From assembly GCA_019058245.1 (NCBI GenBank), contig JAHPZJ010000024.1, positions 30,036-94,035 of the forward strand: 64,000 nucleotides of DNA, read 5' to 3'. A program made the translations under genes and the position numbers. Source of the stretch: Promethearchaeota archaeon (GTDB lineage Archaea > Asgardarchaeota > Lokiarchaeia > Sigyniarchaeales > SOKP01). The notes below the pieces were generated by a model, which was given only the letters and a program-made list of their open reading frames with translations, was not told where the DNA came from and did no database searches. Shown here piece after piece: positions 1 to 64,000 of the stretch. The number at the start of each line of letters is the position of its first letter. Positions within the stretch are counted from its first letter, which is position 1.

Positions 1-2449
1 TAGAATCTGTTAAAATTTGTTTCTGTTCAATGATTTTTTTCCATTTTTCTAACTGTTTTAACAACTTTTGAGTATCTGGAACTTGGGTAATTTGTTCTTT
101 GTATATTGGATAGTATTTATACAAATTATTAAGTAGCTCTATCCAAGATTTTTGATTTTCTGTTTGACTTGGTATATCTTTTTTTAATTGGAAAATTATT
201 CTTTTTTCTCTTTTCGTTTTGATAATTCTCAAGAAGTTTTTCATCACTAGATTTTTAAATTCTGAATATTCTACTGGTCTAAAACTAGCTAATGAGTAGC
301 TCATATTATCATCAGCAAATGGGAAGAATTTTATTAATTTATCTTCTGGAACTTCAGGATTATCAAGTAATTCCAGTTCGATATCAGATTTATTAAGACT
401 CTCTAGAATAAGATATAGTTCTCCAGGATTTGTTTTTGTTTTTCGCTCAATTTGGTTCGAGATTTCAAAAATTGGGATAAAGAATTTAGGAAATTTCTCA
501 GGATTCTCGATTCTATATATATATTCTTCTTTTATTATATTGATAATTTGAGTTTCTGTATCGATAGCCAATTCATCAGCTGTAAAAGTTAACTGAGTAT
601 CTTTCATTTTTTCTTTATGCAATGCTTTAGCTTCTTGTTTTTTACTATAACCCGTAGAAAGAGAAGTTATAAAACCATTTGCGGCTTCACCTTCTTCTTC
701 TCTTTTAACTAACCTGCTAGTCCTACTTTCACCTTCTAATGCTCTTTGATATATTCTTTCACTTAGATATTTTCGAGCTTTTTGTTCAGCAACACCTTTC
801 TTTTCAAATACTTCAGTAACTGACATGAAGTCAATAATCTTTACTGACCTTCCTGATTTCTGTTTTTTTTCTGTTATCATAATATCCATATCTCTTTTTG
901 CCAATTGATTAAGAAGATCATATACTTTTCCTTTAGATAATTGAGTAGCTTTAATTAATTCTCGTTCAATTATTTCAATAGGATAAGCTTCGCCTCTTCT
1001 TATATATTCGCTTCTAATAATTTTATATACTTTATCGAGACTTTTTTCTACTTCACTAACAGTTTCTTTCTGTAATCTCATAAACATTGAAGTTTCATGA
1101 GGTTTTATATAGTAGATTAATAGTGTAGTACCCAAGAAGAAGATCATAAGTATTGAGATGATGAATTTATCCCACATTAAGAAAACTCCAATCCCCTCTA
1201 CTTTTTGAAGTGTTATATTAGTTGCAAGAGCGAAACGTGTTAGAGTTTGAGCAAAAACGCAACCTAAACACAACAGAATTAATCCATCCTTTTTAAAGAT
1301 AAATATACGCCATCCAAGGGACTTACCGAGTTTCTTTACTATACGATAAAGAAAATACATTGATATAATAAACTCGAAAATGAAAACAAAAGACACAACA
1401 GAGCCAGTTGTACCTATTGTGGATTTAAATGCAGCTATAGTTTCATTTCGGAGCAATAAAAAGATACTGATTTGTAGAATTTGAAAGAAAAAAATAAAAA
1501 AAATAATCAATGAAAAAGTAAAATTATCAAAAGTGCCAGCTCTTTTAGTTTCAGCTCGTCGTCTAGTAGATACATATTCAAATATTATAAAAACTAGTGT
1601 TAAAACTAAACTAAAATAAATTAATGGCATAATCCGTGTCATTTCCATTTCATAAACAGCAACAGCATTACTAGGTTCTGGATCATTTAACCCAAAAAAA
1701 TCTAAAGATAAAAAAACCAAGAAACTTCTATAAAACAATGAAATCACAACAAGCAGAGTTAAAATAAAAAATGGAAGTATAACAGCAAAAATATATCTTG
1801 GAACTGAATACCTTTTGATGAATCTTGCTTCGATTTTTGTTGAAAATTTTCTAGAATATATATAGAATCTACTGCTTAATAGAATTAGCCAAATCATCGA
1901 TAATGCTAATAAATATGTCATATAGTTAATTCCTGTTCCAATATACAGAAATATGATATATAATATTGTAAATAAACCGCTATATGCTATTATTTGCTTA
2001 ATAACAGTATGTTCTTCGAAAATATAGATTCTTATTTTATCAACACTAAAAATAAATGATAAAACCAGAAAAAGGGCCAAAATTGTATTTGAAAACACAA
2101 AGGGACGCCCAAACATTAAGATATCAATCCATTCTGCACCTGGGAAATTAATTTTTAAAATTAAAACCAGAGAGTAAAAAATAAATAAAATATAAAGACC
2201 AAAAAACTTTTTTTCATAAGAATATGATTTGGGTTCTTTACCCTCAATATATACTTCTTGATGAATTATTTTATCATATATATGAGTTTTGAGTTTTGAT
2301 TTAAAAGCAAAAAATTTCAATCTTAACTTAGAAGAAAATTTGTTACTCTTACTTTTTGCTCTCGGTTTATCCATTATTAAAGTTTTTGATTGGCTTTTCG
2401 CTTCAGAACCCCTTGACTTCTTTGAAGAATTAGATTGTTTATCGGACAT
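1..2449 (-). CDS. Large polytopic membrane protein with C-terminal cytoplasmic region containing two winged-helix-like repeats; 3' end runs off the window
   Basis: Missing from the ORF track because it is open to position 1. Manual translation from ATG at 2449 (MSDKQSNSSKKSRGSEAKSQ...) gives at least 816 codons with no stop, about a dozen hydrophobic segments, then a soluble tail. Confidence 0.85.
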   Translation of the reverse strand, partial: MSDKQSNSSKKSRGSEAKSQSKTLIMDKPRAKSKSNKFSSKLRLKFFAFKSKLKTHIYDKIIHQEVYIEGKEPKSYSYEKKFFGLYILFIFYSLVLILKINFPGAEWIDILMFGRPFVFSNTILALFLVLSFIFSVDKIRIYIFEEHTVIKQIIAYSGLFTILYIIFLYIGTGINYMTYLLALSMIWLILLSSRFYIYSRKFSTKIEARFIKRYSVPRYIFAVILPFFILTLLVVISLFYRSFLVFLSLDFFGLNDPEPSNAVAVYEMEMTRIMPLIYFSLVLTLVFIIFEYVSTRRRAETKRAGTFDNFTFSLIIFFIFFFQILQISIFLLLRNETIAAFKSTIGTTGSVVSFVFIFEFIISMYFLYRIVKKLGKSLGWRIFIFKKDGLILLCLGCVFAQTLTRFALATNITLQKVEGIGVFLMWDKFIISILMIFFLGTTLLIYYIKPHETSMFMRLQKETVSEVEKSLDKVYKIIRSEYIRRGEAYPIEIIERELIKATQLSKGKVYDLLNQLAKRDMDIMITEKKQKSGRSVKIIDFMSVTEVFEKKGVAEQKARKYLSERIYQRALEGESRTSRLVKREEEGEAANGFITSLSTGYSKKQEAKALHKEKMKDTQLTFTADELAIDTETQIINIIKEEYIYRIENPEKFPKFFIPIFEISNQIERKTKTNPGELYLILESLNKSDIELELLDNPEVPEDKLIKFFPFADDNMSYSLASFRPVEYSEFKNLVMKNFLRIIKTKREKRIIFQLKKDIPSQTENQKSWIELLNNLYKYYPIYKEQITQVPDTQKLLKQLEKWKKIIEQKQILTDS

Positions 2450-2871
2450 TTTTTAAACAAAAAATGTTTTTATTATAATTAGTTGTATACGAGAACTTTT
2501 AAAATTTCATAAAACAAGAATTTAAATTAAAAATAATAATTTAGTTTAAAATTATTTATCTTTTTTTAAAGATTCAAAAACATAAAATTTCGAAAATCTT
2601 AATATATTTTAAGCAATTGGTTAATCTTTAATATATACCTTGAAGTATTTAGTATTAAAATATCAATATAAGGATTATTATGAAAATCTTTTATGATATT
2701 TTGGTACCAGCTTATATTATTTATGAGATATCTCTTAAGTGATATAATAATAGAATTATTATGTAATAAATTAGTATCCGTATATTAAAAAACATGCAGT
2801 GTTTGAATGTAAATTTTAAAAATCTTCGGATATAAATTTAAATATAAACAATGTAATATGAAAAATTAAAA

Positions 2872-3150
2872 ATGAAAGCAAAAGATCCTGAGAGTAAAGA
2901 AAGCTTAATCAAATTAGTTAAAAAAGCAATCGAATTACTTGCTGAAAGAAATATATCTAAAACGGTAATTTTATCTTCCTATAAGATTAATTCTGTTTTA
3001 AAAGAAAATTATGGAGTAAACATTAAGGTTGATAAAATTGGTAGAATTCTAAGTAAGATAGCGACGTTGAATGAACTAAAGAGGCTTAATACTAATATTC
3101 CAAAGTATAAATTGCAGATAACGAAGGTTTCAAGTTTACGGTTCTTTTAA
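2872..3150 (+). CDS. Small basic hypothetical protein, possibly winged-helix
   Basis: 92-aa Lys-rich ORF with a helix-helix-helix-strand pattern; no diagnostic motif. Confidence 0.6.
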   Translation: MKAKDPESKESLIKLVKKAIELLAERNISKTVILSSYKINSVLKENYGVNIKVDKIGRILSKIATLNELKRLNTNIPKYKLQITKVSSLRFF

Positions 3151-3157
3151 ATTTTCT

Positions 3158-4525
3158 TTAGTTTAAGTTTCGAAAGCTAGTAATTATTTTTTGAAGTTTT
3201 TCAAGCAAATTCTTTATTTCGGAATTATTTTCTTTGAAAGGAGTTAATTCTGTATTTAATTTTTCAATTTTTTCGTCTATATTTTTCTGTAATGGTAATA
3301 GTGAATTGTTTATTTTTCGTTCAATATTTCCAGATAATTTATTTATCTGTTCGTTAGTATCTGTTAATAATCTTTTATAAATATTGATTAATTCATCAAT
3401 TTGCACAATTGTTTTCTTTCTTTCCTCTGCGTTTTCAGATATAGAATTTCTTAGAGTCTTAAGTTCCTCTTCAATACTAACTAAATTTTTTTCAATTGAG
3501 ATCTTTAGCTCTTTAATTAGTTTTTCCTTGAATTTACTAATATGTTCTTTTAATTCTTTATTAGCTTCAATTCGAGTATCAACATATTTAGAGACATTTT
3601 TCTTGAATTGGTATACTGTTTCATCTAGAGTTCTTTTAAACCAATTGTCTACTTTTCCAAGTCCTGAAGATATTGCTTCTTTCATTTTACTCAAAACCTT
3701 GACAATATATTCAGTTCCTTTAGAAGTTCCTTGATTCAGTCCTTCAATCCAATCTCTCATTTGAGTATTTAGCATCTCTGTAATCTCCTGAGAGAAATTT
3801 TCAGTCCCCTGTTGAAAACTTGAAATAATTGTTTTTATTTGTGAGTCACTTCTTAATTCTTTATCGATCTCTGATGGTTCTTCTGTGATAGGTATTTCTT
3901 GCAAATCTCTTGGAGGAGCTTTAACAAATTCATTTACTTCTTTGATAAGAATAGGATCTTTTTTCTGAACATCTTCTGAAAATTTTTGAACCCATTTATA
4001 ATACTCTAATGAGGTTGGTTTTTCAATTCCATATTGTATCTTATGATATTTCTCAGCTTTCGAAAAATCATCTAATCGGTAGATTTCGAATCCAAGTTCT
4101 TCATTTTTGCCCATAAGAGTATGATCAAAAACAATAGCAAATCCATAAGGAAATTTTTCACCCTGAAAATATTGTAAATTCTTTGTATCACTTTCAGATA
4201 AATATAAACCCCAAGAAGGGTGAGAATGATAGTATCCTATTAAATCCGAGGAATATTTCTTTCCAATTTCAATAAATAAATCATAAATATCTTTATCAAA
4301 ACCTATTTCTACTTTATCTCCATGAGATAATGGAACTGCATTTTCCACGATAACAATATCTTCAGTAGAGTCATATTTTCCTATACAAATTCCCATTACT
4401 TCTATACTTTGTTCTAATGCTTCATTACCAAACCGTAATACATGAGTGAGCATATTTCTAAAAGCTTCCTTTTTAATGAATATCTTTCCTTTTTCACTTT
4501 TTCCCTTTGATTCCATATTCTCCAT
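3158..4525 (-). CDS. JAMM/MPN+ metalloprotease (Rpn11/CSN5-like) with long C-terminal coiled coil
   Basis: EVMGICIG and YYHSHPSWGLYLSESD form a complete E...HxH-x7-S-xx-D JAMM motif; heptad-rich tail. Confidence 0.9.
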   Translation of the reverse strand: MENMESKGKSEKGKIFIKKEAFRNMLTHVLRFGNEALEQSIEVMGICIGKYDSTEDIVIVENAVPLSHGDKVEIGFDKDIYDLFIEIGKKYSSDLIGYYHSHPSWGLYLSESDTKNLQYFQGEKFPYGFAIVFDHTLMGKNEELGFEIYRLDDFSKAEKYHKIQYGIEKPTSLEYYKWVQKFSEDVQKKDPILIKEVNEFVKAPPRDLQEIPITEEPSEIDKELRSDSQIKTIISSFQQGTENFSQEITEMLNTQMRDWIEGLNQGTSKGTEYIVKVLSKMKEAISSGLGKVDNWFKRTLDETVYQFKKNVSKYVDTRIEANKELKEHISKFKEKLIKELKISIEKNLVSIEEELKTLRNSISENAEERKKTIVQIDELINIYKRLLTDTNEQINKLSGNIERKINNSLLPLQKNIDEKIEKLNTELTPFKENNSEIKNLLEKLQKIITSFRNLN

Positions 4526-4531
4526 TTTTTC

Positions 4532-5998
4532 TTATTCCTCTTTTTTGTTTAATTTTTCGATTTTTGTTATTAGATCTTTATTTTTCTTTTCCAATTCAAT
4601 TACATTTTTTTGGAGAGTTTTGATTTCAATTTCTTGTGATTCTAATTTATTCTGGAGTGGTGTTTTTAAACTCTCCAATAAGATAATAGCCGCTTTTAAA
4701 TTGGAAAGGAAACTTTTAGTGTCTTTATTTGAATTTATAAAATTACCAACAATTTTATTACAACTCCTAACAAAATTTTCGGATATCTCTTTAATATTTG
4801 TATCTAATTTGTCTGCAATTAACTCCTCTATAGAATTTATATTATTAGATACACTTTCTAACATAGAGTTTTGTTGATTTAAAGAGTCAGAAGATTTTAA
4901 TTCCTTTATATTGATATCAGTTAGATCATCTATTTGTTTATTAAATTGATTTAGTATTGCGTGAAAACTTTCTTCTAATCTTTTTTCTATCAATAAAGAA
5001 AATTCATTATCTAGTTCTGATTTAATATTTTCAAATGATCCCTTAAAAAATTCTTGGTATGAGTCAAATTCTTCGAATTTATCATCAATATACATATCTA
5101 ATTCATTTAGTTTCTCCTTAATTGAGAATTTAAAATCTTTCTGAAGTGTTGAAATGCTTTCACTAAGAGTATTTTTTATTATAATTACATCTTTCCTCAT
5201 CTGTAAGTTCTTCTCAACAGTTTTTTTTATGATATCTTCACTCCAAGAATTTAAAACTGAAATTAATGGGTCAATAGATGCTTCTACGAATTTTGTCAAA
5301 CCTGCTTTTAGGGAGGATAAGATCATTAGAGAATTCAATTCTGGTTTTTTTGTTAGAATTTGACTTTCACTAGGGAATGTTATATCCCCAAATAAATCAG
5401 GCATTTCGTTAATTTCTAGTATAGGTGGTTCTTTTGAATGAACAGAATTAATTAATTCAATTAATTTTATATAATATTGCAGACTATCAGGAGGTTCGAC
5501 AGTAGTTACAACTTCATGATAACCAGACATCTGACCTTTTGCTGGATTATCTAATCTAAATGCACGATATCCCATATCTCCAGGTTTTTCTAAATATACA
5601 TGATCGAAAACAATCCCAATAGCACTTGGATTTGGGGTTTGCCACCCTAATTGGTTTCTAATATCAGTAGAAGAAAAGAATATATCTAATCCGGGATGAG
5701 AATGATACCAACCACAACTGAACCAATTTTTTTCAGCATATGCAGCATCGACCATAGAAAATGTTATATAATCTTCTGGGGCAAAAGCAACTTCTATTGC
5801 TCCACCATGTGAGATGGGGACTGCATCTTCAATAATAAGCTCTCTTATTCCTTTTTTATCAGGCTCACCCTCTAACCTACCAATTAATATCCCCATAACT
5901 TCTTTAAACTGTCTACGGTCTCTTGCCTTATTCCCAAATCTAAGGACATGCACCAGCATTTTATAATAAGCATCTGGTTTAATAATAACAGACGGCAT
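4532..5998 (-). CDS. JAMM/MPN+ metalloprotease (Rpn11/CSN5-like) with long C-terminal coiled coil
   Basis: YKMLVHVLRFGN, EVMGILIG, GWYHSHPGLDIFFSSTD; coiled-coil tail; 6 bp upstream of its paralog. Confidence 0.92.
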   Translation of the reverse strand: MPSVIIKPDAYYKMLVHVLRFGNKARDRRQFKEVMGILIGRLEGEPDKKGIRELIIEDAVPISHGGAIEVAFAPEDYITFSMVDAAYAEKNWFSCGWYHSHPGLDIFFSSTDIRNQLGWQTPNPSAIGIVFDHVYLEKPGDMGYRAFRLDNPAKGQMSGYHEVVTTVEPPDSLQYYIKLIELINSVHSKEPPILEINEMPDLFGDITFPSESQILTKKPELNSLMILSSLKAGLTKFVEASIDPLISVLNSWSEDIIKKTVEKNLQMRKDVIIIKNTLSESISTLQKDFKFSIKEKLNELDMYIDDKFEEFDSYQEFFKGSFENIKSELDNEFSLLIEKRLEESFHAILNQFNKQIDDLTDINIKELKSSDSLNQQNSMLESVSNNINSIEELIADKLDTNIKEISENFVRSCNKIVGNFINSNKDTKSFLSNLKAAIILLESLKTPLQNKLESQEIEIKTLQKNVIELEKKNKDLITKIEKLNKKEE

Positions 5999-6174
5999 TT
6001 GTTATCACGATTTATGTTTTAGATTTAGTTTGTTAATGATATATATATAATTTAATTGGTTTTAAATATTTGAATAAAAGAATATAATTTAAATCTGATT
6101 TTATTGTCATTTCTCTCAATATATTTATAGTTAAGAAAAAATAAAATCAAAAATAGAAAATATATGTTTAATTA

Positions 6175-6822
6175 CTAATCGTGAGGTAAGGGTTTACCAC
6201 AGAAGGGACAGAATCTAAATCCCAAATCTTTTCCACAAAAAGGGCAAAATTCACTAGCTTTACTTTCAGAATCTTCTATTTCAGCCCCTTCCTTAGGTAT
6301 TGAAGGTAATTGCCTTGTTGTTCTAACAGTTGGGGCTGATGATTGAGCCTCTGCCTTCCTTGCAGCTACTGTTGCTTTAAAGGCTTGTCTTCTCTCCTCC
6401 TCAAGTTCTTGTTGGCTTTTTATCTCTTCAGTTTTTACCCAACCCTGAACTTTAGGCCTTTTCAATTCACTTTCAGGAACACTCTCTAATTCAACTTCTT
6501 TTGTTTCTGAAATAGGAGCCATAACTTTTCTCTCTTCTTTTCTCTGCAGAGATTGTTTAACAAGAGCTTGAGTAGTTTTCATAACTTGATGTGGATTAAT
6601 ATTAGGTATGGCTACAGTTCTAAGAACCCATCCTACAATAATATTTTGATTTGGAAAATCTCCTTCAACATCCTCATCTTTAAAAACATAGGAGTCAATA
6701 ATATCCTGTCCTTTAAGCATCCGTACAGCCCATTTTTCATTAATCAGTCCTAATTGAAGTCGGTAGCTCGTTCCTGGCACACCAAGCTGACCAGATAGGG
6801 GAATAAAACCAATTTCAGTCAA
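6175..6822 (-). CDS. Hypothetical protein with C-terminal double zinc ribbon
   Basis: C-terminal CPFCG...CPFCG; TTG start with a GTGA SD-like element; contains RQLPSIP. Confidence 0.85.
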   Translation of the reverse strand: MTEIGFIPLSGQLGVPGTSYRLQLGLINEKWAVRMLKGQDIIDSYVFKDEDVEGDFPNQNIIVGWVLRTVAIPNINPHQVMKTTQALVKQSLQRKEERKVMAPISETKEVELESVPESELKRPKVQGWVKTEEIKSQQELEEERRQAFKATVAARKAEAQSSAPTVRTTRQLPSIPKEGAEIEDSESKASEFCPFCGKDLGFRFCPFCGKPLPHD

Positions 6823-7034
6823 TATAAATCACATTTTATCTCTAAATTATATGTTTTCTGTAATATTATAATGATAAATTCGGAATTTAAATTATTTTTT
6901 ATTTACAGTAAAAATTTATCTTATAATTAAAAATTTTTATCATCACTTTAGCTATCAAAAGGCATAAATACAAAAATTTGTATTAAATTTGCATATATTT
7001 TCCTCAGAAAAAAAAATTTAAAGAAGATTTTACT

Positions 7035-7985
7035 ATGGTTGTTATTATTCCTAAACAATGTTATCTGGCAGTGGTAGCTGCTGCGGTTAGATTTGCAAAT
7101 ACACGTATTCCTAAAAATGATTGGTTAGAAGTGAGCGGAATTTTCATAGGAAAGAATCAGGGCGATGATGTAATAATTACACAAACATATCCAATAATGC
7201 ATCAAGAACTGGATAAAGATGCTGTAATCGATCAATATAAATGGTCTGATGAGGATTATATTGCTTTTAGTATTATTGATGATGAAGCTTTTGAAAGAGG
7301 TGAATTTACAGTAGGATGGTGGCATTCTCATCCAGATTTTAAAGTAATGATGTCCCATATTGATATACAGACTACTCTTTCCTATCAACAAAATAATCCA
7401 AAAGCAATTTCTTTAGTATTTAATCCTACGAGATTAATTCGACAGATTGAATTAGCTGATAAAAAAGGAGATCCGGATAAACAATTAAAAAATGATCCTG
7501 GCTTTAAAATATTCAGATTAGATGATGTAAATTCTGGTGTAGAGGCTTCATATCATACTGCAGATTACAGAATTGAAGGATATGATAGCATGGAACAATT
7601 AATTGCGCAAACTCAGAAATTTATTATTGATATCACTAATTTTTTTCCTAAAGATAATGTACCAGATACATATAGCAAATTCATTGATGAACGCATAGAA
7701 AAATTGGAGTCTCTCTTTCTTGGTACTGAAGAGTATTTGACCACCTTAACACATCGAGGAGAAAAATCAAGAATTCCAGAAGTTTTAGAAAATCAAAGTC
7801 AAGAAATTCGCAAATTTGTAGCAGATACATCTGTAAAGATAGAAAATATCCGGGAATTTATGAACTATTTAGAATATAAAGAAAGAGAAGTAATATTTCC
7901 TCAGATAGAAGAAATTATAAATAGATGGGATGAACATGTTTCTGGATTAGATAAAAGATTGAAGCAGCTTAAGAAGAGATTTTGA
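7035..7985 (+). CDS. JAMM/MPN+ metalloprotease with helical C-terminal domain
   Basis: EVSGIFIG and GWWHSHPDFKVMMSHID JAMM motif. Confidence 0.9.
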   Translation: MVVIIPKQCYLAVVAAAVRFANTRIPKNDWLEVSGIFIGKNQGDDVIITQTYPIMHQELDKDAVIDQYKWSDEDYIAFSIIDDEAFERGEFTVGWWHSHPDFKVMMSHIDIQTTLSYQQNNPKAISLVFNPTRLIRQIELADKKGDPDKQLKNDPGFKIFRLDDVNSGVEASYHTADYRIEGYDSMEQLIAQTQKFIIDITNFFPKDNVPDTYSKFIDERIEKLESLFLGTEEYLTTLTHRGEKSRIPEVLENQSQEIRKFVADTSVKIENIREFMNYLEYKEREVIFPQIEEIINRWDEHVSGLDKRLKQLKKRF

Positions 7986-8109
7986 ATTAAATAATTTTCA
8001 TCCTATTTTTAGTTTTGATAAATTTTTATTTGATTACGCTTTTTTTTTGATTAATTATTTGATTTTTTTAAATATATTTTCATAGAACTTATAGATCACA
8101 TAAAGTATT

Positions 8110-10314
8110 ATGAAGAAAATAAATTTTCCTTTTACAGCGATTCTTGGTCAAGAGAAAATGAAAATGGGGTTAGTATTGAATGTTATAGACCCTCAAATTG
8201 GTGGTATTCTTCTAACAGGACAACAAGGTACAGGGAAAAGTACAGCTGTCAGGTCTCTTGTAGAATTGATGCCCCAAATCGAAGTTATAACGGGTTGTGA
8301 ATTTTCATGTGATCCACATTCTGATATTGACATTTTATGTCAAAATTGTATAGAAAAGCGGGAAAATGGTAAAATTCGAACGGAATATAGAGATATGTGG
8401 TTAGTAAATTTACCTTTAGGAGTAACAGAAGATATGGTATGTGGGTCGTTATCTATAGACAAAGTCCTTACAGAAGGGATAAGAGCCCTACATCCTGGTT
8501 TATTGGCAAAAGCGAATCGAGGAATACTTTATGTAGACGAAATTAATCTCCTTCAAGATCATATAGTTGATGTTCTTTTAGATTCAGCGGCTTCTGGTGT
8601 TAATATTATAGAAAGAGAAGGTATTTCTGTATCACATCCCTCTAGATTTGTGTTAGTTGGATCGATGAACCCAGAAGAAGGCGATTTAAGACCTCAAATA
8701 GCGGATCGTCTTGGTTTAGAAGTAAGAATAGAAGCACCTAGAGATCCAGAATTACGTGCTGAAATAACTAAAAGAGTAATAGAATTTGATGATCATCCAA
8801 AAGAATTTATTCAAGCTTTTGAAAATGAACAGGAAAAACTGAGAAAGGAAATTATAAATGCTCGTCAAATTTTAAAAGAAGTTCAAATACCAAGCTCAGT
8901 TTATGAATTTGTTTCGAAAATTGTAAACGAGTTGGAGATTTTTTCTCAACGAGCTGATATCACATTTATAAGATGTGCTCGTGCTCATGCTGCATTAAAC
9001 AATAGAAAAACTATAACCGAAGATGATCTTAATGTTGCAATGGATTTGGTATTTAAACACAGAATTCAATCACTCCATTATGAAATGACACCTGAAGAAA
9101 TAAAGGCTAAGATTGCTGAAGTTTATGGAAAAATAAGAGAAGCATATGAAAATACTGATATTCTTCAACCAAATAGGGAAACTGAGGGGCCTTTAAAACA
9201 TGATGACAGTTCTCAAAAAGAGTTTAAACGTCAATCTGTTGATCCTGAAAAAGTCGATATCCCCGAGACAAAAGAAGAGAAATTACCCCCTCCAAAATAT
9301 CCTGATAACAGAAAACGAAATCCAAAACCTGCTGGAGGTTGGAAAGTGAAAAATATTCCTCTTAATGAGGATCTACGATTCTTTGAAGCAAAAAATGGTT
9401 CTCTTCCCTTTATTTATAAAATGGAAAAAAAAATGACGTCTATCTTAGATAATATTAGGAAAGAACGAAAAATTTCTGATTATGGAGGAAGAGGAATAGG
9501 TAGAAGAATTAAAATATCTTCATCACAAAAGGGAAGATATGTCTCATACAGGACTTCCATAAGAGAACAACCAAAATCTATTGCGTTAGACGCTACTATT
9601 AGGAATTATCTTAAAAATATAGTATATAATGAAACTGAAATCGATTTTCCTATCCATTTTAACAAATATGATCTAATGGATAAGATTTATGAATATCGTG
9701 CTCCGCTAGCATTATTCTTTGTATTAGATAGTTCAGCATCTATGTTTTATGTAATAAAACAAATGACCGATGTAATTCTGTCTTTACACAGAGAGGGATA
9801 TAGAAAAAGAGATAAAATTGCCTTAATTATTTTTCGTGGGAAGGAAGCAGTTGTTCTTCAAAAACCTACTGTTAATTTTAAAATGGCAGTTAATAAGTTG
9901 AAAAAGCTCGAGGGGAAATCATATACACCAATGGCAGCAGCATTAAAAAAAGTATCTGAATTAATAAAAATTGAGAAGCTGAAGGATAGAAATATTATTC
10001 CAGTTGTTTTTATATGTAGTGATTGCGGAGCAAATATTTCTGTAAAATATCCTGATTTAATAGCTCAGATTGAAACAGATTATACTTTAATTACAAGGGA
10101 ATTAGAAGAATTGACAAAAAAATTATCAAAACAAAATATCCATATGGTTGTTCTCGAACCAAAAAAATCTTATGCAACTCACGCTTTAGGAGTACATACG
10201 TATTCAGCAGAACTTATTAAAAAAAACTTTAAAAAATATGCTAATGCTCAGATTTATAAATTTAACAAATATAATCCTAATTCATTAATATTAGAATTGA
10301 AGAAAATCCTTTAG
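8110..10314 (+). CDS. Mg/Co-chelatase ChlI/ChlD-type AAA+ ATPase with C-terminal VWA domain
   Basis: FPFTAILGQ, Walker A GQQGTGKS, LAKANRGILYVDEINLL, MNPEEG; Pro/acidic linker; VWA MIDAS-like DSSAS. Confidence 0.92.
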   Translation: MKKINFPFTAILGQEKMKMGLVLNVIDPQIGGILLTGQQGTGKSTAVRSLVELMPQIEVITGCEFSCDPHSDIDILCQNCIEKRENGKIRTEYRDMWLVNLPLGVTEDMVCGSLSIDKVLTEGIRALHPGLLAKANRGILYVDEINLLQDHIVDVLLDSAASGVNIIEREGISVSHPSRFVLVGSMNPEEGDLRPQIADRLGLEVRIEAPRDPELRAEITKRVIEFDDHPKEFIQAFENEQEKLRKEIINARQILKEVQIPSSVYEFVSKIVNELEIFSQRADITFIRCARAHAALNNRKTITEDDLNVAMDLVFKHRIQSLHYEMTPEEIKAKIAEVYGKIREAYENTDILQPNRETEGPLKHDDSSQKEFKRQSVDPEKVDIPETKEEKLPPPKYPDNRKRNPKPAGGWKVKNIPLNEDLRFFEAKNGSLPFIYKMEKKMTSILDNIRKERKISDYGGRGIGRRIKISSSQKGRYVSYRTSIREQPKSIALDATIRNYLKNIVYNETEIDFPIHFNKYDLMDKIYEYRAPLALFFVLDSSASMFYVIKQMTDVILSLHREGYRKRDKIALIIFRGKEAVVLQKPTVNFKMAVNKLKKLEGKSYTPMAAALKKVSELIKIEKLKDRNIIPVVFICSDCGANISVKYPDLIAQIETDYTLITRELEELTKKLSKQNIHMVVLEPKKSYATHALGVHTYSAELIKKNFKKYANAQIYKFNKYNPNSLILELKKIL

Positions 10315-10357
10315 ATTACAATTTTAATTAATAAAAAGAATTTTTTGAGATATTAAT

Positions 10358-11683
10358 TTAAGGAACATTATCAAGGGGTATTCCAAATTTTAAAGAGTAA
10401 CCAATTTTTTTAAGATCATCAGTGAAGTAGTTAGGATGCGTATACATGCTTATATGAATCCAATTATTATTTTTTAAGACTGAAATATGATGAGAAAACA
10501 TCCTCACAATACCTTGATTTAGAAATTCTATTTCTCCTTCCCTAGCAATATTTCCATCACTTAATGTTATTTGTTTATCAGAAATAATCTTGATATTTTT
10601 CGCTGATTTCTTTAAAACACTAACAATCGCCTTTGTGGTATCTTCCAACCTTATGGATGGATCAATTTCAGAAACACTTATATGCAGATTTTTGAAATTA
10701 TCTTTAGAAGCTGCAAACATTTGAGACGTATTGGGTATAGGATTTACTTGGACTAAGTAGTCAGGGTAAGAAATTGAAAATGCAAGCGATTCGGAATTGT
10801 ACTCATAAAAATTATCTTTTATTTCTCTTACAGGTGTAGGAAATTTTTCACTAATCTTTACTGCATCATTTTTTATCCGATCAAATCTATCTTTTATTAA
10901 GTCTATATACTCTGGATGAGTCATAATATAAAATACATCATTTTGAATAGCATAAATTACCATTTCTGCCACAACCTCTGGATCCATCCCTAATCCTGAC
11001 ATTTTTACAAGATTTTCTATAAGTGGTCGATTTATTTCTGCTTCTTTTGGTGATGGTCGATAAAAATCCTTAAGATCAGTCCTCAAACGAATTGTATTTT
11101 TTAAAATATTTGTATTTATTAAGCCCGGGCAAAGAACAGAAGCCCCAACATTAGTATTAAAACATTGATGTGCAATCATTTCACTTATAGAAACAACTGC
11201 GAACTTTGACGCAGTATAAGGGCCACCTCTCCCCGTAAGATGTCCTCCTACTGATGCAGTATTTACTATATGACATGGTTCTCCACTTTTCAACATACGT
11301 TTTAAAAAAGAAATAATTCCATGGATCACTCCAAAAAGATTAATTTTTAGAGTGTGATTCCAATTTCCTATTTCTAAAAGATGAGCAGGACCAGTACCTC
11401 CTACTCCAGCATTATTACATAGTATATTCACTTTCCCAAATTGCTCATAAGAAGCATTAGCGAGTTCTCTAACCTGATTTAGGTCGCTCACATCAGTAAC
11501 AAAGGATAAAACTTCAGCACCCATCTTATTAAGACTTATTAATGCATCGTTTAAAGATCTTTTATTAATATCTGCTATAACAATTTTCATACCTCGTTTA
11601 GCAAATGCATGAGCCAATGATAATCCAATCCCACTTCCCCCACCTGTAACTACAGCAACCTTTCCTTCAAAATTCTTTATCAT
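10358..11683 (-). CDS. SDR-family oxidoreductase fused to a C-terminal PsbP/Mog1-like domain
   Basis: TGGGSGIG, NNAG, YTASK. Likely start is MIKNFEGK at 11683. C-terminal FSISYP...EGEIEF...HISMYT...SLKF pattern. Confidence 0.85.
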   Translation of the reverse strand: MIKNFEGKVAVVTGGGSGIGLSLAHAFAKRGMKIVIADINKRSLNDALISLNKMGAEVLSFVTDVSDLNQVRELANASYEQFGKVNILCNNAGVGGTGPAHLLEIGNWNHTLKINLFGVIHGIISFLKRMLKSGEPCHIVNTASVGGHLTGRGGPYTASKFAVVSISEMIAHQCFNTNVGASVLCPGLINTNILKNTIRLRTDLKDFYRPSPKEAEINRPLIENLVKMSGLGMDPEVVAEMVIYAIQNDVFYIMTHPEYIDLIKDRFDRIKNDAVKISEKFPTPVREIKDNFYEYNSESLAFSISYPDYLVQVNPIPNTSQMFAASKDNFKNLHISVSEIDPSIRLEDTTKAIVSVLKKSAKNIKIISDKQITLSDGNIAREGEIEFLNQGIVRMFSHHISVLKNNNWIHISMYTHPNYFTDDLKKIGYSLKFGIPLDNVP

Positions 11684-11861
11684 AATTATCTTACTAGATA
11701 TTTTTTTTGATTTCTTAATACGTAGAAAATATGTAAGATTATTTAAAAAGTAATTCTTCAAAACAGTAATTTGATGTATTTTCAAGCAAGTTTTAGAAGA
11801 AAGCAAATAGTAACTTGATTTTCAAAAAACTTCTTTAGTCTTTTCTTCTATTTGTTTATTA

Positions 11862-13103
11862 ATGGCTGATAAATCAATTTCATGTCTAGTTGTTGGATTT
11901 AATACTCGTCCTTTAGCTTACTCCTTAAACAGAGCAGGATATGATGTTTATGCTGTAGATTTCTTTGGTGATTTGGATTTATTTCCATATGTAAATGATT
12001 CTATTGTTATATTGCAGGTTTTAAATAGTAATTATAATTCATTGAAGGATAAATATAGCCAATATTTAGTACAATATGCAATAAAATTATATTATAAACA
12101 TCAAGATACACATTTTTTCTTAATAGGGAGTGGTTTAGATGATGATTATGAAGGAAGAAAACTTATTTTAGATGAACTTAAAACATCTAATATTAAAAGT
12201 GTCAATAATGATTTAGAGATTATTGAAAGAGCTAGAAATATTGAATCAATTTTTGAATTTTTAAAATCTTACGGTTATAAAATACCAAGATCTTTTTCTT
12301 TTGAAGATTTGAACATACATAAATTAAACGTAGAATATCCTTTCATATTAAAAAAAAAGAGAAGTGCTGGAGGGATTAATGTATTTAAAATTAGAAATGA
12401 AAAGGAATTATTCTCTCACATAAAATCCTTCGAAGAAAAATTTTTTAATCCAAATGAATGGCTAATTCAGGAATATATTGAGGGAATTCCTGTAAGTTGT
12501 ACAGTAATTTCGAATGGTGAGGAATCTGAAGTTATTTCTATTAACCGTCAAATTATTGGTATGAAATGTCTAAATTCACCAAAATCTTTTATGTATTGTG
12601 GAAATATAGTCCCTGCAGGAATTTCGAAAGATCAAGAAAAAATAATATCAGAAATATCTGTTCTTTTAACCAAAAAATTAGGTTTAAAAGGGATTAATGG
12701 TTTTGATTTTGTATTAAAAGATAATTATCCATATCTTATGGAATGTAATCCTAGAATCCCTGGTTCAATTAGAGCTTCTGAAATTGCTTTAGATTTAAAT
12801 CTTTTAGACCTTCATATAAAAAGTTTTATCCCAAATCAATGGAACGAACTTAAAAAACTGATAAAGAATGCTGAAATTAAGTATATTGCCACAAAATTAA
12901 TATATTTTGCCCCCAAAAAAATTGATAAAAAAATAATACCAAAAATCAATAATCTAAAGTATATTCATGATAAATCTGAATCAGATAGAGATATTATAAA
13001 AGGGGATCCTTTATGTTCTATATTATATAAAGCAAAAAACCATTTAGAGTCTTATAATGGAGCATTAAAGATTGTAGAGAAAATAAATAATATAATTAAA
13101 TGA
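11862..13103 (+). CDS. ATP-grasp carboligase (COG2232-type, associated with C1/methanopterin gene sets)
   Basis: AVDFFGDLDL, SAGG, QEYIEG, YCGNI, GFDF, ECNPR. Confidence 0.85.
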   Translation: MADKSISCLVVGFNTRPLAYSLNRAGYDVYAVDFFGDLDLFPYVNDSIVILQVLNSNYNSLKDKYSQYLVQYAIKLYYKHQDTHFFLIGSGLDDDYEGRKLILDELKTSNIKSVNNDLEIIERARNIESIFEFLKSYGYKIPRSFSFEDLNIHKLNVEYPFILKKKRSAGGINVFKIRNEKELFSHIKSFEEKFFNPNEWLIQEYIEGIPVSCTVISNGEESEVISINRQIIGMKCLNSPKSFMYCGNIVPAGISKDQEKIISEISVLLTKKLGLKGINGFDFVLKDNYPYLMECNPRIPGSIRASEIALDLNLLDLHIKSFIPNQWNELKKLIKNAEIKYIATKLIYFAPKKIDKKIIPKINNLKYIHDKSESDRDIIKGDPLCSILYKAKNHLESYNGALKIVEKINNIIK

Positions 13104-13122
13104 CATCTTTTATTGAATTCTT

Positions 13123-13860
13123 CTATTGAATGATTGTTTTAATCTTTGCGATGTAACCGCCTAATTTTCTACCATCTGATTCAGGAACCGCGAGTGCTAA
13201 AAGGCGATTCTCATCTAAATCATGCAATATTACTGAACCATTTTCTCCACCAATTATGGAATATTCCATATGACTTTCTAGTAATACTCCAGATAAGTTA
13301 TATAAAGCTGCCACCATAGCTGAAAGAATTGGTTCAGGCATTGTAGACTGTATTTTTATTGGTAATCCATCTTTTGTAATTATTGCTAAAACAAGAGTAT
13401 TTGGTATTGCTCTTTTAAGACCTTTAAATATTTCTTCCTTAAGAATATCAGAAGTTTCAATAATAGCAGATATTTGCAGACTTAATTTTTGTAATTTATT
13501 TATATATGAATCTAATCCTTCAAGTTCAGCTAATTCTCTATTGAGATAACAAATCATAGTTAGATTTTCTACTAAAATTGAAAGAATAATCTGATCTTTA
13601 CCAGTAATTAAATTATAAGATACTTCTTGATTAAGCGAATCCCTTAACATTTTAGATGATAGATATACAAGGCTGCTATTTGCGGCAGTGACTTCTCCAG
13701 TCGTCATCTTCATATCTTTTTTGAAAATACTCGAAATTTGTGTTCCTTCTGGAGTTCCTACATTAATACCAATTATTGCTGATGAGGATTCCATTTCTTT
13801 TTCAACTAATTCTAAAACATCAGCTTTTAATTCCTCTAGAATCTTTTCTTGTCTTTCCAT
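13123..13860 (-). CDS. Tandem roadblock/LC7 (LAMTOR/MglB-like) domain protein
   Basis: Two ~120-aa units, VGTPEGTQIS...VTAANSSL and IITKDGLPIK...LSAMVAAL. Confidence 0.8.
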   Translation of the reverse strand: MERQEKILEELKADVLELVEKEMESSSAIIGINVGTPEGTQISSIFKKDMKMTTGEVTAANSSLVYLSSKMLRDSLNQEVSYNLITGKDQIILSILVENLTMICYLNRELAELEGLDSYINKLQKLSLQISAIIETSDILKEEIFKGLKRAIPNTLVLAIITKDGLPIKIQSTMPEPILSAMVAALYNLSGVLLESHMEYSIIGGENGSVILHDLDENRLLALAVPESDGRKLGGYIAKIKTIIQ

Positions 13861-14065
13861 GAATGAATATTAATATATATGAACATAAAAAGATATTCTA
13901 ATAATTGAGTAATAATTTTAGGAATATTGATATAGAAATATGTTCAACTTATAATATAGTAGATTACTATTTTACAAAAATTAGTAAAAAGAAATTGCAA
14001 AATAAACTTATAAAATGTAATCATTATAATAAAAAATATAAATAAAGACTATTGTGATCTTGTTA

Positions 14066-14872
14066 ATGGATAATTCATACGAAATAAAAAAACGTCTGGA
14101 AGCTAAAGACAGCTTAATAAAATTAAAGGATGAACAAATCAAAGCTCTTGAAGAAGCTCTAAAAGTAAAAGATGAACAAATCGAAACACTTGAGAAAACG
14201 ATAAAAACTAAAGACGATGGAACCAAAACTTTAGAAAAAACCTTAAAATTAAAGGATGAAGAAATAAAAAAGTTAAGCTCTGCAGCTATAGATCCAGATA
14301 TTGTAAAAGAAAAGGAAGAAGCAATAAGTCAACTCAAGAAAGAACTTGAGATACTAAACGAAGAATTAACAAAGGCAGATGAAGAATTAGAAAGCTTAGA
14401 ATTAGAAAATGAAAAATTGAGACAGGATAAATCTAGCTCTACTGATTCAGCAATAGTGGATTTTACAAAAATACAAATACCTAAATCTGAAATTCTTAAG
14501 AAAATGAGAGAAATATTAGAGAATTCAATTTCCAATGTTACTATTGTTGTTCCTACTATAGAAGATTTACAGGAACTTTATTTATATGAACTTAGATCTT
14601 CTGTAAGCATGAAGATTGCTTGTTCAATTAATCCTGGTATTAGTGAACACTCAGAACTATTAGAGGAGTTTGAAAGTTTAGATAATATTTCAATAAGAAA
14701 TTATGAAAGAGGAGATAGATTTGTACTGACTAGAGACGGAGAAGAACTCTTAATAGCAGTTAGAGGTAACTCTGAAAACAATAATTTAGTAGTCCATACA
14801 AAAGATCCGAAACATTTTAAATTATTAAATTCTATTGCCACAGAAGGCTGGATACAAAGTAGAAAAATATAA
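14066..14872 (+). CDS. Coiled-coil protein with C-terminal TrmB-C/PLD-like domain
   Basis: 14-aa periodic coiled coil followed by ILKKMREILENSISNVTIVVP...RDGEELLIAV; likely start ATG 14066. Confidence 0.75.
   Translation: MDNSYEIKKRLEAKDSLIKLKDEQIKALEEALKVKDEQIETLEKTIKTKDDGTKTLEKTLKLKDEEIKKLSSAAIDPDIVKEKEEAISQLKKELEILNEELTKADEELESLELENEKLRQDKSSSTDSAIVDFTKIQIPKSEILKKMREILENSISNVTIVVPTIEDLQELYLYELRSSVSMKIACSINPGISEHSELLEEFESLDNISIRNYERGDRFVLTRDGEELLIAVRGNSENNNLVVHTKDPKHFKLLNSIATEGWIQSRKI
14126..14275 (+). repeat. Degenerate 42-bp (14-aa) intragenic tandem repeat, about 3.5 units
   Basis: KDEQIKALEEALKV / KDEQIETLEKTIKT / KDDGTKTLEKTLKL / KDEEIKKL. Confidence 0.75.
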
Positions 14873-14884
14873 ATTATCTAATTT

Positions 14885-15613
14885 TTAGAAAATAGGGCAT
14901 TTTTCCTTTTCACATCTATCATTCTTATCAGAAAAAATACAATTCTTATAATTGTAATCTAATTCAATCTGAAAAGTTTCCTTTAAAAACTTCAAGGTTT
15001 CAAAAATAGAAAGTCTTACTGATCTTTTACAACAATGTTCTAAATTATCAGCAATTTTGTTAAGAGATCTTGATGTAATTTGATTTGCTAAGGTTCTAGG
15101 ATAATTTTTTGAAGGGGTTGCTCCCGTAAATATACTTATTGCCACTCCAGATCCCATCCCTGCACCACAAGAACCATAAAATCCACACCAGCCACCAGGA
15201 ATTTTAGATGCTCTTCTAATTGCTTCTTTTATATCAAATAAAGTAATTTCAGTTCCATCAGGTTTTTTTATATCATTATTCTTAAGTGCTGTAATAATAA
15301 CAGCTGGCGTCAAAACATGATGTTCTGGACCATAAACTTTGAAATTTGGATGTTTCATTATGGTATCAGCTAATTCAAATGGATCCTTAATTTTGGTCTC
15401 ACTACAAATTTTTTCAATGATTTCAATTGGACCTTTAGAATGACATGCATCACAAATATAATGTCCATCCTCACAGTAAACATTAGAATTAAATATTTTC
15501 CCACAAAATTCGCAGTTCAGTTCCTTATACTCTTCTTGTTTTATCGTATAAATTAAATTTCTACCGCAAATTTCACATTTATCGCTTTTTTTTTCCCCCA
15601 TTATCACTTTCAT
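14885..15613 (-). CDS. Cys-rich DUF5714-like protein with N-terminal zinc fingers
   Basis: CxxC clusters, GPEHH, GGWCGFYGSCGA, CCKR. Confidence 0.8.
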   Translation of the reverse strand: MKVIMGEKKSDKCEICGRNLIYTIKQEEYKELNCEFCGKIFNSNVYCEDGHYICDACHSKGPIEIIEKICSETKIKDPFELADTIMKHPNFKVYGPEHHVLTPAVIITALKNNDIKKPDGTEITLFDIKEAIRRASKIPGGWCGFYGSCGAGMGSGVAISIFTGATPSKNYPRTLANQITSRSLNKIADNLEHCCKRSVRLSIFETLKFLKETFQIELDYNYKNCIFSDKNDRCEKEKCPIF

Positions 15614-15621
15614 CCTCTTAA

Positions 15622-16485
15622 TTAACTAATTTCTATATATTTTCTTTTTCTTTTATTAAAATGAGCTAATTCAGAAAAACCTATCTTTTTCAACAATTTT
15701 ATCATTTTTTTAAATTTATAACCAAGATCTTTAGGACGATGAGCATCTGAACCTAAGAGAACTGGGATTCCCAATTCATAAATTTTTTCAATAATTTCAA
15801 AACTAGGATATTGTTCTTTTATTTCTTTTCTTAGACCTCCAGTATTAATTTCCATTGTTAAATCTCTCTTTTTAATAAGCTCTAGAGTTGCAATAACTTC
15901 ATCCATAACCAAATCATTGTTAATTGCTCTTTTATTGTATTTTTTTGGTAAATCAAAATGACTAACAACATCAAAATCAAATTCTTTTGATTTTATCATA
16001 TCCTGTAATTTACGATAATATTCCAGATAGATTTTATCTATACTCTCAAATTCTTTATACATACTTAAGAATCTTCTATCATCAATAGCAAAAAGCTTTG
16101 ATTTTCCATGTAATATATGAACAGAACCTAAGATGTAATCTAAATCATTCAACTTATTTTTAAGCTGTAAATTTAGAAAACTCTCATAGCTTTTGAAATA
16201 ATCAACCTCAAATGCAGTTCTTACCTGTATTTTATTTTTATATTTATCCTTTAATTCTTTTATCGTTGAGAGATATATATCTACTTCATTTAAACGCATA
16301 GAATATTCTTGATAAGGAACTTCCTCAATTAAGATAGGGCTACTCTTAAGATATTCATACGGAAAATGATCACTAATTCCAATAAGATTCAATTTCTTTT
16401 CAATAGCTTTTTTAATATAATCCTCAATTGAGCCAACTGCGTGATTACACATTTGATTATGAGTGTGATAATCTTCTAAAACCAT
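15622..16485 (-). CDS. hisJ: Histidinol-phosphatase, PHP family
   Basis: DYHTH, SDH, GSVH, HFDL, EINT, GSDAH; likely start MVLEDYHTH at 16485. Confidence 0.85.
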   Translation of the reverse strand: MVLEDYHTHNQMCNHAVGSIEDYIKKAIEKKLNLIGISDHFPYEYLKSSPILIEEVPYQEYSMRLNEVDIYLSTIKELKDKYKNKIQVRTAFEVDYFKSYESFLNLQLKNKLNDLDYILGSVHILHGKSKLFAIDDRRFLSMYKEFESIDKIYLEYYRKLQDMIKSKEFDFDVVSHFDLPKKYNKRAINNDLVMDEVIATLELIKKRDLTMEINTGGLRKEIKEQYPSFEIIEKIYELGIPVLLGSDAHRPKDLGYKFKKMIKLLKKIGFSELAHFNKRKRKYIEIS

Positions 16486-16640
16486 ATTGTATTTTAAAAG
16501 TATTTTAAAAAAGATAAAATTAATTATAACCAATTATAAGCTGATTTTTTAGAATTTAAGAATAAAATATTTGATGATGAATGTGAAGTATTTACTTGCA
16601 TTTTTGGTAAAGACGTAAAAGAAGAGTCTTAAAAATTGAT

Positions 16641-17426
16641 TTAATTATTTACACACTTAAAAACTATCTGCCAACAATACTGCTTTAAATAATTTATACC
16701 ATATAATGGGGATTCAATCTTATTTAGAATCTTATATAATAACCTAAAAAGAATGGGTTTTCTCAAAAAATTCCTGAAGAACATAGCTAATGGAGATAAA
16801 AGATAATATTCATAATGAACTAAATTTCCAAAAATTCTTTGTGATCTTAAAACATCTTTCATGAATAAGGGATGTTCGTATTTAGTTCTGCTTTTTGGGG
16901 CAAAATACTTTCTATTTAATTCTACTATTGGATTTTTTTTTAATGGTTCTATAAAGGAAATAAAACCTTTTTTCTTAAGCAATCGTTTACATTCTCGATA
17001 AAATAGATTTATGTCAGGTAAATGATGAATGATCCTTGATCCAACAATTATATCAAATGCATTATCTTCAAAGTCAGGAACTTGTGCATTCATAACTATA
17101 AAATCTATTTTAAGATGATTTTCCTTGCTCCTTATATTACATAAATCAATGTAATTTTTTGAAAGATCGATACCTGTTACAATAGCTCCTTTTTGAGCAA
17201 GATATAAAGAAAGATCACCTTTTCCGCATCCAACATCTAAAATTTTCTTATTTTTAACTTTTCCAATTAGATTTTTAAATTTTAAATGAGCTAATCTAAA
17301 AAAACTCTCATCTTCTAAGTCCTGAATTTTTCCTGATTGTAGTTTATTTTTACTATAATAAGATACTTCATTCTTGAAAATATGATTATATTTAGAAAGG
17401 GTTTTGGTTCTATCTATATCATTCAT
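16641..17426 (-). CDS. Class I SAM-dependent methyltransferase
   Basis: ILDVGCGKG, GIDLS, FDIIV, IHHL. Confidence 0.9.
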   Translation of the reverse strand: MNDIDRTKTLSKYNHIFKNEVSYYSKNKLQSGKIQDLEDESFFRLAHLKFKNLIGKVKNKKILDVGCGKGDLSLYLAQKGAIVTGIDLSKNYIDLCNIRSKENHLKIDFIVMNAQVPDFEDNAFDIIVGSRIIHHLPDINLFYRECKRLLKKKGFISFIEPLKKNPIVELNRKYFAPKSRTKYEHPLFMKDVLRSQRIFGNLVHYEYYLLSPLAMFFRNFLRKPILFRLLYKILNKIESPLYGINYLKQYCWQIVFKCVNN

Positions 17427-17551
17427 AAATATCGAATCTAAAAATATCAGTTATTTTAGATAATTATTTCTGAGTTTTTTATATTATTATCTTATTAATT
17501 GTTTTTATTTGAAGGTAATTTAAAGAATTAAAATACAAGGAAAAGAATTCC

Positions 17552-18208
17552 CTAATTTTTAATATACTGTTTGATATATCTTTGAACTTCGCTTGCAGGT
17601 TGAAATATTCCAAAATGCCCCTCACACAAAATATCTGCCTTCAAATCTAATAACTTTTTTAAGGAATTTTGATAATCTTGGAAATCACTCACACCAGGAA
17701 TTATAGGGCCATGCAAATCTTGACCAAATAATATTTTTTTTTTCTTATCTTCTGTTTCAAGTAAAATAGAGATAGATCCGGGAGTATGACCAGGAGTATG
17801 GAAACATTGAAAATCATAAATTCCAAATTTCAATAGTTCAAAATCTCCTTTCAATCTTTTTTCAAGCTTAACAGGTTTATAGTATATTCCATACCATCCT
17901 GCAACAGTTTCATTGTCGTGCCCTTCTTCTTCTATTGCATAAGCATCTAATTCATGAGCATAAAACTTTACTTTTTTATTATATTTTTTAAGATCTGAAC
18001 AAGCTCCTATATGATCGATATGAAAATGCGTAATAATACAATGTTTTATATCCATAGTATTTAATCCAAGTATACTAATTCTTTTTAATAAATCTAAACT
18101 CATCCCACAATCAATTAGGATAAGACCATCCTCACTCTGAGAATTAACTAGATATACAGAACAACCAACGTCTCCAACATGATATACATCTTTATAAACT
18201 TCTTTCAT
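17552..18208 (-). CDS. MBL-fold metallo-hydrolase
   Basis: THFHIDHIG, TPGHTPGS, GH. Confidence 0.9.
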   Translation of the reverse strand: MKEVYKDVYHVGDVGCSVYLVNSQSEDGLILIDCGMSLDLLKRISILGLNTMDIKHCIITHFHIDHIGACSDLKKYNKKVKFYAHELDAYAIEEEGHDNETVAGWYGIYYKPVKLEKRLKGDFELLKFGIYDFQCFHTPGHTPGSISILLETEDKKKKILFGQDLHGPIIPGVSDFQDYQNSLKKLLDLKADILCEGHFGIFQPASEVQRYIKQYIKN

Positions 18209-18274
18209 AATACAATCATTTTTTTTTAATGATATTAAGCCTTTTTTATATAAAACTCGTTATTTTTATATTAA

Positions 18275-19000
18275 TTATTCTTCCATAATTAAATTAAAAA
18301 GTTTGTCAGGATAGTCCGTATAAATGGCAGCTACTTTTTTATTATAATTATTTAATTTTAGAACTTTCTTCATACCCAATTTCGTATTTACACCCCATAC
18401 ATAACAATTAAAGTCATTTTCAACTACAATTTTAAATAAATCTTCAATATGTCTTGAAAATTTTAGATTAATTATATTTATATCTAATTTTTTTAATTTT
18501 TTAAAGCTCTGAGCTTCATATTTAATATTACTAATATTTGATGTTAATGTGTATATAAGCTTAACTTTTTTGTTTATATTTCTAAGGTGAGATAATACTT
18601 TCAATCTACGGTCAGTTATTACTATTTTATTTAGGAGCGCGTATTTTTCTGCGATAGTTAAAAGTTTAACCCCTACTTCTTTATTTTCAATATCAAAACT
18701 AAATCTTATATTATTTAAGTTATTTTTAAATACTTGAAAAACTTCATGAACCAATGGAATTACTCTTTCATCTGCAAATTTGATTTTTTTTATCTCTTCA
18801 AAAGTAAATTTTCTAACAGGATGGTATTTATTGTCTATTTTGAAATATCTATCATGAAAACAAATTAATTTTTTATCTTTTGTTGCTCTAATATCTGTTT
18901 CTATTCCTGCTCCCATACTTATTGCCTTTTTGAAAGAAATCATTGTATTTTCAATCTCATAACCTGAAGCTCCTCGATGAGCAAAAATATAGGGTTTCAT
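18275..19000 (-). CDS. Glycerophosphodiester phosphodiesterase
   Basis: AHRGASG, ENT, ETD, HD, TDYP. Confidence 0.9.
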   Translation of the reverse strand: MKPYIFAHRGASGYEIENTMISFKKAISMGAGIETDIRATKDKKLICFHDRYFKIDNKYHPVRKFTFEEIKKIKFADERVIPLVHEVFQVFKNNLNNIRFSFDIENKEVGVKLLTIAEKYALLNKIVITDRRLKVLSHLRNINKKVKLIYTLTSNISNIKYEAQSFKKLKKLDINIINLKFSRHIEDLFKIVVENDFNCYVWGVNTKLGMKKVLKLNNYNKKVAAIYTDYPDKLFNLIMEE

Positions 19001-19099
19001 TTTTAAATTAAATATCTGATCAATTTGTTAAGAATTGTTGAAAATAATAGTTTTTATAGAAATCAAAATTACTAATATTACTTAATATTTACCAAGATT

Positions 19100-19921
19100 T
19101 TGATTATTATGGAACAAGAGGATAATAATAAACAACAAAATGAGAATCTCTCCTTTTCAACAAGACTGAAAAATTATTTCAAGAATTTATTAGATTTTTC
19201 GCATTATGAAACAAAAACTCTAATATTCATTATTATATTTTTAATTTTAGTCATTCTCTCATTATTATTAGTAATTTACAACTATTTCATTGATCCCACC
19301 TTTTTATATTCAATTGTAGTCAATTTTTTTGTCAACCCAGTTCAAGCCCTAGGATTTTTTGGAATTCTATTTTTCATTGCTATAATGGCGCTTCAAGGCT
19401 TAATTATACCTATCCCTAGCGAAATCGTTCTTTTAGCTGCTGGAATGATTTGGGATGTTTTATATGGAGGAATAATGGGGATTATTGGATCATTAGCAGC
19501 AGGATTATTATGTTTTTATCTTAGCAGAAAAGGAGGTCGTCCCCTCGCAGAAAAACTTGTTGGAAAAAAAGCTATAAATATGGCGGATGATTTTATTGAA
19601 AAATACGGTATTTGGGCAATTCTAATCTCAAGAACACTTCCATTTATCGCTTTTGATCCAATCAGTTATGCATCTGGGATTGTTGATATGGATGCAAAAA
19701 AATATACATTAGGAACTCTAATAGGTGCAATTCCTCGTGCATTCTTCTTTGCTTGGCTAGGCTCTCTCTTTGGAATTGATCCTTCGAACACTAATATTAA
19801 AGCTCAATCTACTTTATTTAATTTGATCTTTTTAATCATAGTGGCTGTTTTAGGTGGAATATTCGTTATATATTACCTTTTGGGAAGATATTATGAAAAG
19901 AAGAAACAACAAAAAAATTGA
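19100..19921 (+). CDS. DedA/VTT (TVP38/TMEM64) family membrane protein
   Basis: PIPSEIV, RTLPFIAFDPISYASG, TLIGAIP. Confidence 0.88.
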   Translation: MIIMEQEDNNKQQNENLSFSTRLKNYFKNLLDFSHYETKTLIFIIIFLILVILSLLLVIYNYFIDPTFLYSIVVNFFVNPVQALGFFGILFFIAIMALQGLIIPIPSEIVLLAAGMIWDVLYGGIMGIIGSLAAGLLCFYLSRKGGRPLAEKLVGKKAINMADDFIEKYGIWAILISRTLPFIAFDPISYASGIVDMDAKKYTLGTLIGAIPRAFFFAWLGSLFGIDPSNTNIKAQSTLFNLIFLIIVAVLGGIFVIYYLLGRYYEKKKQQKN

Positions 19922-20043
19922 TTACCTAAATTCTAAATTACTATTTGCATTTTTTTCTGTAATAAATTTTGTTTAGGATAAATGTGAAAAATAATACTGT
20001 GATATTATTCCCCTTTTTAATTTAAGCCAATTTAAAATAGCGT

Positions 20044-20217
20044 ATGAATGAAAATGAAAAATATTTCAAAAAAATTGATTTTGACAGTAATTTTGAATTG
20101 AACTTGACAGAATTTTATAAAGAACTCAATAAAGCAATAAGTACAAGTAATCTCCAATCGATTTATGAGCTTTCAAAGATTTTCACGAGATATTTCTTTA
20201 AAAAAATGGATAATTAA
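20044..20217 (+). CDS. Putative 57-aa hypothetical protein (below the track cutoff)
   Basis: MNENEKYFKKIDFDSNFELNLTEFYKELNKAISTSNLQSIYELSKIFTRYFFKKMDN; fills an otherwise empty gap. Confidence 0.4.
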   Translation: MNENEKYFKKIDFDSNFELNLTEFYKELNKAISTSNLQSIYELSKIFTRYFFKKMDN

Positions 20218-20491
20218 AAATTTTCTAACTCAAATCTAAAAATACTGAGTTTACTCCTTTTTCTTGAATAGTTTATATTAGGATCTGATATATTGATAAC
20301 TATAGACTTTTATTTATTTAAAAATATTTTATAGTTTTTGTAAAAAAAAAATCTTTTTTGTGTACAAATATGGATTGTCCGTACTACTGTTATAAAAATT
20401 TTTCGATTTGCGTTCATTTAAAAATTCAAATTTTTATTATCAAAACATAGGTATAATAGATTAATAAACTACTAAAAAAAGAGGAAATAAT

Positions 20492-20749
20492 ATGACAGTT
20501 AGCCCACAAGACTATGAAAAAATAATAGAAGATAACCTAAAAGATGAATTAGATTGGTTAGTCGAAGAATTTGACCAACTTTTTAAAGAAAAAAATAGAA
20601 AATATACTCAAGAAGATATCAATATTGCTAATCGAATTCTAGATCAAATAATCGACGGTATTAAGACCAATAATAGTGAAGAGCTTCTAAATCTATTAGC
20701 CATTACATTAAACAGACTTGAGACTAGATTCCCAGAATTTTTTAGATAG
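20492..20749 (+). CDS. Small helical hypothetical protein
   Basis: GAGGA SD upstream; 85-aa amphipathic helices. Confidence 0.75.
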   Translation: MTVSPQDYEKIIEDNLKDELDWLVEEFDQLFKEKNRKYTQEDINIANRILDQIIDGIKTNNSEELLNLLAITLNRLETRFPEFFR

Positions 20750-20951
20750 GTTATAAAGTTAGATTTACTCCTATACCTAAATTATAAAATCCAAAGGATA
20801 GAAAATCCAAAAAAAATCAAAGTCCTAACACTTTTCTAATAATATTTTCTTCTTTAGGAAACAAAATCCCTAAAAATTGTGGAATAAATATATAAATAAT
20901 TTAAATAATAGATTTACTAATCATCAATATATAATTATAAATATCTTACCA

Positions 20952-22037
20952 ATGGAAAGAATAATTTTAACACATTGGTCCACCTCAACAGGTCCAGAGC
21001 CTATATTGCAGTTTCCTCCTGAGAAATCTTTCCCTCCAAAAGATCTCTTCTTAAAGATATGGGCAAAACATGAACTAAACAAAGAAAACTCCGTAATTGA
21101 ATTCACTCCCGAGGATAATGATAATAGTTATGTATCTGTTATACAGCAATTTGAAGGAGAAGTTTACTTCCTTATTTTGGAGTATAATAAAGAAGATATC
21201 CATGATGATATTGTTAAAGAATCCCCAGAAATTTTAGCTCTTATAAGTAAAAATTTAGTTGAGTTGATCAATACAAATAAGATCACTCGAACAATATCAG
21301 AAGCTTATAATACTATAAGAAATTATTCTAAATTAGATGAAGAGGAAAATTTGATAAATTTTTTTCAAGATAGAATCAAATATACAATATTACAGATACT
21401 TCGGAATGGGGCAATAACTAAATTAGAACTTACCAATATTTTAAGGCATGATTACGGATTTTCTACTATAAATATTGATTTAATATTAATTTCATTTTTT
21501 CATGAAAATTTATTAAAAAAAAAAAGTGTTCCTGGAAGTAAAGAATGTTTTTTTCTGATAAGAGATCTTTCCTGTACTAGAATCCCTCCTATTAATTTGC
21601 CTAAAAATCAAATTAAAGAAAGTTTGTTAAAAAAACTTAAAAACTCTTTAACAAATTATTACCAAGATTCCAATATGATTTCAGATTTTGAAAACAAAAC
21701 GTTGCTTCAAACGGTTCTCTTTAATAAAGAGGTATTTTCTTTAATTAAAACTCTAAGAGATCAATATCTAACCGTAAATGAAAGTTTAATTGTGTTAAAT
21801 AATAATGAAGAACTTTTCAATGAGCTTATTGACAAGAAATTTATTTATGAAGCAGAGGGTTTTGTTTTTCTTTTTTCAGACGTTCGGTTTATTAAATTTA
21901 GTCCAAATTATATCATAGAGAAGTTAGTAGAAAGATATCAAAATCAAGATATATCTTTAAATGAATATATAGCACATTTGAAGCTATTAACAGAACAATT
22001 TGAGGACCCTTTAGTACTAGATTATGAAATTGTCTAA
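20952..22037 (+). CDS. Longin/uDENN-like N-terminal domain plus winged-helix domains (NPRL2-like architecture)
   Basis: Starts MERIILTHWSTSTGPEPILQFPPE; later wHTH-like YTILQILRNGAITKLEL and FSLIKTLRDQYLTV. Confidence 0.65.
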   Translation: MERIILTHWSTSTGPEPILQFPPEKSFPPKDLFLKIWAKHELNKENSVIEFTPEDNDNSYVSVIQQFEGEVYFLILEYNKEDIHDDIVKESPEILALISKNLVELINTNKITRTISEAYNTIRNYSKLDEEENLINFFQDRIKYTILQILRNGAITKLELTNILRHDYGFSTINIDLILISFFHENLLKKKSVPGSKECFFLIRDLSCTRIPPINLPKNQIKESLLKKLKNSLTNYYQDSNMISDFENKTLLQTVLFNKEVFSLIKTLRDQYLTVNESLIVLNNNEELFNELIDKKFIYEAEGFVFLFSDVRFIKFSPNYIIEKLVERYQNQDISLNEYIAHLKLLTEQFEDPLVLDYEIV

Positions 22038-22067
22038 TAAATAATTTTCTAATACCTTTTATATATT

Positions 22068-22760
22068 TTAATGAATCAAAATCGAGGATTTTGAGGATTT
22101 TTCACTTTTAGGAGCTCTCCCATCTCCATATAAATGATATAATCCAGCTCTTCGAGCAGTTTCATAAAAACTACGATATATATTTTTCTCTTTATTAAAC
22201 AAAGCACAAGTCTTATAAATTAAAGGATTCCATATATATAATTCGTGTCCAGGATCATACCATAGTCTTTCCTGTTTTAAAATCTGAATGAAATCTTTAT
22301 CATCGATTATTTCCCTAAGATCTTGTTTATTAAGCATGAGTATTAACGGAATTTCTTGTATTAATCTGTTGTTCGTTAAATTTTTTAATTCTAATAAGAA
22401 TTCTATATTATCCTCAAAGAATTTTGTTTGAGAATCAATAACAAAAATTACAGAATCAGTTTCAGCATCAAGTTTATTAAAAACCTTAAATCTTAAAGAA
22501 TGTAAATTTCTTTGCCCTGCTACTGTATATACTCTATAATATACTTTTTTCGTTTTTGTTGATTGAAAAATTCCTCTATCAAAATAAAGCGTAGCACCAC
22601 TAGTTCTATCTATTTTTTGCAGATCGCTAACAGGAATTATTTCTCTATTACCATCCTTAGTTAACTTATAGAGAGTCTCCAATATTGTAGTTTTTCCACA
22701 TCCCGCCATCCCATAATAAACAATTTTAAGAAAGATGTTGCCATCAATTATTTGAACCAT
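22068..22760 (-). CDS. MglA/Arf-like small GTPase
   Basis: KIVYYGMAGCGKTT, TLYFD, TVAGQ, NKQD, TCA; likely start 22760. Confidence 0.88.
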   Translation of the reverse strand: MVQIIDGNIFLKIVYYGMAGCGKTTILETLYKLTKDGNREIIPVSDLQKIDRTSGATLYFDRGIFQSTKTKKVYYRVYTVAGQRNLHSLRFKVFNKLDAETDSVIFVIDSQTKFFEDNIEFLLELKNLTNNRLIQEIPLILMLNKQDLREIIDDKDFIQILKQERLWYDPGHELYIWNPLIYKTCALFNKEKNIYRSFYETARRAGLYHLYGDGRAPKSEKSSKSSILIH

Positions 22761-22938
22761 TAAAATCTTTGTCTTTAGAAACAATATATTTATTTAAGAT
22801 ATTATATGGAAATTTATAGATTTAAAGATATTGTCTAGTTTATATTAATTTTAGAAATCCAATAATTTTTTTACAATGAATAATGATTCTCCCATAGAAA
22901 AAGGACTTATGAAATTAAAAGCTGTAAAATAAGAAATC

Positions 22939-23454
22939 ATGGATAAATATACTGATGCAGACTGGAATTGGGATTTTTTTAAGGAGCTTGTAGATGATGT
23001 AGATGAAAATAAAAATATTATTGCCTGTATCAGCTGTGGAAAATGTGTAGGAGATTGTCCAGCATCTAAGATATCTAATTTTAATATCCGGAAAATTATT
23101 CAAAAGATCCTTAGAGGAGATAGGAGTGTTTTAAAAGACTCTGATATATGGTTCTGTTTTCTTTGTGAGCGCTGCAAGCGTGTGTGTCCCAAAGAAAATA
23201 TTAATATACCACTACTCATTTTAAATTTACGGAATGAATCATTTAAGAAAGGTTATGGCCCTAAATATAATGACCTTACTAAATATGTAGAAATGTCGGA
23301 AAGGTTTCTAACAAATGGAACTGTTTTGGACAATCCTTTAGGTAAAGAACTTCCGCAAGATCGAGTTGATGAGTTAAATGAAATTTGTAATTTTGCACGT
23401 ATTAAATATGTCTTTAAGGCAAGTAAAAACAAAAAACAAAAAAAGAAAAAATAA
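22939..23454 (+). CDS. hdrC: Heterodisulfide reductase subunit C-like
   Basis: CISCGKCVGDCP and WFCFLCERCKRVCP. Confidence 0.88.
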   Translation: MDKYTDADWNWDFFKELVDDVDENKNIIACISCGKCVGDCPASKISNFNIRKIIQKILRGDRSVLKDSDIWFCFLCERCKRVCPKENINIPLLILNLRNESFKKGYGPKYNDLTKYVEMSERFLTNGTVLDNPLGKELPQDRVDELNEICNFARIKYVFKASKNKKQKKKK

Positions 23455-23486
23455 ATAACTAAAAATTTAAGATTAAAAAAAAAATA

Positions 23487-24500
23487 ATGGAATCTCAAAA
23501 TTTAGTATTAGATCTTGAAAAAATTGAGAAAGCTTATCCAGAAAATCCTATAGAATTCTTTAAAGGAAAAAAATTATGTCTTTTTAAAGCGTGTCTTGAA
23601 GCCTATTTCCCAGGCGTAAGGTGGGGTATCCAAGATTTATTAGAAGCGTTAGATATTGAAGTTGTCACATGTTCTCAGCAATCATGTTGTAGTGGAACAT
23701 TTTTCCAGCGGAATTTAATCACAAGATCACAGTTTTCAGCAATAAATGAAAGAAATCTAAATGAGATGAATCATCAGGCAGATATTGTCTTGTTTAGTTG
23801 TAATGGATGCTACAATTCGGTGTTAAGAGGTCGAGATTTTCTAAAAGTCCCAGAAGTTAAAAAAAAGACTCAAGATATTTTAGAGAGCCTTAAAAAGAAA
23901 GATTTAGGCGAGAATTATCCGGGAAAATATGATATTTTAGATAATACAGAATTAAGACTTGTGCATGATTTGGATTTTTTATATTTATTAAAAAGTAATG
24001 TTCTTGATTCCCTAAAGTTTGATTTAAAAGGTCTTAAAGTGGCAGTACATTATGGATGCCATTATTTAAATTTGGAAAGAGATAAAGATACTGTTGAAAG
24101 CTATTTAAAAGATAAAAAAAAATTAGATGAATTTGTATCTTTATTTGGTGGTGTTCCTGTTGATTACCAAGAAAAAGAATCATGTTGTGGATGGGGGGCA
24201 TCTCAGATAGTCTTAAATCCTAAAGATGCATTAAAAGTTACTTTTAATAAATTAAAGAGTGCTGAAGATGTTGGTGCTGATTTTATATTAATGCCCTGCC
24301 CAACTTGTTTATATACTCTAAGTAAACCCGAATACCGAGAAAAAATGTTTAAGTGGTTTGGAGAAATGTTAGATATTCCCACTATCCATCTAAATGAATT
24401 AATAGCGATATTACGTGGATGTGAAGAAGAACGCTGTATTACACTTAGACGAAAAACTCCACGTCTTGAAGAAATTTTTAATATTATTACAAAAGAGTGA
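23487..24500 (+). CDS. hdrB: Heterodisulfide reductase subunit B-like
   Basis: Two CCG domains: SCCSG/CNGC and HYGCH/SCCG/CPTC. Confidence 0.88.
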   Translation: MESQNLVLDLEKIEKAYPENPIEFFKGKKLCLFKACLEAYFPGVRWGIQDLLEALDIEVVTCSQQSCCSGTFFQRNLITRSQFSAINERNLNEMNHQADIVLFSCNGCYNSVLRGRDFLKVPEVKKKTQDILESLKKKDLGENYPGKYDILDNTELRLVHDLDFLYLLKSNVLDSLKFDLKGLKVAVHYGCHYLNLERDKDTVESYLKDKKKLDEFVSLFGGVPVDYQEKESCCGWGASQIVLNPKDALKVTFNKLKSAEDVGADFILMPCPTCLYTLSKPEYREKMFKWFGEMLDIPTIHLNELIAILRGCEEERCITLRRKTPRLEEIFNIITKE

Positions 24501-24677
24501 TCTGTAAGAAAAAAGGCTTTTTTTAAATAGCAATGCAAAATAAAAGATTATTTATTAGTTTTACTCAGTAAATCTTATTTAAACTTTTGCTGACCTGATA
24601 ATTTAAAATAAATTTCTTTTTTTAAATTAATAATATTAAAAAGAATATTATTAAATTCATTAAAATTCTTAGATTTA

Positions 24678-25823
24678 ATGAAAAAGAAATTAGATACCCA
24701 CTTTGCCCCTGCAGAACGGAAGAGTTTAGAAGAAATTAGGGAAGAAGTAAAAGAATTTTTTAAATCTTATTTTGAGGAAGTTCTTAATTCAATTCCAAAT
24801 ATGGCGCTTATAGTTAATAAAGAGCGCCAAGTAGTTTTTTTAAACCAGACTGTTATTGAACTATTAGGTCTTAAAAATATAGAAGATGTCATGGGTTCGA
24901 GACCAGGAGAAATATTAAAGTGCATTCATTCACAAGATTATATTCATGGTTGTGGTACTAGTCAAAATTGTCGTTATTGTGGTGCTGTTAATGCGGTAAT
25001 TGAGAGCTTGAAAACCAATAAAAAAGCATCATGCGAAACACGTATTACATCTAATTTTGATGGAAATATAATTTCATTTGATCTGAATATAACAGCACAA
25101 CCATTCAATTTAAAGGGAAAAAAATTTGTTATTGTTTTTCTATCGGATATTAGCAATCAGAAACGTCGAGAATTATTAGAGACAACATTTTTACATGATT
25201 TACTAAATTTATTAACAGTTATAAAAGGCTTTATGGACATTTTTCCACTTGAAGGCTTAAATTCAACACAAAAAGATTATTTAAGTAGAATAAAGAATTC
25301 TCAGCAAATTTTAGTTGAAGAATTCATAGCTCAAAGGGATCTTATAGCCGCCGAAAAGAATGAACTTGTTATTCATTTCAATAATTATAATTCCTAAGAA
25401 ATTATAAATTCAAGTCTAGACCTCATAAAATGTCAGAACATAGCTAAAGGAAAAGAAGTTAAACTTGATAATAATTCTGCATCAGTCACGATCCAAACAG
25501 ATTTTAGATTATTATCTCGTGTATTGTTAAATCTTCTCAAAAATGCATTAGAGGCTAGTACTACTGGAGAAACTATAGACATTGGGTGCTCTCTCTCAAA
25601 TCAAACTATAGTTTTTTGGGTCAAAAATTCGGGTGCTATGACAGAAAGTGTAAAGAGTCAACTCTTTCAGAGATCTTTTTCAACAAAAGGATCCGGAAGA
25701 GGAGTAGGTACATATAGTGTGAAATTACTTACAGAGCGATATTTAGGGGGAAAAGTCGATTTTCAATCCTCAATACAAGAAGGGACTATTTTTTATATAT
25801 ACCTCCCATTAAAAAAAAAATAA
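24678..25823 (+). pseudogene. PAS-domain sensor histidine kinase interrupted by one in-frame TAA (25395-25397)
   Basis: ORFs 24678-25397 (PAS, H-box FLHDLLN) and 25524-25823 (NLLKNALEA, FSTKG, GVGTY) share a frame and the sequence between them is open. Confidence 0.85.
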
Positions 25824-25868
25824 CTTTATAGAGATATTCCTCTATTGTTTAATTTATATTTAAAGATT

Positions 25869-26264
25869 TTACATTTCTTCTATTGCATATCTAGGACAGG
25901 AATCTAGACATAATAAACATCCGATACATCGCTCATAATAAAATTTTAATCTTTTTTCACTGTCAAAATTCAAAGCATCAGTAGGACATAATGAAATACA
26001 GGCACCGCAATCAATACACTTCTCCGTATCAATAATTATTCTACCTTTTTTATTTACAATAATATTATTTTTCTTCAATGATTCTGTTATAGATTTTATT
26101 TTATCATCTGGAATATCAATTAAAAGATTAATTCCACTAGTACCAGTGGAAAACTTAAGAATATTTAGAGTAATATCAAATTTTAAAATTTCATTTATAA
26201 ATCTAGAATAATCACTAATATCTTTTATTACACCAAAAGGTAGGGTAATGTTCATTACAGTCAT
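25869..26264 (-). CDS. NIL domain plus 2x[4Fe-4S] ferredoxin (MA1822-type partner)
   Basis: CIDCGACISLCP and CIGCLLCLDSCP; directly downstream of the DUF39 gene. Confidence 0.88.
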   Translation of the reverse strand: MTVMNITLPFGVIKDISDYSRFINEILKFDITLNILKFSTGTSGINLLIDIPDDKIKSITESLKKNNIIVNKKGRIIIDTEKCIDCGACISLCPTDALNFDSEKRLKFYYERCIGCLLCLDSCPRYAIEEM

Positions 26265-26269
26265 TTTTT

Positions 26270-27742
26270 TTAGATCAACTCCTCTGAAGTTATGATACCT
26301 ACTACTTTTTTATTTTCATCAATAACAGGCAACGCGGAGATATAATTTTGCTTCATTCTTCTTGCTGCGACATCAATTGGGTCATTATCAGATGTAGTAA
26401 TTACCTTTTTTGTTATGATTTCCTTAATATCCGTTTTTTCTTCAGCAATAGCTTTTGTGATATCAAAACTCGTGACTATTCCTTTAAGGGTATTTTCTCT
26501 GTCTGTAATAACGATGTGATTCATATTATGGTTGATTATTCTTTTTGCGATTGTTTTTAATTCACAATCATCATAACAGATTATTGCCTTTCGTTTTAAA
26601 TCTTTTACAAATTTTATTTCCAAGATTTGCTTCATTGGTTTAAAAATGGTATCAGTAGGCAATGTTTCTGCTGGTTGATTTAAAAAGAATTTTCCTTCTT
26701 GAATCCATTTTTTAAGGGTTTCAGCGATTTTTCTAGCATAATATTGTGAGGACATTGATGAGCATTTTACTTTTTTGCCATTCAATTCAATATATTCATT
26801 TCTCAATTCTTCATAGGTAATTTGTCTGAGTTTTGGTCTATCTCTTCTCGGTATACCATAATCCACGATATCAGTTAAGAGTTCAGAATCACTAATAGCT
26901 GTTTTTTTAGCTAATCCTTCATTTAAAATCGGGATTGGTATTCCAAGACCTACAAATAAAGATGTACCATACTTCTCAAAAGATACTCCTCTTAAATATT
27001 CGGAGTTCATTTGTTTCAAATCACCCTTAACAAATAGAGTTCCAAATTGGTTTGTAGGGCTATGTTGTGTACCTTCTCCAATAATATACCCACTTCCACC
27101 GCCTAAGAATATCTTCGTTCCAATTCCTATTGTTTCGTAGTCAGGATCATTGCTTAATGGACTTAAACACCCAGCTCCCGCATAATGAGCATTTCCATAA
27201 TGAGGTAACAACTTCCCCATGTAAGTATATAAAGACCTATCAGAACTATTTACAGCACATACATACCTCTGATATGCATTTCTGGGATTTAGTAAGATCG
27301 CTTGGTTTATTTCATCCAATGTAAATTCAGTATCTATTTCTGCTAAAGGATAACAATCTGTAGTATAGGAATTTCCTCGTAACCTTATAGATTTTCCAGA
27401 AACAAGATCTTCAATTACGTGACCTCCACCATATTCAAACCGTCTTACATCTGACATTCTAGTACAACCGATATAACAATCTACCGCAGCATTTCCATGA
27501 TATGCTTTAACATCATTTAGCCATAAATGTTCAAATTTAATGGGAGGATCTGAATGTCCAAAATTTAAAAAAGCGCCACTAGAACACATAGGTCCAAAAG
27601 TACCGGTAGTAACTACATCGATATCTTCAGCAGCTACCTTAATTCCATCTTCTTCTACTATTTTTATCATCTCTTCAGCTGTAACAACAACAACTTCACC
27701 ACTTTTTATTTTTTGATTAATTTCATTATAAGTTTTTGTCAA
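26270..27742 (-). CDS. Homocysteine biosynthesis protein (aspartate-semialdehyde sulfurtransferase, DUF39/MA1821-type) with CBS pair
   Basis: DVVTTGTFGPMCSSG, GGGHVIEDL, NPRNAYQ, GEGTQH; C-terminal CBS domains. Confidence 0.92.
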   Translation of the reverse strand: MTKTYNEINQKIKSGEVVVVTAEEMIKIVEEDGIKVAAEDIDVVTTGTFGPMCSSGAFLNFGHSDPPIKFEHLWLNDVKAYHGNAAVDCYIGCTRMSDVRRFEYGGGHVIEDLVSGKSIRLRGNSYTTDCYPLAEIDTEFTLDEINQAILLNPRNAYQRYVCAVNSSDRSLYTYMGKLLPHYGNAHYAGAGCLSPLSNDPDYETIGIGTKIFLGGGSGYIIGEGTQHSPTNQFGTLFVKGDLKQMNSEYLRGVSFEKYGTSLFVGLGIPIPILNEGLAKKTAISDSELLTDIVDYGIPRRDRPKLRQITYEELRNEYIELNGKKVKCSSMSSQYYARKIAETLKKWIQEGKFFLNQPAETLPTDTIFKPMKQILEIKFVKDLKRKAIICYDDCELKTIAKRIINHNMNHIVITDRENTLKGIVTSFDITKAIAEEKTDIKEIITKKVITTSDNDPIDVAARRMKQNYISALPVIDENKKVVGIITSEELI

Positions 27743-27805
27743 ATAATCACCAGAATTTTTCTATTATCATATTATTGATTTTTATTTTTATGAGAAGAAT
27801 AATAT

Positions 27806-27862
27806 TATGCATCTTAATAAATAGAGAGTATAATAATATTCCCTAGATGCATAAACTATGCA
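27806..27862. promoter_or_regulatory. Cluster of TATGCA half-sites forming inverted repeats; candidate operator
   Basis: TATGCATCT (27806-14) and AGATGCATA (27845-53); TGCATA-AAC-TATGCA (27848-62); lies between divergent genes. Confidence 0.4.
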
Positions 27863-27967
27863 CGAGATGACTATTTGTTTCTATAATAAAGAAAAAATAA
27901 TTGTGAAGAATTATTTATATTCTTATTAAATTTTCCATATTTACATCGTAGATAAAATGAGTTTACT

Positions 27968-28885
27968 ATGACAAAAGAAAATGTTAATAATATCTCTTCG
28001 AAACGGAAGATAATTGCTATATTCTTATTGATTCTTACTACTGTACTTTGGGGAACTTCATTTATTATTACAAAAAATATAACAGAAGATGTCCCGATTT
28101 TTCTCTATCTAGGTATTAGATTTCTAATTGGATTTATTGGATTCATTCCTTTCTTTCCACGTTTAAAAAATCTTAATAAAAAAATTATTCTAATGGGATC
28201 TATCACAGGATTATTATATTTTTTTGGAATGGTTTTTCAAACTTATGGACTTCAATCAACTACTGCAGGTAAAACAGGTTTTATCACAGGTTTAAGTACC
28301 GTGATTGTTCCTTTTATCACATGGATCGGATTTAAAAAACCAATTAGAATAAGAGTATGGTTTGCAGTTATACTTTCAATCATTGGAATGGCCTTTTTAT
28401 TATTAGAAGGTGCCTCTAAATTTATTATTGGAGATCTTTTAGTATTAGTGTGTGCAATTATTTTTGCTTTTTATATCGTGCTAAATGATAAATATGTTAA
28501 TCTCAGTGATGTTTATCTTTATTCAATTGTCCAGGTTTTAATAATTTTCATATCCAGTTTTATTTGTTCTCTATCCCTCCAAGAATCTTATAATTTAGCA
28601 TCTGCTCACCCCTCATTTTGGTTTGTTATGCTTTATATGGGTATTGCTGTTATGACACTTACAATTCTCTTTCAAAATTGGAGTCAGCAATATCAAGGAC
28701 CAACGACAACTGCAATCATTTTCACGCTTGAACCTGTATTTGCAGCTTTATTTGGATATATAATAGGAAATGAGATGTTATCAACATTCGGTTGGATAGG
28801 TTGTATACTAATTTTTATAGCAATTCTTATTACAGTTATTAAAAATAAAAATAGTAATTATAAAAACAATAAATTCACCCTTTAA
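27968..28885 (+). CDS. EamA/DMT family transporter
   Basis: LWGTSF, about 10 TM segments, TLEPVFA. Confidence 0.9.
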   Translation: MTKENVNNISSKRKIIAIFLLILTTVLWGTSFIITKNITEDVPIFLYLGIRFLIGFIGFIPFFPRLKNLNKKIILMGSITGLLYFFGMVFQTYGLQSTTAGKTGFITGLSTVIVPFITWIGFKKPIRIRVWFAVILSIIGMAFLLLEGASKFIIGDLLVLVCAIIFAFYIVLNDKYVNLSDVYLYSIVQVLIIFISSFICSLSLQESYNLASAHPSFWFVMLYMGIAVMTLTILFQNWSQQYQGPTTTAIIFTLEPVFAALFGYIIGNEMLSTFGWIGCILIFIAILITVIKNKNSNYKNNKFTL

Positions 28886-29103
28886 TAGACTCTGGACTTT
28901 TTAATTTCGTATCTTCTTTCATTTTGATATATTGAATTATTAGTACGTGAGGAAATCCAAAAGAATTTACTTAACGATTTATTTAAATAAATATATCTTT
29001 ATATAATAAATAAGGGTCGGTTTATCGGTAAATTAATATAATGTCGGTATTATTTACTGATCAGACTTTTTGATAGAAAACCTAAATATTCGTGATATCT
29101 CCT

Positions 29104-29262
29104 ATGACCGCACCTAAATTAAAAGCAAAAGATTTATCTATATGTACAAAGTGCGGTAATGTAATGGTAAATAGAGTAATACGGACTACCAATTCGGATG
29201 AAGTAGTATTCCAAAAAGTATTACAATGCATCGTTTGTAGATATTGGATCGCTCAAGATTAA
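29104..29262 (+). CDS. 52-aa zinc-ribbon protein (not in the ORF track)
   Basis: MTAPKLKAKDLSICTKCGNVMVNRVIRTTNSDEVVFQKVLQCIVCRYWIAQD; CxxC...CxxC; GTGA SD-like element upstream. Confidence 0.75.
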   Translation: MTAPKLKAKDLSICTKCGNVMVNRVIRTTNSDEVVFQKVLQCIVCRYWIAQD

Positions 29263-29427
29263 CTTCTTTAGCAGATCTTTTAAAAATTCTTAAATTAATT
29301 GGAATCTAATAATCTATAATTTGGATTAATAATATTGTTCAAAATACATAGTCATTATTCCGTATCATTGACACATAATAAAATATAATAGGATAATTTT
29401 TATATTAATAAAACTAATATTTAGTAA

Positions 29428-29580
29428 GTAAGGGAATCTATCAGACAATTTGCGTAAACATTGGATAGATTATCTCATGTCGGGAGATCGCCAAAATTCG
29501 CCCTCTATTAAACTCGAATGAGTTTAATTCTCTCCCTAATTTTAAAAAATTGGCGCAAATTTCTTTTCCCTTACCTTTTC
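29428..29580 (+). ncRNA. Putative structured non-coding RNA of unknown family
   Basis: Terminal stem GTAAGGG(AA)/(TT)CCCTTAC plus four more perfect 6-9 bp pairings; TATA-like TTTTATAT about 25 nt upstream; U-rich tract at the 3' end. Confidence 0.6.
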
Positions 29581-29657
29581 TTAAATATATCAGAAAAAAA
29601 AACTAATTTTTAGAGTTTTCTCTCTCTAAGAAATAATTTTTGAGAAGCGGATTAATT

Positions 29658-30464
29658 TCATTTTAAAAGTTCTCTAATAGTTATTTTTAATCCATCTTCA
29701 GCAGCAATAACATTTTTTATATTAGTATTATCTTGAAGTTTTTTTACTTGGCTAGGGACATAATTTTTTGTCGATCGAGGGCTATCCATATAGGATCCAA
29801 AGTGATTAATGATAAGAGTATCAAGAGGAGGGTCAATATTATTTAAATATGGGATAACTTCATCAGTACATAAATGTCTTTTACAGACAATTGAGTCTGG
29901 TCGTAAAAGATTAAGGACTAATACATTTACTCCTGAAAACTCTTCCGAAAATCCATCATATACCATTGTATCACTTGAAAATGCTAACGTATAATTTTTA
30001 AGCTTAAATATCACTCCAAAGCCTTCAGTTGTAGGAGAATGAACAACCTTAGTTGCTTTAATTTCCACTCCATTATAAGTAAATATATCTCCTTGTTTGA
30101 ATCTAATAATTTCTTCAAGCATGTTAAGATGATAATCAGAAATATATTGCAGCATTTCATTTGTGGTAATTAGAGTGCCTTTCTTATAGTAATTATATTT
30201 TTTATCATGCAACATTTCTCTTGAACTTTCTATTATAGCACTTAAATCGTTATAATGATCAACATGGGCATGAGTAACTATGAAAAGTTCAGTTTTAGTA
30301 GGATCCTCTTGATATTGATTTATTCTTACTATAGCTCCGGGTCCAGGATCTATATGAGACTGAATCTTATTGAATTTATATAAAATTCCTCCAGTGGCTC
30401 TATATTGGGTCCTAATATGATGTCGACCACCTCCAGAACCAAGAAAAACTAACTCATCATTCAT
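29658..30464 (-). CDS. MBL-fold metallo-hydrolase (conserved archaeal type)
   Basis: FLGSGGGR, IDPGPGA, THAHVDH, SSDT, NHFG. Confidence 0.88.
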   Translation of the reverse strand: MNDELVFLGSGGGRHHIRTQYRATGGILYKFNKIQSHIDPGPGAIVRINQYQEDPTKTELFIVTHAHVDHYNDLSAIIESSREMLHDKKYNYYKKGTLITTNEMLQYISDYHLNMLEEIIRFKQGDIFTYNGVEIKATKVVHSPTTEGFGVIFKLKNYTLAFSSDTMVYDGFSEEFSGVNVLVLNLLRPDSIVCKRHLCTDEVIPYLNNIDPPLDTLIINHFGSYMDSPRSTKNYVPSQVKKLQDNTNIKNVIAAEDGLKITIRELLK

Positions 30465-30476
30465 GATATAAAATAT

Positions 30477-30995
30477 CTAATATCTGCTAATGTTAATTAA
30501 TTGTTTTATAATTCTTTCAAATACTAATTCAACATTGTAACCCGTTTTCGCTGAAGTTTTGATATAATCTATCATATTAAAGGTGTTTTTTAGATTTATA
30601 GCACTTTCATCATCAACAGCAATTACATCGTCTAAATCTAATTTTGTTCCTACAAGAATAATTGGTAAATTAATATCATGCAATCGAGCAATATTTACCC
30701 ATTTTAAAATATCATTTATAACAGGCATTCGGGTTAAATCAAATAAAAGAAGTGCGGCTCGAGCGCCCATTACAAAATTTTCAAGAAGATATCTAAAGCG
30801 TTCTTGACCTCCTAAATCCCATAATTGAAGTAAGCAATGTGAATTATTAAAATTAATTTCTTTGGTAAAAAAGTCAACACCCACCGTCATAATTGAACTT
30901 TGATCGAACATTCCGTCGACATATCGTCTTAACAAAGATGTCTTTCCTACTGAGGCATTTCCTGCTACTAAAATTTTAAAAATATAGTTCTTCAT
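30477..30995 (-). CDS. Rab-like small GTPase
   Basis: GNASVGKTS, TVGVDF, WDLGGQERFR, TKLD, TSAK; no C-terminal Cys. Confidence 0.92.
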   Translation of the reverse strand: MKNYIFKILVAGNASVGKTSLLRRYVDGMFDQSSIMTVGVDFFTKEINFNNSHCLLQLWDLGGQERFRYLLENFVMGARAALLLFDLTRMPVINDILKWVNIARLHDINLPIILVGTKLDLDDVIAVDDESAINLKNTFNMIDYIKTSAKTGYNVELVFERIIKQLINISRY

Positions 30996-31070
30996 GTTTA
31001 AATGGGTATATAATATGAATGTAAACTCACATATTTATTTTAATACTTAAAATTATATTGAATTCAAATC

Positions 31071-33335
31071 TTAATTAATCTGTAATTCTTGCATCAATAT
31101 TTCATCAATTTCTTGTAAATGGGGTTTTAATATTTGATTTAATTGATTTTGGATTTTAAATTTAGTATAATTCATATTGTTTTTCTTGATAAAAGTATTA
31201 GTTGAATTTTTCGCAACTAATTGAATACTTTTGCCTAATTCTGCTAATCTATTATGAGATGGAGTCCTCCTATCAAATTTTTTAATTGGAAAATTTAGTG
31301 GAAGTTTAAAGATATGTCTTGAACTTTTTAAAATTTTTATTTGTTCTGTCATTAGATTAGAATTTAAGATAGCGGACAAATAATGAGCTTCTTCTATACT
31401 ATTTGTATCGAAGAAACTCAAGTCTCCTGTGACTAAGAAATTTCCTTTTATTACTGCCGCACTTAATATAGAACCTGAATTATTATAAACCACTTTTATT
31501 TTAGATTTCTGTCTTTCATTTATCAGTTTTGACCATCGATTCAAGTTATCCATTAAAGTTCTATGTTTGGTCGTGGCTTTTTTATTTTCTTTGTATACTT
31601 GGTTGATTTTATCATAGAAGAGTTTTGCATGGTATTTTAAATCATTATATATAAATTTTAAATCAGATTTTCTAAGTGGTAAAAAAACATTATAGAAGTT
31701 GTAAACATGGAACTTTACTAACTCAGTACTTTTAATGACTTTAAATAAATATTCTTTTTCTAGAATTACATCTTTAAATTCGTTTTTATTCCAAGGTGCT
31801 TTAGCTCTCTTAAAAATTCTCATATCGGGATTAATTTTTATTAAACCATCAGATAGATTCTCAACTTTAACAAATATTAGATTTCGTGGGTTTAAATCTG
31901 CTCCCTTATGAAAAAGTGTTTTATAATGACTTTCTTTTATGGTTAATAAATTCTTAATTTCTTTTTCTGAGAGAATTTTTGATACATAGGCTTTCCCACC
32001 TTTTTTTTCAATTGAATATGGCAATAGAGGAATTTTCTTGTCCAGTTTTAATTTTAGCGGCATAAAATAGTCTACAAATTTAAAATCTTTATTTATTATG
32101 TAATGATATGACATAATTTTATTATCCCCATTTTCAAAATTCTCTTCTGTTTTTACTCCAAATAAACAAATAAAGTCAATTTTAAACACATTTTCTATTT
32201 TTTTATCAAATGTCCAAATTTTTATATTTGAAAATCCTTTAAAATTACGGAATCTAGAAGCATGAGAACCAGTAATAACTCCTTTCGTTATGACAAAAAA
32301 AATTTTAGCACCATCTTTCATAAATAATTTTCGAGCATTTGCAAAAAATAAGGTTGATATTTCTAGATTTAGAAGATTTTTAGGTAAGGGTTTTATTTCT
32401 AATTCTTCTGCTAGCCTTTTAACTTTCTCTTGAGATGAAGTAGAATCAATATCTCGATATGTATACCAAGGTGGATTTCCTATTACTAGATCAAATGTGT
32501 CTTTCAGATTATTTTTCATTTGAAAAAGTGAATCCGCGACTTTTAAATTTAACTTAATATGCGGAATCGTATCTTTTAATAAATACAAGAAGTTAATTTT
32601 AGTTAAGAAAATAGAAATTGGATTTATATCATAACCAAAAATTCTATTTATTGCATTAATTTTATTTTCCTTTGATTCATTTCGAGATTTAATATTTTTT
32701 ATAATAGCAATTAGAAAATTACCAGTACCACAACATGGATCAATAACAAATTCACCAAAAGAATAAGATTCTCTAACCATTTGTTCAGCCAAAAAAGGAG
32801 GGGTATAATATTCTCCAGAATTATGTCTTGTAAGCGGAGAAATTATTTTTTGAATTAAATAATCAAATATATATTCGGGTTTTAAACTTAATTGAAGGAT
32901 ATATTCAAATACACTCTGAACTAGTTCATAAAAAACAGTTAAATCTTGTTGTTCTGATTCTGATAATAATATAAGCGGATTAAAATATCTAAAAGAAAAA
33001 ACTGAATAGTTATTGCAACTTAAATTAACCTTATCTTCAATTTTTCTAAAAGATTCTCTATTAATTTTGCGATTATTGAATAGATTTTGATTTTTTAGGA
33101 TAAACCAATAAATAAAAATATAACCTATAAGATAGATTAAAGCTGAAATTATATATAGCTGAAGTGTAGTTTGTTTTTTACCGTATATCTTTATAAAATC
33201 TTTCCTCCATAGCTTAAATTCTTCTTTCTCGAATATTTCATTTTCTCTTAAAATATCTTCAATTTTTTTCAGATTTTCAGTTATAAAATTGAAATCTAAG
33301 CCATTATTTTCTTTTGGACTCAGTATAAACGCCAA
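31071..33335 (-). CDS. N6-adenine DNA methyltransferase (type IIG/Eco57I-like)
   Basis: GEYYTP, DPCCGTGNF, GNPPW; C-terminal target-recognition-like region. Confidence 0.88.
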   Translation of the reverse strand: MAFILSPKENNGLDFNFITENLKKIEDILRENEIFEKEEFKLWRKDFIKIYGKKQTTLQLYIISALIYLIGYIFIYWFILKNQNLFNNRKINRESFRKIEDKVNLSCNNYSVFSFRYFNPLILLSESEQQDLTVFYELVQSVFEYILQLSLKPEYIFDYLIQKIISPLTRHNSGEYYTPPFLAEQMVRESYSFGEFVIDPCCGTGNFLIAIIKNIKSRNESKENKINAINRIFGYDINPISIFLTKINFLYLLKDTIPHIKLNLKVADSLFQMKNNLKDTFDLVIGNPPWYTYRDIDSTSSQEKVKRLAEELEIKPLPKNLLNLEISTLFFANARKLFMKDGAKIFFVITKGVITGSHASRFRNFKGFSNIKIWTFDKKIENVFKIDFICLFGVKTEENFENGDNKIMSYHYIINKDFKFVDYFMPLKLKLDKKIPLLPYSIEKKGGKAYVSKILSEKEIKNLLTIKESHYKTLFHKGADLNPRNLIFVKVENLSDGLIKINPDMRIFKRAKAPWNKNEFKDVILEKEYLFKVIKSTELVKFHVYNFYNVFLPLRKSDLKFIYNDLKYHAKLFYDKINQVYKENKKATTKHRTLMDNLNRWSKLINERQKSKIKVVYNNSGSILSAAVIKGNFLVTGDLSFFDTNSIEEAHYLSAILNSNLMTEQIKILKSSRHIFKLPLNFPIKKFDRRTPSHNRLAELGKSIQLVAKNSTNTFIKKNNMNYTKFKIQNQLNQILKPHLQEIDEILMQELQIN

Positions 33336-33450
33336 AAATTCATACTCCTTTTTCTTTTTTGCCTAACATAATCAATGAATTAATATTTAAATATTAATTA
33401 AATATTTGTATATTAATTATTAAACCTAAAAATATACGAATAATTACACC

Positions 33451-34044
33451 TTGACATCAATAGATATAAAAATTTCAAAAAAACTTGAGAATGGAATTGA
33501 ATTTACGTGTCAAATGTGCGGTAAATGTTGTCGAGGCTTCAATGAAGGAGAAGTTTATTTGTATAAAGATGATATTCTCAGATTAACTAAATTCTTTAGA
33601 ATTAAGGGGAAAAAAGGTTTAAGTGATTTTGCTGATAAATATTTTAAACTTGTTGATGATTCTTTTTTCTGGAAAGAACCAGGTGCACAGAGAGGAAAAA
33701 CTTATCACTACAAAACAATTGGATATAAGTTTACAGGAGAAGATGAAAATTGTCATTTTCTTGTAAATAATAAATGTAGTGTTCACAAAGCTCGACCTTT
33801 CCAGTGTAGATCATTTCCATTTTGGCAAATGATGGTATCAAGTAGAAAAAATTTTGAGGATTATACCAGAAAATGTAAAGGTTTACAAACTCTAAAAGGA
33901 AAATTTTATACAAAAGAAGAAATCTTAGATTGGGCAAAAAAAGAATATGAAATTGAGAAGAAATATTTTCTAGAGATGAAGAAAAATAAATTTAATATTC
34001 TAAAAATATATCCTTTTCTATCAAAAAAAAACCTTCAAGAGTAG
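33451..34044 (+). CDS. YkgJ-family cysteine-cluster protein
   Basis: FTCQMCGKCC, CHFL, CSVHKARPFQCRSFPFW. Confidence 0.9.
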   Translation: MTSIDIKISKKLENGIEFTCQMCGKCCRGFNEGEVYLYKDDILRLTKFFRIKGKKGLSDFADKYFKLVDDSFFWKEPGAQRGKTYHYKTIGYKFTGEDENCHFLVNNKCSVHKARPFQCRSFPFWQMMVSSRKNFEDYTRKCKGLQTLKGKFYTKEEILDWAKKEYEIEKKYFLEMKKNKFNILKIYPFLSKKNLQE

Positions 34045-34052
34045 AAACAATT

Positions 34053-34427
34053 ATGCCAAATGGATTAATAGTTATGAAATATGATGAACGGAGTGGCTTA
34101 GAAATATTGGCTAAATATCCTGAGGAAAAAGTGGATATCTCAAATAACACTCTAATGCATATTCTAAATTTGCATGAATTCAGTAATCAACCTGGTATTA
34201 CAAGTTTAACTTTACAAAATATAAATTTTGTAACTTATTATTCTGGTTTTGAAATGAATTATTTTTTTGTTTTAATGTTAACCATGCTCGAGGACCCTGA
34301 AGATTATGAAATGATTCTAGAAAGAATTTCAAAAATAATTTTAGAAAATTTAGAGGAAAATAAGTATATAGAGATGATACCTTCCCTTTTTAAACAAATT
34401 TTAGATTACCCTAAAAATAAAGATTAA
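34053..34427 (+). CDS. Stand-alone longin/uDENN-like protein
   Basis: GLIVMKYDERSGLEILAKYP, then helix, three strands and two helices. Confidence 0.65.
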   Translation: MPNGLIVMKYDERSGLEILAKYPEEKVDISNNTLMHILNLHEFSNQPGITSLTLQNINFVTYYSGFEMNYFFVLMLTMLEDPEDYEMILERISKIILENLEENKYIEMIPSLFKQILDYPKNKD

Positions 34428-34546
34428 TCAAAATCATTTTTCAGTTTTTAGATTGATTTCTTTCTTGATTTTTAAATATGACTTAATAATTTATGTTAAT
34501 TTAATAGATTTTAAAAATAAAAAAAAAAATGGATTAAATTTAAAAA

Positions 34547-35182
34547 TTAAAAAGCGAATAGAATTAATACCCATGCTATCATAAGGATATATCCTCCAAA
34601 ACCACCAAAAATATATCCAGTTACAAGTGGGGATACCCATGTAAATATTACAAATGCTATCGCTAGAACAGTCCACCATTCCATCGGTATTTTTATATCA
34701 AATAAATCTAATACCAGAATTAAAAGAATTATTAATAATATTAAACCAATAACTCCTGGTCCAATTCCTGCATTACTAAGAAACAGACACATAATACTAT
34801 CATAGAGAGATAGGGCAATACCAACTAATAACATAAGTTTGGAAGCTTTAAATTCTTTCTTTTCACAGATCAATTCTACAATAACAGCTAATATAAGCAA
34901 AAATCCCGTAAAGAATTGTATAAAGACGTTCTGAAGGAATGAGAATAATATTAGTATCACACCAAGAATGAGAAAAATCCACCAATAATATGGTAATTCC
35001 ACTGGTTTTGTACTTACAAAAGATAATGAGATAAAGATAATTACAATAAAAATTATCTCAAAAATCCCATAGAGAATTCCTATTCCACCCGATCCTAAGT
35101 AACGTACAGCTTCCCACAACATAAATAGCATTGCGATAAATAAAATTACTTTTGGGGCACTATTTTCGTTGCTTTCACTCAT
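34547..35182 (-). CDS. Membrane protein built from an internal tandem duplication
   Basis: Two ~100-aa hydrophobic halves sharing LPYYWW/IPMEWW. Confidence 0.8.
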   Translation of the reverse strand: MSESNENSAPKVILFIAMLFMLWEAVRYLGSGGIGILYGIFEIIFIVIIFISLSFVSTKPVELPYYWWIFLILGVILILFSFLQNVFIQFFTGFLLILAVIVELICEKKEFKASKLMLLVGIALSLYDSIMCLFLSNAGIGPGVIGLILLIILLILVLDLFDIKIPMEWWTVLAIAFVIFTWVSPLVTGYIFGGFGGYILMIAWVLILFAF

Positions 35183-35558
35183 TTAAGATCACTTCTTTTT
35201 ATTTTAAGAGTTGAATTAATAGTTTTCTTTTAAATTAAAACTGGATTTAAATTATTTTACCCTCTTTAAAAAGGTTTACATATGTATTATTAGATGATTA
35301 ATAGGATTAGTCTCTCTAATCAATATAAATGAATGATAATTCACAAATATCTTTATTCTTAGTATCTCTCATCTATTATTATATATCATGATAATAGGAA
35401 AATAAAACTTAGAATAGATATTCGATAGTATTAAATTGAAGTATTTTTATTTCTTTAAATCATAAAATACTATTTTTATTTTCAAATTACAAAAAATAAT
35501 CTCAATAATTATTAGAATATCAAATTTATATTAATTAAGGAATAATATTGATTATTAT

Positions 35559-37970
35559 TTGATTAGAGGAATAGAATTGAGAATTGGTTTATTTATTTGT
35601 GATTGTGGGAAGAATATCAGCGGAGTCATAGACAATAGTGTATTGATTAAGCATTTTGAGAAATATAATGATTTGCATGTATTTAGAAATCAGTATTTGT
35701 GTTCTGAATCAGGATTAAATAAAATTATAGAAGAAATTAAAGAAAAGAAAATTGATCGCGTGGTAATTGCTGCTTGTTCGTTTAAGTTACATGGCTTACT
35801 ATTTCGTAAAACTATTGAAAAAGCAGGAATTAACCGATTTTTAATATCTTTTGCTAATATACGAGAACAAAATTCATGGGTCCATTATGATAATCCACAA
35901 AAAGCTACAAAAAAAGCAATTGATCAAATTAATATGGCAATTCAACAAGTTAAGCTTCTGGAACCATTAGAAATGCAATATTCAGACATAACACCTTCGG
36001 TTTTAATAATTGGAGGGGGGATCGCTGGAATAAAAGCTGCGCTTGCAATTGCAGATACTGGTAATAGAGTATATTTAGTCGAAAAAGAAGCTACAATAGG
36101 GGGACACATGGCTCTGTTTGATAAGACTTTTCCCACACTTGATTGTTCAATATGTATTCTTGGGCCCTTGATGACAGAAGTTAACAATCATCCTAATATT
36201 GAACTATTAACATATTCTAATGTAGAGAATGTTGAGGGATATATAGGAAATTTCGATGTATCTATAAAGAAAAATCCTCGATTTATAAAAGAAGAAAATT
36301 GTGTAGGATGTTTTGATATCTGCAGAGATGTATGCCCAATCGAGATTGAAGATACATTTTTTCCAAGGAAAGCTATAGATATTCCATATCCTCAAGCAAT
36401 ACCCTTATATCCAAATATTTTGGAAGATTATTGTATAGGATGCAAAGCATGTGCTCAAGCTTGCGGAGAAAGAGATGCTATAGATTTTGAACAAAAAATT
36501 GAATTTATTAATATTAAAGTGGGGTCAATAATAGTTGCAACAGGCTTAAAAACATTTGATCCTTCAATGTTAGCGGAATATAGCTATGAAAAATACCCTG
36601 ACGTCATAACAACTATGCAAATGGAGAGATTACTAAATAATGATGGTCCAACTCATGGTAAATTAGTTAGACCTTCTGATGGGCAAGTACCTAAAAAAGT
36701 ATCTTTTATTTTATGTGTTGGTTCTCGTAATAAAAAAATTCATCATGAATATTGTAGTCAAGTATGCTGCAATGTAGCTATTAAACAAGCAGTCTTGATA
36801 AAGAAAGATAATCCAGAAATCTCAATTAATATTTATTACACAGATATTAGAGCTGTAGGTAAAAATTGTGAGGAATTTTATAATAGAGCACGAGAAACTT
36901 TTGGTATACGTTTTATAAAGAGTAATATCTCTGCAATATTAAAAAACGATACTTCAAATGAACTAATAGTTCGCGGCGAAGATATAATTGAAGATTCTAT
37001 ATTTGAGAACAAAACGGATTTAGTTGTTTTAGCAGTAGGTATAGAACCAGCTGAAGGAACAGATGAATTAAGTAATATATTAAACATATCTCAAGATCCT
37101 AATGGGTTTCTATTAGAACGCCATCTTAAAATTAGACCTTCTGAAACACTTGTAAGTGGAATCTACTTAGCTGGCGCAATCCAAGGGCCAAAAGATATAC
37201 CTTCTAGTATTGCTCAAGCAGAAAGTGCAGCCGCTAAAGCATTAGCATTAATTTCTCGTAAAAAAGTCGAGTTAGATCCTCATATAGTCCATTTCAATAA
37301 AGAAAAATGTACTCTTTGCAGATTATGTGAAAATATATGCGAATATAATGCTTTAAAAATTGAAAAAAATGAACTAAAGATTATCCAAGCAAATTGTTCT
37401 GGATGTGGTGCTTGTGTAGCAATGTGTCCTTACGATGCCCTCTTTATTCCAGGATTTCGTAAAAATCAAATTTCAGCCCAATTACAAATTATGCTAAAAG
37501 AAAAGACAGAATCACCATTAATAGTAGCATTTTTATGTAACTGGTGTTCATATGTGGGAGCAGATTTAGCAGGAACAAGTAAGATTATTTATCCAACTAA
37601 TGTAAGAACTATTCATGTTATGTGCACGGCTATGCTTAATCCATCCTTAATATTCGAAAGTTTCTTCTATGGTGCTGATGGCGTTTTAATAGCCGGATGT
37701 CATCCTCAAGATTGCCATTATGATACTGGATTTATAAAAGCAGAAACCAGGTATGAAAGTATAAGGGAAATGTTAACAGAAGCAAATATTAATAAAAATC
37801 GTTTAAAAATTATAAGTATATCCGCTGGAGAAGGAGATAAATATGCAAATACAATAAAGGAATTCAAAGAGGAATTAGCTAATTTAGGTCCAATTCAACC
37901 CAATGAATATATAAAACCTACTCCGAGCAGAAAAAAATTTAAAGATAAAGCTAGATTAGATGAAATTTAA
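35559..37970 (+). CDS. hdrA: HdrA-MvhD fusion (heterodisulfide reductase A with hydrogenase delta subunit)
   Basis: CDCG, IGGGIAG, DKTFPTLDCSICIL, CVGSR, CSQVCC, ferredoxin motifs; C-terminal FLCNWCSYVGADLAG and GCHPQDCHY. Confidence 0.93.
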   Translation: MIRGIELRIGLFICDCGKNISGVIDNSVLIKHFEKYNDLHVFRNQYLCSESGLNKIIEEIKEKKIDRVVIAACSFKLHGLLFRKTIEKAGINRFLISFANIREQNSWVHYDNPQKATKKAIDQINMAIQQVKLLEPLEMQYSDITPSVLIIGGGIAGIKAALAIADTGNRVYLVEKEATIGGHMALFDKTFPTLDCSICILGPLMTEVNNHPNIELLTYSNVENVEGYIGNFDVSIKKNPRFIKEENCVGCFDICRDVCPIEIEDTFFPRKAIDIPYPQAIPLYPNILEDYCIGCKACAQACGERDAIDFEQKIEFINIKVGSIIVATGLKTFDPSMLAEYSYEKYPDVITTMQMERLLNNDGPTHGKLVRPSDGQVPKKVSFILCVGSRNKKIHHEYCSQVCCNVAIKQAVLIKKDNPEISINIYYTDIRAVGKNCEEFYNRARETFGIRFIKSNISAILKNDTSNELIVRGEDIIEDSIFENKTDLVVLAVGIEPAEGTDELSNILNISQDPNGFLLERHLKIRPSETLVSGIYLAGAIQGPKDIPSSIAQAESAAAKALALISRKKVELDPHIVHFNKEKCTLCRLCENICEYNALKIEKNELKIIQANCSGCGACVAMCPYDALFIPGFRKNQISAQLQIMLKEKTESPLIVAFLCNWCSYVGADLAGTSKIIYPTNVRTIHVMCTAMLNPSLIFESFFYGADGVLIAGCHPQDCHYDTGFIKAETRYESIREMLTEANINKNRLKIISISAGEGDKYANTIKEFKEELANLGPIQPNEYIKPTPSRKKFKDKARLDEI

Positions 37971-38122
37971 GAAATATTCGCTTAGAGCTTTATTAGAAAT
38001 CCATTTCTGCTTGAAATAAGTGAATTGCTTTATATAATAATTTCTCTTATAAAGCTTATTAATAGATCCTTTCTATTATAATATTATACGCGATTTTTGA
38101 TCTAAATTTTTAATTAAAAAGG

Positions 38123-39415
38123 TTGAAAATGAGAATACGTTCGCTTACTTTTGGGCAGATAATTCCTTTCTTATATAAGAATGAAAGCATTTTATCATTT
38201 TTACAAAATAGACTGGAAAATTTCTCTTCTTTTGCTGATGAGCTTAGTAGTGAGTGTGATAATATAGGGATTAAAATTGATACTAGAAGATTTTGCTCCC
38301 AACCATTATTTGATTATGATAATAAGTTATTTTATGAAAAAAACCTAAAAGAAACCTTGGAAGATATAAATAATCAATTATCTTTTTTGCAAGAGATATT
38401 TAAGGATTATGGATTTGATTATTTTGCTTGTTGTATGATGTTAGCCTCCACATTTAAAGAAATGGGCATTTTTGAGAAATTATTACTAAATGAAGTTCCT
38501 AATTTTATTAAAAATCATGATCATTTTTTTACATCATTACCAGTAGCATCAACTAGTAATGGTATTAACATAATAGCTTTAAAATCAGGAGTAAAAATAA
38601 TTAAGAAATTAAGTTCACCTGATCCTTTTAAAAACTTGCAATTTTGCGTGTCTGCTAACGTAGATCCAAATGTTCCTTTTTTTCCCGCAGCCTATCACTT
38701 TTCTGAAAAGCCTGCTTTTTCTATAGCTTTAGAAATGGCGGATGAAGTAATAAAGGCAGTTGAAGAATCGAAGACATTAGAAAGTGCCCAGTTAAATATG
38801 TTAGCTAGATTCAATGAAATTTATGATAATTTATCAAAAATTGTAGAAAAAGTTAGTAAAAACTTCAGTATTGAATTTAAAGGAATAGATTTTTCTCCTG
38901 CTCCTTACCCTTTAGCTGATAAGAGCATTGGAACCGCAATTGAGAAATTAGGAATTGAATACTTTGGAGCCAACGGAACTTTAACAGGAGTAGCTTTAAT
39001 AAAAAATTCTATACCAGTTGATAAGGAAAAAGTAATTGGTTTTTCAGGGTTTATGCAACCTGTATTAGAAGATTATGTTTTATCAAAAAGACTGTCTGAA
39101 AATAAATTCAATTTAGATTCACTTTTATTGTATTCTACTATGTGTGGTACTGGTCTAGATGTTGTTCCACTTCCTGGTGATATTACTGAAAGAGAATTAT
39201 TTTATATCTTACTTGATTTATGCACTTTATCTGTGAGATTGAATAAACCATTAACTTGTAGACTTATGCCGATACCAGGAAAAAATTCTGGTGATGATAT
39301 TAACTTTGATTTTGAATATTTTTCTTCTTCTAAAATTATTGATTTTAGAAGAATAAAGGGTATTATTAAAAATGATTTATTTAATCGAAATGAGAAATAT
39401 TTGAAATTTCTGTAA
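38123..39415 (+). CDS. DUF711 (UPF0210)-like protein
   Basis: PFFPAAYH, GIDFSPAP, GFSGFMQPVLED, CGTGLDVVPLPGD. Confidence 0.85.
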   Translation: MKMRIRSLTFGQIIPFLYKNESILSFLQNRLENFSSFADELSSECDNIGIKIDTRRFCSQPLFDYDNKLFYEKNLKETLEDINNQLSFLQEIFKDYGFDYFACCMMLASTFKEMGIFEKLLLNEVPNFIKNHDHFFTSLPVASTSNGINIIALKSGVKIIKKLSSPDPFKNLQFCVSANVDPNVPFFPAAYHFSEKPAFSIALEMADEVIKAVEESKTLESAQLNMLARFNEIYDNLSKIVEKVSKNFSIEFKGIDFSPAPYPLADKSIGTAIEKLGIEYFGANGTLTGVALIKNSIPVDKEKVIGFSGFMQPVLEDYVLSKRLSENKFNLDSLLLYSTMCGTGLDVVPLPGDITERELFYILLDLCTLSVRLNKPLTCRLMPIPGKNSGDDINFDFEYFSSSKIIDFRRIKGIIKNDLFNRNEKYLKFL

Positions 39416-39484
39416 TAAGATTTTTTAGAGAGAATAACTAATTATATTCTTGAAAAGATTCAAAACAACACTATTATTATTTAT

Positions 39485-39940
39485 ATGCACGAAAAAAAGA
39501 AAAACAATCCCCTAAGATTTTTCAATGAAGCAATTGAATATATTGATAAATTCGATACTTCAGAAATAAATATTGAAGAAAATACAGTTACCTTAGAAAT
39601 TGGAGATAATAATTCAAACTTTCTAAGAGATGAGATGTTAAACGAATTAGACAATTTAAGGAATATTATTAAAAATAATCCAGATATAAAGATACAAGCT
39701 TTAACTAAAGCTGAAAAACAATTATTTCAGGAATTTATGAAATTCTATTCAAAGTGCCCTATTTGTGGAAATTTAAACCATTTCTTCAATTTAAAATGTG
39801 CATATTTTGATGAAAATAAAAAAATATTAGTCAAAGAATTGTTAAGATTAATGACTATAAATAGTATAAAATTAAATAAGTTTAATTTACGATTAGGTAT
39901 CCCCTGCTGTAAATGTTATAAGAATTTCTATGAAAAATGA
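39485..39940 (+). CDS. Hypothetical zinc-binding protein
   Basis: CPICG...GIPCCKCY. Confidence 0.75.
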   Translation: MHEKKKNNPLRFFNEAIEYIDKFDTSEINIEENTVTLEIGDNNSNFLRDEMLNELDNLRNIIKNNPDIKIQALTKAEKQLFQEFMKFYSKCPICGNLNHFFNLKCAYFDENKKILVKELLRLMTINSIKLNKFNLRLGIPCCKCYKNFYEK

Positions 39941-39956
39941 CTAATAATAATTTGAT

Positions 39957-40295
39957 TTATCCTAAGTAATCAATTACTTTACCACTCTGAGTTATTTCAT
40001 AAACGATTTCTTCATCAATTTCACTTTTAACAGAGTTAATACAAAAAGCTTTAATTAAATAATCGATATTATAATCAAACATAGATATGTCCTCAATTAT
40101 TTTTTCATTAAGAAGGTGATTCAACAGATCCTTTTTTGAAATTCGCTTTTCATTGTTAATAACTGTTAAAATCTTCCTACGTATGGGATTATTAACAGCT
40201 CTTAAATATAAAGAATGTAAATAATTTGTTCCTTCGATAGTTTTGCTATACTCTTCTATTGATTTATACTTCTTGAAATCAAACTCATCAGGCAT
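39957..40295 (-). CDS. ArsR-like winged-helix protein
   Basis: AVNNPIRRKIL ... YEITQSG. Confidence 0.8.
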   Translation of the reverse strand: MPDEFDFKKYKSIEEYSKTIEGTNYLHSLYLRAVNNPIRRKILTVINNEKRISKKDLLNHLLNEKIIEDISMFDYNIDYLIKAFCINSVKSEIDEEIVYEITQSGKVIDYLG

Positions 40296-40444
40296 ATTTA
40301 AGAAAAAGAATAAAGAAAGAAAAAGATTGTGTATAGATCAGATTGATTTGAATTCTAAAACTGAAATTAAAGGTACTTTAAATATTTAAAATTAAAGTAA
40401 ATTATTAGAAAGGAACCTAAAATGATTTCTTCATTGGGAATATA

Positions 40445-40729
40445 ATGGAAAAGGTTAAAGCTGAAAGAAATTCTAATATAGACTCTTTCAAAAATAATGA
40501 GAAAGTAGCAGAAAAAATTGATAGTTTATGGGGAGTAAAAAAAACCCATTATAGAAATAATAAATTTGAATCTAGAAAAATAATTCTGAAATTCGAAACA
40601 AATGGGATAAAAAAGAGAAAATTTGCTCTAAAAATGAAAAATGAAAGCCAAAATAGTCATTTTAATAATTTCTCTCTTATTTCTGAATTAATAAAAGAAT
40701 TTTTTAATAGTTCTTCTAATCTTGAATAA
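40445..40729 (+). CDS. Hypothetical protein
   Basis: 94-aa ORF in a gap; no motif. Confidence 0.5.
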   Translation: MEKVKAERNSNIDSFKNNEKVAEKIDSLWGVKKTHYRNNKFESRKIILKFETNGIKKRKFALKMKNESQNSHFNNFSLISELIKEFFNSSSNLE

Positions 40730-40864
40730 TTAAATATGATTTTTATTCATAATATCTTATCTAAAAATGAAAGTTTTACAGAGAAATTATAAGTAAAATA
40801 TTTTATTATAGGACTCTTATTTCTTCATTAATTTTAATTCAAATGCAAAATTGATGAAATAAAA

Positions 40865-41926
40865 ATGGATTTAGAAGAAATAAAAAGCTTTTTGGGATCA
40901 GATGCAAATGATTTATTAAATCATACATGCACAGGAATTCCAAGGGAAATGATTCATCTTCCCGGGCCAGATTTTATTGATCGCGTTGTTGCAAATTCAG
41001 ATAGAAATAATCTTGTATTAAATAATATGGATCGATTATTTAATCAAACTGGTAGGCTAGCTGGAACGGGATATCTATCAGTTTTACCAGTAGACCAAGG
41101 AGTTGAGCACACTGCTTCAGCTAGCTTTGCTGTAAATCCCTCATATTTTGATCCTGAAAATATTATCAAACTCGCTATAAATGGTGGATGTAATGCTGTA
41201 GCATCCACACTTGGTGTTTTAGGTTCGGTTTCAAGAAAATATGCCCATAAAATTCCTTTTATTGTAAAAATTAATCATAATGAGTTACTTAGTAAACCAA
41301 ACCTTGCAGATCAGACATTATTTGCAAATGTAGATCAAGCATGGGATATGGGAGCAGCAGCAGTAGGAGCAACAATTTATTTTGGTTCAGTAGATTCAAG
41401 ACGACAAATCCAAGAAATCAGTGAATCATTTAAATATGCTCATGAGCTAGGAATGGTTTGTGTTCTTTGGTGTTATTTAAGAAATTCAGAAGAATTTATC
41501 AAAAATGGAAAGGATTATCATACAGCAAATGATATGGAAAGTCAAGCTAATTATCTTGGAGTTACTATTGAGGCAGATATTATAAAGCAAAAATTATCTA
41601 CATTAAATCGAGGATTCCTTGATTTGAATTTTGGTAAAACAGATAAATTAGTCTATGAGAAACTAGCAACAGATAACCCAATTGAGTGGAACCGTTATCA
41701 AGTTGCAAATTGTTTTATGGGACGAGCAGGGCTAATTAATTCTGGAGGAGAAGCTGGTGGCAGTGATCTTCAAGATGCTATAAGACAAGCGGTTATAAAT
41801 AAACGATCTGGTGGTATGGGGCTTATACTTGGAAGAAAAGCTTTTAAAAAACCAACTCCTGAAGGAATTAAAATTCTTAACGCCGTACAAGATGTATATT
41901 TAAATAAGGACATCACAATTGCATAA
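40865..41926 (+). CDS. fbaB: Class I fructose-bisphosphate aldolase (FbaB/DhnA type)
   Basis: [40 protein letters not shown]. Confidence 0.93.
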
Positions 41927-42033
41927 GAAAATTCCTTTTCTCTTTTTTTCATTATATTTTTTTATTGGGATCAAAAATAAAAATAAGAATTTTTTATTCA
42001 TACTAAAAGAAAAAATTTATTCTTTAGATAAAA

Positions 42034-42690
42034 ATGGGAAGTAAAAAGATATTTAGACCAATCCAAGATGATAATCCATATAGGATAAAAAAGGCACAGC
42101 CTCCTCCAAAAAGAAGTTTTATCGATTTTGATACGCGTAGGATCTGTCCAGCATGTGGACAGGATATTAAGATAACTCATAATTTCTGTAAATATTGTGG
42201 AGTAGATTTAAGTATGATAGAGCCTATTGGAAAGGATGATATTTCAAAACATTTAGCAACAACTGCGGTGACTGACCCTGATCCTGAAGTCAGAAAGGAA
42301 GCCGTTGATACTTTAGGTGGTTTTGGAGATAAAAAAGTATTGGGTATTTTAACATTTGTTCTTCTTAATGATCCAGATGAAAATGTAAGAAGGGAAGCTG
42401 CTGATGAGTTGGGGGATTTGCACCACCCTTATAGTCTCGATATTTTAACAAAAGCACTCAAAGATGAAAGTGCATTAGTTAGGAAAGAAGCAATCGAAGG
42501 ACTGAAAAAAATTAAAAAAAAGATCAAACCTAATGAATTAGAAGAGGGAAAACCACAAAGTCGAGAAATCAAAACAACCATAAATGAAAAAGATGCTTTA
42601 AGAGAGAAAATTCCTAATTTAGATGACATTAAAGAAGATAAATACGATTCCGAAAATTATGATGAGGAAGATGATAATAATTTATTTTAA
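42034..42690 (+). CDS. Zinc-ribbon plus HEAT (PBS-lyase-type) repeat protein
   Basis: CPACG...FCKYCG; three DPxxxVRxEA repeats; acidic tail. Confidence 0.85.
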   Translation: MGSKKIFRPIQDDNPYRIKKAQPPPKRSFIDFDTRRICPACGQDIKITHNFCKYCGVDLSMIEPIGKDDISKHLATTAVTDPDPEVRKEAVDTLGGFGDKKVLGILTFVLLNDPDENVRREAADELGDLHHPYSLDILTKALKDESALVRKEAIEGLKKIKKKIKPNELEEGKPQSREIKTTINEKDALREKIPNLDDIKEDKYDSENYDEEDDNNLF

Positions 42691-42782
42691 ATAAATCCTA
42701 TTTTTACATATAATAATAAATGCTAAAGAAATTGAATGTATTTTCTAATAGAAAAAAAGTTTATAATACTATAGCTTAAAGT

Positions 42783-43874
42783 CTAATCATCACTACTTGG
42801 AATTTTTGGTAATTGTCTTCGACTATTTGATTTTTTACTTGTGGAATTCTCTAGAATTTCTATTATTTCGGCTTTTCTTGCATTTGCAGGTAATTCTATA
42901 TTCTTTTCCTCAGCATAAGTTTTAAGATTTTTCACAGTCATTGAATTAAAATCAAATGTATCTATAGTAGTATCTGCTTTTTTTACAATAGTTTCTTGCG
43001 AATTGCTTGTTGGATTTTTTATTTTTTCTAATACTTCTACAGCCTCAACAATTCCTTTTTCCTCATCAAAATACACTCTTAACATATGTTTATCTAATTC
43101 AATCATTCCTTTTGGAACATTTTTAACTGGTTCCCACTCAGTTTCTTCGACTTCTTTTCCAAAAACGGTTGCAATTTTGGAAACTGCAGCATAAAGGGTA
43201 TGACCTAAAATTAAGTTTAATCTTTTATATTCATTAGAAACTTCTGTTTTGAGTAATTTTTCTTTAATTATCTTTTCATGTTCTGTTGATAGAGTAGTTG
43301 GCTTAGAAACTTGTGTTGATTTCGTTATTGATGGTTTTTGAGGTTTAATGCTTGGTTTTGGAGTACTTGCTGAAAATGATGATACTACCACTTCATTACT
43401 GGTATCCTGTAATGCTGGTGAAAAGTATTCTTCCTCTGTTTGTGCTTGAGGTGCTTTAGGAGAAACATCTGAAATTGTGGCTTGAGCACCTCTTTCACGT
43501 TCAATATTTCGAACATATCGCATATCTGCTAGTCGTTCAGTTACTTCCATTGATTGTAATTTGAAAGCATTTAAGAATTCTGCAGGCTCATCTCCCGCAT
43601 CTACTGATACAATCTTACAGCGATGGTATCTAGCATCTTTCATCAATTCTTCTTGAAGTGCTTGAGCTACTCTTGAACTAATAAATCGTTTTCGAACAGG
43701 TGATTTTGGACCTTTCCAAATGAAAATTCTTCTTAAATCTTCTCTAATAATTACAAGGACTTGTTCTGGATGTAGATTTTCTTCGAGATGTTCTTCTTCC
43801 ATATCTAATCGCATTTTTTCTCCAGAATCATCCAGTTCATACACTATAAAGGTTTCATATTCACTCATTTTCAT
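42783..43874 (-). CDS. Single gelsolin-domain protein with C-terminal Rho-N/SAP (HeH)-like domain
   Basis: RRIFIWKGPKSPVRKRF...DAGDEPAEFL (gelsolin); FNSMTVKNLKTYAEEKNIELPANARKAEIIEIL (HeH). Confidence 0.85.
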   Translation of the reverse strand: MKMSEYETFIVYELDDSGEKMRLDMEEEHLEENLHPEQVLVIIREDLRRIFIWKGPKSPVRKRFISSRVAQALQEELMKDARYHRCKIVSVDAGDEPAEFLNAFKLQSMEVTERLADMRYVRNIERERGAQATISDVSPKAPQAQTEEEYFSPALQDTSNEVVVSSFSASTPKPSIKPQKPSITKSTQVSKPTTLSTEHEKIIKEKLLKTEVSNEYKRLNLILGHTLYAAVSKIATVFGKEVEETEWEPVKNVPKGMIELDKHMLRVYFDEEKGIVEAVEVLEKIKNPTSNSQETIVKKADTTIDTFDFNSMTVKNLKTYAEEKNIELPANARKAEIIEILENSTSKKSNSRRQLPKIPSSDD

Positions 43875-44069
43875 CCAAGGGGCAAATTAAGTTATGATTT
43901 TTTAAATTTCACTATAAAATCTGAAGTTAATCAAAAAATTATTTGATGTTTCTATTCAAATTTACATATTTTAAAAAAAATATAAATTAAATCATTTTAA
44001 ATTTATTTTTTTAAAAAAACTATAACGATTCTTTTTGAATGAATAATTAATTCGATATAAAAAAAAAAA

Positions 44070-44812
44070 TTAGGAATCATGAAGAACATTATCAATTGAA
44101 AGTACAAATCCTACTAGAATTCTTCTGTCTGTTTCATTATCAAGTATTCTTAAAGCATATGTATCCTTGAAATCCAAAAGGCCTCCAAGAAATAAATCTC
44201 TCCATTTATCCGCTTTTTCAATTTCTGCAACAACATTTCCTGTAGTTTCATCATAGACCTTAAATGAAAATCCCATAAATTTTCCTTGAGCACGGAACCA
44301 TCGATTTCCCTCAGGATCTTCAAGATAAAATACAGGTCTGAAAAAAGATAGAATTTTCTTCTTAATTCGAGCAATTAAATTCCCCTGAGGATCTTTTAGA
44401 TCTTGAGCACCACGAGCAGATATAATTTTAGCATGAATAGTAGCCGATATTGTTCCATCAACTTCTCTTAATTCTACTCTACGTCTAATTGAGAGAATAA
44501 CTCTTTTCATTCGACCAATTTTTTGATTATTTTCATCAAGGATATCACCAGAACCCCAATCCCAATATTTTTAAAGAATTTGAGGTATTCTCAACATTTT
44601 TCTTTAAGGATATAATAGTTCCGGTTAATATCAAATAAACTTCCTGGGCTGTGATATGCTTGTCGGCTTGATGGTCCTGCAGATGGCGTTGTTACTGATG
44701 TAAGTACAGTTTCACTCTGGCTTTCTATATTGGTAATAGGAGAACCACATTTTTCACAAAAATTTTGTGATAAATCTTTAATTTCTTCCCCACAATTCTG
44801 ACAGTAAGGCAT
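44070..44812 (-). CDS. Zinc-ribbon plus LURP-one/scramblase-family protein split by a 29-nt insertion; predicted join(44812..44600,44570..44070), 237 aa
   Basis: Exon 1 ends YYILKE; exon 2 begins KYWDWGSGDILDENNQKIGRMKR and is in frame with ORF 44070-44510; tubby/LURP-like strands and terminal helix ILVGFVLSID. Confidence 0.8.
44571..44599 (-). other. Candidate 29-nt bulge-helix-bulge intron in a protein-coding gene
   Basis: mRNA UU-AAAG-AA^A-AAUGUUGAG-AAUAC-CUCAAAUU-CUUU-AA^A-AA; 4-bp central helix flanked by two 3-nt bulges; canonical cuts restore the frame. Confidence 0.6.
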
Positions 44813-44968
44813 TTATTTCCCTTTTTTATTTTATGATTTTTTTTATGAAATGAATAATTAATTCATCTAATAAATTTTCGGATAGATTTATAATTTTTAT
44901 ATCTTCATAAAAATCTTTTAATTTAATTAACTTTAATAATTAATAAATAAAATAATTCAGAGAATATA

Positions 44969-45748
44969 ATGTCAAACGAGAGTATTCCAAAATTATTGAA
45001 ATTAAAGGATTATATAACTTTAGTAGGAACTACTCTAGGGATTATAGCTTTAATATGTGCCACTATAGGTACTAGAGAATTTCTTTCATTAGGTTTTTTT
45101 CTAATATCAATTACATTAGGAACTGATCTAATAGATGGATATATTGCTCGAAAAACAAATACAAAAAATGAAATGGGGAAAGAATTAGACTCATTAAGTG
45201 ATTCATTGACATTCGGTATCGTACCAGCAGTATTAACCTACCAAACCTTTAAAACAGGAAGCTTTTATGATATAATTCTTATAATAGGAGCAATATGCTT
45301 TGCCTTTGGAGCAATTCTCCGATTAGCGCGATTTAATATCTCAAAAAATCCTGGTTACACAGGAGTCCCAACACCGGTTAGTGCATTAATGCTAATTACC
45401 TTTTTTTATGCAAATTTCTTCTATACACTTGCAATGGGTGATATAAACTATCCGTTTTTAGAGATCTCGTCTTATTCAATTCCATTCTTTTTAATATTAA
45501 TTGGTTGGTTTAATATCACAACTTACATTCATTTTAGAGAAAAAGATAAAACAATATACATAGTATTTATAATTTTTGCCCCTCTATGCCCTATTTTTGG
45601 AGTAATTGGTATAAGTTCCCCAAATCTTATTATTTCCATTTTTGCATCTATTTTCTTTTTAGGAGCTTTTATTTTAGCATTTCTCCTTATAATAAGAGGT
45701 TTTTTATTGTATTTTATTACAACTAGAAAGGAAAAAAAGCTTTCTTAG
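44969..45748 (+). CDS. pssA: CDP-alcohol phosphatidyltransferase, PssA/archaetidylserine synthase-like
   Basis: DLIDGYIAR, GKELDSLSDSLTFG, LRLARFN, GVPTP. Confidence 0.85.
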   Translation: MSNESIPKLLKLKDYITLVGTTLGIIALICATIGTREFLSLGFFLISITLGTDLIDGYIARKTNTKNEMGKELDSLSDSLTFGIVPAVLTYQTFKTGSFYDIILIIGAICFAFGAILRLARFNISKNPGYTGVPTPVSALMLITFFYANFFYTLAMGDINYPFLEISSYSIPFFLILIGWFNITTYIHFREKDKTIYIVFIIFAPLCPIFGVIGISSPNLIISIFASIFFLGAFILAFLLIIRGFLLYFITTRKEKKLS

Positions 45749-45797
45749 GTTCTATTTTTTGGCTTTATTAGTTAAGTGAACTTTTTTATCTAATTAA

Positions 45798-47807
45798 TTA
45801 AAATAACTTCTTTTTCCAACTTTGAATTTCTTCTATAATTTCTTTTTTTTCATCATTATTTAATAAAGAAAGCTTTTCTTTATACTTATCTATGATACTT
45901 CTAATCTTATGTAAGGTAACCGAAAAACCCTTTTTCTCAAGTATTAAATCGGCTATATTGGATAATTCTTGTCCAAATTTATCCCCTTTAATATTATCCA
46001 ACTGGTTAACTAAATTAGTAAAAGCATTATTTATTTGTATCCCTGCTTCATCACCAGCTTTCGGTTTGGCTATAGATACAAAATCAATTGTTTGTTTTAA
46101 TTTTTGTTTTAAATCAGTAATTGTTGGTATGGTTGAACTGGCTCTAGGAGTCATTGCAGCTTGTTTTTGAGTAGATCTTACATCTTCTTTTGTAATTTCA
46201 TGAATTTGACTTGGTATATCAACTTTTCCCTTAGTAGCTTTATCCTCGATTTGTACAGCTTTATTAACCTCTTGTTCTGGTTTTATTTTCTTTGATAATA
46301 ATGGTTTTACAGTTGTAAATTTCATTGAAGGAGCCCCTTCAGCACTAGCTTGAGTTTTTGCCATTCGTGTACCAAGAAATGTATCTGAATATGCCTTTTC
46401 CCATAATTTTTGGATAATAGAATCTAATACCTTAATTAAAGGATTGAATGAAGTTCCAATTCCAACAAAATTATCAAGAGAATCCACTGAATCTTGTATT
46501 ACTCCTATAATAATTATGTTATTATCACTTCTCAAAGCAATTAATTTTTCATTTTGATAAGTTTTATATCCAATATTTTTAATATTCTTAAGATTTTTAA
46601 CCATACTATTGGTATGTGCTTCTGAAGATGCAATCTTAACTTTCAAATCACTGTTTATTTTTTCAAATTGTTCAATTGCTAGATGTTTTTCAAGATTGGG
46701 AATAATTATAATTAATTCATTCTTCGAGTTTTTTATAAGATATTGAATCGATTCATTAATTTTCGTTATACTATTTATAGTCCAAATTTTATTGAATTGA
46801 ATTATATCAGCTTTATTTATTTCTTGAAGGTAATTTTTCATTAAATTTTCAATAGGCTTATTTAAATTTGAAACCTCATTAACTGATTCTTGGATTATAG
46901 AGTTTAACCGCTCTGCGATTTTAATTTCTAGATTTTTCATTTTTCCAAAGAGGTTTTCATTATTTTCAATGAGTAAATTATGAATTTTATTCATTTCAGT
47001 TTCAAAATTACTTAATAAATTCAATAACAACATTTTAAAGTCATTTTGATATTGGATTATTAGATCTGCTGAATTTTCAATTGGTTTTTCAGTTTTTTTA
47101 AACTCTTTGTCAATCAATTCTTGCAAAGTATTAGGAAAATCTTTAATGATTTTATCTAATCTCTCCTTAAATTGATTCTCAATCACTGAAATGATCTCAT
47201 CTTTATGTTTTTTAAATTCCATTATTTGAATTCTTTCAATTATATCCGTTTTAAGAAGATTAATGGTTTTTATTAAATCAGCAAACTTAGTTTGAGTAAT
47301 ACTTACAATTTTTTGGTAAAAAATAGTTAAATTTTGTTTAAGTAAATTTAATTCTTCCATATTTCCAACAATATCTTCAACCTCTTGTTTCTGGATAATA
47401 GAATCTTCATCAATATCTTTTTTAATCTCCTGAAATGTTTGTAGAATAGAATCTAATTCTATTGTCTTATTTTCTTTAAATGTTTCATTTACTGAATTGA
47501 TCATTAATTCTTGAATAGAGTTTTTAATATCATCTAAATTCGCATTAATATTACTATAATAGTTTAAAATTGGAAAAATTGGAGGTAAAGCTATGTATTG
47601 AGTAATTGGAACCTCATTTTTTGAAGGTTGTTGAGTTATTAAACCTACATTCAATAATTCATTTATAATTTTATTAAATTCTTCTAAAGTTACTTTAGGG
47701 ACTACTGAATGTAATTCATAATATGTTAGTGGAAATCTATTTAATAATTTAATATATATCTCTATTGCGAATTCAGAAAGGTTTAACTTCCCTAAAAAGG
47801 TTTCCAT
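45798..47807 (-). CDS. TrmB-like wHTH, long helical/coiled-coil region and TrmB-C/PLD-like domain
   Basis: LNLSEFAIEIYIKLL...LLNVGLI...YIALPP; WTINSITKINESIQYLIKNSKNELIIIIP. Confidence 0.75.
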   Translation of the reverse strand: METFLGKLNLSEFAIEIYIKLLNRFPLTYYELHSVVPKVTLEEFNKIINELLNVGLITQQPSKNEVPITQYIALPPIFPILNYYSNINANLDDIKNSIQELMINSVNETFKENKTIELDSILQTFQEIKKDIDEDSIIQKQEVEDIVGNMEELNLLKQNLTIFYQKIVSITQTKFADLIKTINLLKTDIIERIQIMEFKKHKDEIISVIENQFKERLDKIIKDFPNTLQELIDKEFKKTEKPIENSADLIIQYQNDFKMLLLNLLSNFETEMNKIHNLLIENNENLFGKMKNLEIKIAERLNSIIQESVNEVSNLNKPIENLMKNYLQEINKADIIQFNKIWTINSITKINESIQYLIKNSKNELIIIIPNLEKHLAIEQFEKINSDLKVKIASSEAHTNSMVKNLKNIKNIGYKTYQNEKLIALRSDNNIIIIGVIQDSVDSLDNFVGIGTSFNPLIKVLDSIIQKLWEKAYSDTFLGTRMAKTQASAEGAPSMKFTTVKPLLSKKIKPEQEVNKAVQIEDKATKGKVDIPSQIHEITKEDVRSTQKQAAMTPRASSTIPTITDLKQKLKQTIDFVSIAKPKAGDEAGIQINNAFTNLVNQLDNIKGDKFGQELSNIADLILEKKGFSVTLHKIRSIIDKYKEKLSLLNNDEKKEIIEEIQSWKKKLF

Positions 47808-47999
47808 TCATTATTCACCTACTTCTTTCAAACAATTGTTCCTATTTATATAAATTATAAAAACATATGAATTTTTATTTGTATTTGTTTTATCTAAAAA
47901 ATATCGATACTAATAAATATTTAAGGAAGTTTTTTCATTATGATACGTAATAATTTGAGAGATACATAAAGAATCTGAATAGAACCATGTGAGGAGAAA

Positions 48000-49328
48000 A
48001 TGAATATTACAGATGAAGATGTATTTTTCTACTTGGATCTTACTAAGGAATTATTAAAAAAGAAGGATATTATCAAAACGATCAAGTTTTATATTGAGGA
48101 AAAAAATAAAGCAAATTTGAAAGGACATTATTCTCTTCTCATTTTCCAAGAAGAAGGAAATCCTATCTTTATAACTGATAAAAAAGATTCAGGAATTATT
48201 ACTAATTCTATTGAAGAAAACTGGAAAACTCGTCCTAAGGAACAAAGCTTTTTTGAAAATGGTTTATTTTATATTTTTTCTTACATTGCAGAAACAGTAA
48301 GAAAAAAATCTAAATTTTACAGAATTATTATTATTACAGATACACCCTCCGATTTATCTGCGGATTATCAAGACGCATTATTTAATCTAGTATCAAAAAT
48401 AAAAAATTTCCCAACTTTTATAGATATTATACGGGTATCTGAGGAAGATCAACGGTTATTTAGTGATGATGTAAAACTAAATATACTTGCAAGTGATACA
48501 AAAGGAGGTATCTTTTATACCAAGAATAAAAAAGAGTTTTCTGACGTTATTAAGAAATTAGTAAAAAGTAAACAGTATGTAACTACTTTTACAAATCGTC
48601 CAGAAATTATTAGAATATCTAAAGAGGATTATGCTTTCTACGATTATCTAGCCAAATCTTTAAAAAAAACAGATGAAATGAATTTAGTGTGTTATTTTTG
48701 CAATGAAGAAGTATGTCCTGTTTGTATGGATATTCATGATATTCCATTAGTCTGTGAAGATTGTAATTCTAGTTTTCATAATTGTTGTATTACAAATTAT
48801 ACCATAAATCATAATATTGGTATTCCTAATATCCTACGTTGTCCATCATGTGATGTTCTGTTAAAAATTGACGAAGATGAGATAATTGAAGTATCAGGTG
48901 AAGTAGAAGTGAGTACTGTAAAAGAATATATGGAAAAAGAAATATTAGCAGATCTGCAAAAAAGAGTAATAAAGGAAGAAATACCAATTCCTAGACCTAT
49001 TTTAGAAAAAAAAATAGATACACCTCCTCAAAAACCCCAAGATGTCTCAGCTGGAGAACAAATCAAAAAAATTAGAATTGGTGGTTTTTTTGGCAAAGTA
49101 TATAAAGTAAAAAAGGATGGTGATAAGATCGTTTATGAAAGGAGTACTCAAACATCCTTTAAAGCTGAAAGTATAAGAGATAAAAAACATTTAATCAATT
49201 CAGAGAAAATTATTCTTCGACAAAAGAATGAATTAACAAAAAAACCAAGTTTCATTATATGTGCTCAATGTGGGAGACAAAATGATTCACATCAAACAAT
49301 GTGTTCAAATTGTGGAAGCAAGTTATAA
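48000..49328 (+). CDS. VWA-like domain, RING/PHD-type zinc finger and C-terminal zinc ribbon
   Basis: FFYLD, IIIITDTP, FIDIIRV, TKGGIFY; CYFC-x4-CPVC...CEDC-x4-H-x2-C...CPSC; CAQC...CSNC. Confidence 0.75.
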   Translation: MNITDEDVFFYLDLTKELLKKKDIIKTIKFYIEEKNKANLKGHYSLLIFQEEGNPIFITDKKDSGIITNSIEENWKTRPKEQSFFENGLFYIFSYIAETVRKKSKFYRIIIITDTPSDLSADYQDALFNLVSKIKNFPTFIDIIRVSEEDQRLFSDDVKLNILASDTKGGIFYTKNKKEFSDVIKKLVKSKQYVTTFTNRPEIIRISKEDYAFYDYLAKSLKKTDEMNLVCYFCNEEVCPVCMDIHDIPLVCEDCNSSFHNCCITNYTINHNIGIPNILRCPSCDVLLKIDEDEIIEVSGEVEVSTVKEYMEKEILADLQKRVIKEEIPIPRPILEKKIDTPPQKPQDVSAGEQIKKIRIGGFFGKVYKVKKDGDKIVYERSTQTSFKAESIRDKKHLINSEKIILRQKNELTKKPSFIICAQCGRQNDSHQTMCSNCGSKL

Positions 49329-49496
49329 TAATAAAAACAAGAATTTGTTTTATAATACTTTTGTATTATTGTCCTTTAATAGTTTTAAATTGAAAGAGAA
49401 TAATGATTATCGAGACAAGGAAGTTTTTTTCAATATCAATAAAAATAAATAAAACGTATAATATTAATTTGTTAAAGCTTTTCGATTGATGCTAAA

Positions 49497-50840
49497 ATGT
49501 TACCTCGAACGAATACAATAAATTCAGAAGAGTTTATTTTTTATTTAGATCTAATTTCAGATTTTATAAAGAAGAAACCATTAATGAAAGCTATAAGTAG
49601 TTTTATCAAAGAAAAGGATAAATTTAATGCCTTCGCTTCTTATGGCGTTGTATTATTTCAAAAAGATGATAATCCTATTAATGTATATGATCTTAAAAAT
49701 TTGGATGCAGTCTTAAAAATTATTGATGAAGCATGGGAAACTAGAGAAGTTGAACACAGTTTCTTAGAAAATGGTTTATACGAAATTCTCGCGTATATCT
49801 TTAGAAAAAGCCGGGAAATAAGAAAAAATTATCGTGTAATTATAATTTCAGATACTCCTAGCCGCCTATCGGATGATTATTATAATGCTCTTTATGATTT
49901 ATTAATTAAGGCAAAAAAATTCTCTGCATTTATTGATATTATTCGAGTTGGGGAAGAGAAATTTTATGATGACGATGTTAAACTGAAAGTTATTTCGAGT
50001 GAAACTCATGGCGGAACATTTTATTGTCCAAATGAAAAACTCCTTCAAAATATTTTAGGATCTTTAATTCAAAATAAGAAAGAGTTTAAAATTATAAAAT
50101 CTGAAGAGACTGATCAGGTTTTAGGTCAAGATAAGATTTTCTATGAAGGATTAGCGGCAGATCTCATTAGTCTATCACCTGAAGATCAAGAATTGTGTAA
50201 CATTTGTGAGCAGGAATTATGTCCTATTTGTGAGGCTCATTCTGATGAAATTCATAAATGTTATAATTGTAATACAAAATTTCATAACTGCTGTGCTGCA
50301 AAATATGCAATTGTTAAAAATATTGGCTTTAAACATATCTTCAGATGTCCACAATGCGAAACGTTATTAAAGCTTGATGAAGAATTTGTTAATATGATTT
50401 ATGAAGAAGATTTAGAAGAAGAACTAGAAGAAGAATTGCCTAAAATAGAATTGGAAAAACCTATTTACGAAAAAGAAACTACTACTGAGTATGAAGAAGA
50501 ACAATATACAGAAGAATCTGAAGTTCAGGAAGAAATAATAGAAGAAGAGTCAGAAATAAGTTTAGAAGAACCAGAACCTTCCACAGTTGATCAGCAAAAA
50601 ACAATAAAAGTTGGTGGTTTTTTTGGAAAAGAAATTACTATTGGAACTAAAAAATCTATTGAAACACCAATTTCAAAAATAACAGAAAATACTGAATTGA
50701 AAGAACAACCTATTTCAATAACATCCTTAAAACCACCCCGAAGAAAGGGAACTAGTTCAATAAAGTTATGCAAAATTTGTGGAGCTACATGTAATAAATC
50801 AGTTAATACTTGTCCAACTTGTGGAGCAAAACTCATTTAA
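49497..50840 (+). CDS. VWA-like domain, RING/PHD-type zinc finger and C-terminal zinc ribbon (tandem paralog)
   Basis: IFYLD, IIISDTP, FIDIIRVG, THGGTFY; CNIC-x4-CPIC...CYNC-x4-H-x2-C...CPQC; acidic linker. Confidence 0.75.
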   Translation: MLPRTNTINSEEFIFYLDLISDFIKKKPLMKAISSFIKEKDKFNAFASYGVVLFQKDDNPINVYDLKNLDAVLKIIDEAWETREVEHSFLENGLYEILAYIFRKSREIRKNYRVIIISDTPSRLSDDYYNALYDLLIKAKKFSAFIDIIRVGEEKFYDDDVKLKVISSETHGGTFYCPNEKLLQNILGSLIQNKKEFKIIKSEETDQVLGQDKIFYEGLAADLISLSPEDQELCNICEQELCPICEAHSDEIHKCYNCNTKFHNCCAAKYAIVKNIGFKHIFRCPQCETLLKLDEEFVNMIYEEDLEEELEEELPKIELEKPIYEKETTTEYEEEQYTEESEVQEEIIEEESEISLEEPEPSTVDQQKTIKVGGFFGKEITIGTKKSIETPISKITENTELKEQPISITSLKPPRRKGTSSIKLCKICGATCNKSVNTCPTCGAKLI

Positions 50841-51025
50841 ATCAAATTCAATTTTAAAAGTCGTTTGAAATCTCCCCTTAACTTTAGATAATGCTAATGG
50901 TTTTAAACCTTAAATTATAAGCTTATAGATATCAAATTTTACAGAAATTAAATGTAAAATTGGAAAATATTAAGAATATACTATAAAAAGTTTAGAATTA
51001 ATAGGATTAATTATTATTTTATTCA

Positions 51026-51949
51026 ATGACTACCATAGATTCTAACGATATAAAAGTAAGTCCTACTGTTTCTAAAATATGTATGATTATCTCTGCTATT
51101 AGTATGGGACATGTAGGGTTTATCATTAGTTTCCTTGATAAGTTCAATGTACTAACAATTGTATTAATAAGAGGACTTTTTGGAACTTTCTTTCTAACAT
51201 TATTTTTACTTAAATCAAATTCATTAAAATGGGATTTTTTAAAGGAATCTCTTAAAATTCATTGGAAAGAACTTTTAATTATTGGAATTATGAATCCATT
51301 GATTATCCTATTTTATTTTATAAATATAATTCTCACAGGATATTCATTTGCCGCATTTTTATTGTATACAGGACCTATGTTTTTTTTATTGTTTTTAATC
51401 CTCTCTAGGGAGGAAAAAGTATCAAGGATTAATACATTTTGTTTTATTATAGCCGTTATAGGTGTTGCTATTACTATGGAATTTTGGACGGGTAAAGCGT
51501 TAATTTCGGGTGTTTTTTTTGGTATTCTTTCAGGATTAACATTGGGAATATTAATATTTTATAAAAAGAAGATCTATATTAAACGTAAAAATTCAGAAAT
51601 CCTTTTTAAAGCAAAAGGTGACTTCGATACTTTTTTAGCATGGTGGCCTACATTATTTATTATTTTTATGTTTTTGCCCATATCTATATCTGATTTAATG
51701 AAATTCTCTTTTTTTGACTTAATTTTCGCTCTCATTTTAGGACTTTTCCCTACAGCACTAGCTTTTTTATTATATAATATCGGAATTAAAAATGATAAGA
51801 GTGGTAATATCATAATTCTATCATATCTAGAACCTGTTACAGCTACAATCCTAAATATTATTGTTCTGAAATCAATATCACTATTTACTATAATTGGAGG
51901 AAGTTTAATCCTAGTAGCCAATCTCATGGTTTTAAAATATTCAAGTTAA
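51026..51949 (+). CDS. EamA/DMT family transporter
   Basis: About 10 TM segments, LLYTGP, SYLEPV. Confidence 0.85.
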   Translation: MTTIDSNDIKVSPTVSKICMIISAISMGHVGFIISFLDKFNVLTIVLIRGLFGTFFLTLFLLKSNSLKWDFLKESLKIHWKELLIIGIMNPLIILFYFINIILTGYSFAAFLLYTGPMFFLLFLILSREEKVSRINTFCFIIAVIGVAITMEFWTGKALISGVFFGILSGLTLGILIFYKKKIYIKRKNSEILFKAKGDFDTFLAWWPTLFIIFMFLPISISDLMKFSFFDLIFALILGLFPTALAFLLYNIGIKNDKSGNIIILSYLEPVTATILNIIVLKSISLFTIIGGSLILVANLMVLKYSS

Positions 51950-52149
51950 AAAAGTTATAATGAAGATAATCTCCGTCTATGAAGATGATGTCCCAATTCT
52001 ATTGATTACTATGTTAAATGTAAAATATGATAGAAATGATTTTAATGGATTCATTAGCAGACTCCGCCAAGAAATTCTAAGATAAATTCTTTTTTTCTTT
52101 TTTTTTGAAAGGAGATTAATATTTTTTTTTTACTTTTTCTGAGAAATTA

Positions 52150-53136
52150 TTAGAATATAGCATTTATAGGAAAGTATAATATTATTGCGAAAATGGCGGA
52201 TATCGGAAATGTTAATAACCAAATTGCAACTATTTTCCATAAACCCTTTTCCATGGGAGCATTACTTGCTTTTGATAGTCCTACAAAAGATGCTACAAGC
52301 AGATGTGAACCTGATAGAGGAATTGTTTGAATTGTTCCAAGAAGCATGACCGCCGCTGTGGGTACCTGTACAGCAAAAGCAGTACTTGGCCTTAGCTCAG
52401 TTATTTTCCCTAAGTTTTTTATAACAATTCTTCCTAAGATCACAATTCCCGCAGCCATACTAAAGCCAGTTATAATCAATAATCCACTTAAATTTATATT
52501 ACCTCCAACTCCAACAACTATTCCAACTGCGTTAGAACAATCATTTCCTGCTCTAGAGAAGGCTGTAATACATATTACAATTAAAATGATATAAGAGTAT
52601 ATCTTCTCTGATCTTTCATAGTCCTGAAATCCTTTTAAATATTTGAGCTTATATTTATTCAATATCCTAACAACGAGATATGTCACTAAGAATCCAACTA
52701 TCGGAGACAATAACCACCATATACTCATTTCTAATATTGTATTCCAATTCACACCATCTATACTTCCTAACATCAATCCTATGCCCATAATGCCTCCTAT
52801 TGTGGAATGAGTTGATGATATTGGAAGACCTAAAGCGCTAGACAATATTAACCAGATGGCAGTGGAGATTAATATTGTCAAAACCACAGCATTCTGGTTA
52901 ATACCAGTGTTTTCATAGTTCAATAAAAGAATTTTGTCACCTACTGATTTAGCCACACCTTCTCCTAATAGGATAGCACCAGTAATGGCGAAAATAGCTG
53001 CTAAAATAAGAATTTGTTTCATGTTAAGAATTCTTGATCCATAGATCGGAGCCATTGTTTCATCATTAGCTCCTATGCCTATTGATATTATAATAGAAAT
53101 TAATATAAATATCGTTAATATTAAAACTGGATCCAT
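52150..53136 (-). CDS. PiT-family inorganic phosphate transporter
   Basis: GANDE, PISSTH, AGND. Confidence 0.9.
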   Translation of the reverse strand: MDPVLILTIFILISIIISIGIGANDETMAPIYGSRILNMKQILILAAIFAITGAILLGEGVAKSVGDKILLLNYENTGINQNAVVLTILISTAIWLILSSALGLPISSTHSTIGGIMGIGLMLGSIDGVNWNTILEMSIWWLLSPIVGFLVTYLVVRILNKYKLKYLKGFQDYERSEKIYSYIILIVICITAFSRAGNDCSNAVGIVVGVGGNINLSGLLIITGFSMAAGIVILGRIVIKNLGKITELRPSTAFAVQVPTAAVMLLGTIQTIPLSGSHLLVASFVGLSKASNAPMEKGLWKIVAIWLLTFPISAIFAIILYFPINAIF

Positions 53137-53175
53137 TGCTATCTTTTTCTCCCTTTTCTTTTTATTAATTTTTTT

Positions 53176-53832
53176 CTATTTACTTGGATATTTTACTATC
53201 AGACTTCTCAGAAAATCACTAATTTCTTCCGCGTTTGCTATCATATCAAATAATTTAATACAAATTTTTGATGTTAAATATATTTGAAGAGACTTTTCTT
53301 CTGATTTTTTATATATAACTTCTAAAATCCTAAATTTAGCTTTTCGACCTGTCCTCTTTAAAGTTTCAATTTCAAATGATTTTTCAAAGGCGGTTTTAAA
53401 ATCATTCTCCATTAGGTTTATCATTTTGATTAAAAGCTCTATGGATAGTTTATACGTATCATTAAGTATCTTTAAATCCTCCTTTATGTCATCATAACAA
53501 TCAAAAGGAAACACTTGTAAACTACGTGCAAGTTCTTCAGATCTATCAGATTCTATATCTAAATATTTTATTAATCTATATCGATCTTCAACCAGGAAAG
53601 GAAGAGCTCGTTTATCCATGTAGAGAACTTTTATATAATTTTCTTTTGCAGTATCTGCTTCATGCTCACATTTAATTACTTCTTCTAATTTATCTTTACT
53701 TAGTTTTCCTTCAATTAATTCATTAATACAATCGTGGAGTAAACCAGAACCTTTTAAAACTTGAACATAAAATTCATTTGCCACATCTAATATTTTGCTT
53801 TTCTTATCTTTTAATAGTTTCATTCTATTCAC
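53176..53832 (-). CDS. DUF47/PhoU-like Pit accessory protein
   Basis: EHEAD, PFLVEDR; sits upstream of the Pit gene. Confidence 0.88.
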   Translation of the reverse strand: MNRMKLLKDKKSKILDVANEFYVQVLKGSGLLHDCINELIEGKLSKDKLEEVIKCEHEADTAKENYIKVLYMDKRALPFLVEDRYRLIKYLDIESDRSEELARSLQVFPFDCYDDIKEDLKILNDTYKLSIELLIKMINLMENDFKTAFEKSFEIETLKRTGRKAKFRILEVIYKKSEEKSLQIYLTSKICIKLFDMIANAEEISDFLRSLIVKYPSK

Positions 53833-53979
53833 AATATCAATTAATAATCGAATAATCTCATTTATTATTTAATTCTTAAAAAAAATTTCTTTTTTCTATA
53901 GATTTAATAGAAAAAACTATAGATCGATATAGAGAAAATATTTTATATTTTCATAATTTTTAAATTTTAAACATATTGG

Positions 53980-54552
53980 ATGGAAAAATCTTTGCCATTT
54001 CTCGAAATTAAATTGGGAGATATATTTTTTGACCCAAAAGTGCAAATATTTTGCGTGAATCCTCATTTCAAATGTCCAATTTATGGGCATTCATGGACAT
54101 GTCCACCTGAAGCGCCCTATTTGGAAGAAACTATTTCTAAATATAAGAGATTTTATCTTATTTATGTTAAGATTAATTTAAAAGAGTATGTTCAAAAAAA
54201 AAAAGTTGAAAATCCAAAAAGAAGTGAAAAATCAATAAAAAATGAATTCTTCATGAAAAATCTTTTACGTGATAAACTTGAACGAGAAATTTTTGAATTC
54301 ATTAAGATTTTTCAATCCTTAAATGAAGAAAAACTTATTTTATGGGATGGATTTTGTAGAATTTGTTCTAATAAAGAAGACAAAGGATGTACTTATGACT
54401 CTGGTGATCCTTGTCGTTATCCAGATAAAAAAAGATATTCAATGGAAGCAATTGGGATTGATGTAACAAAAACAGTTATCAACTTAAATTTTAATTTGGA
54501 ATGGCCTCCTACTAATACCGTATATCGCTTTGGTCTAGTATGTTTAAAATAA
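53980..54552 (+). CDS. DUF2284-like metal-binding protein
   Basis: CPIYGHSWTCPP, CRIC, CRYP, SMEAIGIDV. Confidence 0.85.
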   Translation: MEKSLPFLEIKLGDIFFDPKVQIFCVNPHFKCPIYGHSWTCPPEAPYLEETISKYKRFYLIYVKINLKEYVQKKKVENPKRSEKSIKNEFFMKNLLRDKLEREIFEFIKIFQSLNEEKLILWDGFCRICSNKEDKGCTYDSGDPCRYPDKKRYSMEAIGIDVTKTVINLNFNLEWPPTNTVYRFGLVCLK

Positions 54553-54570
54553 AAAATAAGGATAAAAAAA

Positions 54571-55872
54571 TTAGAAATTACAATCCTCTATGACTATAGT
54601 TTCTTTTCTATCAGGACCAATTGAAACGCATGCGATATTTAATTGAAGTTCCTCTCTAATTGCTTGAATATAAATTTTCATTGTCTCTGGAAGAGCATCA
54701 TAACCTTTTAGCGCAATATTAGTCCATTCTTCTCTTGTTTTTTCTTTCCAACCTTCGAAACTTTTATATATTGGCTTACAATACTCAATTATTTCTGATT
54801 GAATTGGCCAACTTTCAAGTATTTTACCATCTAATTCATAATTAACACATATTTTAATTGGATTTATATCTTCTAACGCATCTAAAAGAGTGATTATAAC
54901 TTTATCCACGCCATTAATCATAATTCCATATTTAATATTGAAAAGATCCAACCATCCAACCCTTCTTGGTCTACCAGTTACTGTGCCATATTCATGACCT
55001 TGTTCTCTAATTTTCTTAGCTGTATCATTAAATAATTCAGTTGGAAATCTTCCCTTTCCTACACGGGAAGTATATGCCTTTACAATACCAATTATTTTAT
55101 TTATTTTTTTTGGAGGAATTCCAGTGCCAGATGAAATACCTAACGCGTTTGCATTAGAAGATGTTCCATATGGATAAAATCCATGATCTACATCAAGTAA
55201 ACTACCTTGAGCAGCTTCAAAAAGAATTTTCTTTCCAGAATCAATAGCTTTATTCAAGTAATAAGCGGTGTCAATTACATAAGGTTTTAATTGCTCGCCA
55301 TAAGATTTATATTCTTCATAAATGGCTTCCAAATCAAGATCAACGTTAGGATCATAGATTGATATTAAATCCTTCTTAATCTTATATAATTTTTCTAATT
55401 TAGGTCTTAAGATCTTAGGATTTATTATGTCGTAAATTCGTAAACCCCACCGAGCTGCTTTATCAGAATAAGTTGGTCCAATTCCTCTTTTGGTTGTCCC
55501 AGCAGCATATTCTCCTTTAGTTTTTTCTTCTAATTCATCTAAAATACGATGAAAAGGAAAAATCACATGCGCTGTGGAACTCAACTTTAACTCAACATTC
55601 TTATTCAGTTTCTTTAAGTTTTCAATTTCTTCAAGTAAAACTTTCGGGTCAACTACACAACCATTAGCAATTACACCCTCTTTTTCTAAAGGAGCACCTG
55701 AAGGCATTAATTTAAATTTATATTTGACGCCATTAGCCTGTATAGTGTGACCTGCGTTATTTCCTCCATTATACCTTACTACAACATCCGCTTTTTGAGC
55801 AAAGTAATCTACAAACTTACCTTTTCCTTCATCGCCCCAACTTAACCCAACTACTGCAATAGTATTACTCAT
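54571..55872 (-). CDS. purA: Adenylosuccinate synthase
   Basis: WGDEGKGK, NAGHT, GTTKRGIGP, TVTGRPRR. Confidence 0.97.
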   Translation of the reverse strand: MSNTIAVVGLSWGDEGKGKFVDYFAQKADVVVRYNGGNNAGHTIQANGVKYKFKLMPSGAPLEKEGVIANGCVVDPKVLLEEIENLKKLNKNVELKLSSTAHVIFPFHRILDELEEKTKGEYAAGTTKRGIGPTYSDKAARWGLRIYDIINPKILRPKLEKLYKIKKDLISIYDPNVDLDLEAIYEEYKSYGEQLKPYVIDTAYYLNKAIDSGKKILFEAAQGSLLDVDHGFYPYGTSSNANALGISSGTGIPPKKINKIIGIVKAYTSRVGKGRFPTELFNDTAKKIREQGHEYGTVTGRPRRVGWLDLFNIKYGIMINGVDKVIITLLDALEDINPIKICVNYELDGKILESWPIQSEIIEYCKPIYKSFEGWKEKTREEWTNIALKGYDALPETMKIYIQAIREELQLNIACVSIGPDRKETIVIEDCNF

Positions 55873-56077
55873 AAATCATTTTCCATTTAACATTTTTATA
55901 TATTATCTACACTTAAATTGTTCCAAAAAAGATTATTGAATACACTTTAAAAAATTTTCGGTATATAGGTAAGAACGGAAAAATAGTGGTTATATAATCA
56001 TTTTTATATGTGAATTTTCTTGTAAGACATAATCTATTTTTAATAATTCCTTACTAAAAGCCCTCATCGTTTTCGAT

Positions 56078-56995
56078 ATGCTTAAAAAAACTGTCCTTAT
56101 AGATTTGGCTCATAATGAAATGTTAAATATCGACGAAGAAGAGTTCAAGGAATTTTTGGATCTCCTTAAAAGATTAGATCTAAAAGTAAAAAAAAATGAA
56201 AGTGGTCAAATTTCTAAGGAAATCTTAGAAAATATAGATCTCTTAATTATTGGGAATCCGATTGATGATTTCTTTTCTAGTTTGGAAATAAAGTGTATTG
56301 TTGATCACGTAAGGAGTGGAAGTGGACTATTACTCTTGAGTGAATATGGTTCGGATTCTCTTCAAAAAACTAATCTTAATGATATTGCTGGAAAGTTTGG
56401 TATCCTTTTTGAAAAAAATCTAATTAAAGAAATGAATGATAATAACCAAAATTGTTCAAGTATATTACATATCCAAGATTTTCTTAAAAATCAAATAACA
56501 AAAAATTTAAGAGAGATGATAATGGGAGGTACATGTTCTTTACTCTTAAATAAAGAAGTAAAAACTTTACTAAAAACAGGTGAAAATTCTGTATGGGTCG
56601 AAGTCTATAATAATACATCTGAAAAATGGACAAAAGAGAATGAGAGACAACAAATTATTGCTGCATATACTGAATTTGGTCAAGGAAAAGTGATAGCAAT
56701 AGGGGATATCGATATTTTTACGTCGAATTCTAGAATTGGATTAAATTCATATGATAACCGAAAATTTATACAAAATGTAATTAATTGGTTAATAATTCCA
56801 GTTAAAGAATCAAAAGTTATGTTATTTATACTAAATCAACTCGGAGATCTACAATATCAAATCAGAGAATCTAATAAGATTCTTAATAATATTATAGAAA
56901 CTATGACTATTTTAGAAAAGAGAATTAGTTATATAGAAAATAACTCAAAGGGGTATTTACAGAAATCAGATTCAGAAGAAGGTTTTAAGATCTGA
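56078..56995 (+). CDS. GIFT/DUF4350 (GATase-like, IFT52-related) domain protein with C-terminal coiled coil
   Basis: VLIDLAHNE, DLLIIGNP, GSGLLLLSE, GQGKVIAIGDIDIF, DNRKFIQNVINWL. Confidence 0.75.
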   Translation: MLKKTVLIDLAHNEMLNIDEEEFKEFLDLLKRLDLKVKKNESGQISKEILENIDLLIIGNPIDDFFSSLEIKCIVDHVRSGSGLLLLSEYGSDSLQKTNLNDIAGKFGILFEKNLIKEMNDNNQNCSSILHIQDFLKNQITKNLREMIMGGTCSLLLNKEVKTLLKTGENSVWVEVYNNTSEKWTKENERQQIIAAYTEFGQGKVIAIGDIDIFTSNSRIGLNSYDNRKFIQNVINWLIIPVKESKVMLFILNQLGDLQYQIRESNKILNNIIETMTILEKRISYIENNSKGYLQKSDSEEGFKI

Positions 56996-57352
56996 TTAAT
57001 TATTTCATCGATGTGCATTTTTTTAAACGAATGATTCTTAAAATAGAACATCATATTTAATATACTACTACTTCATTATATAGTTAAAATATTTAGAATT
57101 TTTGAACTTAAGAAATATTGATCTACTCAAACATATATTTAGACTGGTAAAGTTAAACTTTAACTATAATAAAATGATGATGTAAATATTTGCCAATTTT
57201 TTTATTTATATATGATTTGATTTCGAGCTCTTTTCATCATTAACTTCATTCTCCTTTTACTGAAAAGAAGAATCTTAGTAAAATGTTTATATGTTTATAT
57301 ATCCTAAATTTATTCAGCTGATTTTGTAGTTGAAAGGTTGGGATATTTAGGC

Positions 57353-57757
57353 ATGAAAAAAGTGAAACTAAAACTAACAGCTTTAGCAATTTTCTCAATT
57401 ATTTTGTTATCCAACTATGTTCCATTTATTTCTAATTATTTAAATAAATCAGATTTAGATCCTGATCCTTATGATGAAGGATTAACCACTTATACCATTA
57501 CAGACAATGGAACTCTCAACCAAGCTGCATGCGCAGCCATATCTCAAGGAGATGTAAATATTACTTTTTATGCAAAAGATCTTGCGGGAAATGAAGCATC
57601 TGAAATGATTACCGTAAAAAAAGTCATTCCATCCGGAGGATTAGAACCAGGTGTAGTAATAATTATTGTTATCGTTTCTATAATCGGAGGAGTTGCAGTA
57701 GTAGCGGGTGTCTATATATTTATGAAAAAACGAGCAACACCAGCAACACCAGAATAA
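57353..57757 (+). pseudogene. Probable internally deleted surface protein (signal peptide, half an Ig-like repeat, C-terminal TM anchor)
   Basis: Signal-like MKKVKLKLTALAIFSIILL is joined almost directly to ...ITFYAKDLAGN...TVKK and a TM segment ending KKR. Confidence 0.5.
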
Positions 57758-57837
57758 TTCTTAATCATATTCCCCTTCATTATATGATTTTTAATCTAAA
57801 AAAAAAATTCAATAGAAAAAAAGTAATAATTAATAGA

Positions 57838-59061
57838 TTATTTTTTTGATTGAATTTCTACTTTAATTAAATTATAATTTCTTGTTCCTAGGCCAATTTC
57901 TTCAGCTAATTTTAATTGTAATTCCCAATGATTTGATTTTTTACCGCTAAAATCCATTTCTCCACTTTCTGGATCAAAACGAGGCGTGTGTGAAAACCAC
58001 TCATAAGGACCTTGAGTCGGAAGATCCTTGACATCAGAAAGAGCTGAATGAGGAGAAATTGAAGATTGATGTATCAGATCTATAGTAGCTTGATCTAATG
58101 CCACGGGATCCAGGGAAGCTAAAACTCCAATATCAGGAACAAATGGAACATCCGAACCACCTGTACAATCACATTGATATGTAATATCAATTGCATAATT
58201 AATGCAAAATATTTTTTCTTTTCCGAAATATTCAACGACTCCTTTTGCATTATCAACCATTTGTGCAGTAAACTCATCACGCGTAACTGTACCAATATTG
58301 ATTACTTTATCTTTACATACTGAAGCACACATATAGCAAAATTTACATTTTTCTTTTTCAAAAACTAATTTATTATTAAGATCCTTAGCTAAAGCTTTTG
58401 TTGGGCATATATTAATGCAATTTCTGCATTCAGTATTACAATTTTCAAAATCAATTTCAAATGTTTTTCCTGTATGCGCTTCTGCCTTACCTCCCTTACT
58501 CACACATCCAATTCCAAGATTTTTAATTGATCCACCAAAACCTCCACTTGGATGGCCCTTAAAATGAGTAGCTAATATTAAATAATCAAACTCACGTAAA
58601 CGTCCTGCTACTAAGACTTCTTTGAATCTCCTACCATCAATTTTTTGAATTTCAATATCCTCTCCAGTTTTTCCATCAAGCATTAGAATTGGAGCACCCA
58701 TAGTTTCCTCTGTAAAACCATGGAGAAGTGCAACTTTTAGATATTCTTCTTCAGTAGCTCTACCACTATATTCTGTATGTGTTCCAGAAACACTTTCAGG
58801 AACGCCCCATCCACAAGATTCTGCAACTGAGGGAATAGCTCCTAATTCTTTAACGAAATCACATAAAAATCGAATGTAACTTGGACGGAGATATCTAATG
58901 TTCTCTAATGCTCCAAAATGGGTTTTAATTACTACTTTATCACCATTTTTAATTCTTTGTTCAATTCCAATCTTTTTCAAAGCTAAAGGAGCCTTAAATT
59001 TACTCATACTCTGATCGTGAGAATGGGTTCGAGCAGTAAAATAAAATACATCTGATTTCAT
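57838..59061 (-). CDS. DUF362 Fe-S protein
   Basis: IKTHFG, THFKGH, GGSIKNLGIGC, ferredoxin insert, CDC, DPVALD. Confidence 0.88.
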   Translation of the reverse strand: MKSDVFYFTARTHSHDQSMSKFKAPLALKKIGIEQRIKNGDKVVIKTHFGALENIRYLRPSYIRFLCDFVKELGAIPSVAESCGWGVPESVSGTHTEYSGRATEEEYLKVALLHGFTEETMGAPILMLDGKTGEDIEIQKIDGRRFKEVLVAGRLREFDYLILATHFKGHPSGGFGGSIKNLGIGCVSKGGKAEAHTGKTFEIDFENCNTECRNCINICPTKALAKDLNNKLVFEKEKCKFCYMCASVCKDKVINIGTVTRDEFTAQMVDNAKGVVEYFGKEKIFCINYAIDITYQCDCTGGSDVPFVPDIGVLASLDPVALDQATIDLIHQSSISPHSALSDVKDLPTQGPYEWFSHTPRFDPESGEMDFSGKKSNHWELQLKLAEEIGLGTRNYNLIKVEIQSKK

Positions 59062-59211
59062 TTTTTTTCACAATAAAAAAGCTATGATCAACTCACACAA
59101 ATAATTAGAGTTTCAAATTTTAGACACAAAATATTTTAAAACTAATTAATTCTATCTATATAATATATAAGCAGATTTATGACTCTAAATAAATAATATT
59201 ATAATATTATA

Positions 59212-59442
59212 ATGGCTCGCTGCCCCGAATGTGGAGGATTTATGAAATACCATTCAGCCATAAAACAGGTTGTGTGCCAATCATGTGGATTGTCGCTTAC
59301 TAGACATGAATTAGATAGATATTGGCAAAAAGTAAGAAGTGAAAATATCACAGATGATGATTCTTTACAACAAAAGAAAAATCGACGTAAAGAGTGGTTA
59401 GAATGGTACTCAAGTTCAAAATCCGATAAAGAACATTATTAA
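59212..59442 (+). CDS. Small zinc-ribbon protein
   Basis: CPECGG...CQSCG; helical tail with WLEWY. Confidence 0.8.
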   Translation: MARCPECGGFMKYHSAIKQVVCQSCGLSLTRHELDRYWQKVRSENITDDDSLQQKKNRRKEWLEWYSSSKSDKEHY

Positions 59443-59472
59443 AAGTAGAAAGATTAAGGATTTTCTATATTA

Positions 59473-59499
59473 TAAGTGATTTTTATATAAAATCACATA
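59473..59499. terminator. Inverted repeat between convergent genes; possible terminator or protein-binding site
   Basis: TAAGTGATTTT-TATAT-AAAATCACATA followed by an A10 tract. Confidence 0.4.
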
Positions 59500-59541
59500 A
59501 AAAAAAAAGAGTCATATTGATTAAAATATTAAAATTTTGAA

Positions 59542-60735
59542 TTAACTCCTAAATTTTCTTTCTATAATATCTTCTAATAACTCAGCTAGTTTTTTTGCCG
59601 GGATGTCTAAAAGAGTAATTTCTAGATGTCTTCCACGTGTCGCTTCCTCAATTCTTACTGTTTTAGAACTAACAATTTTTAATTGAGTAAGTTGGCGCAC
59701 ATATTTTCTAAAACTCATTTTAACATGTGGTTCTACAGAATAATTTTCACATATTGCATTATATTCTTCAAACGCATCATCAACTAATGTAAAAGGATCA
59801 TCTTTATCGTATAAAGATCTAACAATACCATATAATGCAAAAATTTCTTGATCTTTTAATTCATCAATGATATCATTTCTAAAAGTAGGATATACATCAT
59901 TCGAAGCTTCTCTAACTATATCAGCAGTAATACTATTAAATTCTTCTTTATCGCAATATGATCCGCTTTTTCTTAATATTTCAATACCATGTCTCATATT
60001 TTTATGCTCGACAGTAATTTGGCATATCATTGACAATAGTTCTTGGGAAATAACATCTTCTTTTAATGCAAGATCACTACGATATTTTAGTATTTGCATT
60101 GCTTCGTCAAATCCATAGGGTTTAAGTTGAATTTTTTCATTTAATCTACTTAAAATCCTCTCATTTTCAATAGTCATCCAATCTTTACTTCTAGAAATTA
60201 AAAGTAATGATAATTTTGCATTTTGATGACCAAAAGTCTCAGCAATATCTAAAAATGCTAATACATCATCTGGTTTCAAAAGGTGAATCTCATCAATAAT
60301 TAATAACATATAACCTTGCTCCCGGATAAGTTGTGAAAGAATGAGCTTCAATGCTTCGTCATCACTAAAACCTCTTCCACTACCATGTTGATATTTTGCA
60401 AGAAGTTCTCTAATTATCTTACTTTTAGAACGAAAATTAATACAATTAAAATATTCAATAAATAGATTAACATCATTCTCAATTGCAATAGTTCTAAATG
60501 TTCTTCCAAAAAATCGAGCTGTACAGGTTTTTCCGACACCACCCTTTCCCAAAATTAAACAATTTATGGAAGGCTGCTCCTTTTCCTCTAAGATCCTCCG
60601 ATAATTAAATATTAATGTTTTTAGAGCATCATCACGACAGTATAATTTTTCTGGTACATAACTTAAATCAAGAGAGCTTGCCTGTCGAAAAACAGATTTT
60701 TTCTGAAATTGTTTTCTGAACTCATCCTCATCCAT
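59542..60735 (-). CDS. cdc6: Cdc6/Orc1 replication initiator
   Basis: SYVPEKLYCRD, GKGGVGKT, IIDE, PY, C-terminal winged helix with RGR. Confidence 0.93.
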   Translation of the reverse strand: MDEDEFRKQFQKKSVFRQASSLDLSYVPEKLYCRDDALKTLIFNYRRILEEKEQPSINCLILGKGGVGKTCTARFFGRTFRTIAIENDVNLFIEYFNCINFRSKSKIIRELLAKYQHGSGRGFSDDEALKLILSQLIREQGYMLLIIDEIHLLKPDDVLAFLDIAETFGHQNAKLSLLLISRSKDWMTIENERILSRLNEKIQLKPYGFDEAMQILKYRSDLALKEDVISQELLSMICQITVEHKNMRHGIEILRKSGSYCDKEEFNSITADIVREASNDVYPTFRNDIIDELKDQEIFALYGIVRSLYDKDDPFTLVDDAFEEYNAICENYSVEPHVKMSFRKYVRQLTQLKIVSSKTVRIEEATRGRHLEITLLDIPAKKLAELLEDIIERKFRS

Positions 60736-60870
60736 GTTAAATCGAGAAGACTCACTATATAATTTTGATGTATAAGTAATAAAAGAACAATTTAAGTTAA
60801 AATTTTCTTATACTTATTAAATTATTTTTTATTTCTAATAAATGTAATAACTAAAGAAGTAGAGTAAAAT

Positions 60871-61794
60871 CTATAATTTGTCTAAATTATTTAAAGGATG
60901 CATCTGAGAGTATGATTCTTTTAATTTTGTTATGTCATTTTTAGCATAAATTCGTGTTGTGTTTGGACTTGAATGTCCTAAAATATCTTGTAATTCACTA
61001 ATATCCATTCCTGAACGTCTTAAATGAGTCGCTCCTGTATGTCTAAAAACATGAGGTGTGATTATTTTAGATTCAGAAAATCCACACTTTTCTTTAATTG
61101 TTTTGATATCTGTTTGCACAACTCGTGGATTTAATTTTTGGTTCCTTGTATTTACTAATAAATAATCTTCATAATCATAATTTATTCTGTTTCTAAGATG
61201 CTCTTTAAATATTTCCAGAGTTTTTTGATCAACAGGGACTATTCTCTCTTTATTTCCCTTCCCACGAAGCTGAATATAACCTCTTTCGAAATCTATGTCC
61301 CTTATTTTTATATTACATAATTCGCTCACCCTCGCCATAGTTGAATATAATAATCTAACAATCAAATAATATCGTTCACTTTTTCGAGAGTTGAATAATC
61401 GTCGATTCTTGAGTTTTATAAAAATCTCTTCTATGTCAGAAATTTTTAGAAATTTAGGTAGGCTTTCTTCAAGTTTAATTTTTGGAGATCTAATTGTACT
61501 CATAGGATCTTTTGGTATAAACTCATTGAGAGTTAAAAATTTAAAGTAAGAACGTAATGATGCTATCTTTCTACCAATACCTTTCTTAGTATAGTTCATA
61601 TCATTTAATTTTTTTAAAAACAACCGAATTTTTTGGCGTAAAAAGGGCGAATTTATTTGGAGATCTCCTATAAGTTCAATGAATTTTTGAAGATCATAAC
61701 GATAAGCTTTTATGGTTGATGGTGAGCAGCCTTCCTCAACCTCTTTTGCGACTAAGAAGTCTTCAATAAAATTAGATATTTTGTAGTTTTCCAT
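60871..61794 (-). CDS. xerA: XerA/XerD-type tyrosine recombinase
   Basis: LRSYFKF, LPKFL, RVSEL, GKGNKER, HVFRH, LGH, Y. Confidence 0.9.
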   Translation of the reverse strand: MENYKISNFIEDFLVAKEVEEGCSPSTIKAYRYDLQKFIELIGDLQINSPFLRQKIRLFLKKLNDMNYTKKGIGRKIASLRSYFKFLTLNEFIPKDPMSTIRSPKIKLEESLPKFLKISDIEEIFIKLKNRRLFNSRKSERYYLIVRLLYSTMARVSELCNIKIRDIDFERGYIQLRGKGNKERIVPVDQKTLEIFKEHLRNRINYDYEDYLLVNTRNQKLNPRVVQTDIKTIKEKCGFSESKIITPHVFRHTGATHLRRSGMDISELQDILGHSSPNTTRIYAKNDITKLKESYSQMHPLNNLDKL

Positions 61795-61863
61795 GTTATA
61801 TGGAAATCATCGTGATAATACAAAATATAGTGTATTATGGAGGTATATATCTCATGTAAGCAT

Positions 61864-62811
61864 TTATTTTGATTGTCCTTCTGGTCCGTACCAACCTTGT
61901 TTTATATATAGATATGCATTCATTGCCGCTGTCGTGGCTTCACCAGTAGCAGTTGTTACCTGTCGGATTCCTCCAGTAACATCCCCCGCCGCATATATAC
62001 CTGGGAAATTAGTTTCTTGATTTCTGTTAACTTTAATGCAATTATTTTCATCAAGTTCGACACCTGCTTTTTTTGCTAAGTCACTCTGTGGCTCAACTCC
62101 TATTGCTATGAATAAAGCTTTTACATCAATATTAGAAATTTCACCTGTTTCAAGATTTTTAACTTTTAATTGAACTAATTTGTTGTCTTTAGTTATTGCT
62201 TCTTCAACCACACAGTTATACATTGGTTCAACATTCGGTAATTCATCAACTTCATCTGCAATGCACGCTTCTGCTCGCATACAATGACGTCTATGAATAA
62301 GATATACTTTTTTTGCAATACCAGAAAGATAAATAACTTCTAGACCAGCAGCATTACTACCTCCAACTGTTGCAACAACTTGATCTCGAAATAATGGGCC
62401 GTCACAAGTTGCACAGTAAGATATTCCATTACCCACTAATTCAAATTCATTAGATAAGCCAAGGGTTAAATGCTTTGATCCAGTTGCTATAATTATTGCT
62501 TTAGCTTTTGTGTCTCCTTCATAAGTTGTTACTGTCATTTCTTTTGGATTAATTGCTGAGACTTCATTAAAGAAAAAAGATGTGCCCCAATTTTCAGCCT
62601 GTTTTCTCATTTTTTCTGTTAGTTCAAGTCCATTAATACTATCAAAACCAGGATAGTTTTCGATTTTAGGAGCGGTTCCTGCTAAACCTCCAAATCCCTT
62701 ACTCTCAAAGAGCGCAGTTTTTAATCCCATCCTTCCACCGTAAATAGCTGCTGTTAAACCAGCAGGTCCACCACCAATAATAGCAAGCTCTATTTCATTT
62801 TTATTAGACAA
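61864..62811 (-). CDS. trxB: Thioredoxin reductase
   Basis: GGGPAG, ENYPG, SYCATCDG, HRR, AAGD. Confidence 0.93.
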   Translation of the reverse strand: MSNKNEIELAIIGGGPAGLTAAIYGGRMGLKTALFESKGFGGLAGTAPKIENYPGFDSINGLELTEKMRKQAENWGTSFFFNEVSAINPKEMTVTTYEGDTKAKAIIIATGSKHLTLGLSNEFELVGNGISYCATCDGPLFRDQVVATVGGSNAAGLEVIYLSGIAKKVYLIHRRHCMRAEACIADEVDELPNVEPMYNCVVEEAITKDNKLVQLKVKNLETGEISNIDVKALFIAIGVEPQSDLAKKAGVELDENNCIKVNRNQETNFPGIYAAGDVTGGIRQVTTATGEATTAAMNAYLYIKQGWYGPEGQSK

Positions 62812-62905
62812 TTTTAATCTCCATATCTTTATTGCTTAACCAAATTTACTTAATTATAATCTTTTTAGTTTTTTAATATTTTTTTCAATTCCCCTTTTGA
62901 ACAAT

Positions 62906-63850
62906 TTAATCCTTCTTTAGTTGTCGAAGATATTTACAGGCATTTATTGCTGCCCGTGCGCCTTCTGCAGTAGCAAATACTACTTGAAATAGACCACCGG
63001 TACAATCTCCAGCAGCATAAACTCCTTTAAGATTTGTCTTTTGTTCTCCATCAACTATAATATTCCCACTTTCATCCAATTCTACTCCTGCTTTTTTGAA
63101 AATGAAATTAGAGGATATATGGGACAAAATAAATAAACATTTTAATTCAAATTCTCTTAATTCTTCATTTTCTTCTGATTCAGGGTGAGTAGATTTGCAT
63201 ATAATCTTGTGAATCATACCTTCTGAATCCGAAATTGCTTCAATTACTTCCATATTTTCAAAAATTTCAATTCCATTTTCTTTAACTTCATAAGCTTTAT
63301 CTGATAACTCTTCAATCCCCAAATCGGTAATTATATGAACAATACAACCCATTTGTTGTAGTGTTAAGGCTTCCTCTAACGTTTCTTCGTCTTTACCATA
63401 TAAATAGACATTATTGTCTTTATACAAAGGTCCATCATTTAATGCACTATATGAAACGCCAAATCCTAATAAATTGCTTTCTCCTTTAATAATTTCTTTT
63501 CGAGTACCTACCCCTGTTGCTATAATAACAACATCAGAAGAAATAGTTGATGTCCTTGTTGTTGTTACATTTGCACCCATACCAAGCATTAATGAAATTA
63601 TATCACCTTGAATAATCTTAATATTTTCAGAATAACTTTCAGCATGTACTCTAAACTTTTTCAAAAGATTTTTACCTTTAATATCGATTTCTCCAGGCCA
63701 ATTTTGAATTTCTTTAGCTTTTTCTAATCCAGATAACTGTTTTCCATCGAGAATTATGACATCCCTATTTGCTCGAGCACAATAAATACCAGCACTTAGC
63801 CCTGCAGGGCCACTACCAATAATTAATACCTCACATTTTAATTCATCCAT
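62906..63850 (-). CDS. Thioredoxin-reductase-like flavoprotein lacking the redox CxxC
   Basis: GSGPAG, ATG and AAGD are retained, but SYSALNDG replaces SYCxxCDG. Confidence 0.85.
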   Translation of the reverse strand: MDELKCEVLIIGSGPAGLSAGIYCARANRDVIILDGKQLSGLEKAKEIQNWPGEIDIKGKNLLKKFRVHAESYSENIKIIQGDIISLMLGMGANVTTTRTSTISSDVVIIATGVGTRKEIIKGESNLLGFGVSYSALNDGPLYKDNNVYLYGKDEETLEEALTLQQMGCIVHIITDLGIEELSDKAYEVKENGIEIFENMEVIEAISDSEGMIHKIICKSTHPESEENEELREFELKCLFILSHISSNFIFKKAGVELDESGNIIVDGEQKTNLKGVYAAGDCTGGLFQVVFATAEGARAAINACKYLRQLKKD

Positions 63851-64000
63851 ATAATCAACCTCTCAGAAAAATCTTGATGTTTTTCAAAAGAAGAACTAGC
63901 TGTATCGATTCCATAGTAACTTTTTATTATTATATTAAGTATAGGGATTTAATCAATTTATATAAAATCTCTTTCAAAATCGGTATTATATAAATTTTTC

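Follow-up and report, generated by a model that had tools for sequence, protein, structure and literature searches.

Locus and gene features

The window, i.e., the whole 64,000-nt stretch of Promethearchaeota DNA analysed here, carries what by its sequence is a stand-alone plus-strand gene for a folded, non-coding RNA with its own TATA promoter (Table 1). The strand and the separate promoter are assigned because G-U pairs exceed A-C pairs (112 vs 39) and because TATA-like words peak at -32 to -30 relative to the 5′ helix (n = 139 members). A sequence-only reading of this DNA had proposed a novel plus-strand Asgard RNA with a TATA-like box near 29398-29405, and the positional conservation of the box across the 139 members, the G-U bias and the lack of an Rfam match bear it out. 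The GC enrichment that it had remarked on is present but modest (0.28 to 0.40 per 50 nt against about 0.2 in the flanks). The 3′ ends of members read CCCUUMCCUUUU, and archaeal transcription is known to terminate at oligo-U.

Table 1. Features of the RNA gene and its immediate surroundings (window coordinates)
Feature	Position	Strand	Basis or remark
Conserved 52-aa CxxC...CxxC zinc-ribbon ORF	29104..29262	+	neighbour
Degenerate copy of the palindrome TGTTC-N9-GAACA	29357..29375	.	possible regulator site; score only 1.8 in the copy studied
TATA box	29397..29405	+	positional conservation of TATA-like words, 139 members
Type I small RNA gene, long form	29424..29582	+	putative termini
P1, 5′ strand	29428..29436	+	partner 29566-29574
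P2, 5′ strand	29447..29454	+	partner 29554-29561; best-supported helix
Invariant core, 5′ half, AUUGGAU	29460..29466	+	conservation across members
Variable hairpin insert	29467..29496	+	missing from short forms
Invariant core, 3′ half, UUCGCCCUCU	29497..29506	+	candidate seed
Apical 9-bp hairpin	29507..29528	+	near-fixed within genus; replaced or absent in distant members
Central bubble, 3′ strand	29529..29553	+	pyrimidine/U-rich; varies outside genus
3′ strands of P2 and P1	29554..29574	+	ortholog covariation
Pyrimidine/U tract	29575..29582	+	sequence; likely terminator
MBL-fold hydrolase gene	29658..30464	-	weak RNase Z-like scores; most constant syntenic partner

No same-strand gene follows the RNA gene, and either orientation is tolerated. 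Since it holds no fixed position 5′ of a same-strand gene, its neighbours vary and the gene itself flips, the reading was right to set a riboswitch aside. The zinc-ribbon ORF has no family match above the cut-off; an EamA gene and a Ras-family gene lie further out. A gene for an N6-adenine DNA methyltransferase (31071-33335) is also found near the MBL locus in several relatives. The palindrome occurs about 41 nt 5′ of the TATA box in 29 of 50 promoters at the MBL locus, and a search of the studied organism's own genome revealed no evident regulon for it.

Fold and covariation

The stretch folds with a minimum free energy (MFE) of -42.6 kcal/mol (z -4.58), and 0 of 200 shuffles were as good. 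Compensatory changes in the aligned sequences support a nested rod composed of P1, AAUUUGCG/CGCAAAUU and the apical hairpin. Among 29 orthologs, 94% of the cells of this nested fold are paired, with 55 double changes vs 18 expected. P1, AATTTGCG/CGCAAATT and the apical hairpin are each paired in 88 to 100% of cells, and the first two have many double changes. Specifically, P1, as drawn in the sequence-only reading, is paired in 88% of cells with double changes at 4 of 9 pairs, and P2 (29447-54/29554-61) in 95%, all 8 of its pairs having double changes. In the wide alignment P1 has double changes at 8/8 pairs, and across 65 distinct members all 28 pairs have them, in an alignment that was itself fitted to the model. 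The hairpin at 29507-28, which the reading had also picked out, is kept across the 29 orthologs within the same 88 to 100% band and is replaced or lost beyond the genus.

All the segments that the reading had listed are where it placed them and are complementary. It had taken the pairing 29447-54/29554-61 for a pseudoknot or an alternative fold; this pairing proved to be the helix with the best covariation and is nested. A pseudoknot is not supported, because the helices AATCTATC/GATAGATT (P2 in that reading) and CGCCAA/TTGGCG, which show no covariation, have a pair probability of 0.00 in the copy studied. GGGAGA/TCTCCC, where the GGGAGA of the insert can pair with 29531-29536, is thermodynamically favored in that copy (0.95) but is lineage-specific, local to the insert and without covariation. 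Taken jointly, these three helices are paired in 58% of cells, which is the shuffle level (233 of 500 as high). The compact, stable fold had invited the idea of a pseudoknotted ribozyme. However, the crossing helices do not covary, no ribozyme family matches, distant members have another apical hairpin or none at all, and invariance is confined to one unpaired strand. The RNA is thus probably not a ribozyme, and we leave that reading the faintest chance of all.

An invariant single strand

The sole near-invariant part of the RNA is the single strand AUUGGAUUUCGCCCU, located 2 to 4 nt past P2. Its 15 unpaired nucleotides are 99 to 100% fixed in 108 copies while the helices covary freely; the copies were chosen by the core motif itself, and the members collected by the model agree. 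The invariance extends to positions where wobble would permit change. In distant members, the 3′ strand of the bubble is variable as well, and the minimal members consist of a stem and the invariant strand only.

In the copy studied and in many copies of the same genus, a variable hairpin is inserted in the core, between UUGGAU and UUCGCCCUCU. The insert has at least two distinct forms. Where it is present, UUGG pairs with its end, and in the long form studied the partner would be CCAA at 29491-29494. UUCGCCCUCU is largely single-stranded in both folds, the MFE structure showing just a weak 2-bp pair.

The short forms, a rod with a closing stem, a central bubble and an apical hairpin, resemble an open promoter, so that a 6S-like mimic binding archaeal RNA polymerase could be envisioned by analogy. 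Nevertheless, the apical helix is short or missing, long forms and the type II RNA described below are multi-way junctions, and Rfam gave no 6S match; we regard this as highly unlikely.

Distribution and genome behavior

At the gathering score, Rfam 15 had no match for the element, nor did ARAGORN, in keeping with the earlier exclusion of tRNA, 5S, SRP, RNase P and snoRNA. A literature search of incomplete coverage found no description of this RNA. Of the 36 genomes of the same genus, nearly all gave strong BLAST matches. A search with a covariance model of the short forms found type I in 116 of 126 genomes of one Lokiarchaeia family, spanning 13 genera with 1 to 8 copies each, and in 0 of 24 genomes of other families of the class. 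On these sequence searches, type I is an uncatalogued small RNA family, near-universal and multi-copy in one Lokiarchaeia family. The exact core pattern occurs in 107 stretches among species genomes, those listed being Promethearchaeota or other archaeal bins, and the exact 15-mer retrieved one further, GC-rich type I member in a sister-family genome. In families f2 and f4, none of the examined hits (≤1 mismatch) was an intergenic rod, nor was a rod seen beside the MBL ortholog. In one genome of family f2, sequence like domain V/VI of a group II intron comes after a reverse-transcriptase ORF (L283, G054:C208).

The genome studied has a diverged full copy at C13:71261-71393 and a 3′ half at C6:106676-106731. 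In one genome (G018), dispersed copies (L031-L035) have common long AT-rich flanks, which also recur beside copies and are possibly another repeat. A second syntenic type I copy lies 5′ of a gene of about 500 aa (L063, L095, L143, L152 and others). By eye, the N-terminus of its product looks like a beta-CASP/RNase J-type MBL protein, and both fixed type I loci may therefore border MBL-fold genes. Several records titled as other Asgard groups carry MBL proteins that nest in the Lokiarchaeia family with type I. Family-typical RNA genes also sit on short contigs of distant bins (L254 in G229, L366 in G047), and a foreign 16S occurs in a bin of the family (G116:C78); binning contamination is the probable cause of both.

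Two facets of genome behavior raise the question whether the element acts mainly as DNA, as an att-like recombination site or a small mobile element. At the MBL locus, the RNA gene together with its promoter is inverted between convergent neighbors (56 genomes), well-supported branches forcing at least six orientation flips and parsimony nine. Furthermore, 3′-half duplicates begin at the core, after short inserted genes (L021, L004, L334 = G000:C6:106673), which suggests from their arrangement that the element is used as an integration site. Against a mainly DNA role stand the fact that tRNA genes, too, serve as integration sites, the one-strand G-U bias, the loop length that varies from 3 to more than 7 nt, the conserved promoter, the long-term synteny and the lack of a conserved flanking duplication; besides, two inserted genes tested had no Pfam hit and no integrase domain. 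Such a role has a very slim chance. A MITE, which dispersed copies would have signaled to the earlier reader, was rejected as well: there are indeed 1 to 8 copies per genome, but neither terminal repeats nor a conserved duplication of the target site were seen, and the main copy keeps its synteny from genus to genus.

A second RNA and a probable wider superfamily

A core search of the same genome uncovered a second RNA (C31:2485-2620; L332:1485-1620) with GAUUUCGCCCUC in an open junction, and a further copy lies in C9 near 27950-28085 (L370). This type II RNA has BLAST matches in 130 of 134 genomes of the family, frequently at five sites or more; one copy is fixed upstream of a radical-SAM gene. 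The RNA has a second invariant box, which is U-rich. Outside the order, it was not found in 113 genomes of 21 other families under strict filters, bar one weak hit.

A model built solely from type II copies of the type I-bearing family matches an RNA of the neighboring family (the THUMP-pfp RNA; family f2, L467-L470) with E values of 5e-9 to 2e-3, and also matches a copy in the sister family. The THUMP-pfp RNA is a four-way junction homologous to type II. Its joint helices with type II covary in a model-fitted alignment, and its G-U pattern and box order favor the strand opposite pfp. In the neighboring family, the C-rich segment that is homologous to the candidate seed is locked in a hairpin; the U-rich strands are therefore what its RNA shares with type II, which keeps U-rich single strands across two families.

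When type I sequences were left out of the model altogether, type I elements, on the correct strand, made up 10 of its 13 best hits, each weak (E 0.04-1.3). In its alignment, UUGGAU-hairpin-UGAUU-GCCCUC of long type I falls on the same segment of type II, and the sister-family type I member combines a type I 5′ end with a type II C-rich tail. Types I and II are, from these comparisons, likely related, and short type I may be a fusion of the two boxes. What is new here is that the type I core is common to a second multi-copy RNA that is homologous to the RNA of a neighboring family, suggesting by sequence likeness that type I, type II and the neighboring four-way RNA form one superfamily. Whether its members could be Sm-ring-bound, snRNA-like guide RNAs directing RNA processing or decay, possibly with an MBL/beta-CASP nuclease as in the U7 snRNP, is a distinctly speculative thought to which we give little weight.

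Proposed function

Our preferred, still tentative, reading is that type I may act in trans as a small RNA, bound by a protein and pairing through a C-rich seed with ribosome-binding sites rich in purines. The RNA, made from its own TATA promoter, would fold into a rod that protects the ends and holds one strand open, and this open strand would be the working part. The UGGAU/GAUUU part might be read by a protein, most plausibly one of the three to four Sm-like ring proteins. The C-rich part (UUCGCCCUC) might be the short seed: by pairing in trans with the purine-rich ribosome-binding sites that a few mRNAs carry, it would make these mRNAs less translated or less stable, much as the C-rich sibling sRNAs of bacteria act on theirs. 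Dose could be tuned by additional copies with differing promoters.

In line with a seed-pairing small RNA, the gene combines a promoter of its own with a terminator-like tract and stands free of downstream same-strand genes, with either orientation tolerated; the minimal members have been pared down to the stem and a strand whose 15 letters stay fixed in the motif-selected copies among freely covarying helices; and ribosome-binding sites in this genome are of the GAGG/GGAGG type at -20 to -6. Five of five genomes encode Sm/LSm paralogs, 3 to 4 each, and type II retains its U-rich strands in two families. Four Sm/LSm-fold genes were seen in the genome studied (L394, L396, L402, L406), with similar sets in families f2 and f3. 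Archaeal Sm rings are known to bind oligo(U) and other U-rich RNA as well as small RNAs (PMC3710371).

Several observations weigh against seed pairing. Start regions show no excess of pairing with the core (135 genes at ≤-10 kcal/mol vs 97-150 for shuffled cores), and 15 fixed letters exceed what a seed needs. For one candidate target, a small GTPase gene, only 9 of 37 homologs retain the complete pairing with the seed. The seed-homologous segment is hairpin-locked in the neighboring family. The Sm site RAU4-6GR is absent from short type I (GAUUUCG) and from the copy studied, where the insert splits the GAUUU tract; a near-consensus site is found in type II only. The small GTPase gene itself (L503:234-869, L504-L547) has a conserved RGARGGNGAA ribosome-binding site that partially matches the seed. 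Other potential partners gave little: tRNAs showed no consistent pairing with the core, and no viral targets or copies were found for the hairpin core, a 16-mer giving 20 hits that lack the rod, about the chance number.

The same invariance could be explained without base pairing, if the 15-nt strand is displayed by the rod for a protein that binds RNA sequence-specifically (an Sm ring, a KH protein or a nuclease) and is sequestered or held in a stable particle, as in CsrB-type RNAs or snRNPs. We consider a pure protein decoy or scaffold almost as likely as a seed-pairing small RNA, though doubtful in its own right. No complement of the core recurs, apart from the RNA genes themselves, in the genome studied or in five genomes, of which three have assembled rRNA, nor does a long one in viruses. 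The near-total invariance of the core includes wobble-permissive positions, and copy number is variable. On the other hand, a tight protein site should not tolerate a hairpin inserted in mid-core, and two or more distinct forms of such an insert occur. The seed-pairing small RNA is slightly favored, as an insert is accepted between the protein-like half of the core and its C-rich half.

It seems unlikely that the RNA acts in antisense on the central domain (platform) of 16S rRNA, as its chaperone or its inhibitor, in the manner of snR30 or of a ribosome-associated RNA. The core can pair at three central-domain sites, namely, the h23 loop (14 of 15 positions, and all 15 in one genome), the 5′ strand of h22 (11 + 8 bp with both bubble strands) and the h20/h24 junction, where type II box A likewise has its best site (joint p about 0.01, the boxes in this test having letters in common). 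The h22 and h23 sites are near-constant in the family (24 of 25) and different in most neighboring-family genomes. However, taken singly, none of the duplexes does better than shuffles (p 0.36 by energy; about 0.1 in a two-arm model), wobble and mismatch positions are no freer to vary than Watson-Crick ones, and the 3′ arm is lost in minimal members. The neighboring family keeps the h20/h24 site, yet its RNA has lost the 6-bp helix to that site. ACA and C/D boxes are also missing: the 3′ ends fit neither the 3′ ACA box nor the K-turn of H/ACA RNAs, no C box RUGAUGA is present, and CUGA is not conserved (CUAA in the copy studied) and is not placed after the invariant strand. In 23S rRNA, helix 35a was rejected as a pairing partner, as the Loki sequence differs there.

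Relation to known RNAs

Asgard archaea are the prokaryotes most closely related to eukaryotes, and hardly any regulatory RNAs have been described in them. The present family, near-universal and multi-copy in a large Loki lineage, offers a sharply defined candidate functional strand. It also bears on the question whether archaeal Sm proteins are snRNP-like scaffolds or Hfq-like chaperones (PMC3710371).

Among known RNAs, Y RNA likewise has paired ends, a pyrimidine-rich loop, a U tail and several copies, but the Loki RNA does not have its conserved bulged-C helix; the candidate was rejected, with Ro60/TROVE in 0 of 81 genomes searched. Bacterial 6S RNA shares with the short forms a rod with a central bubble, whereas the Loki RNA has a short or absent apical stem, several copies and multi-branch relatives, and archaea have no sigma factor. 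In the H/ACA snoRNA snR30/U17 (PMC2664660), two internal-loop strands could similarly pair with neighboring small-subunit rRNA segments by ES6/h21; the Loki RNA differs in that its rRNA pairing is not significant, its second arm is not conserved and it is without an ACA box.

Bacteria possess sibling small RNAs with C-rich anti-Shine-Dalgarno seeds, RsaE/RoxS and LhrC among them. The cuckoo/CcsR RNAs are trans-acting siblings with seeds of this kind (PMC4615179). Like these, the Loki RNA comes from independent genes in several copies per genome with their own promoters and an exposed C/U-rich strand, and the cuckoo word CCUCCUCCC is present in type II. In contrast to them, its candidate seed lies in a bubble or junction rather than in repeated hairpin loops, 15 nt are invariant, and Rfam has no match.

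Sm-class snRNAs (U2, U7) and SmAP-bound archaeal RNAs have, like the Loki RNA, a single strand starting R-AUUU between helices. The strands in question are GAUUUUUG in type II and AUUUUGUCU in the neighboring family, in genomes encoding 3 to 4 Sm/LSm genes. The likeness is looser for type I, whose short form has only GAUUUCG and whose long form studied here splits GAUUU, and no spliceosomal substrates are known. If true, a superfamily of Sm-bound guide RNAs would give eukaryotic snRNPs a forerunner, or a parallel, among prokaryotes.

What the first reader, a model, noticed from the sequence alone, without database searches (positions are those of the whole stretch)
44571..44599. Candidate bulge-helix-bulge mRNA intron in an Asgard protein-coding gene
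Seen: the zinc-ribbon/LURP-one gene is broken by 29 extra nt that introduce a stop (TGA, 44593-44591) and a frameshift. The mRNA can fold as outer pairs UU/AA, central 4-bp helix AAAG (44605-02)/CUUU (44576-73), 3-nt bulges AAA (44601-599) and AAA (44572-70), and inner stem AAU[G]UUGAG/CUCAAAUU closing an AAUAC loop. Established: archaeal splicing endonuclease cuts BHB motifs after the second nucleotide of each bulge and RtcB ligates; the classic protein-coding case is crenarchaeal cbf5. Applying that rule removes exactly 44599-44571 and gives CUU AAA GAA|AAA UAU UGG (LKE|KYWDWGSGD), an intact 237-aa protein with no other decay. Inference: endonuclease-spliced mRNA introns operate in this lineage and may gate expression, loosely paralleling the 26-nt RtcB-ligated XBP1 intron. 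Caveats: the outer helix is weak (2 bp, then AUCC/GGAU past a bulge) and a continuous UUAAAG/CUUUAA fold competes. The insert is also flanked by a 6-nt direct repeat (AAAAAT), which fits a duplication or mobile-element footprint.
Basis: partly seen in the sequence, partly recalled or inferred. Interest (0 to 1): 0.92.

Follow-up and report, generated by a model that had tools for sequence, protein, structure and literature searches.

The report
Come-and-go tRNA-type intron in Asgard gene
A 29-base insert that breaks a healthy protein gene of an Asgard (Loki-type) archaeon has the RNA shape cut by the tRNA-splicing enzymes, and similar inserts come and go at two neighbouring spots of this gene across one genus, so the messenger RNA is very probably spliced, which the papers I could search document inside a coding sequence for only one archaeal gene.

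Summary
Observation confirmed. Removing 44599-44571 (minus strand) gives a 237-aa zinc-ribbon/LURP-one protein. The sister species (about 94% DNA identity) has exactly that gene without the insert. Among 50 gene copies in the genus, 8 carry inserts at this site and 10 at a second site 12 nt downstream; 32 have none. All 18, plus 3 metagenomic ones, pair 4 of 4 in the central helix and have two 3-nt bulges and a hairpin, with different sequences and compensatory changes. All break the reading frame, yet the joined frame stays under purifying selection. The direct repeat is not general (0-6 nt), and ribosome hopping fits at most 7 of 18. The genome has an (αβ)2 EndA with catalytic triad and broad-specificity lysine, an RtcB, and five more such inserts. 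Carriers are scattered over the gene tree, so gain and loss recur. No RNA was available, so splicing is inferred, not shown; regulation is untested. The BHB fold is 4.6 kcal/mol above the predicted minimum, like a tRNA intron of the same genome. The scan reported this kind of intron before on other Asgard DNA, including this gene family.

The parts
44600..44812 (-). Exon 1 (71 codons): zinc ribbon, Ser/Thr/Pro linker and first beta-strand of the LURP-one barrel; unspliced it ends at a TGA two codons into the insert (73-aa product)
   Evidence: (Pfam Zn_Ribbon_1 E 1e-7)
44571..44599 (-). 29-nt BHB intron (site 1, between Glu71 and Lys72), with in-frame TGA and frameshift
   Evidence: absent exactly in G070 and in DNA contigs of X9 and X10
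44602..44605 (-). Exon strand of the 4-bp central helix (AAAG)
   Evidence: AAAG/CUUU, AAGG/CUUU and AAGG/CCUU in orthologues
44599..44601 (-). 5' bulge (AAA); predicted cut between 44600 and 44599
44577..44598 (-). Inner stem-loop of the intron
   Evidence: -3.6 kcal/mol, z -3.5 against shuffles
44573..44576 (-). Intron strand of the central helix (CUUU)
44570..44572 (-). 3' bulge (AAA); predicted cut between 44571 and 44570
44606..44611 (-). Exon hexamer AUCCUU forming the outer helix with AA (44569-68) and GGAU (44562-59); identical in all 8 site-1 carriers at synonymous positions
44070..44570 (-). Exon 2 (166 codons plus stop): rest of the LURP-one/Tubby-C barrel; public annotation calls only a 146-aa piece from an internal Met
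   Evidence: (Pfam LOR E 8e-10)
44558..44559 (-). Empty second intron site (Asp75|Trp76), occupied by 30-nt BHB inserts in 10 relatives

Best explanation
The insert is a bulge-helix-bulge pre-mRNA intron. The transcript folds so that exon AAAG pairs with intron CUUU between two 3-nt bulges. The cell's (αβ)2 tRNA-splicing endonuclease cuts after the second base of each bulge and RtcB joins the exons, giving the message for a 237-aa zinc-ribbon/LURP-one protein; the 29-nt piece is released, probably circularised. Such introns are facultative passengers: they are gained and lost repeatedly at two sites 12 nt apart within one Promethearchaeota genus, and persist only where exon and intron sequence keep the motif cleavable. 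SHOWN here: sequence, motif, covariation, empty-site alleles, selection on the joined frame, enzymes, scatter on the gene tree. INFERRED: transcription, cleavage, ligation, circularisation, and the route of gain.
For: 21 of 21 orthologous inserts (27-30 nt) pair 4/4 in the central helix with 3-nt bulges, while 7 off-target matches to the same search pattern pair 1/4. Site-1 helix position 3 is A-U x3, G-U x2, G-C x3 and never mismatched; all 40 site-2 pairs hold with four different intron strands. Hairpin z is -1.6 to -18; at most 3 of 2000 shuffles reproduce the motif. All 18 genome inserts break the frame; 15 of 15 in-frame ones contain a stop, about 7.5 expected, though they are not independent. 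pN/pS in carrier pairs is 0.06 upstream, 0.07-0.11 for the 16 codons before the internal Met and 0.06 downstream, like intronless pairs at 0.02-0.07. The exon context ATC CTT AAR GAA is in 8/8 site-1 carriers against 4/32 intronless copies, confined to the four codons that pair. EndA alpha has Tyr-His-Lys and the loop lysine matching K44 of A. pernix; a beta subunit and an intact RtcB are present. Five more such inserts split conserved motifs of ahcY, mevalonate kinase, cdhA (two) and RNase HII in this genome.
Against: No spliced transcript was seen. The BHB is not the predicted minimum-energy fold in 17 of 18 carriers (gap 0-6.7 kcal/mol; 4.6 here), although a 30-nt tRNA D-arm intron in the same genome shows a 4.2 gap. 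The outer helix is weak at site 1 and nearly absent at site 2, so cleavage depends on relaxed-motif recognition. The genomes are related, so counts are not independent. An annotation-free genome scan could not separate true BHB geometry from decoy geometries.
Confidence: 0.93

Rival explanations
1. Translational bypass: the ribosome hops over the hairpin insert (as in T4 gene 60 or mitochondrial byps), and the RNA is never cut.
For: Here an AAA codon sits at both ends of the insert, followed closely by a stop and a hairpin; all inserts carry a stop or frameshift.
Against: Matching take-off and landing codons exist in only 6 of 18 inserts (7 with wobble) and in 1 of 10 at site 2. Hopping does not explain a conserved 4-bp exon-intron helix flanked by exactly 3-nt bulges in 21 of 21.
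Confidence: 0.02
2. Mobile-element footprint or duplication that has made the gene a pseudogene, or split it into a zinc-ribbon peptide plus a barrel restarted at Met92.
For: 6-nt direct repeat and hairpin in this genome; a conserved internal Met exists and public annotation-aa and 146-aa proteins; 32 of 50 copies lack an insert.
Against: The repeat is 0-1 nt in 9 of 10 site-2 inserts and 3-6 nt at site 1. The core is single-copy. No further decay occurs in any carrier. The codons between insert and internal Met are under purifying selection. A restart at Met92 would drop strands 1, 2 and part of 3 of a closed 12-strand barrel.
Confidence: 0.02
3. EndA cuts the motif but ligation is partial or conditional, so the insert acts as a regulated switch (spliced versus cleaved and degraded message), as for XBP1/HAC1.
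For: Every insert carries a premature stop or frameshift; a competing fold is more stable than the BHB here; site-2 introns are more conserved (26-28 of 30 nt in five pairs) than synonymous sites of their hosts (33-50% of codons differ).
Against: 64% of copies in the genus have no intron, and none was seen in about 80 genomes of other genera searched. Two different sites are used, and carriers often have intronless sisters. There is no evidence of a condition-dependent signal. This rival adds to the best explanation and does not exclude it.
Confidence: 0.12
4. Assembly artefact.
For: The genome is a metagenome bin, 76% complete.
Against: Exact spanning contigs in runs X2 and X6; different inserts at the same base in 10 other assemblies.
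Confidence: 0.003

Closest known systems
cbf5 (pseudouridine synthase) pre-mRNA intron of Desulfurococcales and Sulfolobales (Watanabe 2002; Yokobori 2009, PMC2738675)
   Same: Short intron inside a coding sequence, BHB or relaxed BHB at the borders, cuts between the second and third bulge bases, (αβ)2 EndA with the crenarchaeal-type loop, gain and loss among relatives.
   Different: Asgard lineage; host is a LURP-one/Tubby-C protein unrelated to RNA processing; two alternative positions 12 nt apart; presence varies between sister species of one genus; at least six such inserts in one genome; splicing not shown experimentally.
HVO_1309 5' UTR intron of Haloferax volcanii (Schwarz 2020, PMC7714728)
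   Same: BHB intron in an mRNA, cut by the splicing endonuclease.
   Different: 46 nt, untranslated region, does not break a reading frame.
Non-canonical tRNA introns of Asgard archaea (bioRxiv 10.64898/2026.10.13.758758)
   Same: Similar size, BHB motif, repeated independent gains, same EndA type, unknown route of arrival; a 30-nt D-arm example is in this genome.
   Different: Host is a protein-coding gene; by word search that paper does not treat mRNA introns (0 occurrences of 'mRNA').
XBP1/HAC1 unconventional intron (own knowledge; abstracts)
   Same: Small frame-shifting intron; RtcB-family ligase in animals.
   Different: Cut by IRE1 at two stem-loops, not by EndA at a BHB; stress-regulated and conserved. 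No homology is implied.

Membership tests
Archaeal BHB (EndA-spliced) intron | 4-bp central helix between exon and intron strands | tested here: met
   4/4 pairs here and in 20 orthologous inserts, with compensatory changes
Archaeal BHB (EndA-spliced) intron | Two 3-nt bulges on opposite strands, 3' of each helix strand | tested here: met
   5' bulge closed by an inner stem in all 18 genome inserts; 3' bulge closed by at least one outer pair in all 18
Archaeal BHB (EndA-spliced) intron | Flanking helices on both sides (strict hBHBh') | tested here: inconclusive
   Inner helix strong; outer helix 2 bp plus a displaced 4-5 bp at site 1 and 1 bp at site 2, which fits a relaxed motif
Archaeal BHB (EndA-spliced) intron | Cuts after the second bulge base restore the mature sequence | tested here: met
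   Restores the intronless allele in all carriers, including those with no direct repeat, where the register is unique
Archaeal BHB (EndA-spliced) intron | Host encodes EndA with catalytic Tyr-His-Lys and an RNA ligase | tested here: met
   Alpha and beta subunits, loop lysine, RtcB with intact motifs
Archaeal BHB (EndA-spliced) intron | Spliced RNA or circular intron in vivo; cleavage by EndA in vitro | not testable with these tools
   No RNA holder listed
IS/MITE insertion or footprint | Constant-length target-site duplication | tested here: not met
   Repeat length 0-6 nt, mostly 0-1 at site 2
IS/MITE insertion or footprint | Multiple related copies in the genome | tested here: not met
   Single copy at up to 6 mismatches in a 76%-complete genome
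Translational bypass element (gene 60, byps) | Matching take-off and landing codons | tested here: not met
   6-7 of 18 inserts
LURP-one (LOR)/Tubby-C barrel, host protein | Pfam LOR match and 12-strand barrel with C-terminal helix | tested here: met
   Pfam E 8e-10; model with 12 strands, pLDDT 78.5; best structural match 1zxu At5g01750, TM 0.64, then TULP1

The most novel reading that the evidence does not exclude
These are a class of mobile, protein-free mRNA micro-introns that are actively spreading in Lokiarchaeia: they recolonise preferred exon contexts between species by short-tract recombination or reverse splicing, and ride on the tRNA-splicing machinery. That would make dispersed, frequently gained and lost coding introns a feature of the archaea closest to eukaryotes, independent of group II introns and the spliceosome. 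Hints: carriers are rejected as clades (8 changes for 8 carriers, 9 for 10), site-2 introns are far more alike than their hosts, and synonymous differences to the intronless sister spike around the intron (11 of 30 codons; 2 of 107 neighbouring blocks reach that).
Probability: 0.4. Interest if true: 0.92.

Novelty: new variant of a known kind. Interest (0 to 1): 0.78.

Why it matters
The papers I could search name cbf5 as the only confirmed intron inside an archaeal coding sequence (PMC2738675, PMC7714728). Routine mRNA splicing by the tRNA machinery in Asgard archaea would change how their genomes are annotated (this gene is filed as two fragments) and bears on what RNA processing the archaeal ancestor of eukaryotes had. 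This locus is a good test bed: occupied and empty alleles exist in sister species, two sites can be compared, and the motif is short enough for an in vitro cleavage assay. It also gives a handle on the open question of how BHB introns arrive.

Tried and rejected
RNA evidence: no RNA holder listed for this stretch; this says nothing about expression. Annotation-free genome-wide scan for BHB plus frame joining: three rounds, true geometry was not enriched over mirror and wrong-bulge decoys (for example 5 against 0-6) and it missed known cases, so I give no genome-wide count. Long co-conversion tracts shared among carriers: not seen beyond the four codons next to site 1 (a first run timed out). 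Mutual exclusion of the two sites: no genome has both, but only about 1.6 were expected, so this is not significant. Rfam: nothing near a gathering score. Sigma-70 promoter and terminator scan: chance level and not suited to archaea. Sequence search of the host protein against PDB: nothing significant. Literature searches for Asgard or Lokiarchaeia mRNA introns returned no such paper; the library lacks most subscription journals.

Full report
Observation. The minus strand carries two open frames, 44812-44591 (73 aa) and 44510-44070 (146 aa). Removing the 29 nt at 44599-44571 gives one 237-aa frame reading LKE|KYWDWGSGD. A 6-nt direct repeat makes seven registers equivalent. The RNA can form central helix AAAG/CUUU, bulges AAA and AAA, an inner hairpin and a weak outer helix. 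The insert is single-copy in the genome and is spanned without mismatch by contigs of two DNA runs, one of which may be the source sample. Relatives are mostly labelled Promethearchaeota (Lokiarchaeia), including Loki_b32.

Host gene. Exon 1 has a zinc ribbon and exon 2 a LURP-one domain. A model of the intronless sister protein is a 12-strand barrel with a C-terminal helix, closest to At5g01750 and TULP1. The insert lies in the loop between strands 1 and 2, inside an E-K-Y-W motif invariant in 35 aligned copies. The internal Met92 lies in strand 3. The gene is head-to-head with a CDP-alcohol phosphatidyltransferase and upstream of a gelsolin-HeH gene. Its function is not tested; lipid binding is a guess from the fold.

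Relatives. Of 50 copies examined in the genus, 32 are uninterrupted, 8 have an insert at this site (Glu|Lys) and 10 have one 12 nt downstream (Asp|Trp). Three more site-1 inserts came from metagenomes. The closest relative, G070, encodes an uninterrupted 237-aa protein, and DNA contigs of two other runs lack exactly these 29 nt. In about 80 genomes of other genera the open frames were long, and the four short cases checked were not interrupted at these sites.

The motif is what is conserved. Inserts are 27-30 nt and differ in sequence (inner-part identity 0.54 at site 1, 0.68 at site 2, 0.36 between sites). All 21 pair 4 of 4 in the central helix. At site 1 a synonymous exon position varies and its intron partner follows: A-U three times, G-U twice, G-C three times. 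At site 2 the exon strand UGGG meets CCCA, CUCA, CUCG or CCUG. Seven off-target hits of the same search pattern pair only 1 of 4. Shuffled inserts reproduce the motif in 0-3 of 2000 trials. All 8 site-1 carriers have ATC CTT AAR GAA against 4 of 32 intronless copies. Their excess similarity is confined to those four codons (0.13 against 0.55 synonymous differences), the bases that form the helices. Kinship limits any formal P value.

The joined frame is used. Every insert breaks the frame, and all 15 in-frame ones hold a stop. Yet pN/pS in carrier pairs is about 0.06 on both sides and 0.07-0.11 in the 16 codons between the inserts and the internal Met, which could only be translated after removal. 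This argues against a pseudogene or a restart. Direct repeats are 0-6 nt and matching hop codons occur in 6-7 of 18, which argues against a transposon footprint or ribosome bypass.

Machinery. The genome encodes two EndA paralogues. One has the Tyr-His-Lys triad and aligns best with the A. pernix alpha subunit, including the loop lysine K44 linked to broad specificity; the other lacks the His, as a beta subunit would. RtcB is intact. Following leads from earlier notes, I checked inserts of 31-34 nt in ahcY, mevalonate kinase and cdhA (two), and found a 30-nt one in RNase HII; each has a 3/4 or 4/4 helix, a hairpin and a stop, and canonical cuts restore the conserved motif. I did not compare these five with orthologues.

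Caveats. The BHB fold is 4.6 kcal/mol above the predicted minimum; a 30-nt tRNA intron of this genome shows 4.2 by the same measure, one control only. No RNA could be examined. My annotation-free genome scan did not beat decoys.

History. On a gene tree carriers are scattered, several with an intronless sister (G000/G070 and G031/G027 at bootstrap 100). Parsimony needs 8 changes for 8 site-1 carriers and 9 for 10 site-2 carriers, and both groups are rejected as clades (p-AU about 1e-9). This is a single-gene tree, and it does not tell gains from losses. Absence outside the genus suggests both sites arose within it (inference). Five site-2 pairs share 26-28 of 30 intron bases while their hosts differ at 33-50% of synonymous codons. 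G000 and G070 differ at 11 of 30 synonymous codons around the intron against 2-4 elsewhere in the gene; 2 of 107 neighbouring blocks reach that. These hint at exchange by recombination but are post hoc.

Comparison and verdict. It works like, and meets every testable defining feature of, the cbf5-type BHB pre-mRNA intron, with a relaxed outer helix. It differs in lineage, host gene, number per genome and turnover between sister species. I found no paper on Asgard mRNA introns; a 2026 preprint describes repeated gains of tRNA introns in Asgard archaea. This scan has reported the same kind of intron in at least 38 genomes, once in this gene family, and some of those notes mention spliced RNA for other genes; I did not check those RNA claims and do not count them as support. 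Verdict: real, very probably spliced (0.93), a new variant of a known kind; regulation unsupported; interest 0.78.

Noticed in passing
G000 C10:121094 (-), C15:8315 (+), C28:107060 and 106949 (-), C25:92012 (+); outside the window: Five more BHB-shaped inserts (32, 31, 32, 34, 30 nt) splitting conserved motifs of ahcY, mevalonate kinase, cdhA (two) and RNase HII; canonical cuts restore the frames. The RNase HII one was not among the same-genome notes shown to me.
   Followed up: partly
L045, L050, L052, L055, L020, L025, L026, L027, L030, L072: Second intron site 12 nt downstream in 10 relatives; all 30 nt, with a stop at the second intron codon that is TAA, TAG or TGA in different species.
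   Followed up: yes
window 44500-44700 against L035: Local spike of differences to the intronless sister (27 in 200 nt; 179 in about 3200 overall), a possible recombination tract around the intron.
   Followed up: partly
L095, L096: Paralogues in other genera appear to lack the zinc ribbon and start just before the LFD motif, which marks the natural start of the LURP-one domain upstream of the intron.
   Followed up: no
window 42783-45748: Gene order gelsolin-HeH, zinc-ribbon/LURP-one, divergent CDP-alcohol phosphatidyltransferase; the same neighbours flank the gene in G070.
   Followed up: no
G000 C29:20061-20199 (-) and other tRNA loci: tRNA genes with non-canonical introns, including a 30-nt D-arm BHB intron; ARAGORN finds only 19 tRNAs and misassigns several, suggesting hidden introns.
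   Followed up: partly
window 48000-50840: Two tandem paralogues with cysteine-rich fingers and terminal zinc ribbons; no NCBIfam match for the first.
   Followed up: no
record titles: Several genomes of this genus carry NCBI labels Odinarchaeota, Hermodarchaeota, Hodarchaeota or Thorarchaeota although their gene is 80-99% identical to this one; probably submitter mislabels.
   Followed up: no
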